DNA of 64,000 nucleotides from Bugula neritina (taxonomy: Eukaryota > Animalia > Bryozoa): the NCBI GenBank assembly GCA_964035545.1, contig OZ037769.1, positions 13,112,633-13,176,632 on the forward strand. Reading direction: 5' to 3'. The position numbers and the translations under genes are program-made. Shown here one piece after another: positions 1 through 64,000 of the stretch. The notes under the pieces were generated by a model. It saw nothing but the letters and a program-made list of their open reading frames with translations, was not told where the DNA came from and made no database searches. Within the stretch, counting starts at the first letter, position 1; every line of letters begins with the position of its first letter.

Positions 1-1726
1 TCGACATCCATATACTGGTTCTACTGTATTTTATTGTAATTATGATGAAAGTTTATTAAATTGATGGATAATTTCATAGCTAGGACAACTCCTGCAAGTC
101 TCGTACACTGTTATTTAATATTAATTATATTATTCAAAACTGTACACTGGCTATAAAACTACTGAAATACAAACTTTTATTTCAGAATAAATTCCATTTG
201 GCACATTTAGTAACGATTACTCTATCACCGATAAAGAAGACAATCTCTCTGGCGTTTTAGAAATAAAATTAAATCAATGCTCTCAGTTTTGTATGTATTA
301 TATTAATTGTTACCTCTGGCTGTTTGTGGTTTAGATTTGGTGAAGAGTTTGATTTGGGCAAACATCCACAAGGCACTGAGGTCAAAGCAGTGACTTATAG
401 CAATATGCAGATACATGAGCATGATAGTGAGGCTTCCCCTGATGGTCTGGCACATGTGTTTGTTGTCATAGACATATAAGGTAGTTAGATCAAAAGAAGG
501 TTTAACTTCTTGCAATACAAAATTAGAGACAAATACTTTGAAGTTAGTTTTGTTGCTTACAGGTGCTCACAACTCTCTATTATTGCAGACGGGATGGTAT
601 CCTTAAGATACTAGACTTGGCGAGTGTGGCATTTCCCAACTGGCGTTTGATTCCCTGAAGCCTCTTTGACTAAGTTTACTGGTTGATAAGCCTGGACCGG
701 ATTATTATGTAAGCTCCGCCTCTGAAACATTTCCTTATTTGAGGAGAGATTAGACATACATGAGTTCTAAGGGTATCTTTACTGACATAGACGTATTGTC
801 TATCTGAGACATTGTAGAAGTATATGGCAGTTCCAATTTAGTTATGAGGATAATGAGCTAAGGCTATGTATTGATATTGAGTCTAAGAACTCTTGCTAAG
901 TAGCTGGAGTTATGTCTCTGGAATTCAACTGTTGAATCTCAGTTTCTCTGCTGCTTATTAGAAACACGGAATTAGTCAGGGTTTGAGCTCAGCAGGTCAA
1001 AGGTTAACTCTTCTGCTCAAAAGAAACTCAGCTCAACCATGAGATGATCATTTCGTGCAAAAAAGTAAAACATTTTTCAAGCTGAGAAACTTTACACCAG
1101 AGAGTAATGAAACATTTTCACAGTGCGGACAACTCCCAACTCATCACCATTATACTATTAGTAAAAGTACTGCCACCACAACTGTAATTCCTCTCATTAT
1201 TTAATATTTTAAAGGACAAACTTTAGCCAAAGCATAAATTTTTTCTCCATGCCTGAATATTTCTAAAATCAAATCTAGACTTCTCTGTGACTTAACTTAC
1301 TCTGTCACAGCTAAGTCTGACTTGACATAGTGACTCTGAGTTAGTATATCTCTACCCAAAATATCTAGCTTGAACATTGCTCAATTAGTAATAACAGTTC
1401 ATTGGCTCTATTTCTTAATTGTAAGGGTGCCATCAACTGCAACATTTTTGGTTGCTATGTTAACATGACTATTAATTTATTCAATCATTTGTCTTAGGCA
1501 ATAGTAATATTTATTATTAGGTAGTAGATGAAAATCTGTGTGGTGTTTTCTTCTCTTTTTTCAAATACTTGTTTTTAAATTTTAATTTGGTTTGAAATAA
1601 AAATATTATTACTAAAGTTTTGTTTTAACTTCACTGCAGTTTAACAGACTTACAGACTGTATGATTTGTAGCACCACTCACTAGATGAGAATATACTCTA
1701 CTACATGATTCGTATGTATATAGATT

Positions 1727-2280
1727 TGTGTGACATCCTTGCTAACTTTTATATTTTTTTATAACTTTCAATAAAAATATTTTATTGCATCAGCAAAAGA
1801 GTGATTTATTAAAGATACACGAGCAGCTAAAGCATAACAAAAAGCCATTATTTAAAACAGTTGTACATGCATAAAATAACAAGAAAGTAATTAAATGATT
1901 TTGCAACCAAACAGTTCTGCTGAGTTTTACACTGTGTTTTGTGACATCACGAGCATTTGCTTCTGCATTGTTGTAAGTTTCTTCTCTATTTGTGCACTTT
2001 GAGAGCAGTTTGAACTCAACCATTTGCCCAGCAGAATTGGTATTTGCATTCACCATTCTGTAGAATATGCTTGATGAACCAATGTGCAGTACATCTGTTA
2101 CCAATGCAATGAAAAAGCTTTTGAAAAGTACACATCGCTGGTCAAGTGCTTTGATTGGTGTGAAAAGGGAAATTATTAAAAGGTGGTAAGATAACTCCAA
2201 TACATGATGCAGTAGTTAACACTGCTTATGGTGGCTGTTTGGAAATGAGGAAAGCCAACTGGTTGTCTTGAATACACTGC
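1727..2280. repeat. Diverged locally duplicated block (paralogous to ~6066-6165, ~7085-7455, ~8259-8360 and ~9126-9160)
   Basis: Shared strings such as tgtgtgacatccttgct (1727, 6066, 9127), aagagtgatttattaaag...gagcagctaaagcat (1797, 8260), ggtaagataactccaataca and ggaaagccaactggttgtcttgaatacac/t (2184-2276, 7358-7453). Confidence 0.8.
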
Positions 2281-2788
2281 AGTTGAAGTTTTAACTATAG
2301 AGCTGTTTGTAGTACTTGTCACTCGCTGGAGCAATTATAGAGAAGTTGAGATAACTCAAGTTCTTTTATTGTATTACTGATTGACTTTTGGTTTGGGGCT
2401 TATACTACATAATAATCAAGACTAATGCATCTTCTCCACTGGTTTCACTACCAATTTGATTCAGTTTCCAATATCAGCAACTAGCAATCCGGTGAGCAGC
2501 TGGCCATGCACCCAGTATAAGTAAAGCTATAAAATGCAGAAAAGATGAGAGTGCAGGCTTCTATAATACTTATATATAAACAGAAATAACAGGTGTATGT
2601 TTAAACTTTAAATGAGCAAAATGTTTTGTGAATTTGGAGTTATGGGCACACTTATGCTTATAGAGAGCACCCCTTTGCTTTGACTATGAGTAATGACGAG
2701 TGAATTTGAGAGATTGAGTAAACTGGAACAATTAGATACAAATGTATTGAAGCAACCATATTGAAAACACTCTTTGAAAAGATATGGT

Positions 2789-2804
2789 GGCCCTGGAAAG
2801 GGCC
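2789..2804 (-). terminator. Histone 3' stem-loop of H2A (GGCCCT-TTCC-AGGGCC), followed by AAAGAG downstream element
   Basis: Reverse complement reads ccccaatGGCCCTTTCCAGGGCCacca...tcaaagagtg, ~25 nt after the H2A stop. Confidence 0.93.
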
Positions 2805-2828
2805 ATTGGGGTTGGGTAGTTTTAGTAT

Positions 2829-3206
2829 TTAGGCAGCAGCTTTCTTGGTCTTGCTGGGCAGCAGTACAGCCTGGATATTAGGCAACACACCACCCTGAGC
2901 TATGGTGACGCCTCCCAAGAGTCTGTTTAATTCTTCGTCATTCCTGATGGCTAGTTGCAAATGTCGGGGAATTATTCGTGTTTTCTTGTTGTCACGGGCA
3001 GCGTTTCCTGCCAACTCGAGTACCTCAGCAGCTAGATACTCCATTACAGCTGCCAGGTAAACTGGGGCACCAGCACCCACTCTTTCGGCATAGTTGCCTT
3101 TTCTGAGCAGACGGTGAATTCTTCCAACTGGAAACTGCAAGCCAGCCCTTGAAGACCTGGTCTTGCTCTTTCCCTTTGCTTTGCCTCCTTTTCCTCTTCC
3201 AGTCAT
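2829..3206 (-). CDS. H2A: Histone H2A, canonical replication-dependent type
   Basis: 125-aa intronless ORF with [40 protein letters not shown]; 3' stem-loop. N-terminus is TGRGK rather than SGRGK. Confidence 0.99.
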
Positions 3207-3490
3207 ATTTGACGCGATTAATTTTGTTGTGCAAACTTTGCGGTAGTCACGGCTGGACGCGCTTCATATTTATACACAATCATGGTAGTTAGAAACTGTC
3301 CAATCAAAGACATTTGTAATAAACGGACGTCTTGGTAAGATTTCTCTAACCAACGTCGTTCGACCTAGAACGAGCGTACACTTGTCCAATGAAATGTTTA
3401 GAACTACCTCATTTGCATAAAATTTGAAATATAAACACATGTATTCCTATAGCGCTCCATCCTACATTAGCGTTCTAGTTTGGAAGAGAC
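3207..3490. promoter_or_regulatory. Bidirectional H2A/H2B promoter
   Basis: CCAAT at 3386, octamer ATTTGCAT at 3411-3418, TATAAA at 3430 (H2B side); tttata (minus-strand TATAAA) near 3269 (H2A side); motif aaacggacgtcttggt at 3321-3336. Confidence 0.85.
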
Positions 3491-3859
3491 ATGCCTCCTA
3501 AAGTTAGCTCAAAAGGTGCCAAAAAGGCTGGCAAAGCCAAAGCTGCCCGCACTGGTGACAAGAAGAAAAAAAGAAAAAGAAAGGAAAGTTATGGGATATA
3601 CATCTATAAGGTCTTAAAGCAGGTTCATCCAGACACAGGTGTTTCATCAAAGGCGATGAGCATTATGAACAGCTTCGTTAACGATGTGTTTGAGAGAATT
3701 GCTGGCGAAGCATCAAGACTGGCTCATTATAACAAGAGATCGACAATAACTAGCCGTGAAGTACAAACGGCGGTGAGATTGATTCTCCCCGGAGAACTTG
3801 CCAAGCACGCAGTATCTGAGGGAACTAAAGCTGTCACGAAATATACCAGCTCAAAATAA
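3491..3859 (+). CDS. H2B: Histone H2B, canonical
   Basis: 122-aa intronless ORF with [26 protein letters not shown]...[16 protein letters not shown]; 3' stem-loop. Confidence 0.99.
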
Positions 3860-3885
3860 ACTACACTGTAAAACTAAACCCCAAC

Positions 3886-3901
3886 GGCCCTTTTCAGGGC
3901 C
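3886..3901 (+). terminator. Histone 3' stem-loop of H2B with AAGAGTT downstream element
   Basis: ccaacGGCCCTTTTCAGGGCCacca, then aagagtt 13 nt later. Confidence 0.96.
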
Positions 3902-4738
3902 ACCAAATTGTATCAAGAGTTGTTCTTTTACTACGTTTAAATGCATTGAATAGAATAACTATTTAATTAATCATTTTTACCTTGCCTATAGCTATGTTAA
4001 CCTGTGTGCAATGTAAATAAAACACCTGCCAACTGATAGAGCAGCACATTGCAGACTCAAGTTGCCTTTATACCTTCACGATTTTCAGCAGAGGTATAAA
4101 CGCAACTTAGGAGTTGCCTGATCATTTGTTCAGTAATAATTTTGCAGTTAGTTATGGGGTATGACGCTATCACAACCTAGATAACATAAAAGGTTGAGAG
4201 TTGAGTAGAGAGCCAGTACAGCATTTCCAGCCCTATAACCTAGTGGGTGCGCAAACGATATCTTTACGAGAAATACAAAATCCCGTTAAATACAATGAAT
4301 GAATAATATAGTATTAACTTTAGACTCATTGGACATTGTATTGGTATATTTTATATTTATCTGTACAAGCTAGCAATTTACTTGCGTAAATAAGTGTGAG
4401 AAACATTATGGTTTTAATAAACTTTATTAGGTAAAGTAATCAACTGCTGTGTCATTATAATCATTAGCTGGAGTGTGCTCACTGCTACTTTGACTTGGTA
4501 TGTTCTACTTATTACATCATAATCAACTAGACTGCGAGCCTACTATAATCATACATTACATATTGGTTACTGCAATCAACACTGCACAGAGAAATTCAAT
4601 TCCAGCTTTAAAGCGAGACTTCATAATTATTAGAGGCTATATTTTTTAGATTTGCCTGCCTTTAATATATTATATATAAAAATGCAAAAAATAGTAGTAG
4701 GACGGATTAATGAACAATACACTTTGGGATGAATGGTT

Positions 4739-4754
4739 GGCCCTGAAAAGGGCC
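4739..4754 (-). terminator. Histone 3' stem-loop of H4
   Basis: Reverse complement cccaacGGCCCTTTTCAGGGCCaacca...aaagtg. Confidence 0.95.
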
Positions 4755-4779
4755 GTTGGGTCAAAATGGTGAGGGTAGT

Positions 4780-5764
<985 letters not shown>

Positions 5765-5792
5765 GTCTAAACTTCCAAACCCTAAACCCAAC

Positions 5793-5808
5793 GGCCCTTT
5801 TCAGGGCC
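5793..5808 (+). terminator. Histone 3' stem-loop of H3 with AAGAGTT downstream element
   Basis: cccaacGGCCCTTTTCAGGGCCacca...aagaagagtt. Confidence 0.96.
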
Positions 5809-8493
5809 ACCAATATTAAGAAGAGTTTGTTCATGTGCATCTTGTTATTATAGTTGCTAAATTTCAAGTGAAAAAGCTTATCTAATTTTTTGTAATTTAA
5901 TTTATTTACTTTATAAAATGCAACAAGTTCAACCTATAATGATACAATCTGCCAAAAGTTAGAGCAATACATTCCAGGTTATAAGAGTTGTCTCATCTTT
6001 GATCAGTAATTAAGCTGTTGTATAATATATGGCACCTGCTGGTGTTTGACTGCAGCATTTCCTGGTGTGTGACATCCTTGCTCATTTTTATATTCTACTA
6101 CTTCAACTTTCAATTGAAATATTTTATTGCTTTAGCAAGAGTTCTTTATTAAAGAAATGATAGCAGAGTGTTTAAAACTCTGTTATAAAACATTTAGGTT
6201 AGTAAGAATATAATTTATGTGTAAACTAGTAATATGCGAGAACTAACTTTTGCATGCAAAATGAACACTTTCCGTAAACAGAATATGTAGCTTATAAACG
6301 TGCTAACACTTGTGATATGTTATAGTGGGAGAAAAACACAAAATTATATTTAGCAAGGACAGGAGAGTTTGAAAAGTACAATCATGTTAAATGTGGTTGT
6401 AACTGATTGTGTGTTGCCCACTATAAATAACTATATTGACCCCATTGACTTCCTATTTATGTTTATGTTTAGGTGACATCGGGCAGCAGGCATTACTCAT
6501 CTGCCTTGTGCTGACTATTAGATTTGTGGTCAGGTCATTGTGGTTGGGGTGGCTGTCATTCTTGCCCTACCTCTACCGGGCTGGGTTGGTACCCTGAGGC
6601 TATACCCAGTGAATGTTTACTATGTTTTGGGACACTTAATAATTCTGGTATTTTTTAGGGACAATAGTTGTTCATACATGCAATATGTTTTTGCCTGGTA
6701 CAGTAACAACAACCAGAGTATATAAACACCTAACAAACTCAATACAATAAGTTGGCAGCACTCTTTAACAAAACTGTACTCGCTATTTTATTAATCTACT
6801 GGTTTGACAATATTATTTACTGGCACTGTCTATGAAGGACCTAAGAGGTTGGTTACTTTTATTCAGATTATTATCTGAATTATTATTTTATAATAAATTT
6901 ACTTTTATGGTTCTTGTGAGCATTACTTTAATATTTTTAACTACATTTATATGCATGCAATCATTTACATACCTTTTGCCTTTTCTTATTTAGTTGTTTC
7001 CAGTATAACCTTCAATAAACTTCTGCGTTTGGGAACCCTGGCGGTTTATTTATACGGGGCCAGTATAACAGTGGTCACATAATATTTATATAGTTGTTGG
7101 ACTTCACACTGTAGCCTGTGACATTAAGAGCATGTGTCTTCTGCAGTCTGCAGTTGTAATTGTCTCCTCTTCGCATTCTAAGAATATGCTGAACAGTCTT
7201 GTGTCCATCATAGTTGGTATCGGCATTCACCATTTTGTAGAATATGCTCCATGAAACAATGTCTATGTTTGATGGAAATGCAATGAGAAAGTTTTTAAAG
7301 ATTATATTCATCACTGGTCAAGTACATTGATTGGTGCAGAAGATGAAGCTAAAAAGTGGTAAGATAACTCCAATACATAATGCATGAGTTAACACTGCTC
7401 ACAGCAGCTGGTTGGTTGGCAATTAGGAAAGCCAACTGGTTGTCTTGAATACATGCCGAGTTCAGCTTTTCTTTCAGAGTTGTAACAAGAGTTGGTGGCA
7501 CTTCCAGTGTCTCTACAGTGTACAGTTTGTCAGTTGACCTGTAGACAGTGGGGAGATAATTACTCTTGTATATTAATTTCTAAGAGCAACTCATCAATTA
7601 AATTGTTGAAAGTTGTCAGTATAAATATACAAAATATTAAAATAATCTAATTTTATGCAATGTTTTCAATCACTGATGCTGTGGCTTAAATTATATTTCA
7701 AAGACATTATGAGGTATTTCAATACATTTTCCTTAAATATATTCTCTTTCAAAATCTAGCAAAAAAGTGCAATTTTCAGTATAATTATTATCTGGGACTC
7801 CCTAATCACTTATTTGCTAAAGTCAAGTCTGAGCTTACATCTGGCTGTAAGCAAATTATTTAACTTGAAAAATAGTTTGCATTTGAATTTATTAACTTCA
7901 AGAGCCAACAACTCCAAAATTCATGGCTAGCTGCTCTGGTTATATACGACTCTATTAACTTATTAAATTCTCTGTTCTATAGGCAATAATAGAATTTATT
8001 ATTAAGTAATAGATAGAAAATTATTTGGTATTTGCTTTTCAATTTGGCAAATCTGTGTTTTCATATTCTTTCTCAATTGGAACTATAGAAGATTTTAATA
8101 GAATGCATTAATTTTCTTTTGCACCACACAATAGATTATAATATAATAATTCACTAAAGAATGCTTGTGTTACAATAACAATAAACATAGATTTGCATAA
8201 CTCTTTTATGTTTTACTGTTAGCTATTTCTAATAAACACATTACATTTTGAGTTAGTGAAAGAGTGATTTATTAAAGTAATATGAGCAGCTAAAGCATTA
8301 ACAAAAAGCTGCTATTTAAAATAGTTGAACATAAAAGACCAAGAAAGTGATTAAATGACTTGAGTTTACGTAATGCTTACGATTGGCCAATGAAATGCTT
8401 CCAACTACCTAATTTGCGTATAAATTGTAATATAAACCCATGTGTAGCGTTTTTTTAAACTTCATTTCTACATGAAGACTCTGTGGTAAGAAA

Positions 8494-8826
8494 ATGGCTC
8501 CTAAAGTTATCTCTGAAAGCAACAAGAAAGGAAGAAGATACAGAAAGGAGAGCTATAATGCAATCTACATACACAAGATATTAAACCAAGTGCACCCAGA
8601 CACGGGTGTATCTAGCAGTGCCATGTGCATCATGGACAGCTTTATGAATGATATTTTCATAAGAATTGCTGGTGAAGCATCAAAACTCTCTCAGTACAGC
8701 AAGAAACCCACTATGACTAGCCGGGAAGTGCAAACAGCTGTGAGGCTAGTTCTCCCCGGAGAATTGATCAAACATGCTGTAACTGAGGGAAGGAGAGCTG
8801 TAAACAAATATACCAGCTCCAAGTAA
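8494..8826 (+). CDS. Divergent histone H2B variant (110 aa, short N-tail)
   Basis: Intact ORF with H2B fold motifs ([31 protein letters not shown]); upstream CCAAT/octamer-like/TATA block homologous to the H2B promoter; intact stem-loop. Confidence 0.9.
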
Positions 8827-8852
8827 ACTGCATGTAGAACAAAACCCCCAAC

Positions 8853-8868
8853 GGCCCTTTTCAGGGCC
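8853..8868 (+). terminator. Histone 3' stem-loop of the H2B variant with AAGAGTT downstream element
   Basis: cccaacGGCCCTTTTCAGGGCCatcaacctgttcaagagttgttct, homologous to the H2B 3' end. Confidence 0.95.
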
Positions 8869-9338
8869 ATCAACCTGTTCAAGAGTTGTTCTCTATCTAC
8901 GGACAAGTACATTGAATAAACTCATTTTGAGTTAGTTATAGTATAATATATTTAGCTGTATTCAACAAATGCAGTCTAAATAACGCATGTATTATTAAAA
9001 TCTGGCAAAAGACTGAGCAGTACATTGCAGGTTATAAGAGTTGTCTCATCTTTGATCAGTAATTGAGCTGTTGTATAATAATATAATATATGGCACCAGC
9101 TGGTGCTTGACCACAGCATTTCCTGGTGTGTGACATCCTTGCTCATTCTAATATTCTACTATACTTATATATATATATATATATATATAGGGACAAATCC
9201 CGAAACAGCTGCTGTCCACAGATTGAGATATATATATATATATATATATATAATAATTGTATCGTGAGATTTTTAAAAAACAGCGATAAAAAAGTGCTCA
9301 AATTATTATGTGTATAATAATGAGCAATTATATTATAT

Positions 9339-9546
<208 letters not shown>

Positions 9547-10125
9547 TGTAATTTTGCTCATTTGCTACAGATATTTATTTCTTTTAAAGATTTATCTTGT
9601 GTTTACATGTTATACGAGCACTCATTTTTTACTTTTGGAACTGTTTGGTATGCTGTCAACACAATGAAATGATACACCAGTGAAGATTCAATGCAAACCT
9701 ATAATACTGTGTCTCTTGAAATTTACGTTTCTCTTATGTTGCAAACTTTCAAATGTGCTATCAGTCCTTGTTAAGACAATAGATAATCCTCCAGTAGTTA
9801 TGGTCACTCCTCACAGTGAATAATAATTACTCTTAATAGATCTGGCTGGGCTAATGTAAGTAAAAGGGTGAAAACATTGGGTAGCATGAACAAACTATAA
9901 TCACATCATGAATTGTCTTTTTGAAAAAAGAACCTTCATATATACAGAAATTAACCATATGCATATATAATGCACGTAATGTAAGCTTAATATGAGATCA
10001 AAGCATGGAAATGTAGTGATTATTGCACTTATACAGAGATACTGCTTCATGTTTTGCATGATAATGAGTCATGAATTAAGCAATACTGGAATTCACCTAT
10101 TTCTTTACAGTGATCTAATTAATTA

Positions 10126-10206
10126 ATGGCACAGGTAAAAATGGCACAGGTAATAATGGCACTGGTAATAATGGCATAAATGGAAAAGTAGGGTCAAAAT
10201 GGCACA
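10126..10206 (+). repeat. 15-bp tandem repeat (aatggcacaggtaat-like), probably a subterminal repeat of a DNA-transposon/MITE fragment
   Basis: aatggcacaggtaaa aatggcacaggtaat aatggcactggtaat aatggcat..., and aatggcaca again at ~10198. Confidence 0.6.
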
Positions 10207-10690
10207 CTAGCTGATGTTAAATTTTCCTAAACCAGCTAAACTGGAACCCCCATCCTATGCAAACTCCCATCTTCAAACTCAAACTCCCACCCCCAAACTT
10301 AGCCCCCCCCCACATCTCAATTAATGGTTACCTATGTATATGCCTGAGGTTGAATGCTTTTGTCAAATAATAATAGAAATTCATACAAGTTTATTCTAGT
10401 GTTCATAGCTTTAAAATGTCTTACATACTTTTTGTTTACAATAAAAAAACAATATGCTATTACAGCTGCTGGTAGTCGTCACTATTGCAGTGAGGTGAAT
10501 GGCTGAGATTTAAATAGCTAACTATATAAGCTTGTATTGTTTTTTAGAGTGCTTTGGTTACTTTTGTTCTGTGAAGTTAGTTCAATTTTAGATATTCAAT
10601 AAGCCAGTTGTGAGTTGCGAAGTTCTTCTAGATATTCATATGTAGTTGCAATTTAACTGGCACTCTCCTATATAAAGGGAAAGAGGTATG

Positions 10691-11244
<554 letters not shown>

Positions 11245-11729
11245 TGTAATAATTTAATGCGTGGAATGTTATGATTCGCTGCATGTAATTATTCACAGAG
11301 AGAAATATTAGTGCAGCACTTGCACTAAAGTTGTTCAAAGAGCCTTTTATTGTCGGTATAGCCTGCACCACACCTCTAATAGTTGTTAGACCTGCACTTA
11401 TTTTGGTGAAATTGAAAATTAATCCGATTAGTGTAAGCTGAAAAATATTTTGTAGTAGCTCTGAAACCACTTAGTTGTTAAGTCAACGCTACTTTTCACA
11501 AGTATTACGTAACCATCATCTCTAGGTCTGAATGAAGCTAAACAGTAGTTGATAGGAGCAGAAAGTGAGATCAATGCTACAACTACATATGTTCAAGCAA
11601 AATTTTATTTACATAAGAATTATGGAACAATCAGCAGTTGTTCAACTAACAACATTATTCGTTCACATGTGCACTAATGATGATCACAAACCTTTATAGG
11701 AAGATAGGATAGAGTTGAACCCTACATTT

Positions 11730-12128
11730 GGGTCATTTCAATTGGTGCTTCCCAGTTAGATGCTATTTATACATTTTAGGTGCAATTTATTTGAATACTA
11801 TTGAAATATGTGTGTATTTAAATAAATTTGAGTCAATTGCTTTTTATAATTGGCACACAAATAAATTTCTTTGCTCTGCATAAACCTATTAATTTTGCAT
11901 TTTCCATATTTTTTGTTTTTTGAAAAAATGTTATTATTAATGCATTTAATGCTTTTTTTCAACACAAATTTGGGAAAATTTAAATATTATTGCAAATATA
12001 TCATATTAATGGTTATTTTATGTTTAGCAATTGATATGAAAGTTATATAAGGGTATATAGGTATATAATACTTAGTACCAAAACAAAAAATACAACCTAA
12101 CTGGGGAGCATATAAGTGGAATGAAACT
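11730..12128. mobile_element. Degenerate MITE with GGGTCATT-type termini
   Basis: Left gggtcatttcaattggtgcttcccagttag; right ctaactggggagcatataagtggaatgaaac (imperfect inverted match). Terminal motif resembles that of 38880-39503. Confidence 0.5.
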
Positions 12129-14598
12129 CCTTCAACCTACTAGCTGTTTATGATTTCGAAATTTTTTTGAACCCAAGACATTTTCAAATAGTTTGTTACC
12201 AGACTACTATTAAACATTGCCCCACTCCGTTTATCAAAGACTTAAAGGTTGAATTTATCAACAAAAAAATCAACTGCACATATCTCTTGCATGGGTAGTT
12301 TAGGCTTCACTAGTCAATTTCATTCATGGAAAGGAAAGCCAACTAATTTAAAATGTGTGTAAAAGAGAGATCAAGGAGATGCACCATTAAACTCCAATGT
12401 GCTCAGTTATCAGCAAATGTGTTTCAAACAAGAAGCTTAAAATTAACAATGAAACAAGCTACTGAATAGTCAATTGTGGATCAGGTGAACCACTTCAAAA
12501 GCCTTGTGTAAACTTGTGTAAACTACCTGGTGGAACAAAAGAAGATGTTGCATAACAGAGCTATAGTAAGGAAATATTTAAATTGTAATTCAAAGGCAAG
12601 AAACTGGCTTACTAAGCATTGAAAGAGCAAAACAAAGGTTATTACATAACAGCACATAGTTTTCATTCACGGCTATTGACAGAAGAAATATTCTGCCGGC
12701 ATAGTGAACACCAGAGGCTCAGACTAAGAGGTTGTGCTTTGAGATTCAGTGAATTTGTGCTTCCAAACAACCTCACAACATGGAAAACATTGATTCAGTT
12801 TGCAGTTACCTCTCAGAGATAGAAGATGATCACTTTCTTTCAGAGTTAGGAACTGAAGTTGTCATTGCAGCAAAGGGTAAGTTCAATCATTTGCTTAACG
12901 TTGTCATTTTATATCACAATGACAGTATGACTATTGCTGTAGACAGATAATTGAATTTGTGCAACTATAACTTTTAAGAGACCACATTGACTGATATTTC
13001 CCAAACTACTCTATTCCTATATCAATTTGATACGAGTTTTCCTGTAACAATCTATTTTCAAAAAATTTAGCGTTTTATTTCCACTTCACCTTCTAGCAAT
13101 TTGTGCTAAATTCATTAATTTGAATTCCCCTCCCCCCATTGTAGAAGTATTGTTAATAATGCAGTTTAGCAGCCTACAAGTAGTTATTACTATTAGCCTT
13201 AAGCAGCTGCCAAGCTAGCTTCTTGTTTTATAGCTAAGTACCAAAATGCCAATATTAGTGGTGAGTTGGCAAAGTTGGCAAAATTTTTTATTAACTTCTG
13301 TGCTACCAGTTTATTCTTTTATTTATCTTTGCACAGCACAATTAAATATAAAAACATGTTCAGGTAGCAATATTTTTCTTGGTAGTACCATATTTGTTTT
13401 TCAATTTATAGACATACTGAAACTTATCAATATCTGTTATCTCGATATGAGGGGTCCATATAAAATGCTGACTCCAGCTTAAATTGTGGTTCACTGACAT
13501 TTTAGGATAATTTTAATGCAGAGAAGCTTCTATTAACTAAACTAATTATGCCCAACAGCTCTTGCATTTGTAATTAAGAAAGAAGTAAATTAAAATGATG
13601 GCCAAAATTGTTACTAAATTTTGATAAGCTCAAACTAACCCAAATACTACGCAACATAATGATCATAAGTTTGCCAAAGCCTGTATGGTTATTCAGAATC
13701 AAACGATTGGTACGATGGTGCTGAAAATATGCCGAAAGATTCATAGCTAACATCATTGATACTATTAGTTTTGGCCTTAGACTTCAGCTTCTTCAAAGTT
13801 GAACTTAATTTATTTACGCTGCTTGTGATTGTATATCTTAACCAAATGTTTACTGTTCATACTAATACAGTTTAAATATTACCCAACTTTTATCTTTTGT
13901 TGTAGATCCCATAACATTTTTTAAGAACATGCACTCAAAGATGCTGAATAGGAGCACAAAAAAGAATTTGACTGCTAAAAAACTTTGAATCATGCTGAGA
14001 CCTTCAGCCTGCAAGCAGGCGCACTCACCACTACATTACAAGCGTCACTGGGTGCTCTCGACACTACACCTTACCCACTTTTCAAGAACTCAGCTGCCTT
14101 TTTTATACTACTCCTTCAAGCTTCCCTGACCGCTCAACTCCTCTCGGAGTACTACCACACTTTACTAACCACTGGAATTAGTTATAAAACTTCCCCCTCC
14201 CCCCCTCCCGTACTTGGGTTACTATCACAGACCTCGGACTTGCACACAGGTGTGCTAACCATCACACACCACAACTGCTTGGTTATCGCTACGCTACAGA
14301 GCAAGAATGTAATGACAGACACTATGGTCTTAGCAGGTTCTGCTAATATTGAGAAAAGTTAACTAAATTTACAGTCGTAGAAAAATTCTGCAAATGTTTA
14401 TTTTCATGTTTTTTTTTCTTATTTTAATCTTTAGAAGTTATTTTTTGTTGCATTTCTTATATTCAACTATCATATACAATAAAATCCACATTACTATACT
14501 CTCATACTGGTTAGAAGTTATGACAAGTTAATTCAGAGTGATCAGTAATAATTTTTGCAGAAGCTTATTTCCAACAAAAATTAGAGCAGCATGGAACA

Positions 14599-14777
14599 TT
14601 TATAAGTTCAGCTTTGAATATAACTTAGTTCAGCATTGAGCATATCTAAGATCATCATTGAACAGAAATAAGATCATCATTGAACATATACAATATCACT
14701 ATTGAGCATAAATAAGATCACCATTGAAAATATATAAGCTCACCATTGAACATATATAAGATCACGATTGAACATAA
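14599..14777 (+). repeat. ~21-bp degenerate minisatellite (ataagatcaccattgaacata-like), ~8 copies
   Basis: Recurring taag(a/t)tca(g/t/c)cattgaaca units. Confidence 0.8.
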
Positions 14778-15819
14778 CTTGGCTCATTGTGATAAATACA
14801 AAGAATCAACTTCACAACTCTTTATATCAACATTGATCTAACATACTATTCACTGTGAACAGTACCTGACACTAATTTCTGTTCACTGCTGGTCAATTTA
14901 GGAGCCAAAAAACGAGCTGTTTTAGTTGTCAGCTAATGTTCACTCTAACACTAATATTTCTCTCTGTGTTGGTGTGGGTTATTAGCTGATAGAACACAGT
15001 GACTCTTTGCTGAGAATATTTATTAATAAATAAATGAGAAGGTTTATACTCACTATCCTTTATTGTACTCCAATATATATCCAAAAATAGAAAAAGAGTT
15101 AGAGAGGATAACTCCTTACATCACGTGGAAAACTATATGTACTACTATTATTCTAGGTATAAGGTAAATAACTATGCACTAGGTATACAAGTGTCCTTGC
15201 TTGGTAGCTCCGAGTTGTGTCTTCATCTGATGCTGGCAGTCCACTGAATTCACTGGTTTGAGGGCTTCCTTTTATATGTTTGGATGTAACTAGTCTAGAA
15301 AGTTCCATGCGAATTCGAGGGGGTTCGCAGGGTAATAACAAAAGGTTCACAGGAATTCGCTCGAATCGAGCGAACTTCGAGGGGAAATCCCAGTCATCTT
15401 TAGTTATATAAGCAGTCCTATGCGTAGCTATGTACAATAGCTAATCCAGTCATTACTATAATAACACCTAGCTGTTAATGGACTGGTGCTACGCTAATAC
15501 ATTTAGGAAAAACACGCATTCCATAGGAATGAAAGAAATACTAGTAAGAAATACACGAAACAATTATTGAAGTATACGCAATTTTACCACAATATTACTG
15601 TTAAACTTATTATTATCAATTCGAGCTACCTTTTTTGTAGTGATTTTGTTAAACTTCTTGCTTTAGAATTATACTTATAGAATTACGTTTGCCTTCATAT
15701 TTTTAATTACAATTTACATTTTTACTGTGGTGATTTTGGTGACGATTATTAAACAACAAAAACTGTTATAACACAGATCAGTAGAAAACTCTAATAATAC
15801 ATGGGAGGGCAGTTACATT

Positions 15820-16026
15820 ATAATCGCCATCTCCATGAGAAAACCCCTGATGGAAAGGGTTTTTGTTAAGTTGGGCTAAAGACTCATTTAGATGGGCACA
15901 GGAGTAATTATGACTATAGATGCTCTTCCTAACATCACTAATGGCGTCTACTGGGGTTTGAACTTATGACTTCCTGTTTGCATACAGCCAAACACTCTAT
16001 AACCCCTATAGACCACTGCTGCTCCT
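15820..16026 (-). mobile_element. tRNA-derived SINE (same family as 18118-18203 and 48267-48455)
   Basis: Reverse complement aligns to 48267-48455 (ggagcagc.gtggtcta A-box-like head, gttcaa B-box-like, gtgatgttaggaagagcatc body, aaaccctttccatcagggg tail). Confidence 0.75.
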
Positions 16027-16924
16027 TTCACACTCAAAATAATACACTTGCTATATGCATGTGATGACAAAATTAAGAAATATCAGCAGCTGCAGAGTTG
16101 GCTTAAGTGTGCATATCTGCAACTCCACATTTCTGGTGGTCTGTACAAGTATCGGTACAATCAAACAATATATAGGATAAAATACTGTTTATAGGGCTAT
16201 GGTTTTTATTTCCTGTACTACTGCAATTTACAAGTGCATTGGCCCTGTTCCTTTAGCTTGGCAAAAATCATAAAATTGGAAATGCTTTAGTTAACTGCAA
16301 AAGTCTACCGAATAAGGAGGTTGAATCTAAAAATTTTTTGCCACCTCATAGGCTTTTGTTGCAACCTATATACACACTTAGGAGCAGTAGTGAAGAAAGT
16401 GAGATTATAGCGCCCTGAGTTCTTTTATTTTATTATTAAATTTTGGTTTGGAGTGTGGGTTGCAATTCTCACGAGAACATAACTTCTTATGCTACATTTC
16501 TAATCTAGAACACAGGCTTTTCCCAATTTCTCTATAACTGCACCTATATAACCTCAATTTATATCTGTTTTCAGTTTTAGACTAATTACTAAAAATTGTT
16601 TATTTTCTTTAAAAATCTTTTATAACTATACATTAGAAAGTTTAGGATTTACTTAATTGATGAGTATTGAATAAAAAATGCTTAAGAGAAGTAAATTTTT
16701 AAGTAATGTATGAAAAGTAAAGAATATATTGTTTAAAAACTTTATTTTCCATGTTGACTAATGATGTACAGAATAATAGGCTATAGTTGTTTACTGCAGC
16801 TATAGTATATGTCCTAAAATGTCAAATAATGGCACATAACAGCTAATATAGCTATAGTAGGAGAACACTTTGTATTAATATAATGTTTTGTAATTTGATT
16901 GTTACAGGAAAACATTTACATGCA

Positions 16925-18818
16925 ATGATGAATGGTGAGACACAAAAAAGCAAGGATGAACAAGCAGTAGAACTTTATATAAACACAATGTTGTTTTTAT
17001 TAGGAGTTTTTATATTATTCGTATTCAGTTTGGTTTTGACCTTAATTGTGAAGTATTTAATATCAAGTTGGATTGTTTTTTTAGTAGTTGTCATTTTAGC
17101 AGCCATTTATACGTTGATATATGCTGTAGAGAAATATCGACGTTTACAGCAAAAGAAAACCATTATGGCACGGTGAGACAAATTTCTTTTTGGTGTTACT
17201 TGAAGTTTATGGAAAAAATGTCTAATTTTGAGAACTTCCAATGATTTGATAACTTACCCCCTGTTCACACATTGCCGAACCGTACGCCGTAACAGAACAA
17301 ACAAAATGGCGCCACTGTTACATTTTGTCAACGGGCGTTCACACATTGCCGTAAAAGTACAACGCATGGCGGTGAGCTGTGACCAATCATAATAAAGCTA
17401 ACTCTTGTCTGCGGTGACTTGTACACCTTTGGATATTCTTTTCAAAAGATGTTATATAAATGCTATTTACTGAATAAAAGCAATTACATAAAAAAATCTC
17501 TCTTTTAAATATATTCGTTTTTTAAAATAATTGTGAAAACTAATTTAAATAATGAATATTTAAGCCGTTCAAATCATTTTTAAGTTTTTGGTTTGCGTGC
17601 TTTTATAATTAGGGAAAGTTAGTTTTTTAAGCTGAGTTTAATTCAAACAAGCCGGATAATGTTCTTTAATCCTTTAAAACGTTTGAATTAGTTAAATTAA
17701 ACCAAAAATAAGTGATTAAAATAAACTAGCGAAAATGTTCTTTAAATTTTAGTACCAGATCAACTCTACCCAATGGGAGCCCGCCGTGATTTTTTGAATC
17801 AAGCACTGCTTGATCAACGCCGCAGCGTATACCGTGGTACGATTCAGCCCGGATGTTAACAAAGATGGCGGATATTTGCTGTTACGGCGTACGGTGCGGC
17901 AATGTGTGAACAGGGGGATAACCATGATATCTGTCTATGTATTAGCTAGTAAAGCAAGGTCTAATAAACTTTATACTTCATCTCTTACTAAACTACTCAC
18001 TAATGCAAGTTTGAAGTCATTATTCCTGTGAGATTACCCTCTTGAAAGAACGATTTTTTTTAAATTGCATGGGCTTAGTACTTTTTCATATGTGGCACTG
18101 AATGCTCTAAATTTTAGTATCACCATTGGCTTTTACTGAAGTTCGAACCCATGACTTACTAAGCCATCCATCCATTCTATAGTCACTAGACCACAGCTGC
18201 TCCCTCTTTCACTAAATTACAATTGGCCCTAACTAAAAAACCTAAATTCCTCCTTATTACACTTTCAGCTTCAATCAAACCTATATAACTTAGAATTGTA
18301 GGTTAATTCATGTAATAATCTTAATTTATTTATTTATAGTGCCGTCATTGCATGTAATGCTTCATGTATACAACAGCAAATGCACATTTCAACTGTTCAA
18401 TGTCTATATACCATCTGACGAATGCACTGTTTTTCATAAACTTTTCCATTATATAAAAATTGAGAGAAATTTGGACTCAACTGCACTGCAGAAAGTTGAA
18501 AATTGGTAAAATGTTGCCATATGGAAATGCCAACTTACTAGAAGGGAGTCAGATTAATTTAGTTATATTTTATTTTGCTTGCTATCTATTTTTAGAAATC
18601 CTAGAAATTGGCAAGCTGAAATGAAGGGTCTAAACTCCAAATATCTGTTAGCGATGGCAGTTTTAGCTGGTGTTCTAGCTTGCCTTCTGTTTCACGCAAT
18701 CGCAGAGTCTGGTTTTATGAATCGTATGACTATGCTCATGATCATTATTGGCTTGATGATAGGAGCAAGTTTATTGTATGCTTTGGTTTGCTTAAACCAA
18801 CTATTGCATTTGGTATAG
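16925..18818 (+). CDS. Unrecognised ~156-aa four-transmembrane protein; coding exons 16925-17172 and 18596-18818
   Basis: Acceptor gttacag|16908; donor CG|gtgaga at 17172 joins in frame (phase 2) to tttag|A at 18596, giving ...TIMAR-NPRNWQAEMKG...; each exon encodes two hydrophobic helices; AATAAA at ~18836. Confidence 0.65.
17257..17917. mobile_element. MITE (PIF/Harbinger-like termini) in the intron of the 4-TM gene
   Basis: ~38-bp TIRs ccccctgttcacacattgccgaaccgtacgccgtaacag / ctgttacggcgtacggtgcggcaatgtgtgaacaggggg; TA/TWA-type flanks; internal copy of gttcacacattgccg at 17337. Confidence 0.85.
18118..18203 (-). mobile_element. Truncated tRNA-derived SINE head
   Basis: Reverse complement gggagcagctgtggtctag...gggttcgaac...caatggtgat matches the head of the 48267 copy. 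Confidence 0.6.
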
Positions 18819-19218
18819 TGATAGCATGTCTGATTAATAAAAACTCATTGTAACAACCTTGAGAGCATTTTACTGTTTTACTGCCCATCAAGTGGTTTTA
18901 GTGTTGCAGATAATACAGAGCAATGGATTGTAATTTTATGTAATGCTGATTTGTCATGAGTTTTTAATTGATTTAAGTTACATATGATTTATAGCACACC
19001 TAATTTGCTTACAAACAAACCTTTTTTCACAATACAAATAACTTATTGCTTGTATCATTTCGAATGGTTTTAATAGATGAACTTTATTATCAAAGTTATA
19101 TTTATGATCATTATGATGGTTTTCATTAAAAATTTCAATGAAAGCTTTCAGCTAGTTAAAGTTATATAGCTGTTGGGGATATAGTAATTAGGGTAATTAT
19201 ATTTTGTTATACTATGTG

Positions 19219-19584
19219 CAGGGCTGTCCAACAGGTGGCCCCAGGGCTAGATGTGGCTCCCAGCCTACATATATGTGGCCCTCGAATTGACATAACACGT
19301 AAAAATATGTTTTGCACGTTATATAAATTATATAGGGTGAATGATATAAGGGTGAAAAACTATGCATGACCTTTGAAATGTCTTATTCATACATATGCTA
19401 CAAGGCGCACAGCCTGCATTAACTATTGGGACTTTATTTTGTAATTATTCATAAGTATTTGGAATAAATTAAGCAGATTTGAAAAAGACAAATGCTGTGC
19501 ATGGATCGAAGCCCCAGCTAAAGTTTACAATATGGCCCTCACCATGTCAAAAGGTTCCCTTCCATGGTGGGTTGGACACCCTTG
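19219..19584. mobile_element. hAT-type MITE
   Basis: TIRs cagggctgtccaac / gttggacacccttg with subterminal gtggccc repeats; 8-bp TSD degenerate (actatgtg / tgctatag). Confidence 0.65.
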
Positions 19585-20070
19585 TGCTATAGTGAGCAAC
19601 TTATATTCACTATATACAATAGAACATAAATGTGAAATGTCATTTTTAGTAATATATTGTATATATGCTGTTTTATTTTTTAATCATAAATCAGAAAATA
19701 TTTTTTCTTCTACTATTTTACAAAGTATTTTTTCTGTTTGCTTGATTTTAATAAATTTTCTATCAAAGAAATGTTTAAAGTTGGCAATAAGCTGTTTGTT
19801 CTGTACTATACTTTACACTAGCCTGCTAAGCTTTATAAATAAAATTCATAGATATAAAAGATAAGACATGCAAAACCAAAGCAATTGGTCAGTGGCTTAG
19901 CTCATACACTCAAATAGCTCCCATAATAGTAGCTTTAATGGGTTAATTTTCTGGTGTTTAGTAAAATGCGGTTGTATGAAATAATTATAGTATTGATATT
20001 ATCACATGCTATATGGCCATAATATCTTGAGTTCACAACTTTAGCTTTTATCTTCTCTACGCTATAATCT

Positions 20071-21058
<988 letters not shown>

Positions 21059-24031
21059 GAATCTTAGTAACGCATACGCCATACCAGGCATACCTATTGG
21101 AAAGACCAGCGCTATATTCTAAAGTGCATATGATGAAAGTATTGTTGGGCTTACACTTGTTTTGGTTCTCAATACATTTAGGCAAAAATTGAAACATTAA
21201 AGCAACTGATCTCCCCACACACAATTTCACTTGATAGCCATTCTATAACTGCTTCTGCTGTCCATCATGCATGTAAAAACATGCAACTTTATTGATTACA
21301 CTAGAAAAGTTAGTATTCAATTGATAATTCTAATATACCTCACTTCCAGTACACCAGCCATTTCAGGATGTGCCCCCCCCCCCTTCATCCACAGAGAACA
21401 GAGTTCTGTAGCACATATTATACAGTGGGAGACATGTTTCTATACTAAAGCATATTTAGAAGGTGCACAAAGTCAAGCAAGAGCGCTACTAAAGCCTGCA
21501 CCCTCAAGTAATTCCAGGAGTTACAAGTTTTGCATCATGACAAGAGACCACCAACAGAGAGGCGCCATTTCTGAGAGCATTCTACTCAATCTGTGTGCAG
21601 CAGCTGTTTTTTTCGCAATGACTAATAACACAAACTGTTTGCTGAGATACTGTACAACGTACGTCTTATAAATTCTTTTGATAATGTGCTACTACACTTC
21701 TTCAGTACCATCAAGAAAACTCATTAGCTAGCAGCTTCAATTTCAGACAACTTCCATAAAGAATTCAACTTTTGTGAACTAATAAACTCTTTTATTTAGC
21801 TATAACAAGAAAAAGTGAGAGAGAGTCTTTGCTTAAAACTACATAAATTGAATAAAAATATAAAGCAGCAGTTAGAACTGCAGCAATAAAAACAATAAGG
21901 ACATTACCATTATATAACATTCCAATATTAATTTACCAGACATAATTAAGTAACATTCAAATAATATTTTTGCAGAAATCAGCATGCAAAGCAAATGAAC
22001 TCTCCCGAGCAGTTTCCAGAATGCATTGCATGGAGGTTTCCTGATGGCATTCTTCTTTCTGCACTCAAAACCTATGGCCAGGCTTGATATGAACGGACGT
22101 ATAGGCTTACACACGCCTCACTAGCTACTCTTTATAAAAGTTAGAAGCAAATCGTTTAGGTGCCAGTACCACCAGCACACCATACTTCTGTTATTTTGGG
22201 TGCTGATCTGAACGGACCATAGAAGAGGTGGCAATCGGATGATTTTGTGATATCAACATGCCACGGATGAGGCACAACTGACCATTAAAACCTAAATACA
22301 CAGTAGAATATTACAAAAATACTTACCAACAACAAATAACAAAATTTTCTACTTCTCCTGTATTCAAATTACTTAGATATCATGAATTTAAATTATTTAA
22401 CTAAATATTTACAATCTTTTTTCCTTTTAGCTTATTTTACCGCTGGCACAGTTGATGGTGGGACAGTAGTTAGTGATGAATGTCCGACAGCTCTCTGCTC
22501 TATCAACAATTATAATCATTATTTTTGCACATTGCAACTTGGATATCATTTAGTATTATTACCTTTAGACTTGAGGTGAGAAGAGCACACAAGAGCTTGA
22601 GTATCTGGCTGACAACACCATCTGATCTGTTCATAAAAGTACCATTGCCTCGGAGGGTCACGACCTTTAGGACGAAACCATAACTGATAACAGATGAAGA
22701 GCAGAAAATTATTAAGGAGAACTTCAGATAGCTGAAGTAAAGTCTGGCATTGAGCCACTACAGTCTACACTATCTGGTGTGAGCAACATCTGGTGGTAGG
22801 AGATGGTGGAAAACTGAGGGAGAAACTGAGAAACATGCATGACGATTCCCCGAGTATCCCTCGTTTCCTACTATTAGAGCAGTGATGTTTACTGTAGAGC
22901 TGTTGACAACCTGCAACAACCACGCAGTTATAGAATAGCAAATAAAAACAGAATAGTGAAGAAAATTTACAAACCTGAGATAACTCTGGGAAAAGAAATG
23001 AAAGTTCTTGCAAATGTCATTTGACAGTGCCCTAGTGCTGCTCCTGTGCAAACTTGTCAGCTATCATACAGTCAATGTTCTGAGCATACCTCTTCACTCT
23101 TCATAAAAGGTCATGTACTAGGCAGTTGCTTTTATTATGCCTACTAACAAGAATAATTCACTACAAATGAAAAATTTATGAAGGAAATAGTTTAGGAACG
23201 CACAAACCATGCAGCATAAGAGGTTTACTGTGCTCAACAGTAAGACGCTATAAGTAATCATGTACTCACTTGTTTGATTACCAAACCCAACAGAGAGTAG
23301 TAGCTGGTTCGCTTAGAATGACAAACTGTTGGGAGTAGTCAAGTCAACACCCGGCTCAGTGCTGCGATAGAATGTTTGGTATGTGCCATGGTAGGAGACA
23401 TTATGTTGTAGAATGTAGGTCTTGACAACAGGGTCACATCCAGGAAGTTTAATGTTATGCGCTTCAGCAAAGTTGAAAAGAAAAACAAAATGATATTTTA
23501 GTTTATTGGAAGTTAATAAATTAGGTATTCATATATTGAAAGGCCATTCTGGTATCAGATATTTGATGATTTATACTATACATCTTCAGACAAATTGCCT
23601 ACACGCTGACTTCGAATATATAGAATGTGTGACTAGAAACTTTTTTACAACTGGTTTGTTAACAAAAACAATAGAACCACAACTCATTAATGCTTGTAAC
23701 TAGTAGTCAACACCAGATCTAATTCCGTTACAGTCAATTGATAGCAATAAATTATGTGGCAAGCAAATCACTTAAGCAAGATATTGTCTCAGATAATAAC
23801 TCTGAAATACATCTTTTCGAAATACTTTACATAATGACTAAATTTGACAAAATGTGGCCAAAAGTCTTATGAAAGACTAATCAGCTTAAATGAATCATTA
23901 TTGTGGTAAATATTAGAGCTACCCTCCCTTGTATACACCACCCTAAAAACGCCAATCTAACAGTTATACTTAGCATTGCCCTTTCCCCTTTTTTAATTAT
24001 ATACTTGGTTGATACTGATTTTGTTTACTCA

Positions 24032-24324
24032 TGTGAACCGACAGTTGGACCGAGTTCGGCTCGTGGATGCAGGCAGACCGAATGTTGGGTACTGACATGA
24101 CCAGTGTCGGTTACTGACAAGACGAATGTCGGCATATCCGGCCGAACTTCGGCCCGCTGTCGGTCGAAGGTTTTGGAAGCCTTTTGTTCTGTTAGTGTAA
24201 AAGGAAGTGCATTTTCGAGCTTCAGTCACTTGAAGACTGGAGCTCGGACTGGAAGCATCAATACTACAATAAAGCATAGAGTACACACACGATTTCAACA
24301 CCCTCTCTTGTCTCTTCTATAACA
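24032..24324 (+). mobile_element. Probable solo LTR
   Basis: GC/CpG-rich island starting TGT and ending ACA, AATAAA at 24268; no TSD could be confirmed. Confidence 0.5.
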
Positions 24325-24885
24325 AGGAGTTATGTTCTCTGCCTGATTTCATTCAATAACCCACAAACTACTACAATATAGTGTATGACTTGAATGTTGA
24401 TCATTATAGGGAAACGCCACATTTCTGTTAACTCATGAGGCGTTAATAGACAAAGCAGACAACATCATAAGGAGAATTGCAAACAACACTGATAACTTGA
24501 TTTTTGCAAAAATATCATATATATTCAACACCATGGAGTGGGTGGAAAATGCACCTCCTTGCCGAGCAGATAAAACTGCAAGCTAAATTAAGAGGCAAGA
24601 AAATTAAAACTGAAGTTGTTAGCAGTGGGCAGTGCGGATGGAGGAGTCCGAGGAACCCCCCTATACTGAGGAGACTGGGTGTGGATGGTCAGCTACTGTA
24701 GGCGTCGCAGAGAGTCGGCTAAATTACTAAATTTACAAGCTTTTGTTTTACTTTTTAGATATTTAGAAGCTGACACTGTGAACAATATACAGTCTTTGCA
24801 CTGGAACATCAGGTTTGACTTTGCTCTGTGTCACTAATAATTTTAAAATTGCTTTCATCAATTAATTTTGCTTTCATTCTTCACC

Positions 24886-27498
24886 ATGTCTGCTAACCTG
24901 CTTAGCTCTTACACCTCTGATCTTGCTGCCTTGGCTGATTTGAGCTCTTCAAAAAATAGCCATGTTGTTTCTTTGGCTCGTGAACTTCCAAGAGGTAGCT
25001 CAACAAAAGCTGTAGATATTATTAAAAAGTTGTCCAATAAATTTGCTAGTAAGTTAACTGTTATTAAGCTTAATACAATTTTAAAAGATTATCAAGACTT
25101 GAATAAAAAATGTTCCACGTTCTTATGGACGTCAAGCAGTAATCGAATTTCTTAAATTGAATGTGGAGTATGCTAAATCAGGGCAGCACTCTTCCACCCT
25201 CCATTCACAAATATCATCATCCATGTTCGGTCCAAGGTTATGCGCAAACACAGCATGCTGTGTCTAAGTAGTTTAGTTAGAAAAATGTGAACCTTCTGGC
25301 TACCATACATGTCTTGAAAGAAAAGCTGGCAAATGCTCGCAAAAATATTAAAAATTTTAGGGGTAGGTGTTCTAGGCGCAGCAATAGTTTGAATAGGTCC
25401 CAAAAGCTTGTGAAGAAACTAAAAGCAGAGATAGCTAGTTTAAAAAAGCATGTAGTTGATTTGCAGCAAGCTCATTCTTCAACAGTAGCTCAAATTGAAA
25501 ATCTAAAAAAAAATGGGGACCTCAAAGCTCGGCTTGAGAAGTTTGAAATTGAGGTTGATGAGAAAAAGAAAAAATTGAATGCTCTTGGTCAATCTGTAGG
25601 AGTGAATGCCAGCACTATTGAAACTAAAGTTAGAGGAAGGTATTCTGAAAATGTTAGGAAGGCTGTGTATCATTGTGCACGCTGCCAGGTGCCACAGAAC
25701 CACATCTCGAGTGTCATCCGTAAAATATCTGAGCTTCTATTCAATAAGTCTATTTCACCTCTTCCTTCATATGGCACTGTCAACAACATGGTGTCAGAAA
25801 TGCGGTTTTTATCTAAAATCCATGCTATAGATTTTATACTTGAATCGTCATTTGTGAATATTGCTTGGGATGCTACTACATTCAAAACTAAGCACTTGAA
25901 TGAACTGCATGTTAATACAAGTTCTGGTAGCTATTTTTTTAGATGTAAAGACTTTGCCTGGTGGCAAAACCGAAGACTATTCCCAGCACATAATTTCTAC
26001 GATGGAGTGCGCTGTTGACTGCTATTGTAGGTTCAAATCGATTGCAAATAAGGGTGGTGTCTTGAGCATAGTAAAATTGAAAGTAACTTCCACGCTTAGT
26101 GATAGAGCTGCAGTTAACAATTGTGTGCATAGAGTTGGCAAATTAAATTTGAACTGCAATGTGCATCCCTTAGATAGCTTGTCATTGGAATTCAGAAAAG
26201 TTGTTGCACTAGCAGAAAAGCAGAATGGTATAGTTTTTAGATTGTATGGCTCAGAGTCTGTAATGCTAAAACTCGTTCTAAACACCCCTAAGTTGCGGCA
26301 CAAAGTAGCTCTGGGCGAATTTATCTGGTTTCGAACATTTTTGGAGAAAAAAGGAATGGATAAGCTGGTAATGCGTTATGTTGGTGACAGGTTTCACATC
26401 CTGTTTGCTCTCTGCGCTAACATCCATTTCCTTCTCGGCCATCTGCAACATTATTTCTCTATTGTATGCAAGAAGGATTTCCGTAGATACCCTGGCTGCA
26501 TTGAAACTAGATAAAGTTCAATCAGAGCTACTAGTCGGTGGACTGTTTAGTAAATGTTTGACAGGGCTTTGGATGACTTGCTTGCACAGGCGTAAAAGCT
26601 TATCGAACATTGAAAGTGGCCAAGTGTTGAATGGTGCTTATGCAAAATTGGGTGATTTTGTTCGTGACCCCAAGATGCTGTGGGCCGAAACTTTCAATTG
26701 TTTTGATATTGCTAATGGTGAAGACCCTGTTGCCAAACATATAAGATCAGTTCACCTAAACGAGTTTGCGCTTTAGCTTACAGTTCGAACAGCTCAATCA
26801 TTTCGGTTGGTGATGCATAGGCAGCTCAAGAGATATTTTGAAGGAGGGGAGTTGTATGAATTGCCTGCTGAGCAGCTAGTTTTGGCCAGCAATGCACCTG
26901 CTGACAATATGATCTCAGAATGCTTTCTTGGTTTGGCTGATAATTTTTATAGGAGGTCGGCCAATGCCTCCGATGCTCATATATCTGCTAAAATAGGATT
27001 TTCAAATATGACATCTGATTGGGTAATAACTTAGATAATGATTCCTTGTATGCTGCAATTGGCCCTGCTAGAGCTCTACTTGATGAATCTAAATTGAATG
27101 CTGTAAAAGTAAAAGATGAAATTTCTGAGAGGCTTAAAACTAGGGTGCAGGAACGTGCTAACAGCAAAAGGCTTTAAACATCAAGTCTTTAATGCGGGAC
27201 CCTTCCTCATTCGCTGAAAAAGTTGCTAGTGCATGCTTAGATATACCACCAGAAAGAGTTGATACAATCTTAGAAATTATCAAGTCTCCAGGTAATCTTG
27301 TTGGAACAGAGTTTGTTTGGATATGGAACAATGATGGTAGTGATACTTGTTATCATTACCGAGTTGTTGGCAGCGCGAGTGCCAGCTCTGGTGTGTCTAA
27401 GTTTTTAGCTGTTGACTGTTGATAGAGCAGAAGATCATGAGTTCTGTTTGCATGATTTCGTGACAGATTTTCTTGTAGGGGATGCGTTTTTTGAGTAG
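24886..27498 (+). pseudogene. Frameshifted DDE transposase of the CxxH-bearing (hAT/MULE/P/Kolobok/Dada-related) group, with N-terminal coiled coil
   Basis: Consecutive + ORF pieces (24886-25155, 25287-26018, 25900-26514, 26378-26776, 26807-27034, 27192-27498) give AWDATT (D1), LSDRAAVN (D2), CNVHPL (CxxH) and PADNMISE (candidate E); several frameshifts and stops. Superfamily not assigned; no TIR/TSD found. Confidence 0.75.
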
Positions 27499-27789
27499 CT
27501 TTTGCATTTTTTGAGTTGCTTTAGTATATTAGGTGTTTGTTGTTTTTGTTTTGGTCTATTAGGTGTAGTTAGCATCCTGTTCTTGCTTTCCCTTTCATGT
27601 TTGTAGGTCTCTCAATCACACCTATCACTAATCATAGTTAAAATTTATTGGATCATTCTCATCTTCGCATGTCTACTTTCATTTTTCACTTGTCTCTCAT
27701 ATCTATGAACTACTTTTAATATGTTTTAGAGCACAAATTAGAGAGCCGCCATGATGTGCTATTCACCACTCCTCGCCACCTTCTCCGGT

Positions 27790-27862
27790 CTACCACAATG
27801 GCCCTTTTCAGGGCCACTACCACAACGGCCCTTTTCAGAGCCACTACCATAAACAAAGAGTT
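27790..27862 (+). other. Orphan tandem pair of histone 3' stem-loops plus AAAGAGTT downstream element, with no histone ORF upstream
   Basis: 27-bp tandem unit: ctaccacaatGGCCCTTTTCAGGGCCa / ctaccacaacGGCCCTTTTCAGAGCCa, then ctaccataaacAAAGAGTT. The first stem is identical to those of H2B, H3 and H4 in this window. Confidence 0.9.
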
Positions 27863-28629
27863 CTTCTGGGAAGATTTTAGAAAATCATTCTTTTAACAAT
27901 ATAAAAATAAATAAATTATAACATCAAACTGATTTCTGAGCAATTTATTTAGGCAAGTATATCCGCTGCCTTTCCATAGCTTTAGTGTATTTTAAATTAT
28001 ACTTATAATTTGATCTTTTTATTACAAATATATAAGTACATGCTAAGCATATGTTCATAAATAAGCTAATAAATCATAAAGCTCTTGGTGTAGTACTCTG
28101 CCTTGCGATTTCTGCTACTGTGGAAAGCATGTGCAACTTTCGCGATTAATATCTAGTTTCCGCCCATCATGACTCGCTGTAACTGCAATGTCGGTGAAGG
28201 AGCACCCTCAGATTCTGACAATTGTCCACAGCTTTCTTGGGTGAATATCTTTTAAGGCAGAGCTTTGTGACTTTCAAGAATAGGCTTGTTTCTTCTGAAA
28301 TTTTTCTGGGATTCGTTTGTATCTAAAATCGATACATGAATTGGCATGTTGCAAGTCGTTTGATAACCCTATCAGTTGGAAACTGAAACGTCCCATGACG
28401 GTGAATGTCAGGTAGATTTAGGAGAGTCCCCAGTCCATGACTACCTGCTAGACCAGGAGATTGGACGGGTGGCTCTCCAACTATCACCCGACTTACCACT
28501 CTGTCAGAGGGTTCCTTACAAGGAGATGCCGAATTTTGGCATCGGTAGAATCGGCCAATCACGGCCTCTACTCTTTGTTTCAGAAGCCATGGAGTGTGAA
28601 AAGGTTGCACGTAAATGCAACACTCCTCC

Positions 28630-30230
28630 AACATATCAACTTCAACATATGGAAGAATTTCTAGTCAGTGATAAACTGGTTTGAAAACATCAAGAACAAA
28701 AGCAGTAAGTCATTTAATATTTTTGACTTATGCAATTTCTACCCATCAATAACTGAAGACCTTCTTTACAAAGCCGTTTCCTTTGCGTCACACTGCCAAC
28801 ATACCAACTGAACACCAGGAAATAATTTTACACTCTAAAAAGTCCATTCTTCTCTCCAATAGTGAAAAATGAACAAAAAACATGACAGTAATTTTGATGT
28901 CCCTATGGGAAGCTATGATGGTGCCGAAACATACCAACTAATTGGAATCTACCTACTAAACATATTAACTACTGAAATGAATCTAGAATGTAATTTAGGC
29001 CTATATAGAGATGATGGACTCCTAGTTTGTGAAGGAACACCTAGACATATAGAGCAGAACAAGAAACAAATTGGCAGCCTTTTTAGAAAATTCAATCTCT
29101 CAATTACAATAGAAGCCAATGAGAAAGTTGTAAACATTCTAGATGTAACGTTCAACCTAACTAACCAATCCTACAAACCCTATACAAAACCTGGAAACAC
29201 TATCCTCTATGTACACAAGCGAAGTGACCATCCACCTGCAGTATTGAAAAACCTACCAGAAAATATAAATAAAAGACTTAGCTCACTATCCTCCAATGAG
29301 GAAGAGTTTAACACCACTATACAACCAAACCAAGAAGTACTATCAAACAGTGGATATGACAATAAATTAAAATATAACCTGACACCTAAATCCAATAACG
29401 ATAATAAAAATAGAAACATATTGTGGTACAACCCACCTTTTAGTTCAATAGTAACAACCAAAATAGAGAAAAAATTTCTTCAAATCAACAAATGCTTTCC
29501 ACCATCCAACCAACTAAGCAAAATTTTAATAGGAAAACCATAAAAATTAGTTATTCATGCATGCCCAACATAAAAAATATTATTGATGGCTCGAACTAAC
29601 ACAAATTTAAAACTGCACACATCCCTACTACCACTACTAAACTAAACGGCACACAAGGCAACTGTAAACAACCTTCCCACTGTCCATTAAATCTTAAATA
29701 CTTATACTAAGACTCAATATACCAAGCAACTGTGACAAAACATGACAATAATTCCAGCCAATCATACATAGGACTCTGTTCAACTACCTTCAAAACCAGA
29801 TTCAATAACCATAAAGCCTCTTTGCTAGACGCAGACAAAAGTCAACAACACACAACTCAGCAGATAAATCTGGAATTCAACAGAAAACAACACGAAATTC
29901 AGCCTAAAATGGAACATTTTAAAAATTTGTAAATCATAGTAAAACCTAACCATCAGATGTAACTTATGTAACTATGATAAAAATGTAATTTTAGAAAAAA
30001 ACCAGAGTTATCCTTCCTCAACAAACACAAAGAGGTCTCCAGCACGTACAAACATAAACGCAAATTTTTGCTTACGCATTCAACGGTCACTAGGTAAAAC
30101 ATTCCACCGTAGCAATACACAAACAATGTCAAATTCAAAACAAAAGCACTCAACCGTAAACACAACGACCTGATGATCGTAGCTTGCACTACGTGAAACA
30201 ATATTGTAGTCGATAAAATGAATATATAAG
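28630..30230 (+). mobile_element. Degenerate Penelope-like retroelement (RT + GIY-YIG endonuclease)
   Basis: SVINWFENIK...FDLCNFYPSITEDLL, FDVPMGSYDGAE, GLYRDDGL, ILDVTFNL, ILWYNPPFS, and SIYQATVT...SYIGLCSTTFKTRFNNHK (GIY-YIG); terminal hammerhead ribozyme. Confidence 0.92.
30166..30212 (+). ncRNA. Minimal type I hammerhead ribozyme at the Penelope 3' end
   Basis: cgac-CTGATGA-tcgtag(cttgca)ctacgt-GAAA-caatattg-TA-gtcg: stem I cgac/gtcg, stem II cgtag/ctacg, palindromic stem III acaatattgt, cleavage triplet GUA. Confidence 0.85.
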
Positions 30231-30262
30231 TTTAATATTATATCCGGAATTGTATCAGTACC

Positions 30263-30297
<35 letters not shown>

Positions 30298-30334
30298 TTA
30301 TATTTATATTATTTTATATACTTTAAAATGTAAT

Positions 30335-30805
30335 GTTGCTTTTCGATGGCTAACTTGGCATTCACTCACTCTAGAAAGTACTGAAAAAAAGTTGGACGGC
30401 CGTCTGGCGATGTGAAGACACCACCACCAAAGAGGTGGAAGGATGATGGTGAACCAACCAATGATGTAAGATATGATGGAATTAGTCATTGGCCAGCCAA
30501 AGTGAATCAAAGAGGGCGCTGACGACACCGCAACAGCAAATCCAGCTTCACGTCCACGATCTGCACCAAGTGCAACATACATTTTTGTTTTGTAGAAGGA
30601 TGAAACCACTTTCTAAATTATCATGTAGAGTGAAAGATTTATTGTACTTATTTGTATATGCTTAATGCCCGATGCAGCACCTGCATAAAAACAACATAAA
30701 TGAACAAATCGAAAATAAATCTATTACTTCCATAGGTTTATATTAGATGGTTCTGCACAATTTTTTTTTATAATGACCTTTTGGGCATGGGCCTAACAGG
30801 GTTAA
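30335..30805 (+). mobile_element. piggyBac 3' end remnant (C-terminal Cys-rich domain + terminus)
   Basis: Translates KKVGRPS...DVRYDGISHWP...RGR*RH...CTKCNIHFCF...NHFLNYH; ends ...aacaggg|TTAA at 30801-30805. Confidence 0.8.
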
Positions 30806-31064
30806 AACCACAACAGTTGGAAACATTGTTGTTTGACGTTTTCAAGTTAATTACCCAGAATCTATATTGCAACATTGGCAAACTTCAATTGAGCATCAAT
30901 TATGTAATTATGAGAAATGTTACATTAAAATCACAGCAGCTGGAAACATTGCTGTTTGACACTTTCAAGTTTATAGAGTAGCAGTGAATTACACAAAAGC
31001 TATATTGAAACATTGCATAATTTTTATTAAACATCCATTATATAATTTGGTGTATTTGTTTTAG

Positions 31065-31998
31065 CCCTAGTAGCAACATGAGCAACTTGCCAATCAATAC
31101 TCAAGCACCAGCTACACATATTTCAACTGAAGAGTTGGACAGATCTAAAACAGTAAACTTTGAGATGATAGATGACCTCCTTCCATCTCCATTATACTAA
31201 AGCCTGCTAACAGAAATGGGAGGCAAGTGGGTCAGCATCCACAAATGTGGAATCACCAGTAGCAACATCAAACGGGAGGTAAAAAAGTGGAAACTGGCCT
31301 CAGCAGATCTAATCGACCAGGCAATCTCTGAGGTTGATACTGAACTCATGAATTCCTCTAACAGCTTCATGTACTTTGACTGAAGAGCTGGAGTTATCTA
31401 GAACAGTAAATATTGAGATAGATGATGTCGTTCCACCTGCATTATGCTCAGGCTTGATAGAAACAGAGACCATCATCAGAGGCAAGTGGGTCAACATCCA
31501 CAAATGTAGCTACAAGAGGAAGGCCCAAAAAGCGGAAACTGGCCTTAGCAGATCCAATCGACCAGGCCATCTCTGAGATTGATACTGAACTCATAAATTT
31601 CTCTAGCACCAGCTTCAACTACTTTGACTGAAGAGCTGGAGTTATCTAGAACAGTAAATATTGAGATAGATGACTTCGTTCCACCTGCTTTATGCTCAGG
31701 CTTGATAGAAACAGAGAGGCCATTATCAGAGGTAAGTGGGTCAACATCCACAAATGTAGCTACATCAAGAGGAAGGTCCAAAAAGCAGAAACTGACCTCA
31801 GCAGATTCCGTTGCCCAGGCCTTTTCTGAGGTTGATGCCGAGCTTAGCAGTTCTTCCAACAATGACGAGGCATAACATTACGGTATGGCAGCTAAGCTTC
31901 GTCGTTTGAAGCTATGTGAAATGGCAGTAGCGAAAAGAGACATTGAGCTAGCTCTATTTAATGCAGAATACAGTATTCAGGATGGTCTTGCAGATTAA
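31065..31998 (+). pseudogene. Degenerate exon with three ~248-bp tandem units ending in a BESS-like motif; possibly a Harbinger accessory (MADF/BESS-type) gene remnant
   Basis: Units begin (t)gactgaagag at ~31125, 31376 and 31624; tail reads DEA*HYGMAAKLRRLKLCEMAVAKRDIELALFNAE; Harbinger-like terminus cgtctggagctgggg at ~32552-32566. Confidence 0.45.
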
Positions 31999-33778
31999 CA
32001 GACTCAACTAGTGAAGTAGTGAGCCTATGTTTCATATAGTTAGAATGCTTTAACCTCAATTTATTATGATACAATTTACATGTATATACTTTTATAATTT
32101 TGTAAGCTTTATTCTAACAAGGATGCTACGAAGAGGGATTGGGCCGACCTGGCAGCTCTTGTAAAAAGATAGGCTGAACAGCTTCAGACTATTCACAAAA
32201 CTAACAGAACCTACTTTGCAAAGGTTATTTGATTTAAATTTATACTCACTGCATTTGGAATGAGAACATTGAAACGATCTGAAATCTATGGAAATTAATT
32301 AATTTGAGCAGGAAAAGGAAATTAGGAAGGAGTCAAGAATAGAAAGAATTTTTTCTAAAAGGATAGGGAAAACTACGTGAGCTGGAGATATCAAATCACG
32401 ACGATGCAGATGATGATGTGTTGGATATACTTATGGCAAACTATATGTATTATGATCAATTCACGTCTGTAGCTCCCTCATGCGTTTTTTTATATGTTAA
32501 TATTTATACACTATGATTTTTGAACAGGGCGCCATAAGGCGCTTTAATCAGCCGTCTGGAGCTGGGGAGAGGAGCAAAACAAAAAAGTATCCCCATACTA
32601 TGAACAGATGCTCTTCATTTTGTCCACACTGAACGCTAGGAGCTTTCACGCCAACCTAATTGCTAAAGTAAGCAACAGTAGTGATTGTGTTAGTACGCAA
32701 ATTGATGTAACCATACACTATTTTTCAATTTATTTCACATAATCTGATTCTAAGATAAAAATCAGAATGCAGATTGCGAGGTTGGACATAGTCAAGGAGA
32801 ATCATCACAACCATCACGTGGTAGACAACGGAGACAGGGATGCGCCGAGTTACGGCTGTACTGTCAACGTTGGAACTCCCTGCGGATCGGGCCAGATGGT
32901 CTGCTGACCATGACTTTGGCCGCCAACAGCAGACAACCAGCGAGGGAGAGGATCGTCTGCCCAGCTGCCATCCGCCGGGAGTTAATACGGGACACCCACC
33001 AGCAAACTCACGCAGGAGTCCACGGGGTGGTCACCAAGCTACAACTCCGGTGGTACTGGCCCAACATGGAGCGGGACATCCGGCGCAGAGTGAGGCAGTG
33101 CGAAATCTGCCAGACCAACAAGCATAGCCGTCTCCCTGGTGAAGCGGGGCGGCAGACGCATTGTGCGAGAAGGTCTTGGCAAGCGGAGACTGTCGTTCTG
33201 GCCGGAAACACCCCCATGACTCCTCAGGAGGACTTGGCGAGGCAGGAAAGGCCACTTCCGTCCTTGGAAGTGCGCCCACCGCCCCCAACGTCAAGCCTGC
33301 CACCACCACTTCCGGAACCGGAAACGGGTCCGGAAGTACAAAAACCCCCCGTGGGAGGGGCTCCGTACGGAGATACCAACGTAGGAACAACCGTCACAAA
33401 CACGCTGGAAAAACCACCCGTGAGACATAACAATCCACGGGTGAGCACACCGCCTCCCACAGTGACGACGCCTCCAGGACCACACACTAGGCAACCCCCA
33501 GCGTGCCTCGGAGACTTCGTACGTGACCGCGTTACAAGCGGCAGTTATGAAAGTCTAGCGAGGTCTCGTATGGGAAAACAGGCAAAGAGACGTGGGAATT
33601 GTGAACACCACGAAAATCTCAACTTTTGCCTCGGCGGAATCACAAACGAGATTCATCCGCTGGAAGTAAAAAGCCCTAGTCACGCTTCACAACCACGCTG
33701 CCCGGTCTTTTTTTACGTTGATGCAGTCAAGAGTAGACGTGGCACTAAACATTAATCATTTACAGCTCTCATTCCAAA

Positions 33779-34826
33779 ATGTCTTACTATTCTGGATCGA
33801 AGGGTGAGTTAATTATGTTTTTGGTACAGGAACTAGACTACATCAGTCAGCTCTAGCTACACCAGATAGCGAGCTGGAGATTAGATAACGAAACAGAGTG
33901 TTGGGAACACAAGTCGACTTTGATTTTAAATAATCTGCCATAGCGAGTGTGTTCTCGATCAACTATTCATTAGCCTGAATCTCACGAGTGTAACTGAACA
34001 GAGTACCTGTCAGGCTGTACACGCCGGCGGTACCTCAGTGTATAATCTTTAACACTGCTACTCTTTCAGATCACACTCGAGTGACTACCTCCCAGTCACG
34101 GGACCAGCCAACCCCTCTACCCATGAAGGAAGAACCAGTGATGGAGAATGGCTTACCCGTGGTGCTTCGTCGACGACACCGCTGGGTGTCACCCACGACG
34201 GAAAGGAGGATTGAGGAAGCCTGGGGACCAAGCGGACCTGCCAGGTCTGTTTCGAGGAGTGCCCGTCACACCGCTCCTTGTGTGTGCATGTAGACGCACA
34301 CTTTCTACTACATTTCTGCCCATGCGGGTTCCACGATGTATACCCGTATCCTGTGATCGTCCATAAATTGAGCTGCTTTGCCGGAGAGGGCCATATCGTA
34401 GATGAGGACAGTTTCCCCCAGTACCTAGACACCATCAAGCCGGTCATCAAGAAGGCTATAACCCTGGCCGCACTAGCATCAGGGTTCCAAGTACTACTGT
34501 TATCCGCCCGCCATAAGTCTCCTATGGTTCAGGCCCTGTCCACTACCCCCGTCAAGCCTAGCAATACCCCCGAATCAGAAGGAACGACGATACCCCCAAT
34601 ATCAGAGACTGCTACAACCCCACCAGGACCTAGCCGATTGGCTAGTGTAGAAGAGCGGCTTGTAAAACTACAAGCCGAGTTTACGCAACTTGCCCCTGAC
34701 CTGCTGGATACGACGACAGGCCTATACCAGCTGAAGGACTCAGTGGGGCGACTGAAGCGGAGGCTACGTGCCCGACAGGCTCGACACAGATCACGCTCAC
34801 TACAAGAGTCAGAGCCCACCCAATGA
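33779..34826 (+). pseudogene. Spliced accessory gene of the Gypsy element: C2H2 zinc finger + coiled coil (one frameshift)
   Basis: Exon 33779-33803 (ATG...AAG G|gtgagt) splices in frame to ctctttcag|34070; one-base frameshift near 34218; then CQVC-x12-HVDAH (34239-34301) and heptad-like LASVEERLVKLQAEF...LKDSVGRLKRRL. Confidence 0.65.
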
Positions 34827-35121
34827 GTATGCCTGGGATAGGCACCTTCTCGGTGGAATGTATCCTCGTCTGTGAAGTGACGAGCTCCCCGACATTGGCC
34901 CGCATGCTGGTAAGCACCCTCTCTCTCTATAGCTGACTAGCTGTGTGTGTTCGACCACCCGGTTTACTTCTATATATAAATGCTTGTGTACTCAACTATT
35001 TCTCTTCTTCCTTTTTGTGGGTTTAATTATGTATTCTTTTTTTGGATTATTGTATTGTTTTTCTTTGTATGTGTTTTTTTTGTGTTATCAGAAAGTAGGG
35101 CTTTCTGCTGGGGGGGGGCGG

Positions 35122-35471
35122 TGTAGTGAGTCATGCAATGTACTAATATGAGAATCGTCCTCTCTCCGTTCTGGGAATACTAAGGCCCCTATGTAATAAC
35201 CAATCAGCAGCACCGGAAGATGTGCCTCTGACTCATGTGACAGTTCCCGGACAATTGACAGTGATCACGTTGTTGTAAGCGAAGGCTTGAAGTAGAAACA
35301 TGTGTTAGTATTGACTGAGGTTATAGTGTAATTTGATGTAATGTTTGTTTTGTATTGTATTGTGGATAATAAACGTAATTACTCGACAGCTACCCTAGTA
35401 ATTGCTAGTAGAATAGCCAACTAAATACGCAAGTAGAAAACTCAAGCACAGTAATTGCACGAATTACTACA
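35122..35471 (+). repeat. 3' LTR (350 bp)
   Basis: TGTAGT...ACTACA terminal inverted repeat, preceded by the PPT; AATAAA at ~35368. Confidence 0.9.
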
Positions 35472-35526
35472 ATATTTCACTTCAAAGTTTTATATGTATT
35501 CAGAAAAAAAATTGAAGTGTTAGTAT

Positions 35527-38500
35527 TAGTCTGGTGGCAACTGAGGTTTATCTTTCAAGTTCGTAAAAAATTTCATGTAGGTACTTTCTGAAACACTTTT
35601 TTGGTCAATTGAAATATGCTGAACATGAAAAAGATACTGTACCTTAACCTAGTTGTGGCTTTCACCCTTAATTTTTAGAATTAAAAGCCGAAATTCTTAA
35701 AGCAAAGTATTAGGAGTTATGCTCTCAATTTAAAAACATAGTCGAGGTTCTGATCCTTAGAAGAGAATATAAGCGGGACGCTAACATAGACCCCTTTAAT
35801 TTATTTTGATTACTTAGGCTAAATACAACTGTTCAAATATTCATCCATATTTTTCACTTCCTGTTTGTAAGCATGAACAGATTTTAGCTGATCATGGAAT
35901 GTGCTATTCATTACAAACAAATTGCAAATGAAACACTGCTGATATTGGAAGGAGAAAAGTTAGAAAAAACAAAAGCAATTGCCAACTCTTGGCTACCAAC
36001 TCTAAAACAGCCTGAGTGTGCTATTGCCAACAAGTTTTTGTCTGATGAACTAGGTCTAGATCCCTTTCAGCTGTACACACACGGAACTGGTCTCCTTAAG
36101 TTCTGGGATTGTAGCTGATAGCGAGTTTGCAGAACGGATGTTGGCAGCGCATCAGATAGGTTAAACAAAACTGCAAGAGTTTCTAGACAGACGTGTTTGC
36201 AAACAGGAAGAGGACTTTTTTGCCACCATCAAAAAAGCTAAATTGCAAACTTTTAATTCTTGCAAATCTAAAACTAGAAGTAAAAGTTCCACAACCAGCA
36301 ATATTACATCTCTGAAGTCAGACCGGTCTCTTTTCATCAAACTTGTTCTTGTAGCAAAAGAGCGTGACATCAACTTAAAAGAGATACTCCGCTATTCTCT
36401 TTCAGAAGTTCCGGGAAGTCTATCTAATGCAAATGGCACCGGACTCTGCAAGACTGTTAAATCGGTTTTGCTAAAATATCTCGAAGAAACGACTCCATCT
36501 TGCATAGCTAGTTGTAAACCATCATCTTCTGCCATTATGATAGACTTCATGGCACTAGTTCAAAGCTTTCCATTATCAAAACTACCATCCACATATGGTG
36601 AGCTTGCACTGGCTCTTCTAAACCGCATTTTGCAGATAGCCTCACAGTTCAGAGCTACCCGCGTAGATATAGTTGGGGATTGCTATCACAGAATAAGTAT
36701 TAAAGAAGGTGAGAGAACTAGACGGTGTCAGTCTGTGCAGGAAGTCAAGATCTATGGCAGTGATCAGCGTAGGCCATCTCAGTGGAAGAAGTTTTTAACA
36801 TCTGGAAAAAACAAGCAAGCTCTACAATGTTTTATCGCCGACCATCTTAAACTTGTAACTCATTCTACATCAGTCGCTCTCTATGTTGCGTTAACAACAG
36901 ATGTATTTAAGCTGTTGTTCAATCCCGATCAACTGCCACAGACTACCGATTGCCCAGAGATGCGGAGTGATCATGAGGAAGCAGATACAAGGTTGGTCTT
37001 ACATGCAAAAATAGCTAGTCAACATCATGAAAATGTAATAATATGGTCTCCAGACACTGATGTAGCTGTTATTGGCATTTCACATTGTAGTTCCATTCCA
37101 GCACAGGTTTTTTTTGCTACTGGTTCAGGGAAAAATCAAAGACTTGTGTGCCTCTCTGAAATTGCTGATCAGTTAGGAGATGAGAAGTCTAGAAATTTAC
37201 CGGCCCTACACGCATTCAGTGGGTGCGACACTACTTCCAGCTTTTATGAAAAGGGCAAAAAGTCAATTGCCATCACAGCACTGAGCGACCAGAATCATCT
37301 CAAAGCCTTATCAGGTTTCGGGCAACACTTTCAGTTGTCAGTTGTGCCAGAAGGCATTGAAAACCTAGTTTGCAAGATCTACAACAGTGCAGTAAGCTCG
37401 GTCAATGATGCTAGATACAAAATTTTTAGAACTGGTAGTGCGACAGACAGATCCTTGCCACCTAATTATGATGCACTCACTCTGCATTGTAAACGGGCAA
37501 ACTACCAGACTAAAGTGTGGCGCTCTGCTCTCATGCCCATCATGAACTGTCCAAGTCCTGATAATCAAGGATGGAAGATTGTGGATGAACAACTTGAGAT
37601 AGCATGGCTGAGTGAGCCTCATGCACCCAGTGACATCTTAAAAACAAGGAAATGTTCTTGCAAAAAGACCAACTGTAAAGGTGGAAAATGTTTGTGTGTA
37701 CAAGATAAATTGCGATGTACAGCACTGTGCAGTTGCCTTAATTGTGAGAACAAAATGGTTGAAAATCTTTCTTCTGATGAAGATTTGGATGATGATGACA
37801 ATCCAGATGAGTGTTTTTCAGCATGATTGTATTCCATGGAATTTATAAAGCATTTGACTTTTAAGGTTACAATTTTGTTCATGAATATTTCAGTAGTTTT
37901 AAGTGTCATTAACCTCATCTTTGCAGAATGCTACACCTAGCATGAAGTCATATTGATAGACTAAGTTCCTAACTTATTGGAAACTAGTGCATGGCTGCAA
38001 GTTAGCTGTCAATCTGTTTTAAATTTGAGTAATTTAGTCACTATTATATTTCTTGTATTTCATGCATCTAATCCGCTAACTACTCAGGAGGCACATTTTG
38101 TAGCCTTAGCTCATTTACCAAATTACTTCCTGTTGCCTTCATTTATATAGTTTAATCTTTTTAAATACATAGCTTATTACAATAAATACATATTATGTCT
38201 AATATTGTTACCAGCTCTATATCACTTCTTACTGGATAGTCGAACATATTGCATTATACTAGCATATTAAGCCTAAGTTCTCTATACTTGGAAAGTAGTT
38301 GGGGTAAAAGGATGAATACCCATCTTTGGGATAAATCGGTGACTAAATTGAGCTTCGTCTCACGTAATATAGATACCTTTTAGTGGTATTTGTACTGGTT
38401 GTATGAACAGTATAATAGAGCTTACGAAATGGGGAAAGTTAGATGGAAGTTATAGCCTGAGCTCAAATTGCTTTTTAACCCCCGAAAGTCACTGGTACGT

Positions 38501-38630
38501 TAAGGTAGACCCCCGCCATGCTTTTCAGCACAAAATTTTACCCCAGATAAGTGTGTTTCCAGGTATCTACATCATTTTTTTTACGAAACTTAAAAACTAA
38601 GCACCTTTTGAGGCACTTGCCACCGGACTA
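35527..38630 (+). mobile_element. Academ (AcademX-type) DNA transposon, internally deleted
   Basis: TIRs tagtctggtggcaa / ttgccaccggacta with perfect 3-bp TSD tat (35524-35526, 38631-38633); encodes an XPG-like nuclease + Cys-rich ORF. Confidence 0.85.
36243..37826 (+). CDS. AcademX protein C-terminal part: XPG/FEN-like nuclease domain and Cys-rich (CXC) finger
   Basis: 527-aa open frame with HEEADTRLVLHA, SPDTDV, LHAFSGCDTTSSF..KGK and CSCKK.NC...CLC....LRCTALCSC.NCEN; lacks a clear start and the upstream DDE transposase portion. Confidence 0.75.
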   Translation: MQTFNSCKSKTRSKSSTTSNITSLKSDRSLFIKLVLVAKERDINLKEILRYSLSEVPGSLSNANGTGLCKTVKSVLLKYLEETTPSCIASCKPSSSAIMIDFMALVQSFPLSKLPSTYGELALALLNRILQIASQFRATRVDIVGDCYHRISIKEGERTRRCQSVQEVKIYGSDQRRPSQWKKFLTSGKNKQALQCFIADHLKLVTHSTSVALYVALTTDVFKLLFNPDQLPQTTDCPEMRSDHEEADTRLVLHAKIASQHHENVIIWSPDTDVAVIGISHCSSIPAQVFFATGSGKNQRLVCLSEIADQLGDEKSRNLPALHAFSGCDTTSSFYEKGKKSIAITALSDQNHLKALSGFGQHFQLSVVPEGIENLVCKIYNSAVSSVNDARYKIFRTGSATDRSLPPNYDALTLHCKRANYQTKVWRSALMPIMNCPSPDNQGWKIVDEQLEIAWLSEPHAPSDILKTRKCSCKKTNCKGGKCLCVQDKLRCTALCSCLNCENKMVENLSSDEDLDDDDNPDECFSA

Positions 38631-38659
38631 TATGTTAAATATGAAAAACATGTGGATAC

Positions 38660-39761
38660 CAGGGTTGGGGTCAATTACATGTAAATGTAATTAATTACAA
38701 TTACAATTACATGAAGATTTGTCAATTACAATTACAATTATAATTACAGTTGAAAATAAATGTAATCAATTACAATTACAATTACTTTTGTTCTCGCAAG
38801 GAATAAATAGAAGTTACTTCTAGGGTCCAACTACCAGCGGCAATGGTGAACCTCTTTTGTTTTCTACAGTGATACTATTATGTCATTCCATACCAAATCA
38901 ACCAACTTTCAAGGAGTCCCACATCTTTGTGTCTCAGATTTTGCTCATATTTACACTAAATGGACCTACACATGTTCAGATTACCATTCGTGAATATTTC
39001 TGGCCTGACACAAAAACATTTTGAGAAATTACTACTTTGGTGAACAAAGGTTGGAAAATTTGTGATTTATACTTTTAGACCAATTTATATGTAATTTAAA
39101 ATTTGATTAGGCGAGTATTTGAAATTTTTCAAAATTTACAAAGATTTGTTCATATTCAATGATTTTGCATATATGCACACAAAGTATTCTGTAGTATGTG
39201 TTGCTACTAGTGCAAATTGTTGGGTATTATCAAATCACAGCAAATTTTAAGCCTCAGTCCGGAAAATTGATTGAGATATAGACGTTTATAGATTAGTCTA
39301 AAAATAGAAATCACAAATTTTCCTCAAAATGTTTCTCAACTTTTGTCCACAAAAGTAGTCAGTTCTCAAAAAAAATTTGTGTCAGGTCAGAAATACTGAA
39401 GAAGAGTACTTGAGGCATGTGTAGGTCTATTTGGTGTAAACATTAACAAAATCTGAGACGCAAATAGACGCGGGCAATTCGGTGAGCTGGCATGGAATGA
39501 CCCTACTATATTGACCTAACTATCTGAACTTGTTATCTAACAGTAGGCATTGTAGAAAAAGGAGTTTTTTAAGATTTAAAAGTTTGAAGTAATTGACATG
39601 TAATTATAAAGTAATTGTAAAAATCAATTACATTAGATATGTAATTAATTACAATTACAATTACATTTTTAAACCTCAATTACAAATTACATTCAATTAC
39701 TTGAAAAAATGTAATTAATTACAGCTAATTACAATTACAAATTACAATTACCCCAACCCTG
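38660..39761. mobile_element. hAT-type MITE with (aattac)n subterminal repeats
   Basis: TIRs cagggttgggg / ccccaaccctg; perfect 8-bp TSD gtggatac (38652-38659, 39762-39769). Confidence 0.93.
38880..39503. mobile_element. MITE nested within the hAT MITE
   Basis: Long imperfect TIRs: gtcattccataccaaatcaacc...tctcagattttg...ggacctacac / gtgtaggtct...caaaatctgaga...ggtgagctggcatggaatgaccc. Confidence 0.75.
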
Positions 39762-39920
39762 GTGGATACTCCATTGACTCGTGTAAGGAATTTCTGAAGT
39801 CTAGATTAATAATAATAATAATGATAATGATGTTCCTAACCGTAACGTTATACTTATATTTATTAAAAATAAATGTAACGTTACGGTTATGATGATTATT
39901 TAATTCATTATGATAATTAA

Positions 39921-40104
39921 AACAAACTAAAAAGTTGAGGCCAAAATTAAAATAAAATAAAAATCATAATCATAATGATTATCTTTTTATCATTATGATT
40001 ATCATAATGATAATGATATTGATAATCATTATAATGATAATCATAATCATTATCATTATGATTTTTATTTTATTTCAATTTTGGCTTCAACTTTTTAGTT
40101 TGTT
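39921..40104. repeat. Near-perfect ~184-bp palindrome upstream of WDR35
   Basis: Arms aacaaactaaaaagttgaggccaaaattaaaataaaataaaaatcataat / attatgatttttattttatttcaattttggcttcaactttttagtttgtt around an (atcata/atgata)n core. Confidence 0.9.
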
Positions 40105-40517
40105 GCAGTTTCGAGCAGGAAGCACGCCATTATATTACCAGCAGCGGCATATTCCTGCTTAAATTTAACTTACTTAAGTTCATATCATTCCCATAGTGAT
40201 AGTCAACTTCCACATACTTAGAAAACCACGTGGACTTGAATTGACGATTTCTCAGCTCTCGTGCTGTGCAGATTGGTTTGGCGCCATATGATGCTTTATT
40301 CAATCATTTTATATCGTAATTTCTCATAATCTATCGCATATTTGTTTATCGGTCGAGAAGAAAATACTCCAATCACCAATGACTTGGTGATCGCTATTGT
40401 GGATAGTAATGGTCATATCGATATTGATGATATTCATATTGGTAGTATCAGATTTAATTTGACCATAAAACAATACAATAAATGCTTGTAAGATAATTCA
40501 AGTCATATGAACAAACA

Positions 40518-43500
40518 ATGTTTATTTATTTAAGTAAAAAGGTAAGGTAACAAATATTCATACTCATCATAATCATAATGACTATGAGTCATAATTTAAA
40601 TTATACTCGTACTCATAGTTATAGTATCAGTATAAGTCCTACTGATACTGATGTTGATAGTAATACTAATAGAAATACTAATACTAATAATATTAGACTT
40701 ATTAATACTAATCGCAATAGCAATATCATTGATTCTAAGACTAATAGTAATTGTTATAGTTATTAACTTTAAGTCTAATTTTGATCTGTAAAACTAAAAG
40801 TAAATACTAGGACTTCTTAAGTATTACTAGTAGTAGTAGTAGTACTAGTAGTTGTTGTTGTAGTAGTTTAATGCTGATAGACTAATCACTAATGTAATAA
40901 TCATATTTATCATAGCAGTCATGCTAATAGTAATAGTAATACTAATAGTAATACTAATAGTAGTACAATAATTAGTGATAATGGTTCTTATATAATAAAA
41001 ATAAAATGAATCATTTCAAATAAATCTCTGCACAGCATTAATGATTATTAATCATATTGTTGTTAATTTTTGTTCTATCTTGTAACAAGTTTTTTGTAAA
41101 AGTATATTGGTGTAATTAATAGAAAGATTATTTCAGCACTTGCTATAGGTTTTAAAAATGATTTAAAATTAGTTGTTTTTACCTCAACCAGTCTGGAAAT
41201 CTGTTTCAAAACGTTGTGCCAAGTTACTCTGAATCATCAATTAAATTGAATCAGTAATTCAAGTCAATGACCATGATTAGTCACATCAATTTATGACTAA
41301 ACCTTACACAGGTTGGCTGCTGAATCAGGTTTGATATTGTTAGTATTTAAATAAAAAGCTATTTGGTAGCGTAACTAGCTATGATCAACAAGTTACATAA
41401 CAAACAAAATTTCGTCTTTAAGGTAGACCTTGTTTGCATACTGTTCAATATTTTAATTTTATAGATAGCCATTCCTAACAACATCCGACTTCAATATATT
41501 TCCTGGAACAGGGAAGAAGGCTACATAGCATGCGGGGGAGACGATGGTCTTCTTCGTGTCCTTAGACTTGAGGCACCTCCAGGTAATTTCTGTGACGTAT
41601 CAACTTACTTAACCAAATAAAACTATCTACTAAGTCTAATTAGTTCAATGGCTAACCTTATCTTGCGTGCTCCAGGTGGCACAATTAAAGGACTGGCTGC
41701 ACCCAACAATCTATCCATGAATCAAACCTTAGAGGGTCACAATGGAACTGTCCAGGTTGTAACATGGAATGAACATTACCAGAAGTTGACTACCAGTGAC
41801 CAACATGGTCTCATCATTGTTTGGAGCCTATACAAGGGTAATTCAGTACAATCTGTTAAGGTCACTGTGACAGCTCAAACATTGCAGTGTCAAGGTCACT
41901 TTCACAGCTCAAACATTGCAGCATCAAGGTCACTGTCACAGCTCAAGCATTGCAGTGTCAAGGTCACTGTCACAGCTCAAGCATTGCAGTGTCAAGGTCA
42001 CTGTTACAGCTAAGCATTGCAGTTTTAAGGTCACTTTTGTAAAACTCCAATGGCATTCTAAACCCACCATATACTCGTCAGTTGAGCTATATAATTTAAG
42101 TATGTTTAATTTGATGGATCTTGCAACCTGCAATTTCTTAAGTGAAATTAGTTTACTGTACCTGTAACTTGAAATTTTAATTTTTGTAGCTTTTGTACTT
42201 TCTCTTCTTTAAATTAAAATTGTTGTATAAAATTGAGCTACATTCTTCTTATTATATAGATTATTGTTGGTAGCACATCCGCCCTACCCATGACCACCTT
42301 TTCGATACTTGTTTTACTCACCATGTACACATTGTCACGTAACTATTAAGAAAGGTTGTACCTCACAAATGGGTGCTACTTACACACCACTACAACTTTT
42401 TTGCTTTAAATAGACTTTTGACTTATTTTAAGTCATTGAATTTCTCGTTTATAGATCATTTAAGGTTTTCATCGGTACTTGTTAAATTGCTATCTGGTGT
42501 TTACAGGGTCGTGGTACGAGGAGATGATAAACAATCGAAACAAGTCGGTTGTACGAAGCATGAAGTGGAACGCTGAGGGTCAGAAGATATGCATCGTCTA
42601 TGAGGACGGGGCAGTTATTGTAGGCTCCGTAGATGGTAACAGGATATGGGGCAAAGACCTCAAAGGATGTACTCTTGCTGCTGTTGAGGTAATAGACGTG
42701 TACCTAATTATCAATAGCTAATATGTCTGTGTGCCTAATTATTGTATTTGTGTATTCTGTCTAAAACTGTCATGCTGTGAAATTTATATACAAGTGCGTG
42801 TAAAAAAAATTTGCTGCCAACGGGTATTGAACCGCAGACTTCCAGCTTGCCAACCATTGCGCTAGTCATTACTGATTACACTATAGGGGCTATGGCAGAA
42901 TCAGTGGTGAATGGTTGGGTCTAAATTTGTTTCTATCAATTTTACCAATTAGTGATTGGTGAGCAGCTTTATACAGTTTTTAAAAAGTAGTTGTTTAACA
43001 TGATGATGACAAACTTATTTTAACTTTTTTAACTTGGTTTTTAGTTGGTGTACCCTCGTGTTTTAACTTGTTTATATTGTCAGTTAGACTCTGATTTTAT
43101 TTTGTTTGTACTGTAAATCTTTAATTCACCGTGAGGTTTCTTTAGTAACCTGATTTTCCCTTTCCACTATTTTATATCCAAGTTTTCTGATAATATTATT
43201 ACTTTTACACTCAGATTCTACGGCTCAAGTAATGTATAAATTATTTTTTGAGGAAAAAATTATTGGCATGAAGCAAATAAACTCTAGTCATTTTATCCTA
43301 GTAAGGTGTTGAAAAGAGAGAACACAACTTTTAAAAGTTGAAAAGCTATTCACATTGCATATTTTTAGACTAACCCCCCCCCCCCCCCCCGATCAAACTA
43401 TTAGCCTCCAGTTCTGAAACTTATTCAATTTTTCAAAGTTACTCTATATGAATATACTGATGTGTTCACATATTAGCATTGTAATAGTTTGTATTAAACA

Positions 43501-46500
43501 ATTTGCCATTTTAACAACTAAATTACATCAATAATCAAATAAAGGGATAGTTTGTATGTTATGGTGACATTGCAGTGGGCCCCGGATGGTAAGATGATCT
43601 TGTTTGGTATGAGCAACGCTGAGGTTCATATCTACGACAGTCTTGGAAACTTCATGGTGAGTCACTATCACTTTATCACTATTACTCTGTCACTATTACT
43701 TTATTACCATCACTCTGCAATGACTAAACTGTCATATACGTTCATTCATTCACTCTGTAGAAGAAACTACTTTATCCTATATATTGATGAATGAAAACAA
43801 TATAATTATTATTAAGCTGGTTATTATAATATGTATAATATAAAAGATAATATATATTCTAATGTATAATAATAGAGTTTTTGTATAGTGTTTGGTTTGA
43901 GTTGTGATTCCATCTCTATCAGTTACTGTGATGTGTTTCAGTCAAAGCTGTCAGTCATTTGTCTGAATAACCTTGACTCTCATAACGTAAAGATAGTCGG
44001 CTTAGAGTGGTACAAAGGAGAGCACGGCTATGTAGAGGTCGACTGTCCTTGTCTAGCCGTCTGCTTCAACAACGGCAGATGTCAGATCATGAGACACGAG
44101 GCCGACGAAGGTACGACTTGAGCAAAAGTTTCTTTGTGTAGAGTGAAGTTTCAATCTTCAAATTTTATTTAATCAGTTCCTGATGCAAGGTTAAGTGCAA
44201 CATAAAGTTTTAGTTTTTACACTGGATAGCTGTGACAGTCTTCAGAATGTCGCATAGCTATGTGATTTAGAATACTAAAGAACTAACTGAAGTGAGATGT
44301 GCGTAATTTTTGCATGTTCTACTTATTCAAATTGTCTTCTCTTGTCAAAGCTACTCTCCTTGTTGGAGTTGCCTTCTTTAATCAACTTTCTTCTATCTGT
44401 TGAGATTGTTTTCTCTCTTCAACTCTATCGTGCTTGTAGAACCCATTCTGATAGACACGGGAATGTCGGTGATGCAATGTTTGTGGAATCACCGTGGCGA
44501 TACCCTGGCCGTCTGCGGCTCACAGAGAGCTCTAGATAAAGATGTCAATGTAGTTCAGTTCTACACTCCCTTTGGAGAGGTAATTGTTTACTCTGCAGTA
44601 ACACCTCGCAATCAGGGCGTATGACAGAACAGTCTTTAGCTAGCTAATGATTTATAACTTCAACATGCTGCAAATGTAAAAAGGTGTACAACATTATATC
44701 ATGTGGCAGTGTTGGAGTAAATAATTCTGTAATTTTGAAACATATTTCTTGAAGCTTCAATTTGCTGCTATTAGTGACTATTAGTACCATGTGGAAGTTA
44801 TTATCACTATCAATGTCGGTTGCGACTGTAGTATTTACTATAACTACATGTTGGCATCAGTTATTACTGTAGAATTTTATTGTCACTGTTGGTATCAGTT
44901 GTGACTAAGAAGTTTACTATTAACTTTAAGTACCAGCTACTGGAGTGCATACAACATGTGTTATTGATGCCGGTTAGTATGCTGCTGTCCTACAAATTCG
45001 GAATTTTTATCCCGCTGTCAATCTCATCGTCTTTCTGGTATCACTCGGCATTTTATTGCTGCCCGCTATGAAGCTTCATCAACTCTCAATATAAGACTAT
45101 GGAAGTATTTCTGTATGTGACATATTCCAAGTTTATAGACTGATAATTCCGTCTCTTTCAGCATCTGAGGACTCTGAAGGTACCGGGCAAACAGCTCACT
45201 AGCTGTGCCTGGGAGGGAGGCAGTCTACGAATTGCTTTAGCTGTTGATGCATTCATCTACTTTGCCAACATCAGACCAGATTACAAGGTGCGTGTGTGTA
45301 ACAGGGGTTAGGATTGGATGTCAATATGTAGCAAGTATTACTATTGGACGAGAATATGTACCAAGTAACGAGTGTTGGTATTGGATGTGAATATATAGCA
45401 AGTTGATTTATTCACTATATTATATTTACAGTGGGGGTACTTCAGTAATACTGTATAGTATATATATTCACTATATACTTACAGTGGGGGTACTTCAGTA
45501 ATACTGTATAGTATATATATTCACTATATACTTACAGTGGGGGTACTTCAGTAATACTGTATAGTATATATATTCACTATATACTTACAGTGGGGGTACT
45601 TCAGTAATACTGTATAGTATATATATTCACTATATACTTACAGTGGGGGTACTTCAGTAATACTGTATAGTATATATATTCACAATATACTTACAGGGGG
45701 GTACTTCAGTAATACTGTATAGTATATATATTCACTATATACTTACAGTGGGGGTACTTCAGTAATACTGTATAGTATATATATTCACAATATACTTACA
45801 GTGGGGGTACTTCAGTAATACTGTAGTCTATTCGTTCACCAAACCTGACAGAAATGAAACTACAATTCTCTTCTGGGACATCAAGAATGACGAGGTAAGT
45901 TCACGCTGGTTGTATACAGTAAGTAGAAGTAATGTAAGTTCATATTGGTTGTATACAGTAAGTATAAGTAATGTAAGTTCACATTGGTTGTATAACACTC
46001 TGCAATCAAAAGTAGCTGAATAATTAGAAAAAAACATGGGAAATCAAGCAAAATTAAGAAGAACCTTAATTATTCATTCAGATTTTACTATTTTTGAGCA
46101 AAAAGCCATGTTCATTACCAGCTAAATTGTAAAAAATAGCTAAAAATTGGAGATTTCCAGTGTGTACTAAATTAAGTAAAATGACCCATGATTTTTGACT
46201 GACAGCGAATCATGTCTTCATATTACAGAAAGTAATGAAATATGCTAAGAGTCTGCTGGGTATCTCGGCATGTGGAGATTACTGCTGTGTTTCTTCAAGA
46301 ATTGATGAAGAAGTCGGGCAGGTAGTTGAATCCCCTCAAAGTCTTGTATATAAGTATTAGTTTTAGTGTATAGTTTATACTTTATACTCTATATACTCAC
46401 GTATTATACTGTATACTCACATATTATACTGTATACTCACATGTTATACTGTATACTCACATGTTATACTGTATACTCGCATATTATACTGTATACTCGC

Positions 46501-49500
46501 ATGTTATACTGTATACTCGCATGTTATACTGTATACTCACATGTTATACTGTATACTCACATGTTATACTGTATACTCACATGTTATACTGTATACTCGC
46601 ATATTATACTGTATACTCACATGTTATACTGTATACTCACATATTATACTTTATACTCACATATTATACTGTATACTCACATATTATACTGTATACCCAC
46701 ATACTATACTGTATACTCACATATTATACTGTATATTGCATTATTTTCTCCCATTCAGTATTCCCTGCAACTATTCAATGGTATTGGCACAATCATTGAG
46801 GCAAAGTACATAGAGATGGAGCCTGTGTTCCTAGCCATGACTAAGACACACGTGGTTGTGGCCTCCCGAGAGGCCTTCTATACTTGGCAGTTCAAGAATC
46901 CTAAGAAACTGGTGAATATTGAGATTTCAGGGAAACGTAAAGCAGGGATGGAAAAGTATGTGAATTACTATTATTAGTCAGTTACTGTATACTGTTAGTT
47001 ACTGTATACGGTTAGTTACTGTATACTGTTAGTTACTGTATACCGTTAGTTACTATATATAACTGTTAGTTACTATATACTGTCAGTTACTATATATACT
47101 GTTAGTTACTATATATACTGTTAGTTACTATATACTGTTAGTTACTATATACTGTTAGTTACTGTATACTGTTAGTTACTGTATACTGCTAGTTACTATA
47201 TACTGTTAGTTACTGTATACTGTTAGTTACTATATACTGTTAGTTACTATATACTGTTAGTTACTGTATACTGTTAGTTACTATATATACTGTTAGTTAC
47301 TATATACTGTTAGTTACTATATACTGTTAGTTACTATATACTGTTAGTTACTATATACTGTTAGTTACTGTATACTGTTAGTTACTATATACTGTTAGTT
47401 ACTATATACTGTTAGTTACTGTATACTGTTAGTTACTATATATACTGTTAGTTACTATATACTGTTAGTTACTGTATACTGTTAGTTACTGTATACTGTT
47501 AGTTACTATATACTGTTAGTTACTATATACTGTCAGTTACTATATATACTGTTAGTTACTATATAATGTTAGTTACTATATACTGTTAGTTACTATATAC
47601 TGTTAGTTACTATATACTGTTAGTTACTGTATACTGCTAGTTACTGTATACTGTTTGCTCACCGTTGTTAACACATTCCACATGTATTCTAGCCTACATA
47701 CTGTGTTTTTATAGCCTATGTTCTATGTGCATTATAGCCTTCGTTCTATGTGTACTCTGTAGGCTCTACCACATTGATGACGTCCCATCAAACACTGGTC
47801 CCGACACTATAGACTTCAACCAGGCTTTTGCCGAGACCAAAGACCCGATTTGTTCGATATGTGCCTCTGAAACAACTCTCATTGTTGTGAGTAGATAACT
47901 CCTATCTTTCTCTGCATACCTACATTTTATCTCATTTATTCCATTTGTTCTAGTAAACCTCTTTTGATTTATGTTATATTCAGTGGAAAGTGACTTCAAT
48001 TAGAATTTAGCCTGAGTTTTCTCTTGCAGGGGCGTGAATCAGGGACGCTTCACAGGTACACCCTACCTCTAGTCAATCTGACGTGTAAATATAACTTGTC
48101 GTCTCGACCCCATCAGCTTGCTCTCAACTCCAATTCCACGTAAGCATTACCTTATCACATGCCTACTCATTTAGTGGCTGGTTTGTTATATGACAGTTTA
48201 TTACCTAGTCTGTTTATTCAGTCACTCTATGCGTTATTCAAGTGAGCGCTTGAGTAATAGTACTTAGGGAGCAGCCGTGGTCTAGGAGTTAGTAAACACG
48301 AAGTTATGGGTTCAAGCCCAGACAAAGGTCATTGGTGATGTTAGGAAGAGCATCCAGTCATAATTGCTCCTGTGCCCCATCTGAATAAGTCCTTAGCCTA
48401 ATTTAACAAAAACCCTTTCCATCAGGGGTTTCTCACATGGATGGTAACTATGAACAATTGTGTGAGTTTATTTTGGTAATAGTACTTGACAAAGCTTTTG
48501 CAAACTAAATTCTTTTTGTGTACAGCATATCAACTGGTAGACATTAAATCGCCACGTATTCTTCAAAGGTGATTAGATCACCAAGTTTGAACTGAATTTA
48601 TATTTCTATGTTGTGTCACTTAGTTCTGTTTGCTTTGTGTCACAGGAGACTGTCTATAATAGACATTGCTGGTGTGCTGACCTTCTTTGACCTTGAAACT
48701 CGCACGACTGATGCTAACGGCAAGGAGGTGATTGGCCAGCAGCTGGCGCAAGAAAGAAAGGATGTCTGGGATATGAAGTGGGCGGATGACAACCCGGAAC
48801 TCTTTGCTATGATGGAGAAAACCAGGATGTATGTTTTCAGGAACATGGAGCCTGAGGTGGGTGTGGCTAATGGGCATTGTAACTGAGGTGGGTGTGGCTA
48901 CTGAACATGGAGCTTGAGTGGGGGTGTGACTTTTAAGTATTGGGCCTATGGTGGATGGGGCTAATAAATGTAGAGCTTGAGGTGGGTGGGTCTAGTCAAC
49001 AATAATTCTGGAGTAGGTGTGGTTATTAAGCATTGGGCATGTGGTGGGTGTAGCTAATCAACATAAAACTTGAAGTGGGTGTGGCTAATAACCATAGAGC
49101 TTAAGGTGGGTGCGGCTAATAAGCATCAGATTTGAGGTGGCTATGGCTAATGAGCCAAAGGGTTGCACTTTATAGAATTAGAGGTAGGTGTGGTTAATGA
49201 ATGTAGAGCCTATGTTGGGTGGAGATAATTTTCATAGGATGTGGCACAGCTTATAAATATAGAGCCAAAGGGTATTTAATGTAGAAACAAAAAGTAAAAT
49301 TTGACTGTTCAAGACAGCTGATATGATTAGATATAATCTAAGCTGCAATTAATTCAACTTAGGTAAAGCTGAAAATGTAACACACAAAGTTAACATTTGG
49401 TTTGAATATAATTATTGTCATGTGATGATATGATACTGTACCACATAGGAGCCAATACCCACCAGTGGATATATCTGTGAGTTCAGTGACCTCCAGATAC

Positions 49501-52500
49501 AGTCCGTACTGCTGGATGAAATACTCAAGGATCCTGAGGCACCAACCAAGGACAACATAACAGAACACGAAATCAAGGTGATAAGTAGCTTATATAATAG
49601 TCTGCTGTTTTACTAACACTGACTGGGGTTTAGTGTGGTAGACTCCTCTACTTTACACTAAAGTTATTTATACTAACTTACTAACTCACTTACTTACTCA
49701 CTTACTAACTTACTAACTTACTTTCTTACTAACTTACTTACTCATTTGCTTACCCACTCACTTACTTATTTATTAACTTACTTATTCATTTACTTACACA
49801 CTTACTTACTCACTCATTTACTTGCTTACTTACTTACTATAGTTCTAAGTATGATTGCAGAGGATACAATTTAATACTAGCATGGCTTTGATAGGTGAGT
49901 CAGGAGCTGAATGCTTTGGTTTAAATTTTTTTCTATTAGAACTAATAAAGTGAGTTGGAACTGATGAAATATATTTAACAACTTTAAATCATGTTCACAG
50001 CTGCCTGTTCCATTACAATCTAGTTTATTCTGCACTCTGAAGATGACCATATCATTTATTTAAGCATGGATTCATTGGTGTGACTCAGTTTATTCCAACA
50101 TAAGACTTAAAACCCCAATGCAGAGTCTATGTGGGTACACTAGAAATATGTAGAACTCTAGTTTCAATGTTTCAATGAAAAAGCCACCATGTCCCGTATA
50201 TCCCAATTCACTAAAAAAATAGGAAAAGAGCATAGGAAATCAAGCAAAATTAGATAAAACCTGGATTATTTAATTGTATTTGTTCATATTTTATTAGATT
50301 AGGGCAAAATCACTTACATTAGCAGCTAAGTTGTGAAAAACAACTAAAAAAAAGTCTGTAATGATTTAAGTAAAATGGTTCATGTAGAACTCTAGTTTCA
50401 ATTTGACTACTACTTGTAGTCGCTGAGAGACACCAGGGATCTCTTGGAGAAGGTTGGCTTACAGGACTCCCAAAGATTTATAGAGGAGAACCCACACCCC
50501 AGGCTATGGAGGCTGTTAGCTGAGTCAGCATTGGAGTTGCAGGAGTTTCCTGTGGCTGAGACAGCGTTTGTGAAGTGTAAAGACTATCCAGGAATTGAGT
50601 TTGTCAAAAGACTGGGAAACCTTCAGGTTAGTTTATGTCATCGGATTAGTCTTGGTGGAATGAGTAATAGTTTACTGAAAGTGTGTCACCAATTAATCGG
50701 TTAGTCATAGTCATTAGTCTTAGTTATTGGTCATTAGTTAAAAGTCATTAGTCATCAGTCTTTAGTCTTAGTCATTAGTTGTTAGTCTCAGTCGTTTTCA
50801 TAGGTTACTCACATAGTCAGTGAAGAAATATTTAGTCACTAAGTTGAGAAGAATCATATCTAAATAGAGCTAGAGTATTCATTGTTCACTGTATAATCTA
50901 AGGTTTTCTATACAAGTGAGTATTTTGTAAATGTTGTGTCGTGTGTATTTTATAATAGAGTGAGTCCCTCAAACAAGCTGAAGTTGCTGCATATTTTGGT
51001 TTTTATGACGAAGCTGAGGCTATTTACATTGAACTCGACCGAAGGTAAGATCTCGTTCTAGCCTTTTTCTCAGTCCCCTCTATTCTATTAATTATCATGT
51101 GTTTTATGCAGTAAATATGTAGGTGGATAATTTTTATTAGTCTCGACATTTATATGACCTTCAACTCAACATTGTGTCTTATATTTGAAGTTCATTGGTC
51201 AACTGGTATTTGTAATCTCTCTTGCTGGCAAATCATTTGTTAACTGATAGTTTACAGAGTGTGTTATTGTTTATATAATATTATATTTATACAATATTAT
51301 AGTTATATAATATTGTATATTTACACAGTATTATATTAATATATGCCATTTTTGCGCTGATTTTTCACCTTAGTAACGATACCATTTGATGGCTATTTCA
51401 ATCAGAGCATGACTTTATTGTATGTATTATATATGTTTAGTACTCAGTTTTGTAGTTCTTGAAGTTTTTTTCCACATCTTTGTTTGTAATATTGAAAAAG
51501 AGAATTTTTTATCTATATTGCCAGTGTTTTACTAAAATTGACTTGAAGCGTCGGATTGATACAAAGAAAGATGGTTCTTACTCTTTGTATACTTGGTTTT
51601 AAAACTTGCCTCTTTATAAAGATTATATAAATTTTAATGTACTTGTGTTTATAGAGTTAATATTACAGTATACATGTCTTTACAGATGTTATATATTACA
51701 GTATATACTTGTGTCTGTAGAGTATATATTACAATATACATGTGTTTACAGATGTTACATATTACAATATATACTTGTGTGTGTAGAGATCTCGCAGTTG
51801 CCCTCAGGAAGAAGCTGGGTGACTGGTTCAGGGTAGTGCAACTTCTAAAACAGGGCACAGCAGGGGGAGACGACACTCAACTTGAAGAGGCTTGGAATCA
51901 GATTGGAAATTATTACGCAGACAGACAGAAATGGTGAGTCAATTATTATATGGCATTAATATATATTATACAGTGCTAGTGCAGCTAGTAGTTTGAGGTT
52001 CCTTTTTCTAATCTCTTATTTTTATATGAATACACGGTACTTACTCTTTGGTACTACTCACTTATGTTTGTGCTACTTACTTTTAGTTCTACTTACTATT
52101 GTTACTACTTGTTCATTGGTACTTACTATATTGGTACTAATCACTCTGGGTACTACTCACTCGCTAGTACTACTCACTCGCTAGTACTACTCACTCGCTA
52201 GTACTACTCACTGTAGGTACTACTCACTCAAGGTACTACTCACTGTGGGTACTACCCACTGTGGGTACTACTCACTCAGGGTACTACTCACTGTGGGTAC
52301 TACTCACTAATTGGTACTAACTGTTATCTTGTTGCCAGGCAACAGGCCATTACCTTCTACGTACAAGGTAACAACCAGGAGAGACTAGCAGAGTGCTACT
52401 ATGTGCTGGAAGACTACAACGGACTGGAGAAGATGATGGAGTCTCTCCCCGACAACCACAAGTTGCTTCCCGACATCGCACAGCAGTTTGTCTCAGTTGG

Positions 52501-55500
52501 CATGGCAGAGCAGGCAGTGCAGGCGTTCACTAAGGTAGGCGGTAATATACTGTACAGTAATATACTGTACTGTAATATACTCTACTGTAATATGCTATAC
52601 AGTAATATACTGTACGGTAATATACTATACTGAGATATACTATACTGTATTATATTATACTGTAATATACTATACTGTAATATACTCTACTGTAATATGC
52701 TATACAGTAATATACTGTACTGTAATATACTGTACTGTAATATATTATACTGTAATATACTGTACTGTAATATAATGTACTATAATATACTCTACTGTAA
52801 TATACTGTACTGTAATATAATGTACTATAATATACTATACTGTAATATATTATACTGTAATATACTATACTGTAATATACTATACTGTAATATACTGTAC
52901 TGTAATATAATATACTGTAATATGCTATGCTGTAATATAATGTACTATAATATACTATACTGTATTATATTATACTGTAATATACTGTACTGTAATATAC
53001 TATACTGTAATATACTCTACTGTAATATACTATACTGTAATATACTATACTGTAATATACTATACTGTAATATATTGTACTGTAATATACTATACTGTAA
53101 TATACTATACTGTAGCATACGATACTGTAATATGCTATACTGTAATATACTATACTGTAATATACTATACTGTAATATACTGTACTGTAATATACTGTAC
53201 GGTAATATACTGTAATATGCTATACTGTAATATAATATACTGTAATATACTGTACTGTAATATACTATACTGTAATATACTTTACTGTAATATATTGTAC
53301 TGTAATATACTATACTGTAATATATTATACTGTATTATACTGTAATATGCTATGCTGTAATATACTGTACTGTAATATACTATACTGTAATATACTTTAC
53401 TGTAATATATTGTACTGTAATATACTATACTGTAATATATTATACTGTATTATACTGTAATATGCTATGCTGTAATATATTGTACTGCAATATACTGTAC
53501 TGTAATATACTATACTGTAGTATACTATACTGTAATATACTATACTGTAATATACTGTACTGTAATATATTGTACTGTAATATACTGTACTGTAATATAC
53601 TATACTGTAATATACTATATACTGTAATATACTATACTGTAATATACTTTACTGTAATATACTATACTGTGATATACTATACTGTAATATACTGTACTGT
53701 AATATACTGTACTGTAATATACAATACTTTAATATACTATACTGTAGTATACTCTACTGTAGTATACTATACTGTATTATACTATACTGTAATATATGAT
53801 ACTGTAATATACTGTACTGCAATATACTGTGCTGTAGTATACTATACTGTATTATACTATACTGTAATATATGATACTGTAATATGCTATATTGCAATAT
53901 ACTGTACTGTAGTATACTATACTGTAGTATACTATACTGTAGTATACTATACTGTAATATACTATACTGTAATATACTTTACTGAAATATATACTTTACT
54001 GTAATATATTGTACTGTGATATACTATACTGTAATATACTGTACTGTAATATACTATACTGTAATATACTATACTGAGATATACTATACTATAATATATG
54101 TTACTGTAATATACTGTACTGCAATATACTGTACTGTAATATACTCTACTGTAATATACTATACTGTAATATACTATATTGTATTATACTGTAATATACT
54201 ATACTGTAGCATACTATACTGAGGTATACTATACTATAATATATGATACTGTAATGTACAATATTGCAGTGTAACAAGATCAAGAAGGCTATAGACTCCT
54301 GTGTGATGCTCAACCAATGGAGTATGGCGATAGATTTAGCTAAGGAACACAATGTCAAGGACATCGACTCTCTACTCGCTACGTACGCTAAGCATCTACT
54401 TAGTAAGCAGAAGGTGCTCAGTGCCATTGAGCTCTACAGGAAAGCTGGTAGATTCCTCGAAGCTGCTAAACTTATGTACAAAGTAAGTGTAGATGTCTAT
54501 GGTGAATTTACTCTATGCGTATGAATTGTACTTTAGTTTGTATTTTCTACTTCAAAAAAGAATATTCAGTAATCCTACTTAGTTTCACGATCTCTGGTGT
54601 TACCGTGTGGCTGTGCACGCTGGTTTCTATACAAGTGTTTCACTGTGTGGATAACATGTCTACTTGTAAATTTATACGGTTTGTAAAATCACCAGGGGGG
54701 GATGGTTTAGCCGGAGTCATTTATAGGATAGTATATATTATAGATGCAGTCTATTTCATTGTAGTACTCTTTTATTGCTAAAGCTGTTATACATCCATAT
54801 ACAGCTATACTATATATTTTATATGCATATCTACTACTATGTTATGTAATATTGCGTAGTAGTGGATATGCTATACTACAAAACTAAAATACCTGCTATA
54901 CATATAACTACTACAGCTATACTACTACATAGTACTTGCTATACATATTTCTACTACGCTACTCTATAATATATTAACACCTGCTATACTACCTGCTATA
55001 CATATAACTACTACAGCTACACTACTACATAGTACCTGCTATACATATTTCTACTATTATACTCTATAATATAACACCTGCTATACTACCTGCTATACAT
55101 ATAACTACTACAGCTACACTACTACATAGTACCTGCTATACATATTTCTACTATTATACTCTATAATATAACACCTGCTGTACTATTCCTATACTATATA
55201 ATATAACACATGCTATACTATTCCTATACTATATAATATAACACATACTATACTATTCCTATACTATATAATACATGCTATACTATTGCTATATAATATA
55301 ACACATACTATACTATTCCTATACTATATAATATAACACATGCTGTACTATTGCTATACTATATAATGTAATACATGCTATGCTATTGCTATACTATATA
55401 ACATAATACATGCTATGCTATTGCTATAATGTTAGCTGGCAGATGATCAGAGTAAGATGGAAACTGCACAGCCTAAGAGAATCAAGAAGATGTACGTGTT

Positions 55501-57712
55501 GGGGGCGCTGCTGATAGAGCAGTACCACGAGAGTGTGAAACAGCAGTCTAAGACTAGGAACAAAGGCAAACGCGGGGCGGAGGTTGTACTTTTACCACTC
55601 AATGTGTTGTTATTTATATGCATGTGGGGTGTCATGTAGCCATAGTATCTGTTGTAATGGAGCTGTTTGTTTTTTGTTGATCTGGATATGACCTTGACCT
55701 CAACTAGTTCTATAGGACGATGTAGTCTGTGTTAATCCAGCTCATACATGACTCAATACGTTTTATATGCTATTACAGTTGATTATGCAGCTACTACATG
55801 TCTTGTTAAGAACTTTATGGGACGTATTTCTATACACACAGCAGATCTTTATTGTTCATTAGAAGATTTAATCTGTTGAATCCCTTAATTTTTTATAATA
55901 TAGTAATATAATATTTATAAATAATTAATATAAATATAATGTGATATGATAAAATATAGTAATATAATATTTATAAACAGTCAATATAAATATAATGTAA
56001 TATAATATAATATAGTAATATAATATTTATAAGTAATTAATATAATAAATAATATTATAATAAATTGAGAAAGTTGTTTATATAAAATCTAGTACCAAAT
56101 TCTTGCCAGCCAAACTAATATAAGAAGTTGCAGAAGTCTGTATTGTTGAACTGTTTTATCTGTAGGCATTGTCTGCCCTTGCCGGTCTCCTGGAGGAAGA
56201 TTCCTCGGCTGTGTCTGACACGAAGCTGATAGACAACGCGTGGCGAGGGGCGGAGGCCTATCATTTCTACCTCCTGGCTCAGAGACAGCTGTATCAAGGT
56301 CATGTGGCTAAGGCTTTCGTCACCTCTCAGGTGCTTACGCTCTACGAGGATATCATGAGTCCCAAGATGATACACTCTCTCATAGGTATGCTAGTGTTAC
56401 ACCACACTAGAAAATGTGTCAGCTGCTGTTATGCCACACTATAAGATCTAATCGATGTTGCGCTGGATCAACTTACAACTGAAGAATGCTTTTTGGTTAA
56501 TATTATTAGGAGTCATCTTCCCATAAAGTTTATATACCAGCAATTATCTTTAGTGCAAAGAAAACTAGCCATACTTTAAAAGAGTATAATTTAATAATGG
56601 AGTTTTATATTTTATAGCAGTTTTAAATGGAAAGTTGCAACAAAGTAAAAAAAATTAAATGCAATGTTAGCAATAGGCAAAACTCGTAATCGTAAAATGA
56701 TTTTGAATTTTTTATAAAGTATGTGATTTAAAAAAAAATAAATAACTGATCAATATAGAATGCAAAGCATACGAGAGGGGTAAATATTAGCGGTATATTC
56801 TCTGTTAGTCATCGGCTCTGTTGACGTTTCATGACGTTATGCTGTTGCAGCTCTCATCAGCGTCACGTCTAAACAGTTTGCCACGGCCTCCAAATCCTTC
56901 ACCAAACTGGAAACTCTTCCGGATCTTTCCGAGAGTGAGAAGGAAGAGTTTGGTGATTTGGCACTGGAGGTGTTCATCAAGTGAGTCACGTTCTGTTAGT
57001 GAAAGTGTCTTTATTACGTTCATGTATGTGTGTGGTACTCTACGTCGTGCGTTTAGTCATAGGCCCGATTCATTATCAGTTGAATTTGTCACTGTAGTTC
57101 AGTTAGTGCCTGAAACTTTCTAGCTGAGCTAACTTACTTCTATAAGTTATAAGAACTTAAAAGTATAAGTAATAAAAAATTATATTATTATGTTCTGTCC
57201 TTCTCAAACTTCAAGATTTTCAATATATATTTACTTATTCTATTATGCTTCACAAATACGCTCTTCTCTATAATTGCAGGTACAGTCCAAAAGACAAGGC
57301 CCCAATGACCTTCAACTACCACAGTATGACTTCAGAGTGAGTGTTGTCACCATGGTGATTAGTATATCCTAAACACTTGGTAGAATTATGTAGTTCTACA
57401 GTTAATTGTGGTTGTTCATGTCTATTGAAAGTATATTTAGCAATAGTGTTAATTTTATACTGTGTTTGCTGTATCCACCAATCACAAAGCAGTTACCATT
57501 ACTCCTTCCAATCATAAGTTTAGTTTTACTTCATGGACCAATCACATTCTTCCAATCATTACAGAGACGCCAAGAAGTTAGTGTGTGTAGCATCTGGTAG
57601 AGAAATGAATGAGTACCAGTTCTGGATGTGCAGCACCTGCAAGCACTGTGCCTACGAGAAAGAGATATCTCAATACAAGACCTGTCCACTCTGCCACACT
57701 TCTATCAACTAG
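40518..57712 (+). CDS. WDR35: WD repeat-containing protein 35 / intraflagellar transport protein 121 (IFT-A), 25 coding exons, ~1169 aa
   Basis: GT-AG exons: 40518-40541, 41465-41582, 41676-41837, 42507-42688, 43576-43656, 43942-44110, 44440-44579, 45162-45287, 45802-45894, 46229-46321, 46759-46955, 47763-47886, 48030-48139, 48646-48856, 49449-49577, 50420-50626, 50959-51044, 51787-51933, 52339-52534, 54270-54482, 55436-55582, 56166-56385, 56851-56980, 57280-57336, 57565-57712 (sum 3510 nt). Starts [14 protein letters not shown]; contains [48 protein letters not shown]; ends [11 protein letters not shown]...CPLCH. Confidence 0.96.
41858..42035 (+). repeat. 34-bp intronic minisatellite (~5 copies) in WDR35 intron 3
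   Basis: aaggtcactgtcacagctcaagcattgcagtgtc units. Confidence 0.9.
45410..45826 (+). repeat. 53-bp tandem repeat containing the WDR35 exon-9 splice acceptor, 8 copies
   Basis: tatatatattcactatatacttacag|tgggggtacttcagtaatactgtatag; acceptor AG ends at 45431, 45484, 45537, 45590, 45643, 45696, 45748, 45801. Confidence 0.95.
46385..46735 (+). repeat. 20-bp intronic minisatellite (atgttatactgtatactcac)
   Basis: ~17 near-identical units. Confidence 0.95.
46975..47655 (+). repeat. 17-bp intronic minisatellite (tgttagttactatatac)
   Basis: Dozens of near-identical units. Confidence 0.95.
48267..48455 (+). mobile_element. tRNA-derived SINE in WDR35 intron 13
   Basis: gggagcagccgtggtctaggagttag...gggttcaagccc head; homologous to the inverted copy at 15820-16026. 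Confidence 0.75.
48841..49270 (+). repeat. Degenerate ~31-bp tandem repeat derived from the exon-14 donor junction
   Basis: Recurring aacatggagc(c/t)tgag|gtgggtgtggctaat-like units, ~12 copies. Confidence 0.8.
52542..54260 (+). repeat. 15-bp intronic minisatellite (tgtaatatactatac), ~1.7 kb
   Basis: Fills almost all of WDR35 intron 19. Confidence 0.96.
54880..55425 (+). repeat. Compound tandem repeats (~96-bp and ~30-bp units) in WDR35 intron 20
   Basis: Recurring cctgctatacatataactactacagcta and tgctatactattcctatactatataata units. Confidence 0.85.
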
Positions 57713-58321
57713 AACACATTAGATAAGGCGTCAAGAAAAGGCCGAGTAATGCTTAATCGTTCTGCAGTCAATACTACAACACCAGGTGGCAGCACTCACA
57801 ATCTTTCCTCCGCTATCAAAGAGCTAGCGGGAGTCTCGCCAAACTGTTCAATAAATAAAGACAGCTTGGAGAAAGACCGCGAAGTCATTACGACACGAAT
57901 ATTTTCCCAAAATTTGATTGGAACACCGTCTGCTTCACCTTGACCTCTGTTTCACCTTGACCTCTATTGTAAACGGTATACAAGAGTGTCGTTGTGAATC
58001 AAAGTAGCAGCACTAAATTCTCAAGTTCTTGGTTAAATCGATCTCTTTTCTTGTTTTATTTAATATGTTTTAGTTGATATTTCAGAAGTCACTGTTTTAT
58101 AATTTTCCGTCCAGTCTTTGAATATAGCTGTTATAGCACAGATCTGCTTTGTTTATATTCAGAAATGCAACCTCTAATAAACCATAAAAGTAATTCTATG
58201 CCCTTAATGCTACGCAAGACATTAAATTATATGAATTGCTAACAAAACTTAATGTTTCTCATCAGCTCCCCCACTGCTTGCAATGTAGGTTAGAGACTAG
58301 TATATTTAGTCTGAGTAGTGT

Positions 58322-58807
58322 TTAGTCACTCTGTACTTTTGTCGTGTCCAACTGATATAGGTGATAGCCATCTTCTTCAGGTATAACAGTGGCTCCAGTT
58401 TCGACTGAAAATTCGTGAAATCCCATGTCATTTTTTGATGATACCCATTCTAGCTGAAAACATCCCATTTCGAGTGAAATATCAATTATTTTTGTGAACA
58501 ATTGGAGTTGCACCTCCTTTCTTAATGTTGCTAATGCATAGAGCTCACTCATGTTGATATATCGGCCAACGTAGACGCAATATCCAAAGGAGTAAATCAG
58601 ATAGCCTACTATCCTAGTGTCTATTTCACAGACTAAACAGTAGAACTTTGCGGGCTTGCTGATGTAGTCCTCAATCAACTTCTTTATGTTAGGTACATGG
58701 CTAGTTGGCAGTCCAAACTCTTCTGTTCTCTTTATTATCAGTGGATGAATTTGGGTGAAATCTTCTTCTGTAGCTTTCCTTACAATCAGTTTATCAACAT
58801 GCTCCAT
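58322..58807 (-). CDS. GNAT-fold, diamine/spermidine acetyltransferase (SAT/SSAT)-like protein, paralog 1
   Basis: 161-aa intronless ORF: VRKATEEDF..IHPLI, FYCLVCE, IVGYLIY, GRYINMSELY, GCFQLEW; lacks the RxxGxG motif. Confidence 0.8.
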   Translation of the reverse strand: MEHVDKLIVRKATEEDFTQIHPLIIKRTEEFGLPTSHVPNIKKLIEDYISKPAKFYCLVCEIDTRIVGYLIYSFGYCVYVGRYINMSELYALATLRKEVQLQLFTKIIDISLEMGCFQLEWVSSKNDMGFHEFSVETGATVIPEEDGYHLYQLDTTKVQSD

Positions 58808-60423
58808 GATGGTTTTTCATCCCACTGAAAATGAATACCTTGTAAGCTATATTCTATCATTGTGCGTGTGCGGTGGTACGTAACGTTTTGAATTATGTGC
58901 AAGGCACGCCTTTTGTGCGTACTGCTAATTCGGTGTCCCATTAGATTACTAAATGACCGAATTATCTGGGTAGTACTGCAATAATTACACTAATCTTTTT
59001 AGTAGTATCCCAACTGGCAGGTTTATGGAAAGCATATGCTAAGTACACAGATATATGAAACCAACATAACATTCCCCATAGCCTCATATCTTATAACATT
59101 GCAAACAGTGTAACTCTACTAAACCAGGTTGTGTTTGTAATTAAAGGAGCTAAACTAAAGTTCTACATTAAAAAAATATTGCTGGTAACAAAGGCTATTG
59201 TATGTAGTATTTGCAGTCATTGTGGCCCAGTTTATGTTGTTCTTTTTATGTGAATGCTCTACAGAATTGTGCCCAATTAAGAAATTAACATGGCGTGCAT
59301 TATTAAAGAAGATATGAAGAGCTTAAACAAATAATGAAAGTTTACTGCAAATAACAAATTTGTGAAATTTAGCACTGAGCTTGCCATGATACATGCTTTC
59401 ATACGCTTGGCAATTGTTGCTCAAATTTAGCCTATATTACACATTTATATAACCCCTATAACTACATTATAGCAAAAGCTAACTATACTACAATAATATT
59501 TAAACGATTGGAATGTAATAAACATACACTGCATCTGAACCGACTTCGATCTGTGTGGGTACAACCCAAAAATTTGAGCTGAGGCTAATTTATTTATTGT
59601 GAATACCAGATTAAGCCCATTGAACATGGTGGTTGGCATTTGCTATCAACTTTGGGATATTGAATGGACTTGGCCAGTTTTCTCATTGAAACTCAAGTAA
59701 AGTAATTAAGTTATTATCGCTCTACAGATGGTTTAATACATTCCTATATAATGCAAAATTTAATATAGAGTCATCTCTCATACTTTGATAAAATATGTAT
59801 CCATTTCACACTTGTTATCCTGTCATCTTACTTTTTAACTAAAGTAAATTTTTATACCCCCTTCACTCTCATGAGCATTCTATTCGAATTAATGTGCATG
59901 ATTTCACTGCATGTCATCAATCATGTGCGCAGCAGTATCGGAAATCTAATCACCAGCTCATGTGTTTGATGTATATCAGTGTAGTCAGAAGCCTTACTAA
60001 CTTGCCTTTCAGAAACAGACTTCAAAGTTAAACTGGCATGCATTTTTTATTTCTACCAATAGCTTGCGATCTTAAAGATACATGAATAGCTTAAGGGGAG
60101 GGGGCTAGTGAAGGAACAAATCCACATAGATCAACTGATAACAGCTTTGAATACACTATAGTTTTTTCCTGACGAAGAAATAGAAAAGCAAATATCACAT
60201 ACATGAGTTTATTCTACTGATCATATGTTTTATAAATGCTATTTGTGGGCTTAAGGTGTTAGTTTAGTTCAATACTGGGAAAAGATAATTTGAATACACA
60301 CGGACACCAACAACTTCATCACATCATAGATGCTGAATATGAGCATAGGATGGAACAATTACATGTCATTAAAACTTATTCCTTTGTACTCAAATTTCTG
60401 CATTCTGTTATAGTTCCTATCAG

Positions 60424-60930
60424 TCATTGTCTACTTGCAGACAGCACCTGTCTTTCAATGTCAAGCTGATCAAGCTGATAATGCACGTACCCTTCCTCCT
60501 CAAAATAAACCGTGGCTCCATGTTTAATCCAAAACTCATGCATTTCTAAACTGTTCTTGGATGAAAGCCAGGCTAACCTTTGATGTCCTGTGTTCAGAGT
60601 TATCCTAACCATTCTCTTGAGCAGTTGAAGCTGTGCCACTTCTTGATATTCAGGAATTGAATAAATTTCGCTCACATTAGTAAATCGGCCACTGTATACA
60701 CAATATCCATATGTGTAGATCACATAGCCTATAATCTTAGTATCTAGTTCACATACTAAACAATAGAACTTTGCGGGCCTGCTGCAGTAGTCCCTAACCA
60801 GCTTGTTAATGTCAGAGATGCCGCCATCTGACAAATTTAATTCCTCAGCTCTTTTAACAATCAGTGGATGGATTTGGATAAAATCTTTTCCTGTTGCTTC
60901 CCTTATAACTAAACCATCAACTTGATTCAT
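60424..60930 (-). CDS. SAT/SSAT-like GNAT protein, paralog 2
   Basis: 168-aa intronless ORF clearly homologous to the flanking paralogs (IREATGKDF, PAKFYCLVCE, LAWLSSKN). Confidence 0.8.
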   Translation of the reverse strand: MNQVDGLVIREATGKDFIQIHPLIVKRAEELNLSDGGISDINKLVRDYCSRPAKFYCLVCELDTKIIGYVIYTYGYCVYSGRFTNVSEIYSIPEYQEVAQLQLLKRMVRITLNTGHQRLAWLSSKNSLEMHEFWIKHGATVYFEEEGYVHYQLDQLDIERQVLSASRQ

Positions 60931-61823
60931 ATTTTAGGCTGCACTGTTATACAAAAGCTAAGCATGCACTGCTATATAGATAGTGTAGTGTCAGTGTAGT
61001 TCTAACAGTGCGTTAGTACTGTATCACATTGACAACCAATCATAATTGTTTATTTGCCAGTCTAAGTTAGTTATAAGTGCGCTAGTACTATATCACATTG
61101 ACAACCAACCATAATTGTTTATTTGCCAGTCTAAAGTTTTTTTGTATAAGCAGTCAGTTATAACATAACATGTTTGCAAGAGATCAATAGGCATTTAGGT
61201 GCAGGTGTGGAACAACTGCAAAATCTTTTAGATGCTTTTCAATTGTTTTCATGAATTTTAGTTTGATTGGAATGATCATCTATATATGGCTTAATTTTAG
61301 TGCTAAATTATCAAACAGTGCAGTATTTCAAGCTATATGTGAATATTTGGTAGTTAGTTTGTGTAAAAATGAGAACACATACATACACTAGTACACTAGC
61401 AGTAAAAACCTTTATTATTCGCTATGTATTTATTGCAAAGATTTGACTAACATACCAATTGGGGTAGAAATTTACTTATATATACCTTAAAAACACTAAT
61501 ACCTACTAAAACATATTTATAAGATATATTAGTCGTTGACACAATAGTATGTGTCAGAATAAAAGATAACATTCCTATACATCTATATATGGTATATATA
61601 CAGTGTAATATCTGATTTTAAATGTTTCTAGCTTAACCAATATGCTCTCATCTCTTAATCTATATCCAAAGTTAAACTTGCTTCAAGTGATATGTTTTAA
61701 TCTGAAAGCCTGTTACTTATATTCAGACATATTATATAGAAACTTGCATCTGGTAACTCCAATATAATACATGTGTGCAAGTAAAGATTACTTCACCAAG
61801 TAATGATATTTTGTATTAAACAG

Positions 61824-62321
61824 TCACTCTGTGGCCAGACAATGTCGATCCTGGATTGTAGACACGTCCAGCTGATAATGTAAATATCCTTCTTCTTCAG
61901 AGTAAACTATGGCTTCATTCTTTATCCAGAACTCATGCATTTCGGAGCTGTTCTTAGATGAAAGCCAGGCTAACCTCTGGTATCCCAAGTTGTTAGTTAT
62001 CTCCACTATTCTTTTGAATAGTGGGAGTTGTGCCGCCTCTCGGTATTTAGGACTAACGTATAACTCTTCCATACTGATTGATCTGCCCAAAAATACGCAA
62101 TATCCATGAGTGTAAATTGCATAGCCTATGACTCTAGCATGAGCTGTTTCACATACTAAACAGCAAAACTTTGCGGGCTTACTGTAGTAGTCCTTAACCA
62201 ACTTATTAATATCCGCTACATCGTTAGTTGCTAGACTAAGCTCTTCTGCTCTTTTCACAATCAGTGGATGGATTTCTGTGAAATCTTCCCCAGTAGCTTC
62301 TCTTATAATCACTTCATCCAT
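61824..62321 (-). CDS. SAT/SSAT-like GNAT protein, paralog 3
   Basis: 165-aa intronless ORF (IREATGEDF, GRSISMEELYVSPKYR, LAWLSSKN). Confidence 0.82.
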   Translation of the reverse strand: MDEVIIREATGEDFTEIHPLIVKRAEELSLATNDVADINKLVKDYYSKPAKFCCLVCETAHARVIGYAIYTHGYCVFLGRSISMEELYVSPKYREAAQLPLFKRIVEITNNLGYQRLAWLSSKNSSEMHEFWIKNEAIVYSEEEGYLHYQLDVSTIQDRHCLATE

Positions 62322-64000
62322 GACTTATTAGTAGTCCCAGCTATAAGCACTACGCATGTAAAGGCCACCAGGCTTATTACTGAAGCAGGAGTGTACCTAC
62401 AGAAAGGTTTCTAGTACTCTAGCTGATTAGAATGACATAATGCTGGGATACTGATAGGGGATAGATCTGCAACCAATCGCGTAGCTTTAAGAGTCTGTGA
62501 TATATAAATGGCTGCAAAAATGCAGTCATTTATTTACATAATCATTATTACACTAGACTTTACAGAGTTAACAAAGAAGGAAGTATAGCCTTGAATCCTT
62601 ATTTGAGTAAAAATATGGGTGCCTGTGCAGCCTCCTTTCCTCATATACAAGTGGAGCTTCACTACTACTCATAAAATATATTTAGTACAAGTGTACTTTG
62701 ACCTTTCTGTTTATGGTCTTATATATCTATCACTGAATAATATGAGTGGGGAGGTTTACTTTTGTTTAGTACATTTTACGTGAGCCACCACGGGTATTTT
62801 TGATAAATATGATATTATATATTACTTTAATGCATGCACTGCATCTTAAAATTATTTTTTACACGCATGTGGATTAAATATATTAATATAATAATATAAT
62901 ATTGGCTTGTAGACTAAGTTTACGTCATTTAGGTAAAAGTATGGGTGGGTGTGCAGCCTCCTCTCCCCATATTCAAGCAGAACTTCTTTGTAACAAAAGT
63001 CACAGGTTTGTCTTATTAGATGAATTGTGTGCTGCAAGTTCTTTTCGAAAATCTATTTATTTATTGGAAGTCAAAATGCGGTTCTGGAAAAGATTTTCTG
63101 CTAAATTCACAGCACACACAAAATTCCAATTTCAATAGTTTTAAAAGGTGCCATCCAACATTTATTTGTGGTGCTCAAGCTTATAAGCGTGATCCATGTG
63201 TGTTTTAATTCAAGAAGCATGACTCCAAAATGATAAATTAAACAATAGGACAATTGCTTTATACCGATAACTATAGAACTTAGAACTGCATGCTTGTATA
63301 AGTCATGAAATTAATTGAATACAATTTATATGTTATATATTGTATTTCAACAGTATATATACATGTATTCCATGTAGCCTGTGCTCGATGTTTTTATTGA
63401 CAGATACATGAAGAGTTAAACTGTATATATAGCAATTTCCTAGTTTCCATTGCATCAAATGAATCACCCATCAATACCCCTTGATGAATTACTGTTTTCC
63501 TGTTATGCTAAATTTGAAATTTGTAAATTTCGAGAAAGATATACATTACATAATCTGGGGATAATCTCCTATAGTGAAAGCATGAATAGTATGACACAAT
63601 AATACTACATGCTTTTCTTTTTAGTGAGAGTTTTACACCCTTGTCATGTTTATAACTGCTATAAGAAGTGTATGCACTTATCATACGCCAACTTTATTTT
63701 ATTTGTATTTTAATATAATTTAGTGCAAAATATAAGCAACAGATATGTCATGCTGATTTTTTTCTTTTTATCACCTGAAATATACAGTTTAGCTAAAAAG
63801 ATATATCATGAACAGTCAGTACTTTTGTAAACATGTACCAGCTTAGTTCATGAATTTAAAATTAAAGAATTCTTGACACATTTCAGCTATGCAGCATTAA
63901 GGTAGTTAGTTATCGCTGACTTCCATTACATGCTATTCTTAGCTGCTGCAACACACAGCTTTATCGCTGACTTGGCTTAAAAGTTTAAACTTCAAATTTA

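What the first reader, a model, noticed from the sequence alone, without database searches (positions are those of the whole stretch)
24886..27915. DDE transposase gene ending in histone-mRNA 3' processing signals (tandem stem-loops + downstream element)
Seen: about 300 nt after the transposase stop (27498), on the same strand, lie two tandem histone stem-loops (27800-27815 perfect; 27827-27842 with one C-A mismatch). They have histone-like CAAY/ACYA flanks, and AAAGAGTT lies 12 nt after the second, the same motif and spacing as the true histone genes ~19 kb upstream. No histone ORF precedes them, and all five histone genes here keep their own stem-loops. Established: this signal (SLBP + U7 snRNP) is essentially exclusive to replication-dependent histone mRNAs and gives S-phase-restricted, non-polyadenylated transcripts; Dada transposons, a related CxxH group, target conserved multicopy RNA genes. 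Inference, three options: (a) a DNA transposon that co-opted histone 3'-end processing to tie transposase expression to S phase or oocytes; (b) an element that targets histone stem-loops, the 27-bp duplication being an end or target copy; (c) a chance remnant of a deleted histone (e.g. H1) gene.
Basis: partly seen in the sequence, partly recalled or inferred. Interest (0 to 1): 0.85.

Follow-up and report, generated by a model that had tools for sequence, protein, structure and literature searches.

The report
Transposase gene with histone-type 3′ end
A decayed jumping-gene copy in what an earlier scan note calls a bryozoan genome carries, inside its own tail, a complete copy of the signal that normally ends only histone mRNAs. 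This suggests, without RNA proof, that the element once ended its transposase message the histone way.

Summary
Two tandem histone stem-loops lie at 27800-27815 and 27827-27842, and a histone downstream element starts at 27855. They sit about 300 nt after the stop of a transposase-like ORF, on the same strand.

- The ORF is a pseudogene, with at least 8 frame-breaking indels and a premature stop.
- The protein has a Hermes/P-element-like fold with D, D, CxxH, E. It does not fit Dada.

The cassette lies inside a 3.29-kb unit (24737-28021). A second copy on contig C3 (93.7% identical) has the same tandem stem-loops. A much older, internally deleted copy on C4 has one decayed stem-loop. The window unit is flanked by TTAC/TTAC and the C3 unit by TTAA/TTAA, which looks like a 4-bp target-site duplication. 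No inverted terminal repeats were found.

C3 and C4 have no histone genes nearby. Of the 41 other stem-loops in the genome, 38 sit just 3' of histone genes. None of 80 relatives, nor the paralogue loci examined, has one. This excludes "targets histone stem-loops" and "local histone remnant".

Use of the cassette as the mRNA 3' end is plausible: orientation fits, no earlier poly(A) signal exists, and the stem-loop was preserved in the ORF-bearing lineage only. It has not been tested on RNA. All known copies are dead.

Earlier scan notes report histone-type stem-loops on two other non-histone genes in this genome.

The parts
24733..24736 (.). Left copy of the putative 4-bp target-site duplication (TTAC).
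   Evidence: TTAC lies immediately outside both ends of the shared unit in the window. The C3 copy has TTAA at both ends.
24737..28021 (+). Repeated 3.29-kb unit (AAGCTTTTG...GATCTTTTTA). It holds a 149-nt leader, the broken transposase ORF and a 523-nt trailer that contains the histone cassette.
   Evidence: A second copy lies at C3:6170542-6173849, 93.7% identical over 3229 aligned positions. No terminal inverted repeats were found.
24886..27498 (+). Pseudogene of a hAT/P/Kolobok-like CxxH DDE transposase family. Frame segments: 24886-25152, 25281-26015, 25900-26511, 26372-26773, 26777-27031, 27019-27174, 27162-27419 and 27409-27495.
   Evidence: Searches show the frame changes and a stop at 26774. 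Searches find intact paralogues of 800-917 aa, plus one of 1260 aa, at about 50% identity. Searches give the fold and the invariant D, D, CxxH, E.
27499..27789 (+). 3' trailer between the stop codon and the cassette. It holds no AATAAA or ATTAAA.
27790..27843 (+). Two 27-nt tandem units. Each is CTACCACAAY followed by a stem-loop and an A.
   Evidence: family D2, 93%. The same tandem is present in the C3 copy. The C4 copy has a single decayed unit.
27800..27815 (+). Histone stem-loop 1, perfect. It lies 39 nt upstream of the downstream element, which is too far to pair with it.
   Evidence: it folds in both the MFE and the centroid structure.
27827..27842 (+). Histone stem-loop 2, with one C-A mismatch here and perfect in the C3 copy. 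It is the one correctly spaced from the downstream element.
   Evidence: 30.9 bits.
27855..27867 (+). Histone downstream element (AAAGAGTTCTTCT). The C3 copy has AAAGAGTTGTTCT and the H2B genes have CAAGAGTTGTTCT.
27906..27915 (+). First poly(A)-signal hexamers (two overlapping AATAAA) after the stop. They lie downstream of the cassette.
   Evidence: The C3 copy has none within 700 nt of its stop.
28022..28025 (.). Right copy of the putative target-site duplication (TTAC).
28026..28100 (.). Right flank shared with the C4 copy but not with C3. This suggests an occupied site that was later duplicated segmentally.
2789..8868 (.). Histone cluster used for comparison: H2A, H2B, H4, H3 and a divergent H2B, each with its own stem-loop and downstream element.

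Best explanation
Shown. Window 24737-28021 is one copy of a small, now dead subfamily of a cut-and-paste-type transposase gene unit. The protein has a Hermes/P-like RNase-H fold with a CxxH motif, is intronless and is about 870 aa long. The unit was duplicated to at least two other places.

About 300 nt after the stop codon, on the sense strand, its trailer holds a complete histone pre-mRNA processing cassette. The cassette has the A/C-rich 5' flank, a 6-bp/4-nt stem-loop, AC.., a 13-nt spacer and the purine-rich downstream element. It has since been duplicated in tandem.

Inferred origin. The cassette was captured at the DNA level from a histone gene's 3' flank. It cannot come from a histone mRNA, because the downstream element lies beyond the cleavage site. 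The capture predates the split of the three copies.

Inferred function. While the gene was alive, SLBP bound the stem-loop next to the downstream element and U7 snRNP paired with that element. The transposase pre-mRNA was then cut a few nt after the stem-loop. This would give a non-polyadenylated message whose formation, and perhaps stability, was tied to S phase or to stored maternal RNA.

Today the copies in this assembly are pseudogenes and the cassette is drifting.
For: - The cassette is real and as good as true ones: 30.9 bits against 28.1-40, and spacing of 13 nt against 12-14 nt.
- It lies inside the unit. Window and C3 share 24737-28021, with the tandem stem-loops at the same place.
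- C4 has one decayed stem-loop plus AAAAGTTGTTCTGGG at the homologous place.
- The unit is flanked by TTAC/TTAC in the window and TTAA/TTAA on C3.
- It is not locus-bound. The genome-wide scan finds no other stem-loop on C3 or C4, and the nearest histone-fold hits on those contigs lie 13 Mb and 1.7 Mb away.
- There is no poly(A) hexamer between the stop and the cassette. The first one in the window is at +408 and C3 has none in 700 nt.
- Polarised against the species' canonical stem-loop, the ancestor of window and C3 keeps 16/16 positions. The ORF-less C4 derivative keeps 10/16. The flanks are 73-77% identical. That is 6 changes against 0, about p = 0.016 under equal rates.
- Most disabling lesions are private to one copy, so the ORF died late.
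- Fold: Hermes E 4.6e-7, P element 8e-5, hAT/DUF659 atlas clusters TM 0.6-0.69. D, D, CxxH and E are invariant or nearly so.
Against: - There is no RNA evidence. The only runs available were Logan contigs, which cannot show 3' ends, and the 'RNA?' runs behave like DNA.
- All members found are broken: window, C3, C4, and a 720-nt metagenome contig 93% identical to both. Nothing is under selection now.
- One frameshift near 25935 is shared by window and C3. The gene may therefore already have been dead when the unit last moved.
- No inverted terminal repeats were found. If the TTA belongs to the unit, the target-duplication evidence rests on one base per end, with a chance of about 0.08.
- The relative-rate test rests on 16 sites.
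- From my own knowledge: a stem-loop about 300 nt from the stop is at the limit reported for regulated histone mRNA decay, and processing is most efficient inside histone locus bodies.
- Another copy seen in other individuals appears to lack exactly the 45 nt holding both stem-loops.
Confidence: 0.5

Rival explanations
1. Neutral passenger. A roughly 55-nt piece of a histone 3' flank was picked up by the unit through transduplication or repair-mediated capture, perhaps while it sat near the histone cluster 19 kb away. It has simply been copied along and never served as the 3'-end signal of the transposase mRNA.
For: - All copies are pseudogenes and the cassette is drifting at about the neutral rate between window and C3: 3-4 changes in 81 nt.
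- The association is confined to this one subfamily. None of 80 metagenome relatives has a stem-loop, 16 of them with at least 400 nt after an intact ORF. None of the intact paralogue loci examined has one either.
- A copy in other individuals seems to have lost both stem-loops.
- The window copy lies near a histone cluster.
Against: - The cassette is complete, with both flanks, the stem-loop, correct spacing and the downstream element.
- It is on the sense strand and is the first 3'-end signal after the stop.
- The stem-loop stayed canonical in the ORF-bearing lineage while it decayed in the ORF-less derivative.
Confidence: 0.33
2. Not a mobile element. The family is a host gene family derived from a transposase, and the window, C3 and C4 copies arose by ordinary gene or segmental duplication. 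One subfamily used, or merely carried, a histone-type 3' end.
For: - Between divergent intact paralogues, homology is limited to the coding sequence and starts exactly at the stop codon.
- Several paralogues lie in large segmental duplications.
- No terminal inverted repeats were found at any copy.
- Window and C4 share flanking DNA.
- A multicopy block of a distant relative shows no target duplication.
Against: - The 4-mers match at both ends of the window unit (TTAC) and of the C3 unit (TTAA). The target is TTAA-like, as in Kolobok (PMC9587614).
- The unit is compact at 3.3 kb, and internally deleted derivatives exist.
- The family has a patchy distribution across sponges, molluscs, cnidarians and basidiomycetes.
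- One distant relative sits between inverted repeats of at least 350 nt.
Confidence: 0.1
3. The element inserts specifically into histone stem-loops or 3' ends, in the manner of Dada, and the stem-loops are target DNA.
For: The family belongs to the C/DxxH clade that includes the target-specific Dada elements. The window copy is 19 kb from a histone cluster.
Against: - The stem-loops lie 180 nt inside the shared unit and are followed by shared non-histone sequence.
- There is no histone coding sequence on either side.
- C3 and C4 have no histone genes nearby.
- The tandem 27-nt units are adjacent to each other and do not flank the unit.
Confidence: 0.03
4. Chance remnant of a histone gene, for example H1, that was deleted at this locus.
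For: The locus is close to a histone cluster. No other use of the cassette has been demonstrated.
Against: - The same cassette sits at the same position in copies on two other contigs.
- There is no histone coding remnant.
- The only H1 gene is on C2 and has its own stem-loop.
Confidence: 0.02

Closest known systems
3' ends of replication-dependent histone genes (Rfam RF00032 stem-loop plus U7-binding downstream element)
   Same: Same stem-loop sequence as this species' own histone genes. Same A/C-rich 5' flank and the same 12-14-nt spacing to an almost identical downstream element (AAAGAGTTGTTCT against CAAGAGTTGTTCT in H2B).
   Different: It follows a transposase-like ORF, not a histone ORF. 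It lies about 300 nt from the stop, against 25-40 nt in the true genes. It is duplicated in tandem. It sits outside histone clusters in 2 of 3 copies. Processing has not been shown.
Kolobok superfamily of DNA transposons (PMC9587614)
   Same: C/DxxH-type DDE transposase. TTAA-type 4-bp flanking duplication (TTAA on C3, TTAC in the window). The 5' end starts RR (AA). The host range includes molluscs, sponges, cnidarians, fungi and bryozoans.
   Different: No terminal inverted repeats were detected. The 3' end is ..TA, not YY. No THAP domain or other Pfam domain was found. No sequence comparison with curated Kolobok transposases was possible here.
hAT transposases (Hermes; PDB 6dwz, 2bw3, 4d1q)
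   Same: Best structural match. The fold is RNase-H with a large all-helical insertion domain, with CxxH after the second D and a late E.
   Different: Pfam finds no hAT dimerisation domain (PF05699) and no BED finger. There is no 8-bp duplication and there are no hAT-type ends.
Dada transposons (PMC3706591)
   Same: Same broad C/DxxH clade.
   Different: Dada has DxxH, introns, CCCC and CCHC zinc fingers, transposases of about 1400 aa (1402 aa in Dada-U6_DR), 6-7-bp duplications and insertion inside small RNA genes. None of these is seen here.
Capture of host gene fragments by DNA transposons (Pack-MULE-type transduplication; from my own knowledge)
   Same: A short piece of host genomic DNA is carried inside a DNA-transposon-like unit and copied with it.
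   Different: The captured piece here is a complete cis-acting RNA-processing signal, placed in sense orientation in the element's own 3' trailer. It is not a coding fragment.
Other non-histone genes with histone-type stem-loops noted by this scan in the same genome (s1-472111 PNRC; s1-441585 H2B/GON4L chimera)
   Same: A histone stem-loop, with or without the downstream element, attached to a non-histone coding sequence in the same species.
   Different: Those are host genes reported as intact and conserved. This one is a repeated, decayed transposase unit. I did not test those notes.

Membership tests
Histone 3' processing signal (RF00032 + downstream element) | 6-bp stem and 4-nt loop matching GGYYYUUYUNARRRCC | tested here: met
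   27800-27815 is exact and 27827-27842 has one mismatch. Both are exact or loop-variant in the C3 copy.
Histone 3' processing signal (RF00032 + downstream element) | A/C-rich 5' flank and AC(C)CA-like 3' flank | tested here: met
   The element has CCACAAC before the stem-loop and ACUACCA after it. True genes have CCCAAC before and ACCA after.
Histone 3' processing signal (RF00032 + downstream element) | Purine-rich downstream element at a fixed distance after the stem-loop | tested here: met
   It is 13 nt from stem-loop 2 to the AAGAG core, against 12-14 nt in the five true genes. The sequence is nearly identical to the H2B element.
Histone 3' processing signal (RF00032 + downstream element) | Reaches the Rfam gathering score (34 bits) | tested here: not met
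   It scores 30.9 bits. Two of the five genuine histone stem-loops here also miss the threshold, at 28.1 and 32.8 bits.
Histone 3' processing signal (RF00032 + downstream element) | Complementarity of the downstream element to this species' U7 snRNA | tested here: inconclusive
   The Rfam U7 search found nothing, and nothing in the control genomes either. A pattern search gave 3 hits against 1 control hit, and one plausible candidate could not be inspected.
Histone 3' processing signal (RF00032 + downstream element) | Actual SLBP/U7-dependent cleavage giving a non-polyadenylated RNA end | not testable with these tools
   Only assembled contigs of public runs were available.
hAT superfamily | RNase-H-fold DDE core with a helical insertion domain and CxxH | tested here: met
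   The model has pLDDT 82.5. Hermes is the top hit at E 4.6e-7.
hAT superfamily | hAT C-terminal dimerisation domain (PF05699) and BED finger | tested here: not met
   There is no Pfam hit on the pieces or on three intact paralogues.
hAT superfamily | 8-bp target-site duplication and short terminal inverted repeats | tested here: not met
   Only a 4-bp TTAN flank is seen and there are no inverted ends.
Kolobok superfamily | TTAA 4-bp target-site duplication | tested here: inconclusive
   C3 has TTAA/TTAA and the window has TTAC/TTAC. Only two full copies exist and no empty site is available. A distant relative's block shows no duplication.
Kolobok superfamily | Termini 5'-RR...YY-3' with terminal inverted repeats | tested here: not met
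   The ends are 5' AA and 3' ..TA, and no inverted repeat is present.
Kolobok superfamily | Sequence similarity to curated Kolobok transposases | not testable with these tools
   No Repbase or Kolobok profile was on hand. Pfam has none that matches.
Dada superfamily | DxxH motif, CCCC and CCHC zinc fingers, intron-containing gene for a long transposase (1402 aa in Dada-U6_DR) | tested here: not met
   This family has CxxH and single-exon ORFs of 800-917 aa. I did not look for the zinc fingers specifically.
Dada superfamily | Insertion at a fixed site inside a multicopy RNA gene, with a 6-7-bp duplication | tested here: not met
   The flanks are neither histone nor RNA genes.

The most novel reading that the evidence does not exclude
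A DNA transposon lineage acquired the complete histone pre-mRNA processing cassette and used it instead of polyadenylation. Its transposase was then made only when the SLBP/U7 machinery is active, in S phase or in eggs and early embryos. This would be a previously undescribed way for a mobile element to time its own expression. Together with the scan's notes on PNRC and H2B/GON4L, it would mark this bryozoan lineage as one in which histone-type 3' ends have spread to several non-histone genes.
Probability: 0.35. Interest if true: 0.8.

Novelty: new variant of a known kind. Interest (0 to 1): 0.55.

Why it matters
Histone-type 3' ends are regarded as almost exclusive to replication-dependent histone mRNAs. 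In the literature held here I found no report of a transposon or transposase gene carrying this signal.

If the cassette worked, three things would follow:
- The signal would be shown to be portable to an unrelated, long mRNA (about 2.6 kb of coding sequence) in nature.
- A mobile element could couple itself to DNA replication or to maternal RNA storage.
- The 80-nt cassette would be a natural module for testing what is sufficient for U7-dependent processing away from histone loci.

Even under the neutral reading, this is a clean, datable example of DNA-level capture of a cis-regulatory RNA signal by a mobile or duplicating unit.

Tried and rejected
- **Pfam.** Scans of the ORF pieces and of three intact paralogues gave only coiled-coil noise.
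- **PDB by sequence profile.** Only coiled-coil hits.
- **Close relatives of the stem-loop-bearing subfamily.**
  - phmmer against 1.8 billion representatives gave a best full-length hit of 51% identity.
  - The first metagenome scan, with a window piece, found nothing.
  - A 75-aa fragment at 90% identity led to a 720-nt contig that does not reach the 3' end and is also broken.
- **Stem-loops near relatives.** None in 289 kb of 80 metagenome loci by regular expression. None in the intact paralogue loci examined, by regular expression or by the Rfam model at E up to 10.
- **Terminal inverted repeats.** None around the unit or within 12 kb.
- **Histone promoter similarity in the 5' leader.** None.
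- **Extended similarity of the cassette region to any histone flank in the genome.** None.
- **U7 snRNA.** Not found by Rfam. The pattern result is no better than the control.
- **RNA evidence.** The one read-laying run returned assembled contigs only. The 'RNA?' run X4 tracks its DNA sibling X7 across genes and repeats alike, so it says nothing about expression.
- **Fetching the 13 singleton stem-loop loci.** I compared coordinates instead and did not try to read flanks by other means.
- **Broken ORF.** It was never joined or read through. Its pieces were searched separately and no repaired or consensus sequence was built.
Full report
**1. The observation**

The window holds seven matches to the histone stem-loop pattern, against none in 100 shuffles. 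Five follow the H2A, H2B, H4, H3 and H2B-like ORFs at 2.8-8.9 kb. The other two are the reported ones:
- 27800-27815, a perfect match;
- 27827-27842, with one C-A mismatch.

They are the cores of a 27-nt tandem repeat, 27790-27816 and 27817-27843. AAAGAGTT starts at 27855. The distance from stem-loop 2 to the AAGAG core is 13 nt, and it is 12-14 nt in the five true genes.

On the Rfam Histone3 model, stem-loop 2 with its downstream part scores 30.9 bits. This is inside the 28.1-40 range of the true ones, two of which also miss the 34-bit threshold.

Similarity to histone genes is confined to about 55 nt. There is no histone coding remnant and no extended match to any histone flank in the genome.

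In the window copy only stem-loop 1 folds stably. In the C3 copy the stem-loop next to the downstream element is perfect.

**2. The gene**

The ORF 24886-27498 is broken into at least eight frame segments. I searched the pieces separately and never joined them.

Pfam finds nothing. The genome holds intact single-exon paralogues of 800-917 aa, and one of 1260 aa, at about 50% identity.

An alignment of these with database homologues shows:
- an invariant D (in DATT);
- an invariant D (in SDRAAVN);
- an invariant C and H (CNxHPLD);
- a nearly invariant late E.

The AlphaFold model of the core has pLDDT 82.5. It is an RNase-H fold with a large helical insertion domain. Foldseek places Hermes first (E 4.6e-7) and the P element transposase next. 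In the ESM Atlas it matches unnamed clusters from sponges, molluscs and basidiomycetes at TM 0.85, and DUF659/hAT/FAM200 clusters at 0.6-0.69.

So "DDE transposase with CxxH" is right. The family does not fit Dada as described in PMC3706591.

**3. Copies**

A DNA search of the whole assembly and alignments give three copies.

- **Contig C3** (6170542-6173849). It is 93.7% identical over 3229 aligned positions and is also broken. It has the same tandem stem-loops: one with a TTTT loop and one perfect. Its downstream element, AAAGAGTTGTTCT, is even closer to the H2B consensus.
- **Contig C4** (20735760-20737249). This is an internally deleted copy, 66-77% identical. At the homologous place it has a single decayed stem-loop (10 of 16 positions) followed by AAAAGTTGTTCTGGG.
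- **The window copy.**

The cassette therefore predates all three copies. The 27-nt duplication arose in the common ancestor of the window and C3 copies.

The shared unit is AAGCTTTTG...GATCTTTTTA. It is flanked by TTAC on both sides in the window and by TTAA on both sides on C3. This is the pattern of a 4-bp target-site duplication at a TTAA-like site, as in Kolobok (PMC9587614).

Two cautions apply. No inverted terminal repeats exist. If the shared TTA belongs to the unit, the evidence shrinks to one matching base per copy, with a chance of about 0.08.

Window and C4 share DNA beyond the right flank. These two copies therefore look like one occupied site that was later duplicated segmentally.

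Public runs of other individuals hold further copies, including a derivative that skips 24792-27727. By record arithmetic it also lacks the 45 nt that hold both stem-loops.

**4. Tests of the three options**

Genome-wide there are 45 stem-loops of this type. Four belong to the two element copies. Of the other 41, 38 lie just 3' of a histone-fold ORF or of the single H1 gene.

C3 and C4 have no other stem-loop, and their nearest histone-fold hits are 13 Mb and 1.7 Mb away. This rules out targeting of histone loci (option b) and a local histone remnant (option c).

Stem-loops are absent from the paralogue loci examined. They are also absent from 80 metagenome relatives. Sixteen of these have an intact ORF of at least 500 aa and at least 400 nt of downstream sequence. 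The association is therefore specific to this subfamily. It is not a family trait.

**5. Did it work?**

For use as the mRNA 3' end:
- It is in sense orientation.
- The architecture is complete.
- It is the first recognisable 3'-end signal after the stop. There is no AATAAA or ATTAAA before it, the first in the window is at +408, and C3 has none within 700 nt.
- A polarised comparison points to constraint. Against the canonical stem-loop of this species, the lineage that kept the ORF shows 0 changes in 16 positions up to the window/C3 ancestor. The ORF-less C4 derivative shows 6. The flanking trailer is 73-77% identical. Under equal neutral rates, 6 against 0 has p of about 0.016.
- Most disabling lesions are private to one copy.

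Against:
- No RNA data are usable.
- Every copy found is dead, including a third lineage in an ENA metagenome.
- One frameshift near 25935 is shared by window and C3.
- The stem-loop is about 300 nt from the stop.

I put the functional reading at about one half and the neutral-passenger reading at about one third.

**6. Novelty**

Full-text searches found no report of a transposon with a histone stem-loop.

Two earlier notes of this scan describe histone-type stem-loops on other non-histone genes in the same genome, which one of them calls a bryozoan: PNRC (s1-472111) and an H2B/GON4L chimera (s1-441585). I did not test them. They make a lineage-wide spread of this signal a lead worth following. 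They do not count as support for this finding.

Noticed in passing
window 8494-8868: A fifth histone gene. It is a divergent H2B-like ORF of 110 aa with a shortened, altered N-terminal tail, and it has its own perfect stem-loop and downstream element.
   Followed up: partly
window 28369-28500 and onward: Start of a high-copy repeat, with at least 15 copies at 78-89% identity on many contigs. Contigs from public runs break at this point.
   Followed up: partly
window 24300-24727: Very high-copy repeat, with depth in the thousands in public runs. It ends 5 nt before the putative left target-site duplication of the unit.
   Followed up: no
window 22582-23488: About 66% similar, in inverted orientation, to C4:20729957-20731142. 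That stretch lies right beside a second small deletion derivative of the transposase unit (L015 5177-5772). What this sequence is remains unexplained.
   Followed up: partly
window 32910-33755: ORF with an integrase zinc-binding domain (PF17921). It is probably an LTR-retrotransposon remnant.
   Followed up: no
window 36243-37826: A 527-aa ORF with a weak Tesmin/TSO1 CXC domain hit.
   Followed up: no
L042 6197-9976 (-) = G000:C9 about 10751196-10754975: This paralogue is 1260 aa long because of an N-terminal array of QPQLSRQSLQS-like repeats. It sits head-to-head with a second paralogue (L043), and the two share a 96.6% identical 1.8-kb stretch.
   Followed up: no
L072 2749-3094 and 10478-10833: A distant metagenomic relative (about 30% identity) lies between inverted repeats of at least 350 nt, 7.4 kb apart. 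The right arm is cut by the contig end. This is the only sign of long inverted ends in the family.
   Followed up: no
G000:C4:1450155-1450178: AACTCTTGAGTCAAATTTTTCTAG. It combines the complement of the CAAGAGTT downstream element with an Sm-like site, so it is a possible U7 snRNA gene. It was not inspected, and the pattern search was no better than its control.
   Followed up: no
G000:C9:2342541, C9:4472813, C2:3225912: Three canonical stem-loops with no histone-fold hit listed beside them. They could belong to H4 genes, which PF00125 does not cover, or to further non-histone genes.
   Followed up: no
window 24791/27728 and 27799/27845 (joints in public runs): All four runs hold a copy with the transposase part deleted (TC at the joint). 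It apparently also lacks the 45 nt holding both stem-loops. In the two putative RNA runs of the species it is 4-10 times deeper than the ORF pieces.
   Followed up: partly
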